Shown one piece after another: positions 1-64,000 of a stretch of 64,000 bases of DNA (position 1 is its first letter; each line of letters starts with the position of its first letter). Position numbers and translations under genes: made by a program. The stretch comes from Phyllosticta citribraziliensis. Lineage: Eukaryota. The notes under the pieces were generated by a model. It was given only the letters and a program-made list of their open reading frames with translations. It ran no database searches and had not been told where the DNA came from. Location: assembly GCF_038025025.1 (NCBI RefSeq), contig NW_027117346.1:1798001-1862000 (forward strand), given 5' to 3'.

Positions 1-2432
1 CCGGGTCCATTTTTAGTGATAGTGCCGCTTTCAACCCTTACCAACTGGAATAACGAGTTTGAAAAGTGGGCACCGAGCGTCAAGCGCATCGTTTACAAGG
101 GTCCGCCAGCACAGCGACGAGTTCAACAGCAGCAAATTCGCTGGGGCAACTTCCAAGTCCTGCTCACGACCTACGAATTCATCATCAAGGACCGCCCGAT
201 CCTCAGCAAGATCAAGTGGTTGCACATGATTGTCGACGAAGGCCATCGCATGAAAAACGCCAATTCGAAGCTTAGCAGCACCATCACACAGTACTACACC
301 ACCCGCTATCGCCTCATTCTCACTGGTACGCCACTGCAAAATAACCTTCCAGAATTGTGGGCGCTCCTCAATTTCGTCCTCCCCACCATCTTCAAGTCTG
401 TCAAGTCTTTTGATGAGTGGTTCAACACGCCCTTTGCCAACACTGGTGGTCAAGACAAGATGGAGCTCTCAGAAGAAGAGCAACTGCTCGTCATCCGTCG
501 TCTCCACAAGGTGCTTCGTCCATTCTTGCTTCGTCGTCTCAAGAAGGATGTCGAAAAGGACTTGCCCGACAAGCAGGAGCGCGTCATCAAGTGCACCTTT
601 TCTGCACTCCAGGCCAAGTTGTACAAGCAGCTAGTCAACCACAACAGGCTCATGGTCAGCGACGGCAAAGGCGGCAAGACTGGTATGCGCGGTCTGAGCA
701 ACATGCTAATGCAGTTGCGCAAACTCTGCAACCATCCCTTTGTCTTTGAGGAAGTCGAGGACCAGGTCAATCCTGGCCGTGGCACCAACGACCTCATCTG
801 GAGAACTGCAGGCAAGTTCGAGCTTCTGGACAGGATATTACCCAAGTTCCAGGCAACTGGCCACAGGGTGTTGATGTTTTTCCAAATGACCCAAATCATG
901 AACATCATGGAGGACTTTTTGCGTCTGAGAGGATTGCAATATCTCCGTCTTGATGGTTCGACCAAGTCTGACGACCGGTCGGAGCTCTTGAGACTGTTCA
1001 ATGCTCCCAACTCGCCCTACTTTTGCTTCCTGCTCTCCACACGTGCTGGTGGTCTAGGATTGAACTTGCAGTCAGCAGACACTGTCATCATCTACGACTC
1101 CGACTGGAACCCTCATCAGGATCTGCAAGCGCAGGACCGTGCTCACCGTATCGGTCAAAAGAACGAGGTCAGAATCCTGCGCCTCATCTCCTCCAACTCG
1201 GTCGAAGAAAAGATTTTGGAGCGCGCCAATTTCAAGCTCGATATGGATGGCAAAGTCATTCAGGCTGGCAAATTCGACAACAAGTCGACCAACGAGGAAC
1301 GTGATGCCATGCTCAGAATCATGTTGGAAAGCGCCGAGGCTGCGGAAAACCTTGAGCAGGCAGAAATGGACGACGAAGATCTAAACGTGATTATGATGAG
1401 GAGCGACAATGAGCTTGATGTTTTCAGAGACATTGACGCACGTCGCGCCAGAGAAGACCAGTTTGGGCCGGACAAGAAGTTTCCCCGTCTACTGAGCGAA
1501 GCCGAGCTGCCTGAAATCTACGTCAGTGACGACAATCCAGTCGTGGAAGAGATTGAGGAAAGCACCGGTCGTGGCGCTCGCGAAAGGAGACAGGTCAAAT
1601 ACGACGACGGTCTCACTGAGGAGCAATGGCTGGAGGCTGTCGACAATGACGAGGACACGATCGAAGCAGCGATTGCTCGTAAGGAGGCGGCAAAGGTGCG
1701 ACGTGCGACTAACAAGGCCAGGCGCGGGGGCGACGATGCCGAGTCGCCTGCCCCTTCTCGGGAGAGTTCTGAAGAGCCTCAGCCTCCAAAAAAGCGTGGA
1801 CGTAAGCCCAAGGTGACGGAAAAGCGCAAAGCAGATGAGGCATCGCTCGACGGTGATGTTACGCCTGCTCCTCGCAAACGCGGTCGCCAGGCCAAGACTA
1901 CCGAGACGCTCTCTCCTGAGGATCGGCAAGCGCTGCAAAAGATTCTCAACAACGTCTACGAGGCATTGAATGACTTGGAAGAGCAGCCGCCACCTGGAGA
2001 GGACCTTCAACCTCGCGGGATTATTGATCCCTTCATCGTGCTTCCCGATCGAACCGATTATCCAGACTACTACAAGATTATTCCTCAGCCAATCTGCATG
2101 GACCAGATCAAGAAGAAGATTAATAAGAAGGAATATCAGCACACGCGACAATTCCGAGCCGACATGGCCCTGCTGTGCAACAATTGTCGCACGTACAACG
2201 AAGACGGCAGTGTCTTGTATTTGGATGCAAACTTGATCGAGGACACGTGTGTCAAGAAGCTCATGGAGGAGACGGCGGAACATCCGCAGTTCCAGGACTT
2301 TGAGGACGGCGGCCACAGTGCGAGACCCAGCACAGGCCCTGTAAGCAGTGTGGGCACACCTTTGGCGAGCGGAGGCCGTAAGTAGTTGACATGAGAGCAG
2401 TCTCAGCACATGCTAACGTCTCAACAGGCTAA
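1..2432 (+). CDS. STH1: SNF2-family chromatin-remodelling ATPase with C-terminal bromodomain (RSC/SWI-SNF catalytic subunit Sth1/Snf21), 5' part outside window
   Basis: Frame is open from base 1 (PGPFLVIVPLSTL). Motifs DEGHRMKN, LTGTPLQNNL, LLSTRAGGLGLNLQ, QAQDRAHRIGQ and bromodomain (YPDYYKII..PI.MD...NC.TYN). A probable terminal intron 2378-2427 (GTAAGT..GCTAAC..CAG) moves the stop from 2385 to 2432. Confidence 0.95.
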
Positions 2433-3569
2433 AGTCTAGATTTCATTACGATTGCTGACGGAGTTTATGAGAGTTCGCTTCTTTGATATTCTCCTGTTCT
2501 GCCTCTCCCATCCAACAAGACTTGTTCGCCACCGAGGCCCATTTACACAGGAGCAAGAGCCGATGCAGCAGATCAACCAAAAATACCACAACGCGTTCAA
2601 GGTGGCATCTAACACCTGTGTGTTGAGCTTTTCTATTCCGGGAGTGTGCAAGCAGCGACGGACGGATGGACGGAGCTGGATTGGATGCTACTACTACTGC
2701 AAGGCGCAATAAGAGACACATGGCGGGGTCGGCGATTGGTCGGTTGCAAGCAGTTGCATTCTCAAATTCTTCTTTTCAAGTCCTTTCTTTGCTTATCATG
2801 AGTCGTCGACCATTGTGGTGGTGGTGGTGGAGGAAGGCCAGGGAAGAGATCGATCGACTGGCGTTTTTGTATTTTCATGGTTTGTCTGGGAAGCTGCTAC
2901 CGTAGCAGGGGTTTGCACTTTTCTGCTTTTTTCCTGGTCGTTCTTCATGGATTGAGTGAGTCAGCCGGTCAACAAAGACTATTTTCTTCTCCCTGTGGGT
3001 GTCCAGAGAGGGGCATGTCTGTCAAATGATGGTTGAGCCGCCGCAAACCCGACGGATCGCGTTGCGAGGCCAGGCAACGCCCGGCTTGCATCGTGCGTGA
3101 GCGCGTGAGGGTTGATGTGTCAGTGGTTCCGCGGTAGTGAAGAAGCAGGTCGGCATTACTTGACTGCGTGGACCGGGAAATGTATTTCTACATGTTGAGT
3201 GAGTGCGATGAGCGATCCGTGGACTCGGAAGCCTGGTTTGGGCTGGGCTGGACGCCAAAAGAGCGGCCGGGGCTTGCTTGACGCAAAGAGCCAGGCGTAG
3301 CAAGGCAAAGCAAGGAAAGATGAGAAACTGAGGGTGTGGTGAGGAGTATAGTCAGATGACACAAGCACAATATGGGAATAAGTAGACAAACAGGATAGCG
3401 CAATCGCAATTGCTTCTTGCTGTTATCTGCTTGCTCGGATGGTTGACTGTTGGCTGTCTATTGCACGGAAGATGGCCTTTTCAGTGTTGAAAAAAGCGCA
3501 AGGGGCACGGTAGGCCGCAGGAAGAGCGTGACGGTCATCATGGTTGAGGGCGTAAGGTTAGAGGACATT

Positions 3570-3628
3570 GTGGTTGAGGGCGTCGTGGTTGATGGCGTCG
3601 TGGTTGATGGCGTCGTGGTTGATGGCGT
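3570..3628. repeat. 15-bp tandem repeat (GTGGTTGATGGCGTC-type), about 4 units
   Basis: Seen directly: gtggttgagggcgtc gtggttgatggcgtc gtggttgatggcgtc gtggttgatggcgt. Confidence 0.85.
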
Positions 3629-3832
3629 TAAGGGTGAGGGCGTCTCGGCCAAGGGCAAAAGCGTCTTGCGTGGGTGCCATTATGAGGGCAATGTGGTGGA
3701 GAGTGAGGGAGGACGTGGGAAGTGGGAGAGTTCAAGTGCCTGATGGCATTCAACAATACAGAGAGGGAAGGTGAGGGGGAAGGGAGGCAGGCCGGGGAGA
3801 GATGGTGAAGATGATTGAAGTGATTTGCGGAT

Positions 3833-4055
3833 GACTGCTCCCTAGTCTCATCCGCGACAGTGAATGAATGCTCCCTCCTCTTGTTCCTTCAAAAGCTTGA
3901 GCAACCCATCTTACATATTTGCCTGACCCGGCATTTCCACTTTACAAGATCACTTCTCCTTCCTCATACTTCTCTCCTCCAAGCTTTCTCTTCTCTTCTT
4001 TGTTGTATGCCGCATTCTGGGCAGACTGAAATGCCTGGACAGGATTCGCACATCT
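3833..4055 (-). pseudogene. C-terminal fragment of the UDG-like/Cys4 family (copy C)
   Basis: Minus strand reads CESC, frameshift, QAFQSAQNAAYNKEEKRKL, matching CKACRAHRSAQTTARAQEKKRKL of copy A. It ends in the shared EQEEGAFIHCRG* tail. Confidence 0.55.
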
Positions 4056-4232
4056 CGACTAGGACGTCGAAGACAGCGGAGATGGTGGAGGTAGTACTGA
4101 GGGAGGGGTAGAGTGAACAGATGGTGGATGGGAAAGTGGAGTTACCATTCATTCTATTCGTAGCTCCTAGCAAGCAAAAGCAAATATTAATTAGCATCTT
4201 TCCCACGTCATATACCTGCAACACAGACGATC

Positions 4233-5260
4233 TTATTCGTCTTGCTCCTCCTGCTCCTCTTGCTCGTCTTGCTCCTCTGCGAGCTTGCGCTTCTTCTCCT
4301 GCGCGCGTGCTGTGGTCTGGGCTGATCGATGTGCCCTGCACGCCTTGCACCGGTCAGAGTAGTCCCCATCTCCACTACCCTTTCTCTCTGTGACATTCTT
4401 CTTCCGTCCTCGACGGTCACCGACGTAAAACTCCTCTTTCTCAAACCAGGCGTCGCACCGAATACATTGTTTGGCTGAATCAGTCAGCCCATCTGGCCTG
4501 TCATCCTGGAACTGCTTCCTCTTGATAAGGCCATGGATTGCTGGCAGCTGCGCATTCCTGTCGTCAACGGAGGATTGGACCAACGCGGCCTGTGCGGCAG
4601 GTTGCGCTCGCTTCGTTGCCTCGCTCGGTTTCTATGTCATGGCAGCTACTTCGGCTGGTGTTCCAAACAGCACGATTTCTTGCCACTTGAGTGTCTTGCG
4701 CTCCATCTCTGACATATTTCGCGGGCCGAGATCGTCATCCCACGTGGGGATGTGCGAAACGTTGTTGTTCATGAGGAAGGCATGAATGCCTTGGTAGACG
4801 GCCTCAGTGCTGCCAAATTAGCTCAGCACGCCGTTCAAATTGCTGGCGAATTGGGTCAGATTGGCGCGAGTCTGCGCCAAAGCAGCATTGCCTTTTATAA
4901 GGCCCGTGACTTTGATATGGCTGAGATGGTCCAGGTTGTGCGCATACGGCACATCCAGGAAATTCAGCTGGCCGTAATTGACTTTGTCCCAACCCGCCTG
5001 CCAGACGGCGCCAAATGAGATGATGGCTGCGAACCTAAAGGTACGCTTGAATCATTAAAGGCTAGTATGAGTAGTCAAACCAAAACTTACTTGATATTGA
5101 ATGAGTCTCTTGCCATCAGGAGCTCTAGCTTGATGGCGATAAACAGACGCGCCATCTCTCTTTCGTCATGGAAAGCTTCACAGTAGGCTGTGAAGCCCTC
5201 CTTTGCTGTCTGCCGTCGGCAAATCATACGCAGGTCGAACAGGATGACTGGCCGTTTGAA
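4233..5260 (-). pseudogene. Degenerate copy A of an uncharacterised family (putative UDG-like fold plus CxxC..CxxC), 5'-truncated
   Basis: Translates FKRPVILFDLRMICRR..AIKLELLMARDSFNIK, intron (~5090-5037), FAAIISFGAVW..NFLDVPYAHNLDHLSHIK..HIPTWDDDL..KWQEI..CIRC..CKAC. In-frame stops at 4818-4820 and 4632-4634. Collinear with the copy at 8670-10020. Confidence 0.8.
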
Positions 5261-5623
5261 CAGAAAGCGGCAGGAACAGGAAGAGGGAGCATTCGTTCAC
5301 TGTCGCGGATAACATTAGGGAGCAGTCGTTCACAACCAGGCTTACGTCTAGGGAGCGGTCGGCCGCTAACACATTGCACCTGGGCAGCTGACCGGGACCA
5401 AATCTCTTCAACCGCCGTGAGGATAAGTAAGGTCAAGCCTCGCGACCAAGCCATCCACAAGCTTGTCGAGCTCTGAAGCCATGGTGTAATTTCGGAGGTT
5501 TGGTTGCAAATAGGCAGAAAAGAAAACGTCGGTGCCGATACAATGGCCCTACTATCAACCAGAGGCTCCAATGTCCCGGTCTTGCGACCTCTTCGCTTGG
5601 GAGTTCACTGTAGGATACTAGAT

Positions 5624-8275
5624 TTAGTCTCCTGTAAGATCGATACACTCAATCTCCACCATTGCGTCGTTTGCCCCACTTGGTGCTTGCGGTTTTCCGA
5701 GCGCTGCTTGCGCGTCGCCGACTTCCTGGCGACTCGAGTCCACTTCCCCTAAACTGGCCCAGTGGGCTCTCGCAGCGTCTCGAGCCGAGAGTGGTTCAGC
5801 CGGTGGAGCCTCCGATATCTCGTTGAACCGTTGCTCGCGACTAGGCGATGATCGCCCCATTAGAGACCCATCAGGGCTTGCCAATTCACCACCTGCAACG
5901 TCAAAACTTTCGTGATGGACGGGGACTCGTGGGACCGCCATCCATTCCGCGTCAAGTTGAGCCTGCAATTCCATTGCGAATCGATAATCATCGTCCAATG
6001 GCGAAGGTGCACGATGAGTGGACCCTGAATTTGCATTGTCTGGCCGAGTGCGGGCTCTGGGCGTGCTCAAAACTGGCAAAGGCCCCGGTGATGGGCTTCC
6101 GATGCGCCTTCTCACTGGATTTGAGCCACGACTGACGAAAAGGTCCTCTTCACTGTCGGAATCCGAATCTGAACCCAAATCGAGAATATTAGTCTCCCTG
6201 GTGTTTGGAAAAATGCGTGGGAACTCTGCGAATGGATTCACAAATCTTGGTCTGGGCATGGCGACAGGCGAACTCTCCGTGATCGAACTTGTTGCACCTG
6301 ATGTTGGCTGGGAAGTCATTGACGCACGAATGGCATTGGAATTGTTGAAGGTCCCCGCTGGCCGGGGCCTAGGAGCTGGCGGCCTCTCGGCCGAGGTTGC
6401 TGTCGAGTGAAGGCTGTCTTGAATTTCTGACCTTTCATTGGAGGAGCCAGATTCGCCTGCTCTTGGCCGACTAGATGCGGTCGCTGGTACTGAAGCTGTG
6501 GTACCTGCAGCGGAATGGGAGTTTAGTGCTGCGCGGATGATGTCTGAATTGTTGAGGGATTTTGGAGCCCGTGGCCTTCGTTCTCGAGGCTTTCGCGCCG
6601 CAGGTATGGCGGGCATTGGTGAGCTTTCCTCCATGGCCGGCGCTATTGGGGCAGATTCCCAGCCCCCAACAAGATCGTCTGTCGCGTCAATTCTTCTTCG
6701 AGTGGCCACAGTGGGTTCATCTTCTGGATATCGATCTCTTGTCTTTCGCTTTCTGCTTGTCTCAGGGACTTGGTGAGAATTGCCCAGGGCTGTTGTGGAT
6801 CCGGTGGGTGCCTCAGTCTGATGCAGCTCTTCAGGTTGTTCTACTCTTTCTCTCCGCTTACTGCTTCGTTTCGGAGATGGTGGAGCCTCAAAAAAGGAGG
6901 CAGGAAGGCCGTGACGGAGAATTGTCTCGAGGATTCCGCATTCAATTTTGGCATTCGGATCAAAGTCGCCCTTGGCTTTGGTAGCCAATTTTGCCCAATC
7001 TTCGCCCTCGGGTCGGACCATCAAGTCAAAGCTCACGAGATCACGAGGAAGAAATCGAATCTTGCGCTCCAGTCTTTGGTGACTGCCATCAGCATTCACC
7101 TTTCTCCTCGAGTTGACGAGTTCAACCCCAAAAGGTACACTCGTTGCAACACCCTCGTCTATGACAGCGCCGCGACTAAGCTTTCGAACGAGCAGCAAAG
7201 GACAGACATGGCGCAAAAAGTCCTTGGTCGACAACTGCACCTCTTCAATCAAGAATTGCCTCAACATTGCTTGGTCAATCTCCACATCCCATCCATTCCT
7301 TAAACCTCGAAGGGAATGCAGCTGTTCCCGGCTAGATGTAACTGGGTCGTTGTAGTGCTTCAGGTGCAGAGGGCGTGGCCAATCGGCGGGAATTTCGACG
7401 TCCTTGTTCTTGAAAAAATCCAGCATGTCGAATCTGAAATGCGGGAGACGGCTGTTCGGGGACTCGCAAAGCCTTTTGCCGTAGCCCTTCTTAACTGCCT
7501 TCAATGCCAGTGTTGGTCCGCATCCCTTCAGGCCCTGTCTGTTGTAGTCACCGCCGGCCAGCATTGCAAAGAGTACCATCCCTTCGCGATCGAGTTGGTG
7601 TTTTTGGAGGATCTCGTGCGCGCGATGGACACGGACACGACTCTCGTCCTTCTTTTGGCCCTTCCCACCTTCCTTGGGAACCTTGTGGGTACGGAAAAGC
7701 AACGTGCAGCCAAACATGAGCGTGTCACTGTCCTCAGACCACACGGCATCCACGATCCCCTCTTGTTGTAGTCGAGCGCATTCTGCTTCTGCCTCGGCGG
7801 GTGCTCGATGGTGTGGGACTCGTAGTCGGTCGAGAAGCTTCCGCAGGACGTTGATTTTTGAGTAGTCGACACGACCAGCAGGACCACCTCGTTTCCAAGG
7901 CCTTTTTGGGCCGTCGAAAATGAAGATGAGCTGGACATTGAGCCCGAGTATCTTGGTGATCCGGTAAAACAAGAGTCGTTCGACGGGGTTTGCATTGGGG
8001 GTTTCTACCTCGTGTTTTAGAACGGTTCCATTGAACCAAAAGAAGGACAATTACCTTTCAAGATTCCCTTGACTTGATGCTCGTTGAGGTTGTGGAATCG
8101 CCATCCCGCTTCGTCGACGGCGATGCGGAGAGGCCGACCGGTGCGCCGAAAGTGATCAGAGGCAAGTTGGGCGATTTCTGTTACATCTCCTTCTCCAACA
8201 ATGTCCCAGAGACTGCAGCGGCATGAGTAGAGGTCCAATTTCTGTGTCAATGAGTGCATACCCTGTGATACCCAT
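5624..8275 (-). CDS. XPG/Rad2-family structure-specific nuclease, GEN1/Yen1-like (flap endonuclease / Holliday-junction resolvase), 3 exons
   Basis: Spliced start MGITG|LWDIVG..PLRIAVDEAGWRF, IFIFDGPKRP, APAEAEAECARLQQEGIVDAVWSEDSDTLMFG, H3TH motif AMLAGGDYNRQGLKGCGP. Long disordered C-terminus ending in SIM-like CIDLTGD. Introns at ~8261-8213 and ~8054-8005. Confidence 0.9.
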
Positions 8276-8340
8276 GATGGCGGTCTTTGGCGACAGCCAA
8301 TACGTTGGTTGAGCTGTGGAGGAGAGTCGGTGGAGCCAGC

Positions 8341-8430
8341 GTCGCGTCGTCGGAAAGTTACCTAGCTCGAGACGCGTCGGTAAGGTATCCCTGCGCGATG
8401 ACGTAAAATCCGGTCGCGTCTGAACGCGTC
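8341..8430. promoter_or_regulatory. Cluster of MCB-like elements (ACGCGT x2, CGCG cores) in the divergent promoter of the GEN1-like gene
   Basis: ACGCGT at 8372-8377 and 8424-8429, TCGCGT near 8342 and 8414, 70-150 bp upstream of a DNA-repair gene. Confidence 0.5.
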
Positions 8431-8669
8431 TTCTTGGTTGGAGACGCCCAACACTGTCCAAGTTCATCCAATTTCTCAATTGTTCTCTTCTTATCCGACT
8501 CGCAGCATTACCATTCGTCGTCAATCCAGCCTCGTTATCAGCAGTCTGACAGACCACGTCCTTGCCAGCGACCTCTAACCTGACGCCCTCAATTAACACC
8601 ACCGAAACGCCAGATGGCCAATTTCATGGCACGCCCTTTGCTGCAACACCTCTACCAGACAAGACCGAG

Positions 8670-10020
8670 ATGCTTACCAAGGCAAAAAATAAGGAGGAGA
8701 AGATTGATGACGCAGTAATATCCCAATTATTCCTAACTTTAATGGAGCTTATCTAATTAAAATCTTAGTGGTCGAAACGTTCAGCTTTTGATCTTTCTTT
8801 CGACATCACGCAGCTTGTCAATATTGTGAGCGATTTCGAGAAACGCTGGCAAAGATTCCGCACGAGACGGGATGGCTACACCGCATGGTGCCCGTGCCCG
8901 AACGTCTTCGGAATCCAGAAGCGATAGTTTTTCTGGGCACTTGCCCAAGACACAACGAATCAGTAGACTTCACCGCTGTCCCGATCGAACAACGAGATTT
9001 AACACTACTCATCCTCATGGCAGTCCAGGAAGTCTTTGGAAAACTGGTGATATTGTTTGACCTTCGCATTATTTGCCAACGGAAGCCTGAGAAGGCCGGC
9101 CCGACCAAGTATTACAAATGGTTCCAAGATAAGCATAGGGTGGCGCAGCTAAACCTAGCCATTAAGCTAGAACTCCTGATTGCCAGGACAACATACAACA
9201 TTAAGTAAGTAGTAGATGGACCACCATTAACATATATTGACCATGTTGCTCTACAGATTTGCGGCCCAAGTTGAAGTACGGACAAGCTAACTTCCTCGAT
9301 GTTCCATTTATCCACAATCTTGACCACATTGGACACATCAAAACCACGGGCCAAATTTGTAAGCGTAGCCATGTTGTAGACTCGTCACAACCTGACTAAA
9401 TTTGCTAGAAACCTGCACTAAGTACTCAGAACCTTTAAGGACGAGTCTGAAGTCTATAACGCCATCCATGCCTTTCTCATGCCATGGTGTTGAACACATC
9501 CCAACATGGGATGAAGACCTTCTTACAGTTAGAACCATGTCCGAATTTGAGCAGAAGATGCTTAAATGGCAAGAGGTCATGGTCTTCAACATAGAGGAAG
9601 AGAAGAAGGCGCTCAAGTGGAAGCCTATGGAGTTGACTAAGCGGGTCAAGCCAGAAGATCAAGCAAAACTTACGCAACTCACGCGTGAGTCGATCAATGC
9701 CCTAGCAGCTCAAATCCCTGCTATTGATGCTGCTGCTGGAGTAAACAATAAGAGAAATCAACCAAGGCCAGAGGGCATGTCTGATCAGGCAGCGGTATGT
9801 ATTGCCTGCCGTGAGTTGCATGAACGAGACCAGTCCTTTGTGGGAAATAAGAAGGGACGACAGAAGGTTACTGAGAGGAATAAGACAAGTGATTCCAACT
9901 ACTCAGATTGCTGTCGTGCCTGCTGGGCGCAACTTTCGGCACCTTGATGTGTGTAAGAGAGCTGAAGAGAAAGCGGGAGGAACAGGAAGAGGGAGCATTC
10001 ATTCACTGTTGCGGATGAGA
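8670..10020 (+). pseudogene. Near full-length degenerate copy B of the UDG-like/Cys4 family, 3 exons
   Basis: ATG 8670 MLTKAKNKEEKIDDA, intron, WSKRSAFDLSF..CPCPNVFG, frameshift, NPEAIVFLGTCP..VILFDLRIICQR..AIKLELLIARTTYNIK, intron, FAA..NFLDVPFIHNLDHIGHIK..HIPTWDEDL..CIAC..CRAC. Has several frameshifts and stops (TAG 9377, TAA 9419). Confidence 0.8.
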
Positions 10021-10144
10021 CTAGGGAGCGGTCGGCTGTTACCGCTCGGGCTCGATGGTATCCTCTAGCGTCTGAGCCGCGTTGGGAGCATTCATGTTGC
10101 CGGGCGACGGGGGCGCGTCGACGGACGAATGCATCCAGTCAGAC

Positions 10145-10149
<5 letters not shown>

Positions 10150-10176
<27 letters not shown>
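10150..10176. repeat. (GA)n microsatellite
   Basis: About 13 GA units seen directly. Confidence 0.95.
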
Positions 10177-10181
<5 letters not shown>

Positions 10182-10532
10182 AAAACAAAGGTGAGGCGAG
10201 GAGAGGCGAGGTCGAACGACGGCTCCTACGCGTAGTACTTCGAAGGAAAGCCGAAAAAGAGTAGGAAAAAAAAACCCTCAATTTCTTATTTTTATTCTTA
10301 ACCATGCTCCCCTCTTTGTCATGATTCATCCTGTGCCGAGGCTTGAAGGGTCAGTGTGCCTGCACAGTAGGTGGCTTCGTCCCTGACAACCAAGAGGAAG
10401 GAGCATCGCCCCACCGGAGCCGAGCCTAAAGCCGGTATTTTCGCGCACCTTCAATTCGTACTGTCTCGGCCAAGATCCAAACCTGATGTCTCATGCTTCT
10501 CACAACTCCGTCACCCGTCTCCTCGCCAGAAG

Positions 10533-11051
10533 ATGCCTCGCAAACTCCCTTGGCTAAGTTAGAAATCGCTTCATGCTGCCAACTGAGACGACCAAAAAGC
10601 TGCTCCCCCTATGCAAACTCCAAACGAGTAGGTTTCCTGCGCCAACCTACCACGCAGCTGGATTCTTACGTTATCCAGCTCAAAAAATGGTGATGATGAT
10701 TGGGTCATGGTTGAAGACGAATTGCTCGCCACCGCTCAACTCTTCACCAGGCCAATCCATCTTGCGCATTACAAAAAGCTCTTCCCGGATGATGAGCGTG
10801 CAGCGCTGGAGCGCACCGATACTTGCCACGGTTACTCTGAACCCTTGAATCAGTCGAGCCAGCTCTCGTCAACCTCACAATCCATCAACCGCACACGCAG
10901 AAAGAAGTACAGGGCGACTCCAAGGCATAGCGTAGCCAAACTTTGGGCTTCAACGGCTACTGACTCTTCGTCTCGTGCGAGCAATTTCGACTGTCGAGCA
11001 GCCGACGCCGCAGCAGCACTTGAGTTGTCCATCAACGGGTCGGATCGGTGA
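10533..11051 (+). pseudogene. Probable pseudogene of a conserved fungal hypothetical protein (MPRxLPW ... MVEDExLxTAxxFT motif)
   Basis: MPRKLPWL start and a 51-nt intron 10628-10678 (GTAGGT..CTTAC..CAG) are in frame with DDDWVMVEDELLATAQLFTRPIHLAHY. In-frame stops at 10560 and 10584. The family was recognised from memory only. Confidence 0.5.
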
Positions 11052-11659
11052 GGTTGTGAGCGCAAATTCGTCATGAACGATGGAAACCGAACTTGAAGCA
11101 GGCCACATCCGCTGTATGTGACACCGATTGCTTGTCGCGTTCGCGAGCAGACGCGCTCGGGGTTGACTGTGGACGTTGGAGCGACAGCCGTGTGGAGATG
11201 GTCGAGACAAGCAGGGGTGTGTGCACTCCCCTAACCACATTAGGAACTTTTAAGCGAGGGCCACGTTCTCCGACTCGCAAAATTCCGCCCGCCCTCCACA
11301 CACTTTACGAGCAACACACGTCCCCAACGTATTGAAGATTCCCATGAAATTTTGAACTGGGAAAGATGCTTTGGTGCGAAGACAGGCCCAATTTCCGATG
11401 TAGCATCTCTAGAGCGATGGTACATGTGGAAAGAATGATCAAGCTCGTCGGGAGCTACTTCTCGCATTGCAAGCGAACGTCCTCGAGAGAAAAAATATTT
11501 GGAAGGAACATCTTCCATGCTGTCCGAGGTCACGCCTGTTCTATTGTAACTTTATGAGACAGCGCATTTTATCCACTTCCTCTCACCCCACATTACTCGT
11601 GTCCTGTTCTGCAGTCTTAGGTCTGATGGAGCAAAAAGAGAGCAAAAAGACAAGGCTAG

Positions 11660-11774
11660 AGGTCTATCCCGGGTTCGAACCGGGGTTGCCGGAATTTTTC
11701 GAAAGTCAAGCAGTATTACGGTGAATCCTGCTTACATCTCAAAATCCGGAGTGCTGCCACTACACCAATAGGCC
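11660..11774 (-). tRNA. tRNA-Gln (anticodon TTG) with 44-nt intron (11695-11738)
   Basis: Minus strand: GGCCTATTGGTGTAGTGGCAGCACTCCGGATTTTGA-[intron]-TTCCGGCAACCCCGGTTCGAACCCGGGATAGACCT. Has A and B boxes, anticodon stem CCGGA/TCCGG, U73 discriminator and downstream TTTTT Pol III terminators. One C:A mismatch in the acceptor stem. Confidence 0.92.
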
Positions 11775-12119
11775 TGTGATACGATAGGGAACTGAAAAGT
11801 ACAATATATATACTGTTAATTAAAATGCTACGAAGTCCTTTCGTTCGCCGCCACTTCGCCGCAAGTCGATTCTCCGAGCGTTTATGATGGCTTATTAATG
11901 GATCAAAATAGCCGCTAGTGCTGATAGTTCCTGGTTCGATTGATTGAAAATGTGTGGGCAACTATTTGAGCTAGAAGTGTGCTGCAACTACAAAACCCGA
12001 TGCAAAACTCGGTCTGGCGAAACATAAAAAGCATTCGCTCCTAGCACAAATCGCTTTCCATTGATAGCTTTCACAATCGTTAGGCATGATACTAGATCAC
12101 TAAAGGCGTGCGTGGGTGA

Positions 12120-13170
12120 CAAATCAGTACGTAGGTAGTCGAGAAAAATGTTGCAGCCAAGTCAGGAAACGAGCCTTGGGTTTTTCGGGGCATGGCTACG
12201 CCACAAAGCGAACAGGCCTCCTCGGAAAAATAGGAGACGTGCAGGATAATATTAGAGCCCTAGTTGGCGGAGAAGATATCAACTCATTGGACATCGTATT
12301 GCAACTGATGCTCCTCCGCAGACAACTACATTTTTCTGGCGACAGTTTTCATAGAATACCAAAGGGGGACAATCAGTCCTGTCTCATACCCCATTAATCA
12401 AGAGACCTATCAAAGACCCTGCAAATCTCCACTGCGGCCGCGTCCAGGGAGTATTCATCTACTACCACAATTGTGCCTTGGGAACGAACGTCCGCTATCA
12501 CATTTGGCCCGTAGATTTCTGACACCCCATTTTCAACATCTGATCCCCCTTTCTGGATCATTACATTTTCTTACGTTCTGAAATTGTTTAAGTGCAAATG
12601 AGAAGCTGATGCGACCATTGTCGATGAGGTTCAACATCTATGCCATGATGTCAAAAGAGCGCAAGTCAAGCAGTGTCGCACTCACCTCTCGGAGTTCGCG
12701 GGAGGGATATCCAGCCAACGTTCTCGCCTTCAGCTGCGCTCGAATCTTTAGATGGAAGACCTTCTTGTCTCCATCTGGACTTATGAGCATGTTCCCGACT
12801 AGATCCAGCAGAGTTACATCTTCGACGGCCTCTCGCTTCTGCATTGTGGTAATGTCCAACTGCGTCACTGAAGTGCTCTGGACCTACTGACAAGCCCGGC
12901 AGATCAATGAACCACGATTGGTTCAAACTATATGTATCGTGGATCCGGGTGTTGATGACAAGAGTTCGAATTCCTCTTCCCGCAACGAGAATCGGGGGGC
13001 AGTCATTCGCTCCCACAGCTCTGCTGTTCGCCGCTGCAGCTAGATATAGAGAGTACATCTTCGACACCCACTGTGCTACGCTGGCACAGGGTTGGTCACA
13101 CAACCGCAGTTCTAGGCCTTTGTCGAAGTGCAGCGCACTGCATACGTTGAAAGCAAGATGCGTCTGCACA
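12120..13170 (-). pseudogene. Possible heavily decayed protein-coding gene of unknown family
   Basis: Consecutive protein-like minus-strand segments (ORFs 12666-13169 and 12638-12868, then LMGYETGLIVPLWY..CSLCG) interrupted by stops and frame changes, with an upstream GCTGAC..CAG acceptor. No recognisable motif. Confidence 0.3.
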
Positions 13171-14034
13171 ACGTGTGATTATCGTCAGCGCATGTGAACA
13201 GACAGTTTTATTTTCCTGGCTGGCATGAGTGGCGACACTGGACGGAAACTCTAGGTCGGCGGTTACAGATAATGATGGGCCAAAGACGGAGGCATGAAAT
13301 AAAGCGATTGGCTGCGAGCGGTACATTTCAGCATGGCTGCATAGGATGGGCGTCTTTAGTGTTGGCAGCCCAAAAGCCTATTTCGACCTACTCTGGTCGA
13401 TTTTTCACGCACGGCGTCGGCAGCAATTTGATTGGCGCGCGCTACGAGCTGGGCCTATCTTTCCGCATGGATGACAGTGTTTTTGCCACAAATGGATATG
13501 TTGCCATCGAGCATTCTTGACCTGCGAAGATTGCGGCCCAAGGCTTCGGGACCGCAATGGTCAAACACGGGGCCGATACATGTAAGCATGGCATTTGTAG
13601 TCTGTACCATCAGACACGTGTCAGCGGGGAAAGAGAAGAGGGGCAGCGGACCAGCAGCAGTAGCAGCAAAAGTGGAAATGGCAGGAGACGGCGACAGTGC
13701 GTGACGTGACTACTCTGCCTACCTTTGCGCGGAGGCGGGGCACTCTTTCCAGAAAGCTACCTCGTCTGTCGCTTTCCCTGCAGACGCCCTTCCTTCACCG
13801 CTCGTCATCATCTTCCGACAGTGCAGTCCAGTACGAGACGCAAGCATCCCAGACCCGGACAGACATACCAGCGGACCGGCCCGCCATAACTGCAAAGTCA
13901 AGGAATCCTCAGCGGGATACGTGCCGCCACCACAGCAAAGGAACCTAGCCTTGCCCGCCTAGCCAACATCAAACATCTTCTCGTCTCGGCCCCAGTCGAT
14001 CACCCCGAAGCTTTCAGTCAACGTACAGCGCAAG

Positions 14035-14795
14035 ATGGTACGTTGTCATCGGATCTGCAAACAGGAAATTCAAACTGACCAAGTTCGCCGCGCAGTCTGC
14101 CGACCTGAGCCAGCAGCAACTCGACGACTTTCGGGCTGCATTTGCAGTCTTTGTACGTCCTTGTACCCGAAGCGGGGGAGTCTAGTGCTAACGACACGCG
14201 CAGGACAAGAATAGCGATGGTAAAGTGCTTCGTCCAATACGTTTTCGGTCCTGACCGATATGCGTTACGCAGGCGTCATCACGGCCGAGGAGCTGGGCGA
14301 AGTAATGCGCTCGCTTGGACAGGAGCCGACAGAGGAAGAGCTTCGCGACATTGTCAACGAGTTGGACATCGACACGTCGGGGTCGATTGACTTTGAAGGT
14401 CTGTAGCCCATCCGTCAGATGCGCTGCTACCACTCACTCCGCCGTCATCCACCTTGACGACTACCAGCTCCAGTCTAACCAAACTTTTGCGGGTTTGTAG
14501 AGTTTCTGAAAATGATGGCGGCCAAGTCGAAGAGCATGGACACGGAGCAGGAGCTTCGCCAGGCCTTTGCCGTCTTCGACCGCGACGGCACCGGCACAAT
14601 CGATGCTGGCGAGCTGTCCCATGTGCTTAAGTCGTTGGGAGAGAAGCTGAGCGACGCCGAAATTGACGAGATTATCAAACAAGCGGACTTGAATGGAGAT
14701 GGCGCGATTGACTGTGAGTTACTCTGTCGTTGATGACCACATTGCTGACGCAGTGTCGAGATAATGAGTTTGTGCGCTTTATCAAGTCGCAATGA
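14035..14795 (+). CDS. Calmodulin-like EF-hand protein (divergent calmodulin paralog), 6 exons
   Basis: First exon is ATG only, as in fungal calmodulin. Spliced [106 protein letters not shown], giving four canonical EF loops. Confidence 0.92.
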
Positions 14796-15494
14796 CGAGG
14801 TGGTAATGCCTGGATTTTGGAAGGACTGGTAAGGTCGTTTGATGAGCTTTGAAAATGCCATTCTTTACGCAACCACATCTCTTTCCTTTGACCATATGAT
14901 GCCGAAATGTAGAACTGCCTCTTCCGGATACGCCAAGTGCATCCTTGCCAAAGATGGGAAACCGGCGGGCCTGACACAAGCCACAAGTCGAATACCGTCG
15001 AGGGAGCTGACCACGACACGGAGATGATTTCTCCGAAAGACACCTCCTTTACGGCTCGAGCCCAAAGACCGCCGGCGAGGAGCATCAACCTGACACATTC
15101 AGCGAGAGTAGGGGTGGTGGATCAGCGCGGGGGTTGGGGGACCGTGCGGTTTGCAGATGGAGACAACAGGCCAGGCGGCTATCACGGCGCTCTCGTCTCG
15201 TCCCATCGCTTGCCTTGCGCGTTTCATCCGGGGCCGGTCTCGACGCTCGCTTCGCTGCTGCTTCGACTCGACGACTCCGACCGCCACAATATACCTATTG
15301 CCATGGCGCCCTCCTGTCGGCCTGTTTCGTTTCTCTTGTTTTCCTCTACTTCTCCACTCCGCTAGCCGGTTGTCGAATTGCCTTTCAAGTCCTTCTTTCT
15401 CTTCTGCTTGCGTTGAGCCTTTTGCTTTGGTACGAGTTGATCTCGTTACAGTCATTCTTTTCACCCAAAAACCACCCTCACTCATTCAAGCAAC

Positions 15495-16598
15495 ATGTAC
15501 GCTCCCAAGAGCATTCTTCTGGCCGGGCTTGCCGGCTACGCCGCGGCGGGCACCACGCTGTGGGACGGTCGATTCAACGCGAAGACCGAGAGCAACCTGA
15601 AGAGCTGGTCATGGTCAAACCAGGCGGGCGCGTACCAATATTACATCCACGGCTCGGGTGAGCTGTCGTCTTACGTCAACGTTGCGGCCGACTTTAAGAA
15701 TCCTGCCGACACGGCGTCGGACCTGGGAGCCAAGATCAGCATCGACTCGACGTCGCAGTGGAACAGTGGCGGCATGCTGCGGACTGAATTGATTCCCCAG
15801 ACCGACGCCGCCATCAACGAGGGCACCGTCTACTACCACTTTTCGCTCATGCGCAAGGCCGCCAACGCACCAAACGCCGGCTATGAGCACCAGGTCTGCT
15901 TCTTCGAGAGCCACTTTACCGAGCTCAAGTACGGCCTCATCAGCGGCGAGAGCGGCTCCACTGACCCGGCTCTGAAATGGTACGCAAACTCGGAGAGCCA
16001 GTGGAACGCGACGCTCGAGCCCGGCGTCTGGCACAATGTTGCGTACGAAATCGACTTTTCCGGAGGTCAAGTGTCGTACTATCACTCGACGGGCGCCGAG
16101 GATCTCAAGAAGGTTGCCGGCCCTGTCAGTGTCGATGCCTCGTCCAACGGTGCTGACTGGCACTTGGGTGTCCTCCGCCTCAATGCTGGCACCGACGACA
16201 CCAAGGAGGACTGGTACTTTTCTGGCGTGTACATTGAGAGTGGCGACCTCACCACGTCGGTTGCTGGTGGCAAGTCGTCGTCTTCGGGTGCCAGCTCTTC
16301 TTCCGGCGCCTCTGCTGCTGCCGCTGCTGTCGCGTCGACTCCGGCTGCTGTCTCGTCGCCTGCTGCCGTCTCGTCGCCAGTTGCTGTCTCCACCCCTGCC
16401 GCCGTGAGCACCCCGGCTGCCGTCTCGGCACCCTCTGCTCCATCCACCCTCGTGACGTTGGCGAGCTCCAGCGCCCCCGCGACCGCGACCACGACGGCAG
16501 CTGCCGCTAGCGATGGCACCACCACTTACAACAGCGAGGATGCGTCGGCATTGTACAAGTGGTACGAGAACCTGGTGTCGTTGATCGGACTCAACTAG
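15495..16598 (+). CDS. Secreted glycoside hydrolase family 131 beta-glucanase with Ser/Ala/Pro-rich linker
   Basis: Signal peptide, then LWDGRFN, WSWSNQAGAYQYYIHGSG, MLRTELIPQT, EHQVCFFESHFTELKYG, SSNGADWHLGVLRL and WYFSGVYIESG, all typical GH131 motifs. Confidence 0.9.
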   Translation: MYAPKSILLAGLAGYAAAGTTLWDGRFNAKTESNLKSWSWSNQAGAYQYYIHGSGELSSYVNVAADFKNPADTASDLGAKISIDSTSQWNSGGMLRTELIPQTDAAINEGTVYYHFSLMRKAANAPNAGYEHQVCFFESHFTELKYGLISGESGSTDPALKWYANSESQWNATLEPGVWHNVAYEIDFSGGQVSYYHSTGAEDLKKVAGPVSVDASSNGADWHLGVLRLNAGTDDTKEDWYFSGVYIESGDLTTSVAGGKSSSSGASSSSGASAAAAAVASTPAAVSSPAAVSSPVAVSTPAAVSTPAAVSAPSAPSTLVTLASSSAPATATTTAAAASDGTTTYNSEDASALYKWYENLVSLIGLN

Positions 16599-16996
16599 GG
16601 GCGCCTAGCAAGAGACGGAAAAGGGGCGCGATTGATGCGATGGTGGAGTGGTCTTGTTGATGCGAGGGTCTTATGTTCATGTATATATCAGTTCTGCTTC
16701 TACCTTCTAAGGTGGAAGAGCTCATAAGAAGGACTGCTTGGTGCCCGCGTTTTTGCCTTCCTCCGGTGTTGTCATTGGGCGAAGAATTGTTGAATCAAGC
16801 AATCGACGCCTGTTTTCGAACGTGCTTGACTTGGAAGAGAGATGAGGTGACAAGAGCGAAGCATATCGTCGGAAGCATCGTTCGGTCTGAAATAAGTGGT
16901 CAATATTCAGAGAGCCAACTTTTGCCGTTCTCACAGTGTCGGATCGCGAATCGTTAAAATTCGATGCAATTACCAGTCACAGCCCCGCGGCTTCAT

Positions 16997-17947
16997 CTAC
17001 TTTGCCTGCTGCGGCCCACTTGCACCAACTCCTCCTGCAGCAGATGGCGGCTTCTCGGCTGCCTTCGTCGCCGGCGTTGGCGTTGGCTCCAAGTCGACAT
17101 CATCGAATTCCTCCTCGTAGTGGCGCCACATTTCGGCGTCACGGACGAGGCGCTTTTGTGCACGCATCACTTGCTCATGTTGGATGAGACGGCGATCCGC
17201 TTCGATCATACTGTGAGGGCGTGCGCGGTGGCTTGGGTTAGCCTGCCAATGATATGGAAGGAGACGTGGATATAGAATAAATAGAAAGATGGGCGAACCT
17301 TCCAAAAATCATGCCGCTCATTTGAAGAAATCTGTGGCGGATCTGAGTCAGCTTGAAACCTGCATCAATGAAAGGCCGAGTAGCAGGTTCTCAGATGCGA
17401 TGCATGTAGGAGGCATGGTGACGGTAGAAGAGAAGAATGATGTACGCACACTTTGAACTGCACCGTCAAATTACGGTAGATGGGACTAAATGCCCAACCA
17501 GCGCCGGCCAGAATGGCAGAGTAGATTCCCCACTGTTGCAAACTCACGGGTTAGCCACAGCAGACAGACACTCGGGTATCCGGAGCTAGTTGTGTTGGAT
17601 GAACGAGAGAGCGATGCGTCTTCCGTGGCTGTTCCTTGCTCTTCTTTGGTCCAAATTGCTGTGATGGTTGACGAAGTTGCCCAGCAGAGACCGATGGCAA
17701 CAAAGGCTGAGATATGCCTTTGACCTGTCCACGGCGGCTGAGTTCCCACAGTCCAGACGATTTCCAAACCTCTCGAAAGATTTGATTCCATGACAAAATA
17801 GAAATTCATGAAAATAGAAAGGGATGAAAGCAGAGACAACTTTCAAAATCAACATACCCTAGCCGCGCCCACACCTGCGCCTCTCGCCGCGACCCACGCA
17901 GCGCTGTTGATCTCCTCATCCTTCTCCAATGACCCATGTCTACGCAT
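16997..17947 (-). CDS. Small conserved fungal membrane protein (possibly HIG1/Rcf-like), 4 exons
   Basis: Spliced MRRHGSLEKDEEINSAAWVAARGAGVGAAR|WGIYSAILAGAGWAFSPIYRNLTVQFKV|FLQMSGMIFGS|MIEADRRL.. with GT-AG introns and branch sites. Frame is preserved across exons. Confidence 0.75.
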
Positions 17948-18824
17948 GATGGAATGCTTGCCGTGAGCTGTCTTCTCTCGAAGACCAAAGCACTAAGAAC
18001 AAGGCCACGGCCAGACTGAAACCGCTCGGTGGATGGCAGCGATAGTTGGCGAGCGAGCCAGCTCTCTGCTCGATTGTCTGCTCGCGTGCGTGCTGGAGCG
18101 TGTCAAAAATGGAGTTGCGCTGCGCTGCTTTTTCTGCGTTGTTGAAGGTGCACTGATGATCGCTCGCAAATTTCAAATCGAAGCGCAACCCGAGCCTGTC
18201 GAATTGGCGTGTTTGTCCCTTCGCAGCTCGTACCGTCGTCGTCCGTTGTGGGCGGAGTACCAGGCAGCTTGGCTTCATTCGGGTGGAGTTTGAGGGCCTG
18301 GGCCGGGAGTCGGCGGGCGGCCGGGGTCGGCGACGGCGACGTCATCCCTCTGGTACGAGTTGGTGTTCTGATGCCGAAGATGCCGAGAGGAGTCCCCTCC
18401 AACACCACTCCGTGATCACAATGCGTAGTGAAGGAGAATGCAATTGGAGCGTATTGTTCTTATTCGTCTAGAAACGCCCAGACTACCACAGGTAGACGTT
18501 GCGACGACAAAACCCAGCCAGGTTCACTATCAATACAAGATAAAATAGGTAGCATCCCAACCACCAGAATGCGCGAGCGAATGATAGAATGATGCCATGC
18601 CAACACATGCATATCCTTTATCCATCCGTCAAACACGGAAAATGGCCAGCCAAAAACAAACCAATCCCATTGACTCCATGCAAGCGCTCGCCCGCTCGCC
18701 ATGTCATCCAGAAACCCAGAAGAGGAAGGAAAGAAAAAGATCAAGTTGCCCCAGACAGAAATGCAGAGAATGAAATCTTCAAACGACACAATGCTCTTTT
18801 GCTTGTTTCTTCAACCTCGTCCAC

Positions 18825-20466
18825 TCATGCCGGCGCCCCATTCGCTGGGGTCCTCCCGTTTGCCTTGTGCTCGACGTCGTCTTTGTTGCGTTCATCCGCG
18901 TCTTCGTCCTCCGAAATCAGCCCCTCAAGCTCAAATTCCTCCGCGTCTCTCAATCGTTGTTCTTCCGAGGCAGAGTGTACGTGGCGGGTACGGCGATTGC
19001 GCAGCGCTCCGTTTGCTCCATGAGCAGCGGGATCTGGTTTGGTGGTCTCGGGCCACGCATACGTGGCGTAGATGTGGAGAAGCATGTTGACAACTGGAAC
19101 ATGTTAGCAATGTGTGCGCACGTTTGAAAGGCGACATACAGAGATACAGCAGGAATGCAATGCTGTAGAGAATCAGAACGTAAGAAACGTGCGTGACGTG
19201 GGCATCCGAGAGTAGTGCCATTTGTTCCTCGGTAGCGCCCATGAACAAAAACCCAGACGCGTAGAGAAGCTATCAGGCGTCAGCATGTTTTCTCACCAAG
19301 CTCGTTTCTTTCCACATACAAATGGCGGCAGGTGCTGCCAGCTGTTGATTTCGGTACCGTCCTCGCTGACGCCGTTCTTGTCCTTGAGGACAAAGGAAAT
19401 CTCGATGATCCGGGTAATGCCTGCGCCCATGAGGGTATATCCAAAGATGGAATGGACCATGGTTGACAAGGGAAGAGTCTGCGCGTGCGCAGACATGGCG
19501 AATCCAGTAAGGAGGATGACGATGCCCGGAATCAAGTTTCTCTTAGGCCTGCCGTCCCTGCTCCTGCTCAACCAGATGCCAACGAGGCCAGCGCACCACC
19601 AAACAATTCCCATGGACGTGTGCTGCAGGTCGTTGTGAACCCAAGGCCCTCCCCACCGGTGCTCCGTGAACGTGTTGACGCAGCCCCACGCGGCGATGGT
19701 GAAGGAATCGAAGAATTCTTGGCTCCGCCCGGTCCTCTTGAGCCACAGCTGGCCGACCAAGAGGAGGATAGTCATGATGATTCCGTAGGCGATGAAGGCG
19801 CTGCCCATGATGAAGTGAGCGAGGCACTGGCCGAGGTGGTCGTCGCGACAGAAGCCCAACGAAGTGATGCCTCCAAATAGCATCTGGATCCATGCCAGCA
19901 GTGGCATGAGCTTTCCTACAATTCCGTGCGCCATGACGACATGTCTCCTTATCCGGCCGTGGATGCCCTTTTCGAGGTGAAGCTTGAGATAGATGCCAAA
20001 GACGACTTGCAGGAACAGCATGAGCATGAGGGTCGGCGCATATTTCCCGTGGACATTGTCGGGAGCGAACTGGCGGCCCTTGTGGCTATGGCCGAGAATG
20101 TATCCCAAGATGGCCAGGACGGAGGCCGTGGTCTGGAGCGGAACATGCCATCTCGAGCGGGTTATCTAGGGAGTATGTGAGCGCGCGGTGGACGAATGGA
20201 CGCGGGATACGCACGCCCAAGACCATTCCAGTGGGAAAGAGGACGCCCCAGGCGAGGGTCTGGATGAGGATGTGGATCCATAGCACCGAGTCCTGAGGAC
20301 AGCGTCAGCAAGGCCGGCGGGCGGGATTGTTTCTTGTTCTCACGATTGGATCCGCAGACACGCCCGACCCCTCTGGAATGTTCTCCATGTGGTGTTCGTG
20401 GGCACGAGCCGTGGCCGCGAGACAGAGTAGCGCGGCTAGGCCTGAGGAGCGCATCGGCTTATACAT
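18825..20466 (-). CDS. YTP1: YTP1-like integral membrane protein (cytochrome b561-like / Ytp1 C-terminal domain), multi-exon
   Basis: Signal peptide then HEHH, LWIHILIQTLAWGVLFPTGMVLG, LGHSHKGRQF, GFCRDDHLGQCLAHFIMGSAFIAYG, GCVNTFTEHRWG, DLQHTSMG, FMGATEEQM. Confidence 0.85.
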
Positions 20467-20965
20467 GCTGGCGGGTTAGCCAGGCGGTTGCGCGGCCGTT
20501 GCGACGGAGGTGAGACGAAAGCTGCGGCGGAGCGGGAGGTGCGGAAGGATGCGCAGTCGGGGCGAGGTGTTTCGAGAGGGGCTCGCGGGAAGGCTGAGAG
20601 CAGGAAACAGGAGAGGACGTCTTGGTTGCAAGGTGTTGTTCAGTCGATCAGGCGTCACAGCGGTTGCGGAGCATCTGGCAGCTTACGCGCAAGTCAGTCA
20701 AGCCAGGACCAGCGGGAAAGTAATGGCAGCCGTTGAGTGGTTCCTATTACCCTGAGGCCGCCTCATTCCGACCTTCAAAGACGACGACCCGACCTGACCT
20801 CCGCTGCTCCCCACCACCAAACCACCATCGTCATTCTCAAAAGGTTGATGCGGCGACTCGCCCTTGGCGCCAAGCTGTCCTGTTGCTTGTTCCGGTCTGT
20901 CTTTGCTTCGCCGAGCCTCTACCCCGTCCTCGTCAGGCGATCCAAACCGTGCGCTCAACTTGAAC

Positions 20966-21406
20966 ATGGCCGAAGCAGAGCACCACCATGATCAGCACGC
21001 TCCAATTCCAGGAGCAAACCCGGCCCAGTCTGACGATCAACAAGGGGACAAGGTCCCAAACGCCAAAGACAAACGCCTGGTACGTTGCACCTTTTTCTAT
21101 CCCACAATCTGACCACGACTGACCAATGACGTGCAGGCTGACATGATGCGACGCACTGCCGACCTCGACGCCGCTCTGGCCGACATCTGCGCACGGAGGG
21201 CCGACCTGGAGACTAACTGGACCCATGATGGTTCCCGCACTGCTCTCGACGAGGCCAAAGCGGTCATCAAAGAGCACATTCGTCTGTTGCACGACTACAA
21301 CGAGATCCGTGACGTCGGCCAAGGCCTTTTTGGCATCATTGCAGAGTCTCGCGGCGTCAGGGCAAAGGATATCCATGAGGAGTTTGGCATTTCCACCAAG
21401 GATTAG
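20966..21406 (+). CDS. SWI5: Swi5/Sae3 homologous-recombination mediator, 2 exons
   Basis: Swi5 signature HIRLLHDYNEIRDVGQGLFGIIAESRGV; intron ~21080-21136. Confidence 0.88.
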
Positions 21407-21872
21407 ATTTCTTTCGTCAACTCGTCTCCATGAAGTGGCGTGGCAACAAGTCCTGTAACAGGCAGAAGATGAGTGTGCTGGAATTGAGACGCCGTCTCAT
21501 GTCTATGCTATTATGTGAGGCTTCAAATCTCACGTATTTGAGTCTATCGATATGCTGTGACCACTCGAGCCATGTGTGTAAATGGTCCCCTTGTGAGCTC
21601 CATGCCATCCTGCATGTCAAGACGCCGAGCAAATGCATCTGCCACTCGTCGTGTGAAGCTCCCCTGGCTGTATCCGCCGGACGCCTTGCTGCGCTTCCAA
21701 CACCTGAAGAGCAAATAAAGCAAAGCTGTGCTAACCGAAAACCGAAAACCAGAAATGTGCCACCTTGTCCCCGAGGGGAATGCAGGTAAAGGAAAGAGTC
21801 CTACGTCCTTTTGACGCTAGGTAGTCGACGCTGTGGTTTGGGTCGAGTGTGGAAAATCACCAGAGCCGTAAT

Positions 21873-22663
21873 CTAGTCGGTGTCGTCCTCGCCGCTGTCC
21901 GACTCTGCATTGTCCATGTCTTCGTCATCGTCGTCGGCCTCAAAGTCGTCCATGTCCGAATCGGAGCCACCGAACGATTCCGCGTCGCTGTCCTCCCACT
22001 CCATGAAGATGTCGTCGTCCTTGACCGTCTTGAAGGCGTCTTGGTGGGTGGGCATGACGTATCCATCGGGAATGTCCTGCTTGCTCGTATCCAAGTCTCT
22101 CTTGACCATCTGCTTGTATTGTTCGGGGTCTTTGCGCAGCATGACACCAGCGTCCACGTTGGCGGGCGATGAGGGCTCCGCGTCGTCGAGAAGCGAGAGA
22201 ATGGACAGAAGAACCGACTCGACCCGCTGGGCCGGCGACCAGCGCTCCGACGCCAGCTCGCCCGACATCTCGTCCTCGCCGGGAGGATGGAGAATCGATA
22301 TGCAAAGGCGGCCATCAGCGTACACGTTTGGGTGGTAAAGTGGACGCTTGAACTTGAAGTCTGCAATGGGCGTTAGCGAGAGCCATGCATGTCGAGTTGG
22401 TCATGGTACCTGGCGGGCTGTAGGGGTAGTTTTTGGGAAATGTCATCTTGGCCTTGAAGTAGCCGCCGTAGTAGAGAGAGTCGGGGTTGAGGACGATGAG
22501 GGCGACGTTCCACTCGAAGACATTGTCGTCGATGAGCTGCGGCAGGTCAGTCGCGTTGGTTGCACCGTCATGGGCCAGGGCGCTCGGGGGCGCTTACCTC
22601 GATGTCGGTCCAGGTCTCCTTCAAGAGGGCCTTGTACTCGTTCATCAAGACTCGCTCAGCCAT
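21873..22663 (-). CDS. CDC34: Ubiquitin-conjugating enzyme E2, Cdc34/UBE2R type, 3 exons
   Basis: [13 protein letters not shown]..|..[25 protein letters not shown]..|..[35 protein letters not shown] with acidic loop insert and acidic tail. Confidence 0.93.
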
Positions 22664-25600
22664 GGTTGGCGTAGTGGACGAGCCGGAGAGGGTCTGAGCA
22701 GCAGGGAGGAGAGCGAAGGTCGGTTGGGTTGTGTTGTAGGTCCAGGTCGTGTCGTGGAGAGGCCGTGAGCGTGACCAACAAGGTAATGTCCGCAACCGTC
22801 AGGCGGCGAGGTCGAAGCGCATAAGGCTGACGGCAAGTGCGGTCCGACGCCGGCTGGGTTCAGCAAAAAGGCAAACGGGCAGCGGGCAGGATGGCGGAGC
22901 GATCAACGATGATGGTTTTTTGGCCGCCTGGTTTGTCCTTGAGAGATGACGATGGGGGTGAGGCCAACGAAAGCCGCGGCGGATCCAACCTTACGGCCGC
23001 CCTCCCTCCTGGCCTCGGGCAGGTGAATAGCGTCGACGCCTACTCCGTGCATGTTGCAAATGCGACCGCCCGTTTCACCTTGACGTAGAGTGGCCCCAAG
23101 CCGCCGCACAATGCGGCGTTGATTGTTCATGTGGCAAACCACGCGGCAAGATGCCCGGTCGTGACAATGCTGCCCGGTGTTGAGGGATCACCTGGACGAG
23201 ACGAGTTGATGCCTGATGCCTCAGGCTCAGCGTTTGCGGCTGCTTCCGAAGAATGCTATTGGGCTTGGATGGCATATGTTCGCAAAGATCTTGGTGCAGC
23301 AGACAGACGGTGCATTCGCTGGTGATTGTGGTTTTTGTCCCAGTCGTAGATAGAACTGGCCTTGTGCCTTTGTCGATTTCCAGCAACCCAAACCTTTCAA
23401 AGAGCTACCGAATCCCCATGCACTTTTGCACGGGATTCGAATGTGCCGAGCAGCTTGTACAGCATTCTAAGTAATCCATTACATATGATATGGGCAAGTT
23501 TCGGGGCTCTCGCCGGGCACTGGAACTGCAAAGCCCCGGTTTTAATAAATGTCGCCGGATATTGGTTGTTCAACTACTGAGATAACGAGAGGATGAAATG
23601 CAGGAAATTCTCGGATCGTAATAATAAGCGCGACAACTTGAAAGTAGAAGTGTCTTGAACCGATGGATATGCGAAACACTGTGGGAGCGCTGTGGCGCAG
23701 CCGATGTCTTCTGCCTCTTCGTCTTTCGAATCGATCTCACTTTAATAGATCGCCTCTTGATTAAGCCCGTCTTCCTCGAAAACCCGCATGAAACGAGTAT
23801 TTCAATGAAAAGGGGTGTTCGCGTCAGCCCGCGATAGTGCTATACGGGCGACACTGTGCAAGGCAACATGAGCAAGCCCAGAGGCTGCCTCGCGAGTTCA
23901 AAAAACTAGATTAATCAAAGAAGAGTCCGTAGACTCGTTTCAGAGATTAAACTGAAAAGAACAGATACTACACTTGATCTGTGAGGCTGTTAGCGTCTTG
24001 CTCAAGGTTGTTTGCAGAAGTCGATGGAAATCTCGACAAGCCACAAGAAGATTGATGTCCTGGTGCTAGACACAATCTACTGTAGGTGCTCTTTCAAGCG
24101 TGCTTGTCGGGGAGAATGTAGGGGGCGGTGGCCGAATCGTGTCGCAACTTTGAGGGCCAGAAAGTCCCCGAAGCAGTTCTCAAACTCAACACCATGAATG
24201 TACATCGTGTGAAAGGCAAAGAGTACGTACCTAAGCCAAATTGGCAAAGAGAGCTAAATCATGGAAGAGAGTCAAGAGTAGCACGGCATTTTATAGTTGA
24301 CGGAGAGTAGAATGTTGACATAATCAAATTGGGTGGTTGGGGCCCCTGGCGCAAAATTTTCATGCTAGGAGCTCCACCTCGGCCCAATCAAACCACGGTC
24401 GCACCGCGGGTGCGTCAGGCATGACGGCAGCATTCCAAACTTTAACCAATCCAAGGGCGAGTCGCAGTGGGACATGGCGTTAAACTGTCGATGGTGTGAT
24501 TGGCACGGCGCGCAAACGGGCGAGGCGAGAGTTCCAGGCTCTGCCGTCTCACAGATCCCTCCTTCATCGAGATGCTGTACGAGGGCTTGTGGAGCCGCTT
24601 GCACAAGTGCGGAATGGTCTGCAGGAGTCGGGTGGTTGGACTGCCGTGCTGCTGCAGTGCCGAGCCGCGGCTTGAGACGGCAGACGGGTGTTGTAATTGG
24701 GCTGAGAGGCCAAGGAGCAAGTAATAATGTGATTGGCTGCTGCTACTGTCCTACAGGAGCATGGCAACAAACACCATGCACTGAGACATAATGGGACAGT
24801 CTCGAGAGAATTTGGGAGCTTGCGTAATCTGGAAGCGAAGGGCGGAAAGGGCTGCGAGAGCCGCGTTCCAAGCCCCTTCGCAGTTGACGAGAAAATCAAG
24901 CGTACGCGACAAGATCCAAGCTCTTTTTTCCACCGCGAGTGGATAATCCAACCATGCTTGTCTTCGGATCCTGTGGTGGTAGTCTCAAGGACTGGACCAA
25001 GCGATTGAGATCAGTCTGTTGACTTGCCGTCGCACGCGACTTGAAGTAACGCTGTTCGTGCACTCCAACCTGCCCTTTGCCGCACCAAAGTTCGTCGTCT
25101 TGCGCCAAAAGGTGTCGCGGAGATGCCGGAGCCGTACCACCAGCGGGCTCGATTGTGTGAGAACGATCCCGACGGAACAACGTCCAGGGACAGCAGGAAC
25201 AGGCAAAATGCCACAGCTCACAGGGCACCTACAGCCAAATCGATTGGATGGTCGACAGAAGATGTTTGGGCGCTACATTTCGAATTAACCCAAGTTGGAA
25301 GTTCTTGGCAATGGTCGCAAATCCATCAACAACAAAAACCGATCACCCGGAGACCCAGCGCCCACGATGTTCACCCGCAGTGCAAAGCCAAGACATCTCG
25401 AGAATATTCGGCGGCTCTTTCTTTGTCTCTTTTGGCAAACTCACTTGACATTGACGATGCCGATGGCAGGAGTACTGCATAGTGGACTGCGGAATATGCT
25501 CTGGTCGGGAACACGTTGTCGTCCTCGAGCTGGGAAAAAAGACAAGTGCTTGGCTGGCCTACGTCTGTATCGGCGCGTTTTGGCACGCGCAGATGGTGGA

Positions 25601-26169
25601 CGATAGAGGGAGATTCCGGTGCTCGTTGTCGGCTCTGGAGCATTCATGTGGGCATTTTGGCTTCTGGCAAGTGGTTGTTTTCAGGCGCAAACATCACCAA
25701 GCAACCAAACAACCAAGGACCCGAACCGAAGCATCCCTTTCTTTCACATGGCCGGACTGGATGTCGACGAAATACTTTCTCTGGTTTGCCACTACAGCTG
25801 AGCGTGCGCAACTCTTGACCCAAAACTCAACTACCTTACAGTTACAACACCTCCACGTGATTTTCGCCCAAGACGCAGGGCATTCCGCTCTCAGGGTGCC
25901 ATCAAAACAGGGCCATCTGCGAATCACTTCCACCATCTTCGCCGCTGGCTTCGCCGGCTGAGCCGACCTCTCCGATGGCCAAATGAGAAGCACAGCCTCC
26001 TTCGGCGATTCAATTCCCTCTTACTGTTCAAGCCCAACGGGTACTTGGAGTGTCCCACTTTCTAGATCCTCTCGTCTTCTCCCACCCTCCGTCCCGTCTC
26101 ACTCGCGCACCTTCTATCATCTCACCGGCCAGAAAAAGCTCTTCGTGGTTACCAAGCACATCGTCAATC

Positions 26170-26440
26170 ATGGGAATTCGAAAACCGAAGGAATCCGATA
26201 CAGGAGAGACCAGCAAAGATGGGGAGATTGCGTCCAAAAAGCAACCAGCGAAGCCTGACGATGCGGTAACGTCTCAGCTATCCCTCATTTCAAAAAGGCT
26301 CTACTGACTAGAGTGATAGTGGGCCAAAAAGTCGGCCTTTGACCACACATTCACGCTGGTTCAGCTGGTCGACATCGTTGGCAAATATCTTTTCCATAGG
26401 TCCAGGAGGTCATTGTCTTCCTGGGTAGGAATCGCTCAGA
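26170..26440 (+). pseudogene. N-terminal fragment (copy D) of the UDG-like/Cys4 family
   Basis: MGIRKPKE..KPDDA, intron at the same position as copy B, WAKKSAFDHTFTLVQLVDIVG (copy B: WSKRSAFDLSFDITQLVNIVS). After a deletion it reads EVIVFLG (copy B: EAIVFLG). Confidence 0.7.
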
Positions 26441-27352
26441 TCTTCTCACATCTTTGATTCAAATACTAATGCTCAAGTTTCTAGGCACGTCATCGGGTTT
26501 TGAATGATTCGACCAACGAATAAAACACATTAAGAGAGGGACTGCGGTATTGGACGATGCAGGTGTGTTGTTGCTAAAACGACGCGTGCCGAGCACCAGA
26601 TGACAGGACTTGACTGTCATCGTGAAAGGGTACGACAGGTAAGCGCACGCGCTTCCAGCGTTCCACCTCAGTTCTGACGACGCGCCCTACTGTGGCAGCC
26701 ACCCCGAAAAACACAAGGCCCAGAATCCCTTCTACGCCCCCAAAATGCGACCCTAGCCACCTTGTCTGAATCTTTCCAAGCAGAAGCAAAAGCCAGACTG
26801 CTCAACTCCCCCCCGAAAGCACAATTTGAGTTGAACGTGCCATACAATCCCCGGTAGTCGCGTGCGCCAACCAGTCCCTCACTCCGCTTCCGAGCTATCG
26901 TCATCACTTTCGCCGTCTGATCCAACCTCTTCGATGGCCAAATGGCCCGCGATGCTCTGGCTGTTCGTGATGCGCAGCAAAGACTCCAACGAGAGAGAAA
27001 GCTGAATGGCAAGTCATCATCCCAATTTGCCCGCAAAGCAGCCATGATACTGATCGAAGTACGCTGCGAATGCGTCAGCACTGAACTGTCTGCCGTTTTC
27101 CGCGCGTTGATCATTGCGCCTACTTCCGGCTACCGAGACCATGCCACTCAGACATTTCCCATTCCCGCCCCAACTATCACGCATTCAATCATTCATCGCC
27201 GTCGTCGTCCCCGCCGTCACTGCCACTCTCTGAATCGACGAAGCCAATTCTTCCGACTTCCCCCATGCTGTCGGTGACACCGAAGAGATCCTCCAAGGAG
27301 GGACTACCGCCGAGGGCGCCCCTCTCGTCGAAACCGAAGGAAGGAATGGGCT

Positions 27353-28526
27353 CTATAGCAGCCCCATTCGCAACATGCAGGCCAATGCAGGCCAGTGGCG
27401 CCAGTATCTCCCGGAGGTCTGGATAGTCGCGCAGGAGGACGCCGTGAACAATGCCACGCGTCAGCTGGTAGCGGCCGGGACGAAAACTGGAATTGTCAGC
27501 CCAAATCAGTTAAAAAAAAAGAAGGGGTGCCATACACGCGCTTCCATCCTGGAAGAAAGAGGAGGAAGACCGCGTCCCCGAACGCTTCTTCAACCTTGTT
27601 GTCGATACTGCCTCCGCTCTTGAGCTCCGGGTACGTCTGCAAGGTGAGCCAGCCGAAGCCCAGGGCCAAATTATTCCTTCTTGACTTCCCTCGCTTAAGG
27701 GCTTGGATATCCTTCAAAGCATTTAGTCCGTCTGGTCCAAAGACTTTGCAGAGGAGCACGAATGCCTTTGCAACCCAATCGACGTCAGTTTCGCCCACAG
27801 TGTCTCCGGAGATCGCAATGAGGTTGGAGATCGCATTGAGGTTGGAGATCGCATTGAGGTTGGAGATCGCAATGAGGTTGGAGATCGCATTGAGGTTGGA
27901 GATCGCATTGAGGTTGGAGATCGCAATGAGGTTGGAGATCGCATTGAGGTTGGAGATCGCATTGAGGTTGGAGATCGCAATGAGGTTGGAGATCAATGAG
28001 CTTGGAGATCGCAATGAGCTTGGAGAGGGCGGCCTTGCATTGGTCGACTTGAACCTGATGCGAGATGTGGGGAAGTTGGCGTGCAATGCGCCCGTGCTCT
28101 CCGTGGCCATTTCCTTTTTAGACGTGTAAGTAAAGAAGCCAAACAAAAGACACATCCAGCAACTCTTACCTCGTCAATCTCCATATCATCCTCGGAAAAG
28201 CCACTACCAGCTGCCGTCGTGCTCAAGGTTGATGTAGCATGAGACGTGCGATCGGAGCCCTCCACGCTCCCACCATTCTCTACAAAGCTTTTGGAGGTAT
28301 CGTCGTCAGAGCTGGCAGTGTTGGAATCCTTGGGAGGAGATCCAAATCCTTCAAAGGTGGACGTTTCGGAGTCCGGTTCGCCGTTCGTCTCAGAGTGGAG
28401 GTTGCGGTACTGTTGGTATGCATCCTCGACAATGGTCAAAACCTTTGTGTACCGAAGGTCGAGCTGGGCCTGGGCCTCAGCGTCATCGAAAAACGAGTCG
28501 ATCGAGTCTCTGATCAATCCCTCCAT
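27353..28526 (-). CDS. Uncharacterised protein with internal hexapeptide repeat ISNL(N/I)A, 3 exons
   Basis: Exon 1 MEGLIRDS..MEIDE|GTAAGA. Exon 2 EMATES..repeat..LPGWKRV|GTATGG..GCTGAC..CAG. Exon 3 FRPGRYQLTRGIVHG..MGLL*. Frame is intact across both introns. Confidence 0.6.
27809..28025. repeat. 18-bp minisatellite GAGATCGCA(A/T)TGAGGTTG, 10 perfect plus 2 degenerate units, with 54-bp higher-order period
   Basis: Variant order A,T,T,A,T,T,A,T,T,A read directly from the sequence. Confidence 0.97.
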
Positions 28527-28829
28527 TTTGGGTTTGGAATGAAGAGATGAAGATGGTGTGGCTAGATGATGTGGGGAAGAGGATGTCGGTCGGTGATGTG
28601 CGAAAGAGGTTGAGAGGTATCCGGTGCGAGAGATGTTTGGTGTTCGGTTTGTTTTGGTGGCAAAGTGCTGAGGAGCCAGGTCGTCCTTTCACAAACATTC
28701 ACTTCAACCATGTGAATGTTTTAATGGCATTTCACACTGTTCAGCTCAATGTGAAAGGGAGATTCAGTCTCTACCAACGACTCATCTACTCTGCACCCAC
28801 ATCCGCTACCGTCTATTGCTCTGCCCTTC

Positions 28830-31151
28830 ATGTTACCCGCAGGCCTCAGCACTTCTTACGCTATGCGCCAGCGTAAGAAGATCCATGAGGTATCTCACAG
28901 CTAATGGACGAACCGAAAAAGCAGCGTGACTGACTCTGAGTAGATCCTACGTTCCCTGAAAAGCCTCGAAATCAAAGAGAGTGACTTTGATGCTCTAGTT
29001 TCCGACATCATACAATGTACGTGAGCAGAATCTTCCTTGATGCGCCAACTAACGGGACTAGACGCTGAGGACCATGGCCTGTCAACATCTGCCTACGACG
29101 AAGCCGTACAACATCAAATGCAAACTACGCGGACCGGCAAGACTGAAATGGCGTCGACAAGGGCGGGAGTTGGTGCTGCAAAACCCCACTCCAGCGACAA
29201 GGCTTAAGCTGTCAAGCGCCAGAGAGGTACACCCAATGGGCTGTCGCATTCAACAACATCACAATCTTCTCTGGTCTCCACGAGTTCGGCTGCACAGGAG
29301 AAAACCCAATACCAGCTACTGATGGATCTTTGGGTGGGGCAGGATGGCGAGGCGGCAAAGGACAAGTAAGAGCCTGGCAGGAGAGGGATAGAGATCATTC
29401 CTGAGGCGAGCGAAGCCAGTAGTCACGTCAGAATCAAGTCCCTGTCCGTATCTTTTGATTTGCATGTGTCGTGATGTGCTATCTGTTGGTTGTGTTTGCC
29501 CAAGGCAATAAACGTGCACAGTTCCGAGGCCAGCCCAGTAACCAACCACACTTGGAGCGGCGTCAACAACACACAAACTGACAGCCGAAAACAAACCACA
29601 CCTCAAGTCAAAATCCTCCTCCATGACATCCACGAAACAATGACTCGTCCACCCAAGATGAAGGCCATTGAAGACGTTTGTTTGCCCCGACCCCAGGAAT
29701 GATACACGCGCTGAAGAAACTCGTGCCAGCTCAAAGCGAAGCTCCTCTCGGAGATTTCGGAGAGCCAGGACCTGCTGAATTACGCCCTTTCCGAGGTCGT
29801 CAAGTGTAAGATGTGGCCCCATAAAGCCAAATGGAGAGAAGGCGGCTCACCAGCCCAGATGGATATGAGAAAGACTTCCAACCGAAGACTCAAGCACATT
29901 TGAGGGCGAGGGCGATGGCTGAGAATCCGCCTCAACAATTGCAAAAGGTGAGCGCAACACTGTTTGACGTGACATGCTTTGTTGACACAATGGTATAGGC
30001 TTTGGACCTCGTCGACAACGGCCTCTTCTTCGGTGCCCCAGATCCAATTGGCATGATGGCAAAACGTAAGAGAATGTTGCTTCCGCGGTGAAGGCATCAG
30101 CTGACTGCCGTAGGCTGCAAAGGCACCAATCTGAATTTTCGTCTGATCTTGTCAAAAGCCGTCGACGCCAAAAAGAATGAGGAAAAGGCGAGAATGGCCG
30201 CGGGAACCTGCGACGACCCCGTTGACTTAACAGATCCGCCCCCAAGTCCGGTAATCCTTGAAGTTGAAGTCAAGCATAAAAGGGAAGAAGACGTCATCAT
30301 CAGCATCTGCCGGGTCTTGGTTATAAATGCCGCCACTCACGCACCCATCTACGGTGGACCAAAGTTTCTCGACAACAGCTGTCACATCGACACCCTCCTC
30401 AAGCTTGGTAGTGTCCTTGGCCTCCACACCATGGAAACAGAACGTGTGACAAACCTTGGGACAATGTTCGCCCTATTCTCCCAGTTGGACTTGTCGCCGG
30501 AGAGCCGAGTCGACGGATTGCGGGATGATATCCGCAATACGGCCTACAACCATGAGACTGGCGCAGAGCCTGGAAAGTATTTCACCATTGCCACCGCGTG
30601 GGAAAAAGTGGCGTCACAGTTCAACGAGACCAGGATATCATCATCTCGGCTGACATGGTGCAAAAGCTGCGGCTGGAGGGCACCATCACCAATGATACAA
30701 TGCTCTGCAATCCTCGAGCCTGTGAGTTTCTATGGGCCGACCAGCTTGCAAGCCGGGCTTGAGGAGACTTTCGGTCAGCGCAACACAGACAAGACTTGCG
30801 AAGGATGTGAGAGCCCGAGCATGACATCCGCCCAAGTGCCTGATACCGGTCCGCCAGAGTACCTGACCTTGGGTGAATGGGCAGACCCATTCCTGAATGA
30901 GCTTTTGCTTGGTGGAGTCAGTGTGCAAGTTCTCAACCTTGACTTGCAAGAAACGAGACAACTACAAGGTCAAGGCGGTCGTCGAATACTTTCAAAAGCA
31001 CTTCGCATTGTGGTGGTACGCTGATGGCGACTCGTGGCAATATGACGACACTCGTGCTAGGGTATCGAAGCAAGAGAAGAAGAGAGGACCTGTGCTATGT
31101 GGAAAAGTTGCCTTGCTCGTGTTGGAGAGGCGACGAGGCGGAAGGTGGTAA
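28830..31151 (+). pseudogene. Decayed multi-exon gene ending in a USP/peptidase C19-like cysteine-protease domain
   Basis: 5' exons ATG 28830, 28944-29016 and from 29062, with premature TAA at 29205. 3' part has GPKFLDNSCHIDTLL (Cys box), CKSC/CEGC zinc fingers and PPEYLTL. After a frameshift near 30955 it reads YKVKAVVEYFQKHFALWWYADGDSWQYDD (His/Asp box). Whether the 5' and 3' parts are one gene is inferred. Confidence 0.6.
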
Positions 31152-31308
31152 TGCGAGCGTCGGGCAAGACACTTCGCAGACTTGTACGCGTTGGGTGCGC
31201 ACATATTCTTATCATCCATGGCAATTCCATTCATAACCAGTCTACTTCCTACAACCTGCTTGCCGGTGGAAATGCCGCCCGGAATGCTCTCAGGGTAAAG
31301 GGTGCGCC

Positions 31309-31946
31309 CTACTTCTTGCTTTTCTTCGCCGACGGCAAAGAAAGGTCGCCCACCGACCGTTTCTTGCCAGGAGGGTGGTCCTTGGACGCGCCAAAGATAT
31401 TCATCAGCAGGTCATACTGGGCGCTGTTTCTCATCTCGCGGGAGGTTGGGGTGCGGACGGGGCCGGAGGTGACGGGACGAGGCGTGGAAAGCGAGCCCGA
31501 AGCATGGCTGTTGCCGCTGACTATTGCCTTTAGTTAGATACTGCTTATAGAAATGTACTCATATAATCTTACCCTTCTTGGGAGTATCGAGCATAGGCTC
31601 CGGCTTGCTAGACACCGCGCTGGCCTTGGCTCCAAGAACCAGCTTCTGCGAAACCTTGGTAGAGATGCCCTTCATGGCCGTTTCTACTCCAGTGAGTCAT
31701 TTGTTGTCCTTAAGACTGAGGAAAATCTTACTCTTGGCGATGCTGCGCAATACGTCGTCCAGCTCGTCTCCGTCCTTGATGGTGTGCACCAAGTTGTCAA
31801 TTTTCTCAATCAAACGTCAGCACCGTGGCTCGAGCAACGCGTACACATCATACCTTCTCGATGTTTCTGAGAGCCTGAAGGGCATCCTTAGCCCGCTTGA
31901 TCTGGGCCTGGTAGCGGGCGGCAAGCTTCTTCGTGCGCTCGGTCAT
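31309..31946 (-). CDS. Small uncharacterised basic protein, 4 exons, paralogous to the 5' part of the 28830 pseudogene
   Basis: MTERTKKLAARYQAQ..IEK|KIDNLVHT..SIAK|KTAMKGIST..PKK|VSGNSH..QYDLLMNIFG..KKSKK*. Three short GT-AG introns with branch sites and an open frame throughout. Confidence 0.65.
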
Positions 31947-32339
31947 GGTTGTTGACGTAAACTGGGCGATGGAGGGTTGTAGAAGGGAGGTCGTGAGGTG
32001 TCCGTTGTTTGGAGTGTTGGGAGGGTGTGGAGGAAGAAAAGTGCTGAGTCTATCATTTGCAGTGTGTCTTGGGAAAGTCATCTGGTATTTGCGGCGATTC
32101 ACAATGGGCAACACACTATTTCACGACAAAAGCTCACACCTCCGCTGGGTCGGCGCAGGCGTGGAAAAACACGGAGAACATGTCTGCCCGCTTATAATTC
32201 AGAGCTTCACAACAAACAAGGTTCAATTTAGTTTCGATTCTGCATTAGATAGCTCATCGAGAAGCTTGCTCATCAAGATTGAAGTCAAACCCCCAGATCT
32301 CGGTGGAATGATACGGCCGGCAGGTGGTGAAGGAAGCTC

Positions 32340-32645
32340 CTCCTTCCATGGTGTGTAGGCCAAGTATGCTGGCAAGCTTGGGGAGGGTGTCAATTAGACC
32401 GCTTGGTCCGCCGTAGATGGGAGTCTTAGCAGAGGCAGTTGTAGTCAAGACCTTACAGATGCTGGTGTGACATCTACTTCTTCAAGGTGCTTGACTTTAA
32501 TACCAAAGGGCTCCAGACTTGCAGGCGGGTCTGTCAAGTTGATGGGATCGTCACATTCGCCGTGGCCATTAGCCCTTTCTACTTGTCCTTTTCAAGCTCG
32601 GTTCCGAAGGGCTGAGATGCGTGTCAGGTCAATCGGATTCCCTCG
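32340..32645 (-). pseudogene. Inverted paralogous fragment of the USP-like domain N-terminus, catalytic Cys deleted
   Basis: CDDPINLTDPPAS..IKVKH..SICKVL..PIYGGPSGLIDTLPKLASILGLHTME versus CDDPVDLTDPPPS..VEVKH..SICRVL..PIYGGPKFLDNSCHIDTLLKLGSVLGLHTME. Confidence 0.8.
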
Positions 32646-33043
32646 GTGATCGCCCGCAGCTGTCGCGTCGTGCAACCCGGGCCTCAAGCAGTCGGAGTTG
32701 ATGACTTTCAAGATGACTTGGACATCTCAGCATTCATAAGTCTAGCAAAGAAAGGCTCATATCTGACTGTTGAGTCTTTCCTCCACATCAAATCCCCCGC
32801 CCATCCATTGCCCACGCCACCCAAAACGCCATTCGCTATGCAGCAGCGAGCAAGCAAGCAAGCAAAATATCCAGCCCAGATATCAAGGGAGGTGGGTAGC
32901 TTTGAGCCAAAAGCAGAGAGAAGCTTTAGTGACAAGAAAGAAAAGGTGGAAAGTTTCGCTTCGACGCCAAACAATTTCGTTGTGGCTCTCCGTGAAGTTG
33001 TAGAGCAAAAAAGCAAAGACTTCTGCAGGCCAACCTCATTGAC

Positions 33044-36000
33044 TCAGAGCTCAATAGCATCCTCGATGCTGTTTCCGGCGTCGCGGTATTTGGATGGCCC
33101 CGGGTTGACTTGTGGATCATCCTCCTCCTCTTCGTCGTCATCCTCATCAACACCTTGTTCATCTTCCTGGCCTTCCCTTTGCTCACTGTATCCCTCATCG
33201 TCATCATCTCCCGCTCCACCCGACTCATATTCGTCATCAACTTCGTCCATCATCGCCAGCGTCGCGTCATCAATGTCTTCACTGCCGGTGAGATCAAATT
33301 CTTCCTCTACCGCGCTCCTGCGCTCGCGTTGGCGCGTCTCTCGGGCGTATTGCGACAGGTCGTCATCCTCAAGCTCATCATCCTCCTCTTCGGCTCCATC
33401 GTCCGAAAGCGATTGTTCTGCATCATGTGGGATTTCCTCGTCCTCGTCCTCAGAAGACAGAATAATGACGTCGGCGCTTTGAGTAGCGGGCACGCCATTG
33501 CTTTTGATTTTAGCATCGGAAGCACGCTGATTGGGTTGAGCTGGCTGCGGCAAAGTGCCCCGAGGGATATTGCGGGACGTGGCAATGGAGCTAGACGGCT
33601 GTGGCGAGCCCAAATTCACACGGCTCGGGTGATTGCCAGACGAAGCGTTTGGTCGAAAATGACTCTTGTTGTCCGCGACGAGCTCAGGCCTTCTCGACGG
33701 CTGCGTGTCGCTCCCCTTGTCCATCGACTTGTTTGCCAGCCACCGCGCGCCGCCGTACTCGGACCGGGGAAGAAACTTGCTCTGACGGCCCCAGTACTTG
33801 GGCAGGCTGCTACTCGCCGGCGCTGGCGCCGCCGCCTGGCTCTTTCCAAAATGCGAGCTGCGAAAGTCACTGTAAGAGCGGGCGAGCGGATCGTCCATGG
33901 AACTCTGGCTGAGGCGCCGCGACTCACGCTCATTCTCCTCGCGCAGGCTGCGCAACGCATTAATGTCGTCCATGAAAGACTTGGTGAGGCTGCGGCATTT
34001 CGAAACAAGAGGGTCGTTGGCGTCAGCGTCGTCGGCCTTGGAGACGCTCGACGGCGTGGCTGTGGGTTGTTCGCGTGAGACAGCCCTCTTTTTGCGGTCG
34101 GGCGGAGTCGTGGAGCGGCTTGCAAAAGATTCCGCATCTTCAGAGACGGCATCGCGTACCCGCTTTCTCCTATTGGGGTAGACGTCGTCGGGGTTGATGC
34201 CCATGGCGCGGAGGCGAAAGTAGTCCGTCTTGGTTGTACTGATGCGACCCTCATAGGTGCTGTCTGGAGGAAGAAGGGGATCGCCAGCGAGAAAGCTAGC
34301 GCGATATCTGGCCGGTGCCTTGGAAACGCGAAAGTCTTCGTTTTGCGGCGCCAATGCGCGAGAGGAGTAGTGACTTGCGCTTTTGCGTTCAGACAGCGTC
34401 GATGATCCTCTGCGTTCAGACGCTGTCGAGGGCGGCCTCGGAGGTGGATCCATTGACCGCTTCTGACGCGCCAAAATGTCCGCAATGCCAATGCTAGAGC
34501 GAAACGAGTCCTTGAACCCGTTGCGATCGCTCTCTTGCGAAGCACTGCGCCTCATTGTGCTAGCAGCCATGGTGTTTTTAAAGTCTTGAACGTCGTTCTC
34601 AATTCGGCTGTCGCGGGTCCCTCGGGAGGCGGATATGACGGCTGAACGACGTGCTTTGCGCCGCTCACGAGCACGGCGCTTGTGTCTAGCCGCCGCACAC
34701 GAGTCTTTCCAGAGCTGCACGTAGCGGATAGAAAGCTTGCTGGCTCGGAATTTGCGGGCGAGCTCTTCTTCTTGCTCGTCTTCAAATTGCCGTATAGCGT
34801 CGCGAATAATCTCCTCCGTCTTGTGTTCGATAAATTGGGCGAGGAGGCCACTGGTGGGTTCAAGGACCAAATTTTCCGTGATTTGTTGGTAGGCGCGGGA
34901 TTTTTCTTCTTTGCGGTCAGGAGAAAATTTGATTTGAGGTTCATTAGGTGTTACTGTAGGTGGAAGCGAGGTTTTGGGTGGTGTAGGTGCTGGAGGAAAG
35001 GGTGTAGTCTTAAGAGGTTCAGAAGAGTGTGTGGAAGAGCCGCCAAGAGAGAAGTTGGACGGGGAAGATTGAGGAGCCTGATTTGGAATTCCACTGAGCG
35101 GAAATGGTGGTGGTTCCAAAGCAGGTTGCGAAGGGGGAGGTCTAGGTGCAAAACTTCCCAAGTTTGGTGATTGCTTGGTTGGGTTGAACAATCCACTTGA
35201 GGCCTGCGGAGGTTTGATCGTTGTCGAAGCAGGCGTCGTTCCTGGCGCGGGAGGAAATGTTGATATTGATGGTTTGGGCTGAAACCCAGAGGCCCCAGAA
35301 AGTTGGGGTGTAGTGAAGCCAAAAGGATTCTTAGCTTCCGACTCAGACAGCAGGTAGGAGCCCCCGGAAGCAGGCATGTCGAAAGGCGTCGATTTTGGAG
35401 AACCCGGAGGAGTCGCTGTTCCGGGGGTCTGGGTGATTGATGATGGCTGGCCCATGTTTGCAAAGCCAAAAGTTTTCGAGTCGTTTTGGGTTGTCGGGTT
35501 TGTCGACGTGCTAAAAAGCGAGGGTCCAGTTGTGGAGGCCGGGGGGAATAAAGTCGTGCTTGGCTTCTTGTCAAAGCTGAAAGCCGACTGCGCGGAAAAT
35601 GCAGATGTGGACGCCGGAGCCGAGGACTTGTACTCGGGTTCTGCCTCCTTTGAGACCTCTGTAAAAGGTCCCGGGGGCTTGCTGAAAGGTGACTCCTCAT
35701 GGGTTGCAGGCTCGTTAAACACTGATTGTGCAGCGGCAGGCTGACTTAAAGGTGAATTTGCAGCAAACCCTGACTTCTCGGCGGTCTCGGCAGGCTTGCC
35801 AAATGGAAAGGCTGGAGTGGCGTTCGAAGAATTGTCGGCGGGTCGGCCCAGAGGTGAATCCGTAGGTTTTGCGTCCGCATGCTTGCCAAATGAAAATGAG
35901 GGGGAAGCAGCCGACTTTCCAAAGATGGAGTTGCCCTCAGAAACAGCCGGTTTGCCAAATGGCGAGGTAGAACTCATGGGCTGCCCAAAGCTAGAGCCTT

Positions 36001-38163
36001 CAGCAGGTTTGCCAAATGGCGAGGTAGAGTTTATCGGTTTCTCAAAACTGGAGCCTTCCGCAGGTTTGCCAAATGATGAGGTAGAATTTGTCGGCTGTCC
36101 AAAATTAGAGCTTTCGGGAGGTTTGCCAAATGGCGAGGTAGAATTCATCGGCTTCCCAAAGCCAGAGCCTTCAGCAGTTTTGCCAAACATTGACGAGTTC
36201 GTTGGCTGCCCAAAGCTAGGAATTCCCTCCACAGGCTTGCCAAACGAAAACGCCGAAGACTCAGTCGGCGTGCCAAAGGCAGAGGCTCCTTCAACAGGCT
36301 TGCCGAACGTAGAAGCCGGCGCAGTTTCCGTTGGCTTTCTCAACGCCGCCGCACCCTTAATAAACGGATGAGCAGGCGGCGCAAAAGAGCTCGTTGCCGC
36401 GCTTTCAGTCTCAGTGTCTGATTCTTGCTGGCTTACAAAGAGGGACGACTCCTTGGCCGGTCTCTTTTCCGGAATCATGGTATCCTCCACAATCAAGCCG
36501 CGCTCAGTCGCTTCTTGAACCGTGAGACCATTGATGACCGCCGACAGTGAACGGCCCCAGCGTTTCGGTTCGACCAAATTTTGAGAGCGAAACTGCTTGC
36601 GCAGGCTTGCAGCCGCGACGGGAAAGCTCTTGCCTTGTACCGACGTCAGGTCGAGGAATTCGGTACCGTCAGCCTTTTCGTCAATGACAAAGCCGTACGC
36701 CTCGCAAAAGGTGCGTGTCTCTTCGTCGTCATCGAAAGCCAGTACGCGGGTAACTTCTGCCAGCGTCCAATCCTCGGTCCGTGTGTTGCCGCCTGTTCGA
36801 TAGGCCTGCCAGATGCCATTGAGCGTAGCCTCCCTGACAGACTTGAATTCGATTTCGGAAACGCAGGCCATGAGATACGACACCTCGGGCGATTCGATGA
36901 TTCGGAAAAAGCGCGCAGAGTTGCCCTGGGCAATCGGGTGGCTTATGCGCGGGTTGAGTGGTCCGACTGGCCTAATAGTGTCGCAAGCAGAATTGAACAG
37001 CTTGACCGCTTTCCGGACCTGGGGGTTCTTGACGAGATCGGGCTCCCAAGATTGGATTCTATCCTCAATATTGGGAACCAACGACTTCATTTCAAACAGA
37101 ATGCAATATGCTCGAAATTCTCCCTCGTTTGGAGAGCGGTATCTCGAGCGGTTGGCGTCGTATAGCTCCATCAGGGTCAGAAGAGTCTTGTCAAGCTGCT
37201 CGCGGTCCTGGAAATTGTCGTATGCGTCGTAGGGCTTCTTTTCCGTCGCTAGCTGGTGCATCGAAATAATGTGGAAGCGCGCAATCCTCTCGAGACAGTC
37301 AATCTGGGTGCGGACGTCGGGTGTCTTGGTGCACTGCTGTATGGAAAAGTCGTTGCGAATGGCCCTGGTGCGGTCCCAAAGAAAGTGGTGTGCTTGTCCC
37401 AGCGACGTCTCCGACAAGATCTGATCAAACAGATAATCGCAGGTCCGCCGAAGAATCTCAGGAGGTCGTAGGTCGGACGGGAGCTGCTCCTCGACGCCTG
37501 CGGCTGCGCGCCGAAACTTCTTCACCATGCGGTGCTCCGCGGGCTCAGTGGTGCCGGGTTCCTTATGCCGTTAGACCATCGTCGACCGATGCAGAGAAAA
37601 CGTACATATTCAAGCTCCCAAACATCATTCTGGTATACGCGCTCTGCCCTCTCGAACTCGCCGCACATGTCCTGGCATGTCCCCACAATCGTAATGGCGT
37701 CGGCCAGCTTTCTGGGCTTGTCTGGGTCGGCAATGAGGCCAGCGGCAATGGCGTGCTTCCGTTCTTGGTCCCGGTTGGCTTTGAGCTACACGAAAAGGCG
37801 AAGATGTCATTCTAAATCTCCCCTTTTCATCAGCAAAGTAGTGGCAGTAAAACATACCGTTTGATATCTCTGCGCCCAGCTGAGGCCCTCCATGGACGAA
37901 TTGGGAGGAGGGAGAAGATTGGGTTTCGATGCCGCAGCTTTGGACGCGTGCGAAGCTTGCTGCGGTCCCAAATTTCTCGGTCGGGGTCCGGATGACGCGC
38001 CTCTCGAGCGCGCGGTTCCCGAGCTCCTTACAGCCCCTCGCCCACGTCTTCCACCTCCGCGACTGCTGCCCTCACTATCGCTGCCATTAGTACCTCTGCC
38101 ACCAAAGCCAGCGCGACGTGGGCCTTTGAGTCCTCCGCGGTCGCCTCCGCGCGCTGACGACAT
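33044..38163 (-). CDS. SAC3: SAC3/GANP nuclear mRNA export factor (TREX-2 scaffold), 3 exons
   Basis: RGG-rich N-terminus, IVGTCQDMCGEFER, MVKKFRRAAAGVEEQLPSDLRPP, FLWDRTRAIRNDFSIQ, CLERIARFHI, EFRAYCIL, FG-repeat region, C-terminal GNSIEDAIEL. Confidence 0.92.
35949..36190. repeat. 57-bp (19-aa) coding tandem repeat carrying FG motifs within SAC3
   Basis: GGTTTGCCAAAT recurs at 35949, 36006, 36063 and 36120 (degenerate at ~36177). Peptide unit is approximately SPFGKPAEGSSFGQPMSST. Confidence 0.85.
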
Positions 38164-39012
38164 GGCGGTCGCAGCTGTTTATTGGGGAACCACGCGGCTT
38201 CTCGTCATTCGGCGGCACGTGGCGTCTTTGTGGGTCGATGAGTGGTAGTGAAGCGGTTCTGGATTGGTAGTCGGCGGTGGAGCGGATGTCTTCTGTTGTT
38301 CTTTGTCGAGTTGAGTTGTTCAGCGGCTCCAGAAGAGCGCAAGTCCGGGCAGGCAAGCTGCAGCCGGAGCACCCCAGTCGGGCCGACTCACTAGACTTGA
38401 CGCTAGTACCAAATGGGAACCTTGTACAGCCTCAAGCACAACTTCACTTGGACAATATTATTCGTGCGGACAATCACATTTTTTAAGCTCGTTTCCATTT
38501 TCAACGTGTCATTTGATCCCTTCTCTAGCGCTGCGGAGCTGCTAGCGCCAGGCCCAAGGTCTTAAGCTAAAAATGAAGAACGAAAAGGTAGGTATCCAGC
38601 CGCTCAGAACGCTCTGTCAAATTCTTCAATGAAACAAGTGAGAAGATTGCAAACCCGCAAGAGCACAGCGCTTGTATAGCAAAACAGGTGGGCCAGTGAA
38701 AAAAAAAAAAAAAAAAAAAAAGAGCAATCTTGCAAACCGCTCAGCCAATGATGCAGTAGGTCCAGACGATCCACATCATTACCTTGACTGTACAAAGCTC
38801 CCAGGCCAAGGGGCAAAATGTCCAGGTCCAAACTCCGCACTTTTGAAAAGAATCGCAAAAGGCCCGCCGAATGCTTCAGATCATCACTTCGTAACCGTCG
38901 TGTCGTCATTCTTTCCAGCAGTCAAAAAAGACAGAGTAGTGCGAGCAACTCAGACATGTTCCATCGTACCGAGTGTGAAGCAAAAATAGCGAGAGTCGGG
39001 CAGTAACGACGA

Positions 39013-41205
39013 CTAGCCGAACTGAGACCCGTTCATGCCGTAGGAAAGGTTGGGATGTCCAAGGCTCCCGGTTCTGAATTGCTGGTTATACTGCGACTCC
39101 TCAAAGCCGCCTTGGGCGCGCATTCCGTGCATCATGGGCAAAGGTGCCTGCGCCATTTGTTGCATTTGTGGCTCGGATGCGGGAATCGCGAGGCCGATTT
39201 GCTGGGGAATTGGGCTGTTGTAGCCGTGGCCCGGAGAGAGTTGCTGGTTGAAAGAGTAGTTCATGTTTCCGGGAAAACTGGTATTCGACGACGGGTACGA
39301 AGCGGCCGAGTTGGGAGCCAGGGAAGTTGGCGAAGAAAAAGAGGAGCTTGATTGCGGTTGAAGAGCACGCCAATCAGGAGGATAAGGCGAGTACTGGCCA
39401 ATGTAGCCCTGGTCGCGATTCACGGCGTAGCCAGACTGTTCCATGAAATTCATCGCCGGCTTGGGCTCGTACGCATACCGCGACTGCACTGGCTCCTCGT
39501 AAATTGGGTGCAATGCCGGAGCTGGCTGGGAGGAGACATTGTTGGTAGATGGCTTGTTGGCCGAAGTAAAACGGTATCCATCTCCATCTGGATTCGGCAC
39601 AAACGGGGAATCAGAATCTTGCTGAGCAGCAGTGTCCCACGTCTGGTTTTGCAAGTCGAGCTGTTTTGTTTCTTTGACCAGCTCATCCTCGTGCGAGTGG
39701 CGCGCGCGAGACCGTCGTCCAGTCTGGGATTCCGAAGTCGAATTTTGGCGAGCCCGCTTTCTTGATCCATTCGACTTGTTCTTCTTGGCGGCGGGGCCGA
39801 GAGCTTGCTTGGGGTAAAGCTTCATGGTGTACTGATCCTCGCCGTCTATCAACGTTAGAAATGCCTCTAGAGTCGACGGACAAACGTACCCAAACCGCCA
39901 GCTCGGTAGTCAGAATAATATCTCATTAGCTCATAGATGTCGGCAAGGAAGATATGACGCATCCTCTGGCGCTCGACGCTGCCTGCCTTGTCCTGATCAA
40001 ACTTGAGAGTGCAGTCCTTGGTGGAGTTTTCCAAAAGATCAATGCCTCCGTCCTCCTCGGCTTTGACGAGCAAAATCTGAACACCCAGGACCAAGCGTTC
40101 TGCAACAGTTAATTAGCCTCGATCAGGCCAAGCGATGGCTGCCATCTTACCGTCCTTTCGCAGGTGGTCAGGTTCCTTGTGGCGGACTCTTTCCAGGGTC
40201 TTGCAGCCCGGGTGCGGCAGCCAACCCCACCATTCCTGGCGCTCCTTAGGCCACCAGGCCGGGGTGTCCGGGCCATCCCTGGGCTTGGAGCGCTTCTTGC
40301 CGCTCTTGTTTTCATCGCTGTTGACATAGGGGAACCGGGACTGCTTCTTCGGTTCAATGGCCTTGATCCATTGCTTCAAGACCGTCTTGGCGGCCAGCTG
40401 CTGGGACTGCTCGAAGCGGAGGCCCGTGTGGCTGACGACCTGTCGAAAGTCTTGGATTTCAAAGCTGACGGTTGGCAGTTCGGCGGGCTCCAAGTCGGCA
40501 GGCCACTCCTCGGTGTCGCCGTCGTCGACATTGTTGTCGTAAATGGTCTGGTTGTGAGAGGGCGACCTGCGGCGTTTGGCAGGAGCTAGGGCCTTGGGCT
40601 TGATCTTGACATTGATGGGGTGATTGGAGGAACGGCGAAAGCTGTCATCAGAGTCGGAGACGACTTCGATCCAGTCAGAGACGCGGTTGTCGTCAGCTGG
40701 GCAGCACAGTCAGCGTTGGTGTCACGCGAGACCAGGGAGGCGGTCAGACGCACCGTAGATGGCCGGAACGGCGGCGGTGGGCAGGGCTGACGACGGGGCA
40801 AGGCTGGAGTTGAGAGTGGCGAGGATTTGAGACTGGAAATGCTGGACCTTGTCGGAGAAGAAGCTAAAGGGCTCGCCGCGGTCGTCGACGCCGACAACGG
40901 CAAAAGCGATGGGGTTGATGTCGCGTTCGCGGCGGATGGCCTGTTGGATCTAGAGCCGAGAGGGGTTAGCGGCCGTTGTGGCAGTTGGCCAAAGTGCGGG
41001 GTAAGAACGGAACGGCAACGCAAGCGCAGGTAAGGGCCGTCGGGTCTTCCAGGGAGGGAGTCGGGTTCATGAGACTCACCTCTCGCACGGACCGCTCGTC
41101 GGGGTAGGGATGGGGCCCGGGTTTGGGTTTCGAGATGGAGTTGGAGTTTTTGCTGCCAGCGCGCAGGCGAGCAGAGTCGGTCGTCGATATTCTTTGCAGC
41201 GTCAT
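39013..41205 (-). CDS. YDR124W/DUF2841-like protein (hrmA-associated-cluster helical bundle family), multi-exon; start approximate
   Basis: QQLAAKTVLKQWIKAIEPKKQSRFPY..PAWWP..VRHKEPDHLRKD|ERLVL signature. Upstream exons are joined by GTGAGT/GTGCGT..AG introns. Confidence 0.8.
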
Positions 41206-42772
41206 GTCGCGATGGATGGTTGGGTTTGTTGCCAAGGCGCCGGCTCAGCACGAGCGTCCAAGCGCGACTCGTCGCAGGGCAGACAACCAAGCGCGGTTCG
41301 CTGCTTGGCTCAGTCAGTCGCAGATGTCGACGACAAACAAATGATGATGTCTGGAAGACTCACAGTCGAGGGTCTCGCAACCCGACGCGACGAGACGAGG
41401 CTGGCGACGGCGCGATAAGGTATGTAGGTAGACAAGGACCAAAAGTGGGAGAGAGACGAGGCGAGGCGAGGCGAGGCGAGGCGAAGCGGCAAAGCAAGGC
41501 AGGCCTGGCTAAGGTAATGTAGGCCAAGGCACCGGTATAGCCAGGGCCCGGGTACTGTAGGTAAGGTAGGTAGGCTGGCAAACACGTGGGGAGGGAGCGG
41601 AAGCGAAACGAGGAACGAAGTGGAAGGGAAAAAAATAAACCAGGCGGGAGGGAGAGATAAGCGAAGAAGCTGGAGTCGGCGGGATGGGTTTGGCCTGGTA
41701 TAAGAAGGCTGGCTGGCTGGATGGCGTTAGGTTCTTATTGCAGTGCAGCACCCTGGCCTGGCTGGCTGGCTGGCTGGCCGGCCCTGTCGATGGAGTAACC
41801 ACCCAGACATCTGCTTGCCACGGACAAGGTCAAGCGAGACGTAGGTATACGCCGTACAGCCCAGGTTCAAGTGGGGACGGAAGCTGGGCCCGACGACGAG
41901 GGGACGGCGGTGAGGACGACGTGAGGTGGGCTTTTTTTTTTCTCTTTCTCTTTCCTTCTGTGCAGTTTGTTTTTTTGCCTGTCCAAAATATAATTATATT
42001 CGCCGCGTCGTTGGTTGCTTTTGCTACATACATGTCCAAATGGGGGCCGAGCGCCGTGGCGGAACCAGCTCCCGCAGGCTCCATGCCCGGAACCTCATCT
42101 CCAGGTCCCTGGTCGCAGCAACGGCCGGCCCGTTGGTTCCTGGTCCCGCGCAATCATTCAGGTCAGGTCAGGTCAGGTCAGTGAGAAATCGGACAGCGAC
42201 GACAGGACGACGACCTGACGACTGTCTCAGCCCTAGCATCCCCGCAAAAACACCGGCGCCACTGCCACTGACAGACATGACAGGGAGGCTCCCGCCCGGC
42301 CGCCCGTCCTCGGCCCTACCCGATGCCCACCGGCATCCACCTCAGACATCCATGGTCCTAACCTAGGTAAATCCCCCCCCCAAATCTCCCGCCCCGGCCC
42401 GTTGCCGCGCCACGGACACTGACTCCGGCTCCGACTCCGACTCCGACCTGGCCTACCGTACGGTACCTAGCAAGTCGGTGAAGGCCGTTTGTTGAAAAAG
42501 CAACCATCCCCCCTTCTACCTCCTCTGCTCCCCGCGGACTTTACGGCCCCCCATCTCAACCGGCCACCACCACGGACAGCACAAGACACCCACCACGTAC
42601 GTACGCACTCAACCGTCAACACACAAACTGATGCAGGGGCTGCCGCGCCTCCCCGTTGGTTGCATGTCACTCCATCAACTGTACATGGCCGTCATGGCCT
42701 CTCCTTTTCCAGACAGCCCCTCCCCGCCCCGGATCCACCCTGACCGCCAGCCCGGCTGCCGGCTCCCTTCAT

Positions 42773-47842
<5,070 letters not shown>

Positions 47843-48325
47843 TGAAGCGTGCAGTGGCGCGGGCAAGCAGAGAGCTGATGTCGCCTCTCCTCCGGCGGGG
47901 GCAGGTGCGGAGGAGAAATGGAGAGCGAGAGTGGCGGTAGAGCAGGGGACAGGAGAGGGCGAGCGAGGGCCTGCGATTGCGAGTGGTAGAAAAAACTCAG
48001 TAGGTTCAGAGGAGAGGCGATAGGAAGAGGAGAGAGAGTGGAGGAAAGATGACGGCAGCCAGACCTGGAGCAAACTGAACATCGATGTCGGAAAGATCGG
48101 CGGCCCTAGCCCGGCGGCTAACTTGATGGAGCAATAGTGTACTGCGTTTGTAAGCGAGATCCACGTCACTTTGGGCCGCACGGCCCCATGTCGGCGCTAA
48201 GGCTGCCAAAGGCCGCTACCTCCTTCGCTTCAGTCCCTTTGAAGATTCATTCCATGCCATGCCAACAACGGCAGCTCAGACTGTCCACACCGCCATCCTC
48301 CCTCAACTACCAGCTTACCTGTACT

Positions 48326-50713
48326 CTAGTTGCCTGCAAATTCAATGTGCTGGGTATTGCTGCCGCCTTTTGCATCAGCCTCTCCCATCACCGTGTCCTC
48401 CGTATCCGTCCTTCCCTGGCCTGCGTCTGCCTCCGCACCACCTCCTTCGACTTCATAGGGCGGAGGCTGCTCTGTTTCCCCCGCCAGTTCTTCGCCAAAG
48501 AGTGCATTGTCTGCAGAGACGAATTCCTGGGATGCCTTCTGTTAGTCGTTTGCTGAGTGGCCCTCGGATACGAGTGCTTCCTTACCGCTAGAGCCGGTGG
48601 CAAATCTTCCAATGGCTCCGAGAGTGCCTTTTCACTGGCATAGACAAGCATGACTTCGCGGCTCTCAACGACTGCCGCCGTGAGGGCATCCGCCTGGGCG
48701 ATGCGCTGCAGCCTTCGATCAGCAAAGCGTCCGACCGTCCAAAGTTGCCTCGGAACTTACTGATTTGGAAATTTGGCCGCTGCTGTCGCATTGAATCCTC
48801 CACCAGTCCGTACAAGATTCACTACCTTGTCCAACTTCTTGGTCTTGATCCGCCGTCGGCTTGCCATAATTTTGCTTGACGTAGAGGACCGAGGGATCCG
48901 TCGACAACCCACACAGCTGATATTTTGCCTTTGGCCCGAGTTCAGATGCGTCTGACTGCTCCTTCAAAAGGCCAGAGAGCTGTTCCAGGCTCTGCTGAGC
49001 CAACTGCTCTTCCTTTTTCAAATCCTCAATCTTGCCCTTGACATTGTCGTAGATGGACTGCAGCTGTCCAAGTACTTCATCGTCCTGTGCAGAGTCGCCC
49101 TCCTCGGTGGCTCCCATGTCCACATCGCCGTCCGTTTCAATCTCTTCCTTGCTTGGAGCTCCAAAAGCAGACATGGCCGTCTCCAACAACGCCAGAGCGT
49201 CTCCAGTCTTGCCTTGGTAGCTAAACCGAGCGTATTTTTGTATGCTTTGTTGAATCTCTGCAATCCTGCCCCGGTACTCGGCACGGTCCTTCCTCATCTG
49301 CTTTGACTTGCTCTCGTGCTCGGTAAGGTACCTGTCGGCGAACCAAGACGGGGGGATGATCATGTTGAGACCGTTTGCACCCACGTCCGGCTGCTTCAGT
49401 ATGAGAACAAGAACCTCGGCAATGTGGTCTATGGACGCGTGGACATCCTTGGTCCCATCGGGATCATTACTCCAGATCGTGTCGTCGAGAACATCGTAGA
49501 GAGATAAACAAGCACCACTACCACCGTTGTCGAGAACAGGAGTGAGGCATTTGAACGAGGGGCGCGAAGAGTTGCCAGACTGGACTTGGTGAGCTGTGGT
49601 TTCAAACAACCCTTCAAGACCATCCGAAGGCTCAAAGCGCGTCGCTGCCGCCATCCATGACCATAAAAATCTTATGGCATCCTTCTCCTCGCTCAACCAT
49701 GCTGGATGACGAAACCACTCAAGCTTGGTGAGAGCGTCTGCACTGCCGTAAGCGCGCGCCGTTGCATGAAGAAAGGCCATGAGCCTTTGCGTCTCATGAA
49801 TCAGCTTCCCGTCGGTGCCGGAATCGTCCTGGCCATCAATGATTGTCTGAGGAAGCGCGATAGGAGTTCCGGACCACCACAACGGATCTTGGCCATAGCT
49901 TGGGAGAACGTGGTTCTTCAGGAGCAGCGCGTTTCGAGCCATTGGTATACGCTCCAGTATGGTGAGCAGCGCCGGAAGGTAGTCTTGGGACGGTAATGGC
50001 TTCAAAAAGGCCGGCTCATCTTGATTTCTAGTACGTTGATTCGGTGGAGGGTCTGGTATGGTGTTGGAGACGGTGGTCAGCGCCCACTGACTTGACTCGT
50101 AGTGCTCTCTTGTGGCAGGTCCGAATTGCACACCTGTCCCACCGACCACCCCAGTCTCCTGGTTCATGACTGTGTCTCCGCGTCAGCTTCCCCAGTACCA
50201 AATGCAGGGAGGCGCATACCCGGGCCGTGATAGTCTCCCATCCCGGAACCATGCAAGCTGTTGCTTGGAGTATTGGGTCTTGTGTTGGGCCGAGTGGCTG
50301 CTGTGCTGCGCGGGTATTGTCCGGCGTTGTCATCGGCGTGGTCGATTTGAAAAGCTAGGGCAAAGGAACGAAGGACGTCAGTAAACCGTGGTTGTGACGG
50401 GCGGGTGAGCTTTACAAGGCAAACCAGCGAGCTGACTGCTGCCTCCATCTCGGTCTTGGGTAAACAAGTCTTCGTCGTACTTGTCGGCGGCATAGCGATC
50501 TGGATCGGCTTCCCAGTTGGCAAGCGCTCTGTCGAGATTGCCGTTGGCGTCCTTTGGCCAGGTCAGCGAGCCATGCGCGAGTTGGCTTGGGGCGACGCTG
50601 AACTACCGTACCTTGACGAAGCGCCGCGCAATGTGCGGCTCTATCGTCGCGCACCAGACGTCGGTCACAAAAGCAACCAGTCTGTCCGCGTCTTCCTGTA
50701 AGGGGTCGGCCAT
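48326..50713 (-). CDS. RUP1-like UBA/ubiquitin-interaction protein, multi-exon
   Basis: FGPATREHYESSQWALT, PAFLKP..YLPALLTIL..IPMARNALL, ETQRLMAFL..RAYGSADAL, WWRI, MLVYASEKA, EFVSADNALF; UBA-like N-terminal exons. Confidence 0.75.
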
Positions 50714-51091
50714 GGTAGAGAGAAGTGAGGGTTGCAATTAGGCATGGTGAACAGTCAAAGAGATCGGATGCGAACGAGCTCATGGCGGGCAGCTTGCCCT
50801 GTGCGAACGGACCGGGTAGGAAGCTTGGACTCAACCACGGCAGCTGCACCGCGGGCACCGGCACCGGCACCGGCACCGGCACCACCTGCAGCGGCTCACT
50901 CGCCCCAGAACGAAGACAGCCAAAGCTCGTACAACGCTAGAGTGACGGATGAACAGAGTTGAGATTTGGAAGGTGTTGGCTACCTACTCGGTGTGTCTAT
51001 ATGTATTCAAAAGCCTTCCCGGGATATCACCCTTGCACATGCACTGCGCCTGCCAAAAAATCGCACTTCACAATAAATCGACTATCCACAC

Positions 51092-54000
51092 TCAGTCATC
51101 GCGCCCTTTTGTTCCTCGACTGTAGAGCCACGACAGATACGTGTCCAGCTCCCCAAGACGCTGCGGCTCACTCGGTTCTCCGCGAGATTGAAACACCACC
51201 TTCCCCTGTCGCTCCAGCTCCTTGTCGCGGCCTGTCCTCCATACACGGCCTTGGGCGCTGAGCCGTCGGAGCAGTTTCTGGTAGTAAGAGAGGACTTTGT
51301 CTCCCGAGGCTTCCTTGGCCGACATGGCAAATCCATCTGCTCGTCTTTTCCTGCAAGCTCTGTACAGGGCTTCAGCTTTCTCTCGGCTCTCAACCTCTCT
51401 GATGGAATAATCGACGGTCCAGTTCGAGTTTTCACCAAGGTTGTCTGGGCGTTGGACAGGCTCGCCATCGACTCGGTTGGTAACGAAAAGCTTCAGTGCA
51501 AGCAACGGACGATTTGAGTCTCCCTTCGAAGAGTCGCCCGAGACGTCGACGCCATCTTGAATATCTTCGGCCTCAGGGAAATCTTTTTGGGTGGCGCTGC
51601 CCGGAACTTCTTCATTGTCGGCATCGACGTCTGGGGGAGTTCCGCCTTCGACCGACATTCCATCTTGGGTCGCTCCCTCAGGCGAAGTAGGAGCCACCTC
51701 GTCCTGGGTTGCTCCCTCAAGCGAAATAGGAGCCATCTCATCCTGAGTCGCTTGCACTTCTCTAGATGTTGTGCTCTTTTCCACCTCTTCTGAGATTGCT
51801 TCTCCAGCCGCATCAACATTCTCATCTGCATGCGCATCACTCTCGACGACAGGCGTTGCATTCACGCCTTCTTCAACGGTGCCAACAGACGTTGTGGCGT
51901 CTTGTTCGGCCGCTTCTTCTGCAGGGACATTCGCGGCGTCTTCGCCTTCGCCCGACTCGTCCGACTCGAGCCCAAGTACTCTCTCCTCAAAAGCTTGTAT
52001 TTCCGCCTTGTTGGTGTCTTGTATGGTCTGGATTTCATCCTCGGTCATTGGCTCGGCAAAAATGTACATCCAAGGTGAGGCCTGGGACTCGCGGGTTTCA
52101 AACTGGATGCGAAGGGACTTTTATTATCAGTAATGCCATCGTAAGACCAATTCGGACTCGTACTCACCGTGTCAGGGAATTTTTCAATTGCCTCGCGCAG
52201 GATCTTGTTCAAAAGACCGATGCTCAGACGGAATTCTTGGTCACCCACCTCCCGCCCCTCTTTCGTGCCGTGTAACCCGCGATCCATCTCTTCTAAGCTG
52301 ATGTACTGGAAGCCAAATATCCGTTCGATGTTGTGGTATGCAACAAATATTCCATCCATGCGGCCCATTCGCGCCTGCAGAGAGTACTTGAGCATCATCG
52401 ACCGCATCATGTCGTAGTACTCGCGCTCGTAGGATTCAAATTGGCCAATATCTCGTTTGATCTGGTACCCCGTGTTTTGATCCCAGGACTGTACGTCCAT
52501 GCGGATGGAAACGACTGCACGAGTCTTCAAGTCATACATCCCGGTGCCGGGCAAGCGCGAGTCTTGAGCATCAAGCTGAGATCGCATGAGAATGTCGCCC
52601 ATGGACGTGTAGTGATACGACTCGGGCTGCTGCCGTTCCTCTTCGGAAATTTGATTGGGATTTGTGACGCGGTATCGTTCGTATTCCTCTGTGGGGAGGG
52701 TGAGGAGCTTCTCAAGAGACTTGCCCAGCATGGCTAGGATATTTGAAGAGTCGAATTCCTTGTCCGCATCAATGGAATACACGCCATCTTTGTACCTCAA
52801 GAAGATGGAAGCAGGCAGGCGATTGAGCCTGGTGAAGGTGGTGAGTTTTTCAGGAAACGCCTTCGAAAGCATGGAGATGTTGACCGGTCGCCAGCAGGAA
52901 AGCAGGTAGTGAAAGTGGGCAAGGCTCGATGTCATGCTGGACGTGGAGCCAACAAAGGTCTTCTGGTGCTCACGAGCAAGGTCTGACAGCGAAGAGTCTC
53001 TCGAAGACGTAATGTATTCCCCCAAGGAGTTGAAGTTGAATTCTGCGACTGGCATGACGTTTGAGAGATATGGGTCAAAGTTGAAGACTTGCGTCCTCGG
53101 ATCCTGGAGGTGATATACGCCAGGACTATAACGTCAGCCAGGGACGAAAGACGGGGCCTGGTTGACTTACTTGAAAAGAGCTCGATCTAAATCATAGGCG
53201 AGAGCGGGGACAGGTGGCTGCTCGACATCGAGCGCTAACAGGTCAGTCTCTCGTAGAAACCAAATTTTTGTGAAGACTTACGCGTCAAATGGAGCTCCTG
53301 AGCCGAGAGTCTTTCATGATGTTCGACGCTGGCCGAGTCAGCCTCGCGAGTCTCATCCTCTGACTTCTTCTTCGATTTTGCCGATTTTGCCGATTTTGCC
53401 GACTTTGTTGTTTTCTTGGCTTCCTCCGCTCTGTTGTCGTTGTTCTTTGATGAGGAGTTCGCGTCGCTCTTCTTTTTCCGAATTCGAGTAGTAGTAGCCT
53501 CGTGTTCGACCATTGCGGCCTCTCTCCGCCCTAGAACAGGTGTTCCCTGTTTGTGGCCGATTCTTCTCACAAGTTTCTTCTTTGTTTCACTTTGGCTCCC
53601 GAGAGCCTCTGATAACGAAGCTTTGTGCCCAATCGTTCTTCTCACAAGTTCCTTCTTTCCTTCAGTTTGGTTCCCGAGAGCCTCTGACAGCGAAGCGTGA
53701 TTCTCCAGTTGTCCAGCAGTGAAAGTCTTATCCTCCAGGTTTTGGTCCTGGGCCGCTTGTTGCTGCGAATCGTCACCCGCCAATTTTCTCCTCGCAACGG
53801 TCAGGCGACGTCTCTTTCGGTGCGTAGACTGACGTGTGGCAGCCTTGGTGGATTCATTTTCTGTGCCAGTTGCATGGTCGTCAACTTGGGCCCCAGTGTC
53901 TGCGGAAGCCGCAGAGTCGTCCAAGTGGGGTGGTGATGTCGAGGCGTCATCGGCAAGTGGGTTGGACCGTTCGGACTGCAGTTGGTCTCGAACAGCGGCG

Positions 54001-54143
54001 GTCGTGTGGAGATGGGCGGGACGAAAAGCAGCGAGGGACGGGGATTGAGCAGCAATGGGTTGGAGCAGCTGGCGGCGCAGACATGGTAGGCACTTGTGCT
54101 GTGGCGTAGATCGCAGGACGCGCGCGGTGCTGCGGCCGAGCAT
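51092..54143 (-). CDS. PET127: Mitochondrial RNA 5'-processing exonuclease Pet127, multi-exon
   Basis: Mitochondrial presequence-like start, EYITSSRD, GSTSSMTS, LMRSQLDAQDSRLPGTGMYDLKTRAV, LKYSLQARMGRMDGIFVAYHNIERIFGFQY. Confidence 0.93.
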
Positions 54144-54859
54144 GGACGCGCGATTTCTGACTTGAGGAGTGCCGTTCCGAGTTCGATGAGGGATTGGGCG
54201 CAAACAGCGATTGACAAGGACAGCAGGACAACAGAGCGGCAAACGTGGTGTTGTGGATGTTGGTCTCAAAGGGAGTGGTTAGTGGACAAAAAAAAGTCGC
54301 CGTGCGCGGGCGTGAAAGGCTGCCCTGCCGTGATCGTCTTCCCCGGCCGCTGCGCTAAACCGATAACTGACGTAGGCGGGAGCCTGAGAGGTAGGGCACC
54401 CACTGCTCTCCACCACTCACCACCACCCTCTCTCCCTCTTCCACGCGTCTTCCTCACTGTGACCTCTCCCACTTTTCCTCCTCTTGCTGCGTGCGTCGTC
54501 CCCGTCCTCGTCGTCCTTCTCCTCCCTCCGTCCTCCTCCTCTGCCGCTGCCGCTGCCGCTGCCGCTGCCACAGCCGCCTCCTCCTCGTCTCCCTACCCTC
54601 AGCTCTGTCCTCTCGACCAACTTTCCTTTCCCCTGGCACTGCTCGACCCGGCAATGGACTGCTCGATTGACCGCTGCTCCCGCCTGCTGCGCCCTGTTGT
54701 CGCTGGTCATGTCCTCAGACGCCCCATCGACCTCTTGTGAAAGGCGCACCACTGTCTCCACAAACGCTTCGGTCACATTCTGCTGAAGCGCATCGACGAA
54801 ACCGGCATCACAGTCGGACCCATTCCCCAGCTGCGCAATTACGACCTCTTCCCTCCGCA

Positions 54860-57800
54860 ATGCATGCTCCCTCTAGCAGCAGCTCCAAAAGACGAAGCTT
54901 CTTTGGTGGCTCCTTGTCCAAAAACCCTCTCAGCGCCCTGACTCCCGCAAATGATTACCGCGACCGCGATCAAAGCCGAGAGAGACAATCACCCAACGCC
55001 CTTCAAAAACGTCGCCGTCCGAGCTCATTCATCGACGGCTTGGGCCTCGGCTCTGCATTTGGTTCCGACAGCCTGCTCGCCCCAGACTCGCCAGCCCACT
55101 CTCCCGCAAAATCACCAGCAGCCGACTCCAAGGGGCCCCGCCTCCGACATTCGGCGCGCATCAGCTCATGGGTGTCCGCAAGATCTGGCTCTGATGACCC
55201 CGAAGATGACGCCGTCCTGAGTGCCTTGTCTAGCAAGGCACCGTCTGTCAATTGGGGCGAGTCCAACGACGTTGGTTTGCACTCAAGAAAGATCATCTTG
55301 CACGGTGAAGTACAAACGAGCAGTACGCTTTTCAGGCGCAAGAAGGAATACCTCGTCCTGACCGAGACGCACATTGTACGATTCAAGAATCAGCAGAAAG
55401 CAGCCGAGACGTTTGGCGAAACATTTGCCCCACTGCATCGTAGTTCTTCTTTGAAACAGAGACACCACTCCAATCCATCCATAGGATCGATTCAAGAGTT
55501 TCAGTCGTTTGTCTCGGACCATTCTGGCGAAAGAAACATCGGCACTCCCCTCAAACAAATCATAGCCGTTTACCAACTTGTCGACGACAGACCATACTTC
55601 GCATTCGAAATATGCTATCTAGACGAGGACAGCAATCACGACTTTTCCATGACCCTGCAATTCGGATCTCCAGAGGATATGAAAACATGGCTTGCCGCTG
55701 TTAGATCTACCGCAAATCAAGCGAAGGCCCTAGATGAGAGACACATCTCGCATCAAAATGTACGCCTCGCAGCTCGTGTCGTTGAGCGAGAGGGCGACTA
55801 TGATCCTAATTCCTTTTCCTTGTTCAAAGTCGTCCAGCGTCCTACAGGTAGGGCTGGCTCGGCATCTTCATCCACCGACGACCTCACGAAAATTGCATCC
55901 ACTGTCTGCTTTCTTGCTATAGGAATCCACAAAGTCCACATGATCCCGGTTTTCAAGTCACGACAACGGGCCTCGAGTCCCAACCTACTCTCGTACCCCT
56001 CTGAAGTTTCCTTTGGAATACTGACTCTGACCTCCGTCCGACTCAGCGAGAGTGATGATACTTTCGAGTTGGTATTCAGGATGCCCTTGCAGAAGCCCAA
56101 AGTACTCCTCATGGCCTCTCTGGCAGCAAAAGATATTGCCGTGCGGCTTCATCACGTCGAGCATCACCTGCGGCCAGAGTGGGAACCACGGCCATACATT
56201 TTCTTAGTCCCGGATGCCGCCAAGGAAGAAATCTTGAACAGTACGACTTTTGAAAATATCGACGAAACTTCTTTGGATCGCACACTCTGCGCCTACTGCA
56301 TCGCGTACAATATCCCTCCACAGGTGATACGTTACCAGGTTACGTATCCGCAAGACGACTGGCCGCGATTTGAACTTCTTCCCCCGGATGATCGTAGAAG
56401 ACCGGGATACACGCCCATGGAGCTTCTGGCCGTCATGCGCGCGCTTCGGTACAACGAATCATTCGGAACTATATCTTTTGCCGGCATCCAGCTGGATGCT
56501 CTAAACGAGCTCCACGACAGGCATGGCACCGATCATGTGTGCCTAAAGACAAAAAGGGGAACGCCCATCAATTTAAGCTTGGAAGAGCTTGGCAGTTCGT
56601 GCCTGTTAGTCCAGGAAATCAGAGCGCTGGCGGTAACAAGCAGGAAGCTTCGTCGGATGGACTTTGATGCGTGCATCAAAAGAAAGCCCTCCCATTACGT
56701 GGACGAAGGCAAGGCTAAAGATGTGGGATGTGGCATCGTCGAGGCACTTTTCCCGTTGTGCAAATACCAGACAACGAACGTCGACTGGATTGTGCTCAGC
56801 AATATCCAACTTGGTGAGACCGACCTCGACTACCTGATTGCTGCAGCTGCGGAAAAGGACTGTCACCTGCGCGGCCTCGAGCTGAGCAGATGCGGCTTAG
56901 ATGAGCGCAAAATGTCACTGGTCCTCGATGCCCTTAGAAGCCAAGAAAACACACTGGAGGCCATTGACATCTCAAGAAACCCGGCGCGGCTGCTACCTGC
57001 CATCTTCGAACCGCAGCTCAGTGTATTTGGCTACATAAGAATACTGAACCTTGCCAATGCTGCGCACACCGCTGGACCAGACCCTCTGTTGACAGCCGAC
57101 ACATTGCTTGCTTGGCGACTGCAAAGTCTCAACCTTAGCGGCACAGCTCTGAACAATGAAACAGTCGAAGCAATCATCGTCTACCTCAAGAGCAGCCAAT
57201 CAGAGTCTCTCCGCGAGTTGCGGCTCGACAACACCTGTCTCACCGGAAGACAGATTGCGCGCGTCATGAGATCCATGAGCCGCCGGCCTGGGGTTGCAAG
57301 GGAGATGCACCTAGACATCAGCCAGAATCGCATTGAACTCTTCCACGACGAATTCACTTCGGCCATTGCTGATGGGACGGCACCAGCCCACTTGACAATC
57401 GCGCTGATAGATTACGAGGAGGAACACTCCTTTACGCAGCTGGTTTTGGCCATAGCAGCCAACAACACGATTCGACATCTTGACATCACCAAGGTCTCCT
57501 TGCCTCACGATGCTTCCGATCAAACTTGCCAGGCTCTTGAGAAGATGTTTGCGGAGAACCACACACTGATCAGCATTGATATGTCCGGCGAAGATTCCAA
57601 GCTTGAAGTTGCTCGGTTGGGCGTCGGCATCAACCACGCCCTATGCGGCCTCAAGAGGAACAAGACGCTGCGTGTTCTCTACATTCGCAATCAGGGGCTT
57701 GGCTTGCAAGGCGCCAGTACTCTGGCAGATGTCTTGAAGGTCAATGACTCCTTGGTCGAGGTGCACTGCGAGAACAACGCCATACCATTGCAAGGATTCA

Positions 57801-58612
57801 CTGACTTGGTCAATTCATTGCATCACAACACGACTTTGCAGTGGTTGCCAGCTATGCCAGATGGACGAGAGCTAGCCCTTCGGCAGACAGAGATGACTGT
57901 CAAAAATATGCGTGCTGAAGCTCGAGCGCAACAGCAGTCCAAGACGACCTCCATTCGCAACAGAGTCGCCTTTAAGATGGGAAAGTCTCCTGAACCAAGG
58001 GCCTCTCCAACGCAAATGTCCGAGCAAGACGTACGAGCTGCAGTGAGACTGGTCGAAGAAAGTTGGGACCGACAGGCTCACAGACTGAGTGTGTACCTGC
58101 AACGCAACATGAATATTGCGGCGGGCTTGCCCGCATCCACTGACGGCGAGGAAGAGTTTTCCCAGCGCCCAAGGGAACTGATACGAGGAGATGCGAGTCA
58201 ATCAGATGACGCAAGGAGTGGAGGTGTCCCGACTATACAGAGAAGTCTCGTTGAGGCCGACTTGACGAATGGCACGAGGCCAAGCACGGCGACCACGTCA
58301 ACCACGGTGACTTTACGGTGCCCAGATCCCCCGAGAACGCCGTCATCCTCGGAACGTCCGCAATTGACCGTCGGCCACAGTGATCAGCTTGGACACAGTA
58401 CAAGTTCAGATGGTAGAGAGGGTCTAGGACTGGACACGGACGCCTTCCTCACTGCCCTTGCCGAACAGCTGGACATTAGCCGTGAGGATGCACAAACGCT
58501 TCTTGACGCGGACGCAGCGGATAGGCTTGCACAGTTGAGCCCTGTTGGTTCACTGAGCCCTGTCAGTCCCGTTTCTCGAAGCCAGATTTCCTTCCGAATT
58601 GTGGAGAGTTGA
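54860..58612 (+). CDS. PH-domain plus RNI-like leucine-rich-repeat protein (CARMIL-like architecture)
   Basis: Single long ORF with PH-like segment (KKEYLVLTETHIVRFK..W..AVR), ALRYNESFGTISF and repeated LxxLxLxxxxL units. First plausible ATG is at 54860. Confidence 0.8.
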   Translation: MHAPSSSSSKRRSFFGGSLSKNPLSALTPANDYRDRDQSRERQSPNALQKRRRPSSFIDGLGLGSAFGSDSLLAPDSPAHSPAKSPAADSKGPRLRHSARISSWVSARSGSDDPEDDAVLSALSSKAPSVNWGESNDVGLHSRKIILHGEVQTSSTLFRRKKEYLVLTETHIVRFKNQQKAAETFGETFAPLHRSSSLKQRHHSNPSIGSIQEFQSFVSDHSGERNIGTPLKQIIAVYQLVDDRPYFAFEICYLDEDSNHDFSMTLQFGSPEDMKTWLAAVRSTANQAKALDERHISHQNVRLAARVVEREGDYDPNSFSLFKVVQRPTGRAGSASSSTDDLTKIASTVCFLAIGIHKVHMIPVFKSRQRASSPNLLSYPSEVSFGILTLTSVRLSESDDTFELVFRMPLQKPKVLLMASLAAKDIAVRLHHVEHHLRPEWEPRPYIFLVPDAAKEEILNSTTFENIDETSLDRTLCAYCIAYNIPPQVIRYQVTYPQDDWPRFELLPPDDRRRPGYTPMELLAVMRALRYNESFGTISFAGIQLDALNELHDRHGTDHVCLKTKRGTPINLSLEELGSSCLLVQEIRALAVTSRKLRRMDFDACIKRKPSHYVDEGKAKDVGCGIVEALFPLCKYQTTNVDWIVLSNIQLGETDLDYLIAAAAEKDCHLRGLELSRCGLDERKMSLVLDALRSQENTLEAIDISRNPARLLPAIFEPQLSVFGYIRILNLANAAHTAGPDPLLTADTLLAWRLQSLNLSGTALNNETVEAIIVYLKSSQSESLRELRLDNTCLTGRQIARVMRSMSRRPGVAREMHLDISQNRIELFHDEFTSAIADGTAPAHLTIALIDYEEEHSFTQLVLAIAANNTIRHLDITKVSLPHDASDQTCQALEKMFAENHTLISIDMSGEDSKLEVARLGVGINHALCGLKRNKTLRVLYIRNQGLGLQGASTLADVLKVNDSLVEVHCENNAIPLQGFTDLVNSLHHNTTLQWLPAMPDGRELALRQTEMTVKNMRAEARAQQQSKTTSIRNRVAFKMGKSPEPRASPTQMSEQDVRAAVRLVEESWDRQAHRLSVYLQRNMNIAAGLPASTDGEEEFSQRPRELIRGDASQSDDARSGGVPTIQRSLVEADLTNGTRPSTATTSTTVTLRCPDPPRTPSSSERPQLTVGHSDQLGHSTSSDGREGLGLDTDAFLTALAEQLDISREDAQTLLDADAADRLAQLSPVGSLSPVSPVSRSQISFRIVES

Positions 58613-59682
58613 AGACGACCCAAGGGCGAAAAGGCCGACGGTTATGACGGTATTGATGCGACTTTCTTCGGATCAAGAGAAGTAAGTTGCTTTGTAACTC
58701 TGTCAGGAGGAATGGTTAATGTCATGGTGCAAAGGGTTGAATCATGCGCGGAGTTGTCAGTTATGCATGCATTCGGGCGTTGTATACCACGCTGTCCTTC
58801 CTCTTTTTCACGTCGACTTTCCTTTCATTTCCATGTGCGTCCTGATTCATTCTTGACCTTCCAGATAATAAGGACAATGTAACTGCTATCACAACACCAC
58901 GCATTATGAACATACGAGATTTGGGTTGTAGCTCGGTCCAACGGTTATCAAAGGAACGGCTTAAGCATTACGAGCATTTGTACGGTCTCATCGATTCATG
59001 TACTGTCATTATTTTGACGCCCCCATCCTTCATATGCAGGATGACGCTCTCAGAGTATAAGCACAGAAAGAGACGTGAATATTTCAGTGCAAATGGGGAG
59101 AAACAGCTATTTGACTCGAAAGGCGACGAGAGCGTCTACTCCTCTTGCATCTCGAAAGACGTTGAATAAATCGTTCTAATCCACAGGTGATGAGAATAAA
59201 AGAAAAGAAAGCCAAACCCCCTACCTATCTGCGGGTATTCAAACACATAACAAAGGCTGAATGCATGGAGTGAACCAAGTGATATCTTTGACTTGCTTTT
59301 TGAGCGAGGAAACCATGGCCGCGCATCTATCTGGAAAGTCCCTCTCGTAGCGTGGCGCTACATGCTGTGTCTCCCTGCTCTAGAAGCTCCGTGTTCCCTT
59401 GGAAGGTCGGAAGTGGACCAACGTGTCCTGCGGAGACGTGTGCGGGATTCTGAAAGTCTTCTTCTTGTACATTGTTCTGGACGCGCAGTGGAAGCAGACC
59501 GCTGTCTAGCACTGGCATCGCAAGGGGCTCGTCGACATTCATAAGCTTGTGTCCCACACACCGAATGCGAGGCGGCATTTCCAAAGCGTTGGTGTTGTTT
59601 TATGACATGGACAGGTAGTGTCGTCCCAATTGGGCTCGCTGGTTGGCGGTGGCCGTGGCGATATATTCCACAGTCTTCTGCT

Positions 59683-60413
59683 TCACGCCTTCAGATTGCC
59701 CTCTTGGATCTCCCTCAGCTTCCCAATGACGTCGCCAGCGGCCTCGCGCACGGTGATGAGCTCGTGCGGCGACATCTTGCGCAGCACATACTTTGCCACG
59801 TCCTCGGGGGATCTGCTCTCTGGGCGACCGATGCCTATGCCCACCTTGATATACGGCGTGTTGGACAGGTAGGCGCCCAAGCTCTTGAGACCGTTGTGGC
59901 CCTTGTGGGAGCCGCCAGCGCGGCGAACGCGCACCTTTCCCAGCGGCTGTTCCAGCTCGTCGTGCAGCACGACCAGCAGCCCGCTGTTGGCAAACTCGGC
60001 CGTCTCCTTGCGCCACTCGTTGAACGCCGTGCGCACCGCCTTGCCCGACACGTTCATCAGCGTCGGGCTCTGCCACAGCGTCCAATTTTCCTCGCCCGTC
60101 GGTATGTTCTCTGGCCGCGTTTCTTCAAGCCGCCCCGTCAGCAGCTTGATCGGGTTCGCGGTGAACTCGTGCTTGCGTATCGGATCCGCTTCGTATGTTA
60201 CCAGCCCATTGGCGAGGCGTCGGCTTGGGCGAAACGCTGCGAAGTCGCGCAGCTCTCGTATGCGCGCCAGCACCACATGGCCGGCCGAGTGCATTGTGTT
60301 GGCATACTTGGGCGCTGGGTTGCCGATTGAAGCGATGAAGAGCGGTACGGCGGGTTTTGCGGAGCCAAACATGGCCGGGGGCACCGAGTTGCGCTGTTGG
60401 ACTGCCTTGGTTT

Positions 60414-60454
<41 letters not shown>

Positions 60455-60723
60455 TGCTTGTTGCGGTTCTGGGCCGTCGGTGCGGCGCTTTTCCGCTCGT
60501 TGCTTTTTCCTCTCTTGCCTTTTCTGTCTTCCCAGTCCTCCGCCGTGTCTTCCTCCCTCGGCTCGTCTCCGCGTGCAGGCAGATCTTTTGGATGGGACGA
60601 GGTGGTGTCGGGCAAGGGTCGGGGAGGTGCAGCAACTTTTCCGACGCCACACGCGTCGGGGACCGTGTCAAGGACCGCGTCGGCGGCCGCACCCAAACCT
60701 TGCGTTGAAGCTTGAGGAGTCAT
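59683..60723 (-). CDS. PTH1: Peptidyl-tRNA hydrolase Pth1 (bacterial type, probably mitochondrial); start uncertain
   Basis: IASIGNP..YANTMHSAGH, TLMNVSG, LVVLHDELE, GSHKGHNGLKS, KVGIGIGRP..VAKYVL. Confidence 0.9.
60416..60454. repeat. (GAC)n microsatellite, poly-Ser in the PTH1 N-terminal extension
   Basis: About 13 CGA/GAC units seen directly. Confidence 0.95.
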
Positions 60724-61503
60724 GTTTTTTTTTGAAAAGGTGGAATTTCGCATTGCAGATTTGGTGTACGAAATCACGCAGCCTCTCGTAGGTATTTAGG
60801 CAAAGCACTTTTGGAGTTTTAACCGCAAGTTGACAAGTCGAATTCTCATTGGGGTCACCGCCACCGCAGCCACGGTACAATGGCGTAGTAAGCAGCAGAT
60901 GAGTCAACAACAAACCGAACCAGAGAACCGGAAGTGAGAAGATGTGTGTTTGAAAAGGGACTAAGAGATGTACTGGACAAAGCCCAAAAAGTGCAGCTCT
61001 CGCACAGGTATCGCCAACCAATCACGCCCCAAGCAGATTTCATCCAAGGAGCGCGCCGGGAGCCCGTAGAGGAAACCTGATCCCAAACTCCGGAGTACAC
61101 AAGGAAAGATCAGAAAAAGTTGAACTAAAATCCGTACAATGGAAGCCAGCAGTGTCGGACAGCAGTGTACACTGTGAAGAAGCGAAGTCTGAAAACAAAC
61201 CCCATTACCCGAGTCAAGAGAAAGGAAAAAAAAAAAAAAAAAAAAAAGGAAAACAAAGAACGCGGGGATAGACAACATTAACCGAACAACTCCATCCTGC
61301 TGGTACACAGGCCTCTGTACAAGTTTAGAGTATCAACAGAACATCCCTGTCTTTCCGGTTGTCTATGCGAGTCGTGTCATCGGAGACGGTCGTATCGCTC
61401 GACAGCTTCAGGTCGCCCTCGAAGCGTCGTACATGTGATGGGGACATTTTGGTGAGATGAGTTCTTTTTTTCTTTTCTTTTTCGATTCCTGCCGACGGTT
61501 GGT

Positions 61504-64000
61504 TCAGCCGACATTCATGCCGCCTTGCATGAAGTTTGCCGTGCTTTCTTGACCCATGTAGCTCTTTGAAAGACCGAGGCTATCGTCCATGAGCGACATG
61601 CCGATGCCGCTATCATCGTGGTCTTGGCTGTCGTCGAGCTCCATGCCGTAGGCTTGATACTTGTTGTTGTTGTTGTGGTTCAGAGATTCCTGGGCGCCTG
61701 GGACGTCCACTATTGATCGCATATGTCAGCAACGGCAGTTGTTTCGTTTGCAAAAAGACAATTACGTACTATCATTCCCTGAACTGCTCTTGCCCTGGTT
61801 GCTCAAAAAGCTGGCATCCATCGAAAAGTCGGCACCCAAGCTGCTATAGCGACTATCTTCTTGGCTGTTACCTCGTACCGCACCTCCGCCGTCGATTCTG
61901 TCCTCTGATGTGTTTTCCGCGGGGACCATGGCTTGGCTGGGGGTCCTCTTGCGCTCCGGCGGCTTGTGATCCAAAAAGCCGCCGAGCGACGCCAACCACA
62001 GACTTAGCTCATCGACGAAGACCTTTGTAATCCACCACGGGGAAAAGCTGGCACCGTTTTCGACAGTGATTTCCCGACAAGCTGCAGTTCCGATTGCACT
62101 GATGCAGTGCAGCATGGTCCGAGTTTCAGCCTTGGGAAATCGGGATGAAATGTGTGACAGGAAGTATGCGAGCCTGTCAATCACCGTCTCATTGGTCACA
62201 GGGCAATCGCCGTACTGCTTGTTCGCCTGCAAGGCAGCTTCCTGGTAATGTGTCCCATTTTCCAGCCAGACGGGCGTCGACAGGGGTTGCAGCAGGCTCC
62301 GAACGTCGTGCGTAATAATCTTGTAGACCTCCTCGTACCCGCAGCCGGGCAGCTCGCTCTCCAGGATCCTCTTTGGATTTACAAAGGTGACCCAGTCCAT
62401 CCACATTTGATTGCGATTCTGGTCAATCATGAGAAGAGCCGCGGCGGCGTGAGCGGCCTGGTTGGCCCTCAGCATGCGGTGAAGCAGTTGAGCAAAGAGC
62501 GTTGCGGGTTCCAGCCTTGCTTCCAAAACGTGGATCGGGTGGCCCTGGAAAGTCTTGCTAATGTGCTTGTACAAGTCGCGCGCAATGTTGTTGAAAAAGT
62601 TCATGACAACAGGAGGCGTCACTTGCAATGTAAGTCGAGATACGAAGCGAATCATCTTTTGGTACATGAGCCAATCACATTCTCGAATCCAGGGAGCCAT
62701 GTTTGGGTGCGCAAGCAGCTTTTGGACGGGAACAGTCAAGGTGCCATGGAAGGAAGTGAATAAACGGAAGAATTGCTTTTCCTTGCAAAAGCGGATGCAG
62801 TCCACCAACGACGTGCAATGGGTACGATACAAGGCGGTCAGGGCATTGGCGGCGTCGACGTCGGTCTTTGGGGGCGTGTAGTCGTGGATGTTTGGCAGCT
62901 CAATCGAATCATTCTCCTGAAAGGAATCCTCGTCAGGGGGTGGGAATTTCAGTTCGTGCTCATACATCATGGAAGTCTGTCTTGCGGTTCCGTATCCGGG
63001 AACCAGCGGTTCAGCAAAGGCGCGGCCAGTCGAGGGCATTCCAGTACTTTGCGGTTTGGGTTGCTGTGTTTCGACGGGTTGCTCCTGGCCAGGAAAGGCG
63101 GCAGTATCCGCAGGTAGACGGGGCATAGTGCTGCACAACCAAGAGTCAAAATCAGAGACGAAGGATCAACAATGACGACACTTACTTGAAGTCCATGGTG
63201 ACGGTTTGCGAGCCATGCCTCGAATGAGCAAAGTCGGCGCTATGTGCGCTGCCAGTGCGCTCAAGGTCGTTTCCATCGACGGGGTCGTCGACGAGTGCAA
63301 GGTCCACGTAATGGTATTTGGATTCCCCCCTGACGCCCAGCCGTCGAGTCGCAATGCCTGGAAAGATGACGCGGACAAGCTTTCCAAAGGAAGCAGGATT
63401 GAGCGGCTGGACCCGTTCCGTTGCGCACCGGTCTGCGTATTGCGAGTAGACTCGATTCCTGGGAACTGACGTCTTTGCGTGTTTGCACGTTGACCTCAAC
63501 CTGCAATGAGCGGTCAGTAAAAACGGACGGAGAAGAGAGAGGGGAGCATGTCGCACCAGAGCATTGCAAACAATTGTTTGGATTTTTCGGCACGGGATGT
63601 TCGTTCTGTCCGGAGAACTTCGTCGGCGACATCCTTGAGAGATCGGCCATCTGCTCTGGAGAGCATCTCACGCAGCTCCTTGTCGTTGGTAGCACTTGCT
63701 GTGGAGCCCTTTTTCTTCTTGTCGTCCGTCTCTGCCCCGCTGGCAACGGCGGTTGGCGCATGCGAGTTGTTGACGAAGTCGGGTTGGTGTTGGAGGTGCA
63801 TGTAGGGGTTCGGAGGAGCGTGGTGGTATTGAGGATCGGGAGTATGCTGCGGCATCATGTGGTGATGAGGTTGCGGAGCGTACGAAGGCATGACCGAGTT
63901 GATCATGATGCTGTCCTGGCCGCCCAAGGCGTGTGCAGCGTGGAGGAGAGACTGGTCCATGGCGCCATATTGCATGTGGGCGGGCTGCGAGGCATGCGGC
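61504..64000 (-). CDS. RFX-family winged-helix transcription factor (CPCR1/RfxA-like), 5' end outside window
   Basis: KQLFAMLW|LRSTC..SVPRNRVYSQYA..LNPASFGKLVRVIFPGIATRRLGVRGESKYHY RFX domain; LYRTHCTSL..WIRECDWLMYQKM dimerisation region. Confidence 0.93.

Follow-up and report, generated by a model that had tools for sequence, protein, structure and literature searches.

Broken copies of an orphan gene family around an intact GEN1/Yen1-like nuclease gene and among MITE relics in Phyllosticta citribraziliensis

Introduction

The Spok and Starship meiotic-drive systems comprise multi-copy, patchy, and often pseudogenized genes located in rearranged regions. The UDG superfamily (PF03167), for its part, embraces the UNG, the MUG/TDG, and the family-4 and -5 enzymes. 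The GEN1/Yen1 proteins (Rad2/XPG class 4) are Holliday-junction resolvases, and Yen1 is described as conserved in the Pezizomycotina, with no mention of a second copy in the available part of that source (PMC7145719). Among the transposons, CA..TG ends along with duplications of 2–5 bp mark the CMCT clade—EnSpm, Chapaev, Transib, and Plavaka—in whose transposases C(2)C and H(3–4)H motifs occur, as stated in the accessible portion of PMC12730594. A search of the literature gave nothing relevant on either a second GEN1 subfamily or a fungal UDG-like family.

The window considered here—the whole 64,000-nucleotide stretch analyzed, located at C9:1798001–1862000 in a 31.4-Mb genome of Phyllosticta citribraziliensis—was the subject of an earlier note, which proposed from the sequence that an unannotated gene family with a UDG-like order of motifs and a Cys4 finger flanked a GEN1/Yen1-like nuclease, and that the two might form a lesion-processing, genome-defence, or drive-like system. 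Like the Spok/Starship genes, this family is multi-copy, patchy, often pseudogenized, and situated in rearranged regions; unlike those systems, the locus, which occupies some 10 kb between housekeeping genes, contains neither a kinase nor a tyrosine recombinase, and no sequence similarity to them was found.

Results

The nuclease

The nuclease gene (Table 1) has an intact frame with XPG-N and XPG-I domains and all the acidic motifs checked, and both of its introns were spliced out in the RNA-derived contigs of run X1; by these features and its PF00867 match it is a member of the GEN1/Yen1 resolvases, with 41% identity to the canonical Yen1 on C4 (L013:2366–4933). In contrast to the latter, the window gene, whose activity is a predicted one, is, judged by its sequence, a member of a second GEN1/Yen1-like subfamily that extends across the Dothideomycetes. 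A search with the window nuclease gave 669 matches, the best 120 of which all scored higher to the window gene than to the C4 gene, a comparison biased by the matches having been found with the window gene as the query. The window nuclease grouped with P. capitalensis (100/100) and with Diplodia orthologs (86/96 in one tree, in which the C4 row is to be disregarded; 0.99 in a second tree), the placement that vertical descent would give. Among the best 120 of the 669 matches, neither P. citricarpa nor P. citriasiana was represented by a protein, an absence that is weak given the length filters.

The genome contains two GEN1/Yen1-like genes, and the second subfamily, widespread as it is in that class, includes many divergent Aureobasidium variants. 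Inside the nuclease frame, run X1 contained a GT..AG skip on the plus strand (7135–7195), which suggests a spliced antisense transcript.

Table 1. Coordinates within the window of the nuclease, the family copies and fragments, and the MITE relics
Feature	Position	Strand	Details
5' family fragment (missed in the earlier note)	3526..3769	-	DNA matches to B 8572-8610 and D 26014-26085
Fragment C, 3' tail of a copy, continuing into internal repeats of the MITE (3876-3827)	3825..4055	-	
Copy A, 5'-truncated pseudogene	4233..5251	-	intron 5090-5035; stops 4820-4818 and 4634-4632
Duplicate of the gene tail with 33-bp MITE repeats, at the cut point of copy A	5257..5369	+	89% identical to 9963-10034; nhmmer E 6e-13
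GEN1/Yen1-like XPG nuclease, intact, 850 aa	5624..8275	-	introns 8261-8213, 8054-8005; PF00867 E 5.5e-25
Copy B, transcribed pseudogene	8462..10135	+	exons ~8462-8714, 8769-9204, 9257-9358, 9409-10135
Relic of MITE internal repeats, end of copy B	9990..10097	+	nhmmer E 2e-8
Two MITE relics	12428-12522, 12982-13078	+	joins in related DNA at 12933, 13080
Copy D, decayed 5' part	25927..26440	+	intron 26266-26319; start duplicated at 26887-26944

Copies A and B

As the earlier note had recognized, A and B (the latter over roughly 8560–9950) are collinear paralogs that point outward from the nuclease: a self-comparison with six-frame reading gave 65% nucleotide identity between them, and the RNA-derived contigs of run X1 lack the shared NIK|FAA intron in both copies (in B, 9205–9256). 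Over 224 aligned codons the identity by codon position was 0.67/0.68/0.38, with dS saturated and a dN of 0.42, a pattern from which we infer that selection acted on an ancestral protein gene. The ancestor of the family is thus a real protein gene, and the present copies are unable to make the full protein. Copy A is without the N-terminal half and copy B without the IISFGAV stretch, so that the consensus offered in the earlier note was a chimera. Copy B, whose first exon was deduced from the length of the RNA-derived contig, has a frameshift near 8829, a deletion after FAA, and in-frame stops at 9377–9379 and 9419–9421. In run X3, which stems from another organism, a Trp stands where copy A has one of its stops. 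Both stops of A fit CpA/TpG transitions, which circumstance is only suggestive of RIP; RIP itself was rejected, with a negative composite index over 3–13 kb and no excess of transitions between A and B. An additional GT..AG intron of B (9359–9408, +), spliced in run X1, was gained in former coding DNA.

Upon splicing, copy A retains a 140-codon frame, and the RNA of copy B contains partial frames only. One X1 contig extends from the nuclease (7134) through spliced copy A to 4167, contiguous with the 3' half of the nuclease, and run X2 has an oligo-T end at 4125; copy A is therefore probably the 3' UTR of the nuclease, a single contig being no proof of one transcript. The family is not, as had been stated, unannotated, since hypothetical proteins (P0003, named, and P0005, unnamed) have been annotated over parts of both copies; in its source, a protein with 100% identity to a part of copy A is listed as a hypothetical protein of P. 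citribraziliensis.

Further copies and distribution of the family

The fragments reported in the earlier note at 3833–4055 and 26170–26440 do exist, and copy D shares with B the latter's first intron, of 54 nt; the list was nevertheless incomplete, having missed 3769–3526 (-), 5257–5369 (+), and 26887–26944 (+). Elsewhere in the same genome, broken copies lie at C9:260–262 kb and C11:1.22 Mb, the second detected solely by a local profile (iE 7e-6). Every genomic copy read is broken, with disablements in A, B, D, and the C9:260 kb and C11 copies. The copy counts are lower bounds—the genome searches score the top candidates only, and first missed the C11 copy—and an intact copy may exist somewhere in the genome.

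A plus-strand match at C11:1215453 (E 0.02) is doubtful as a family copy because its upstream part duplicates the neighboring kinase. On C11 an APH-like kinase gene (L035:5378–7110, +) is located between family fragments, a piece of its N-terminal part being duplicated 2 kb upstream (L031:1374–1480). Just past the C11 copy, a further fragment of the N-half is inverted (L036:882–932, +), so that inverted local duplicates recur.

A phmmer search of 1.84 billion representatives gave five family matches: two that correspond to A and B, two neighboring split annotations from P. citriasiana whose clusters include P. citricarpa members, and one protein of Tothia fuscella, at 35% identity over 143 residues. 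Longer homologs of the N-half of B numbered 0/249 candidates; the search for further Tothia-like proteins returned only that protein itself among 89; and relatives were absent from the searches of Atlas features, metagenome contigs, viral contigs, PDB sequences, NCBIfam, and Rfam. These five matches, the broken state of all the genomic copies read, and the K/R-rich tails support the description of the family as lineage-restricted, rapidly turning over, and probably nuclear.

Motifs

The core alignment consisted of six rows (A, B, the C9:260 kb and C11 copies, P. citriasiana P0004, and Tothia P0007), in which only P-x2-H-x3-H is invariant; the residue after the His is N, N, S, I, N, and N, and conservation reaches about 90 residues beyond the His. 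Two other readings were discarded: 'PYVH' in the C9:260 kb copy as the His motif, in that the profile puts the motif 400 nt further on; and LG[H/W] as a tyrosine-recombinase motif, with no HxxR present and the Tyr spacing wrong. The frame kept in common with the C9:260 kb copy (..MVPVPERLRNPEAIVFLG) scored 75, with 0/2000 shuffles as high, whereas the frame of the previously proposed PNVFG motif scored 16 against the same copy, a value reached by 1016/2000 shuffles; the conserved frame shared with that copy reads ..PVPERLRNPEAIVFLG, not PNVFG, which lies in another frame.

The Cys4 finger described in A and B is indeed there, though with a spacing of 34–35 residues instead of approximately 28 (CxxC-x34-CxxC in B), and in complete form is confined to those two; P0006 has one CxxC, neither the Tothia protein nor the C9:260 kb copy has the finger, and a C2H2-like pattern follows the C11 copy. 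The Cys4 region of A gave weak PHROG matches to phage endonuclease families (E 0.008–0.2), a likeness to the zinc fingers of phage endonuclease VII/HNH proteins that is restricted to the finger region. Copy A carries the P-x2-H-x3-H core, CxxC-x35-CxxC, and a K/R plus acidic tail; 'EQEEGAFIH' in B and C, which had been taken for the tail of the protein, runs into MITE repeats.

The invariant P-x2-H-x3-H is most likely the metal site of a nuclear protein, and the invariant His pair together with the zinc fingers and basic tails suggests that the ancestral protein probably bound metal and was located in the nucleus. That product would have acted on nucleic acids and might have comprised an N-terminal alpha/beta part, P-x2-H-x3-H, a helical part, an optional zinc finger, and a K/R tail.

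The MITE

A 72-nt element common to B, C, and 5257–5328 is 86–93% identical among these tails, compared to 65% for the coding DNA, so that the element is younger than the divergence of the genes. Its core has at least 201 matches in the genome (control, 0), and the element is the internal 33-bp unit of a MITE of 116–218 bp whose terminal inverted repeats, of about 30 bp, start with CACAGTG (91 matches; control, 0). A 4-bp target duplication was exact in 11/21 instances and had one mismatch in 6 more; the element, being short, non-coding, present in many copies, and bounded by inverted repeats and a target duplication, is in consequence classed as a MITE. The target duplications are GC-rich and the number of internal 33-bp units is variable (e.g., L270, L272, L275, L277). 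A 56-nt inverted pair at 3833 and 10033, considered as the possible ends of a transposon carrying the nuclease, was rejected, both members being internal units of the MITE.

Five MITE relics occur between 3.8 and 13.1 kb of the window, with none in the other 54 kb and none at eight other C4/C9 loci, and a complete MITE interrupts the C11 family copy. The contigs of run X3 contain two joins on opposite strands, 5442 with 12933 and 9289 with 13080, which between them enclose the relic at 12982–13078; these joins may be misplaced, the contigs having been positioned at 80% likeness. Neither family sequence nor a transposase was found near 40 other MITE loci (28 plus 12), nor was an autonomous transposon found for the CACAGTG MITE. 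No description of this MITE was found in the literature, on which point supplements could bear; in the available text of PMC12506662, 87% of the interspersed repeats are unclassified and the term 'MITE' is absent.

Discussion

The explanation that we consider probable is that an old orphan family has here been duplicated locally, inverted, and left to decay, MITE relics lying at the breaks or close to them, and that the nuclease became enclosed by chance. A, B, C, D, and the extra fragments would be dying members of a small, old Dothideomycete gene family subject to birth and death; the outward-facing A/B pair would have arisen by local duplication plus inversion; and the breaks at or near the MITE relics might have come about through ectopic recombination or aberrant transposition. 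Given such duplication and inversion with relics at the breaks, the nuclease would be an enclosed bystander and not a partner. The five relics, the X3 joins, and the MITE inside the C11 copy count in favor of rearrangement near the MITE; against MITE-linked breaks count copies D and C9:260 kb, which have no relic nearby, as well as the failure to find an autonomous transposon; and against the nuclease as a bystander counts run X3, in which relatives appear to keep a family copy plus the nuclease at this locus. The splicing of A and B and the 140-codon frame in A leave a truncated product or a regulatory role of these copies as a counterpoint to decay. The locus would accordingly exemplify an orphan family decaying in a MITE-marked patch of rearrangement, and its analysis drew attention to an abundant family of MITEs and to the second GEN1/Yen1-like subfamily across the Dothideomycetes, both of them overlooked.

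A proposal that is compatible with this decay, and that we deem unlikely, is that the ancestral protein had a very divergent alpha/beta glycosylase fold of the UDG superfamily, flipping and excising or binding modified bases independently of the nuclease. The comparison set comprised 204 UDG-superfamily domains in six groups (41, 11, 40, 4, 4, and 104), from which eight loci belonging to unpublished genomes were excluded along with four small clusters. In a low-confidence model of the N-half of B (pLDDT 47.6), a strand (31–36), a helix (52–69), a strand (72–77), and a helix (101–122) follow the order of the UDG core, a hydrophobic strand ends in Gly, and a Pro precedes the invariant His by three residues as in the fetched family-4 sequences; moreover, the best local hhalign matches were in the expected register—motif A for MUG and UNG, the second strand for a third family—and a merged UDG-superfamily HMM scored 0.7 bits, with 20/500 shuffles as high (p ~0.04, in one of many tests; the median of held-out UNGs was 3.1). 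Against that fold, hhalign gave no score above the shuffles in four runs (best E 0.05–0.1), a weak test that misses true remote UDG pairs, since the positive controls of UNG versus family 4 or MUG also failed; Pfam had no match for the family pieces and none to PF03167 above the cut-off; and in this genome PF03167 has just two matches, UNG1 and a MUG/TDG gene. Fold searches that started from two low-confidence models gave neither a UDG nor any match above background, an outcome that speaks neither for nor against the fold. With PNVFG off-frame, the VFGxG segment that precedes motif A in family 4 is wanting; Pro follows the His in 0/6 family rows and HPS is found in 0/6, whereas the H-P motif pattern occurs in 34/41 family-4 and 72/104 UNG sequences; the 'IISFG' strand is absent from B and the C11 copy and, in the C9:260 kb copy, stands a long way from the His; and the second invariant His, the longer conserved helical extension, and the broken state of all copies read set the family further apart. 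The UDG-like reading is consequently weak, the fold being unproven, and a DNA-glycosylase function is not supported. Were an intact member truly a UDG-fold enzyme, its activity, whether in DNA modification or in repair, would be a new fungal one and of relevance to genome defence.

Quite unlikely, in our estimation, is the more specific notion that the family is an undescribed eukaryotic branch of that superfamily, with a metal site of two His and C-terminal zinc fingers that are interchangeable (Cys4 in A and B, C2H2-like after the C11 copy), which would act on modified bases and turn over rapidly in the Dothideomycetes, as do the TET/JBP genes in other fungi.

It is improbable that the family represents the decayed gene of an autonomous CMCT-type transposon that mobilized the MITE, with H-x3-H as the zinc motif of a transposase or accessory protein. 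The CAC..GTG inverted repeats and 4-bp duplications would fit the clade, as characterized in the accessible portion of PMC12730594, and the H-x3-H, the multi-copy, broken, and patchy state of the family, and the MITE repeats that abut A, B, and C and sit inside the C11 copy would fit such an origin; but the family lacks both an invariant acidic triad and a C(2)C upstream of H-x3-H—only P, H, and H being invariant—and has no Pfam or PDB transposase match, no terminal repeats enclosing any of its copies, and no sequence near the 40 other MITE loci, and the C11 gene is itself interrupted by a MITE. The repeat also differs from the CMCT elements in carrying internal 33-bp tandem units, with neither a transposase nor an autonomous element found.

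Very improbable, finally, is a linked repair, defence, or meiotic-drive module of family and nuclease—a lesion-marking plus a cutting enzyme—which the copies on both sides of the nuclease, the contiguity of copy A with the nuclease RNA in one contig, and the X3 relatives would favor, but against which both flanking copies are broken and the nuclease intact, the three other copies (C9:260 kb, C11:1.22 Mb, and 26 kb of the window) have no nuclease nearby, the surrounding 22 kb of the canonical C4 Yen1 contain no family copy, Tothia has one nuclease among the matches listed on a 919-kb contig and the family gene on a 318-kb contig, and the nuclease subfamily has 669 matches as opposed to five for the family. 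Outside this locus no XPG nuclease lies beside any placed family copy, in a small sample of three copies from the same genome and one other genus. The physical tie to a structure-specific nuclease that the earlier note had envisaged is accordingly not supported, and the analysis gave no evidence of a drive or defence module. Linkage to the mating type was likewise set aside, the flanking genes named in the available part of 10.1101/2020.04.14.040725 not being recognized in the window.

Returning to the window itself, where the orphan family is probably decaying, we noted several other features. At 12238–12954 (-) a spliced transcript (intron 12685–12638) belongs to another degenerate orphan gene, with a paralog at 29845–30032 (-); the open frame of an orphan gene contains an 18-nt tandem repeat at 27808–28026 (-); and a 310-codon frame with CxxC pairs and no Pfam match (30092–31024, +) has an inverted, decayed paralog 1.3 kb away (32289–32645, -).
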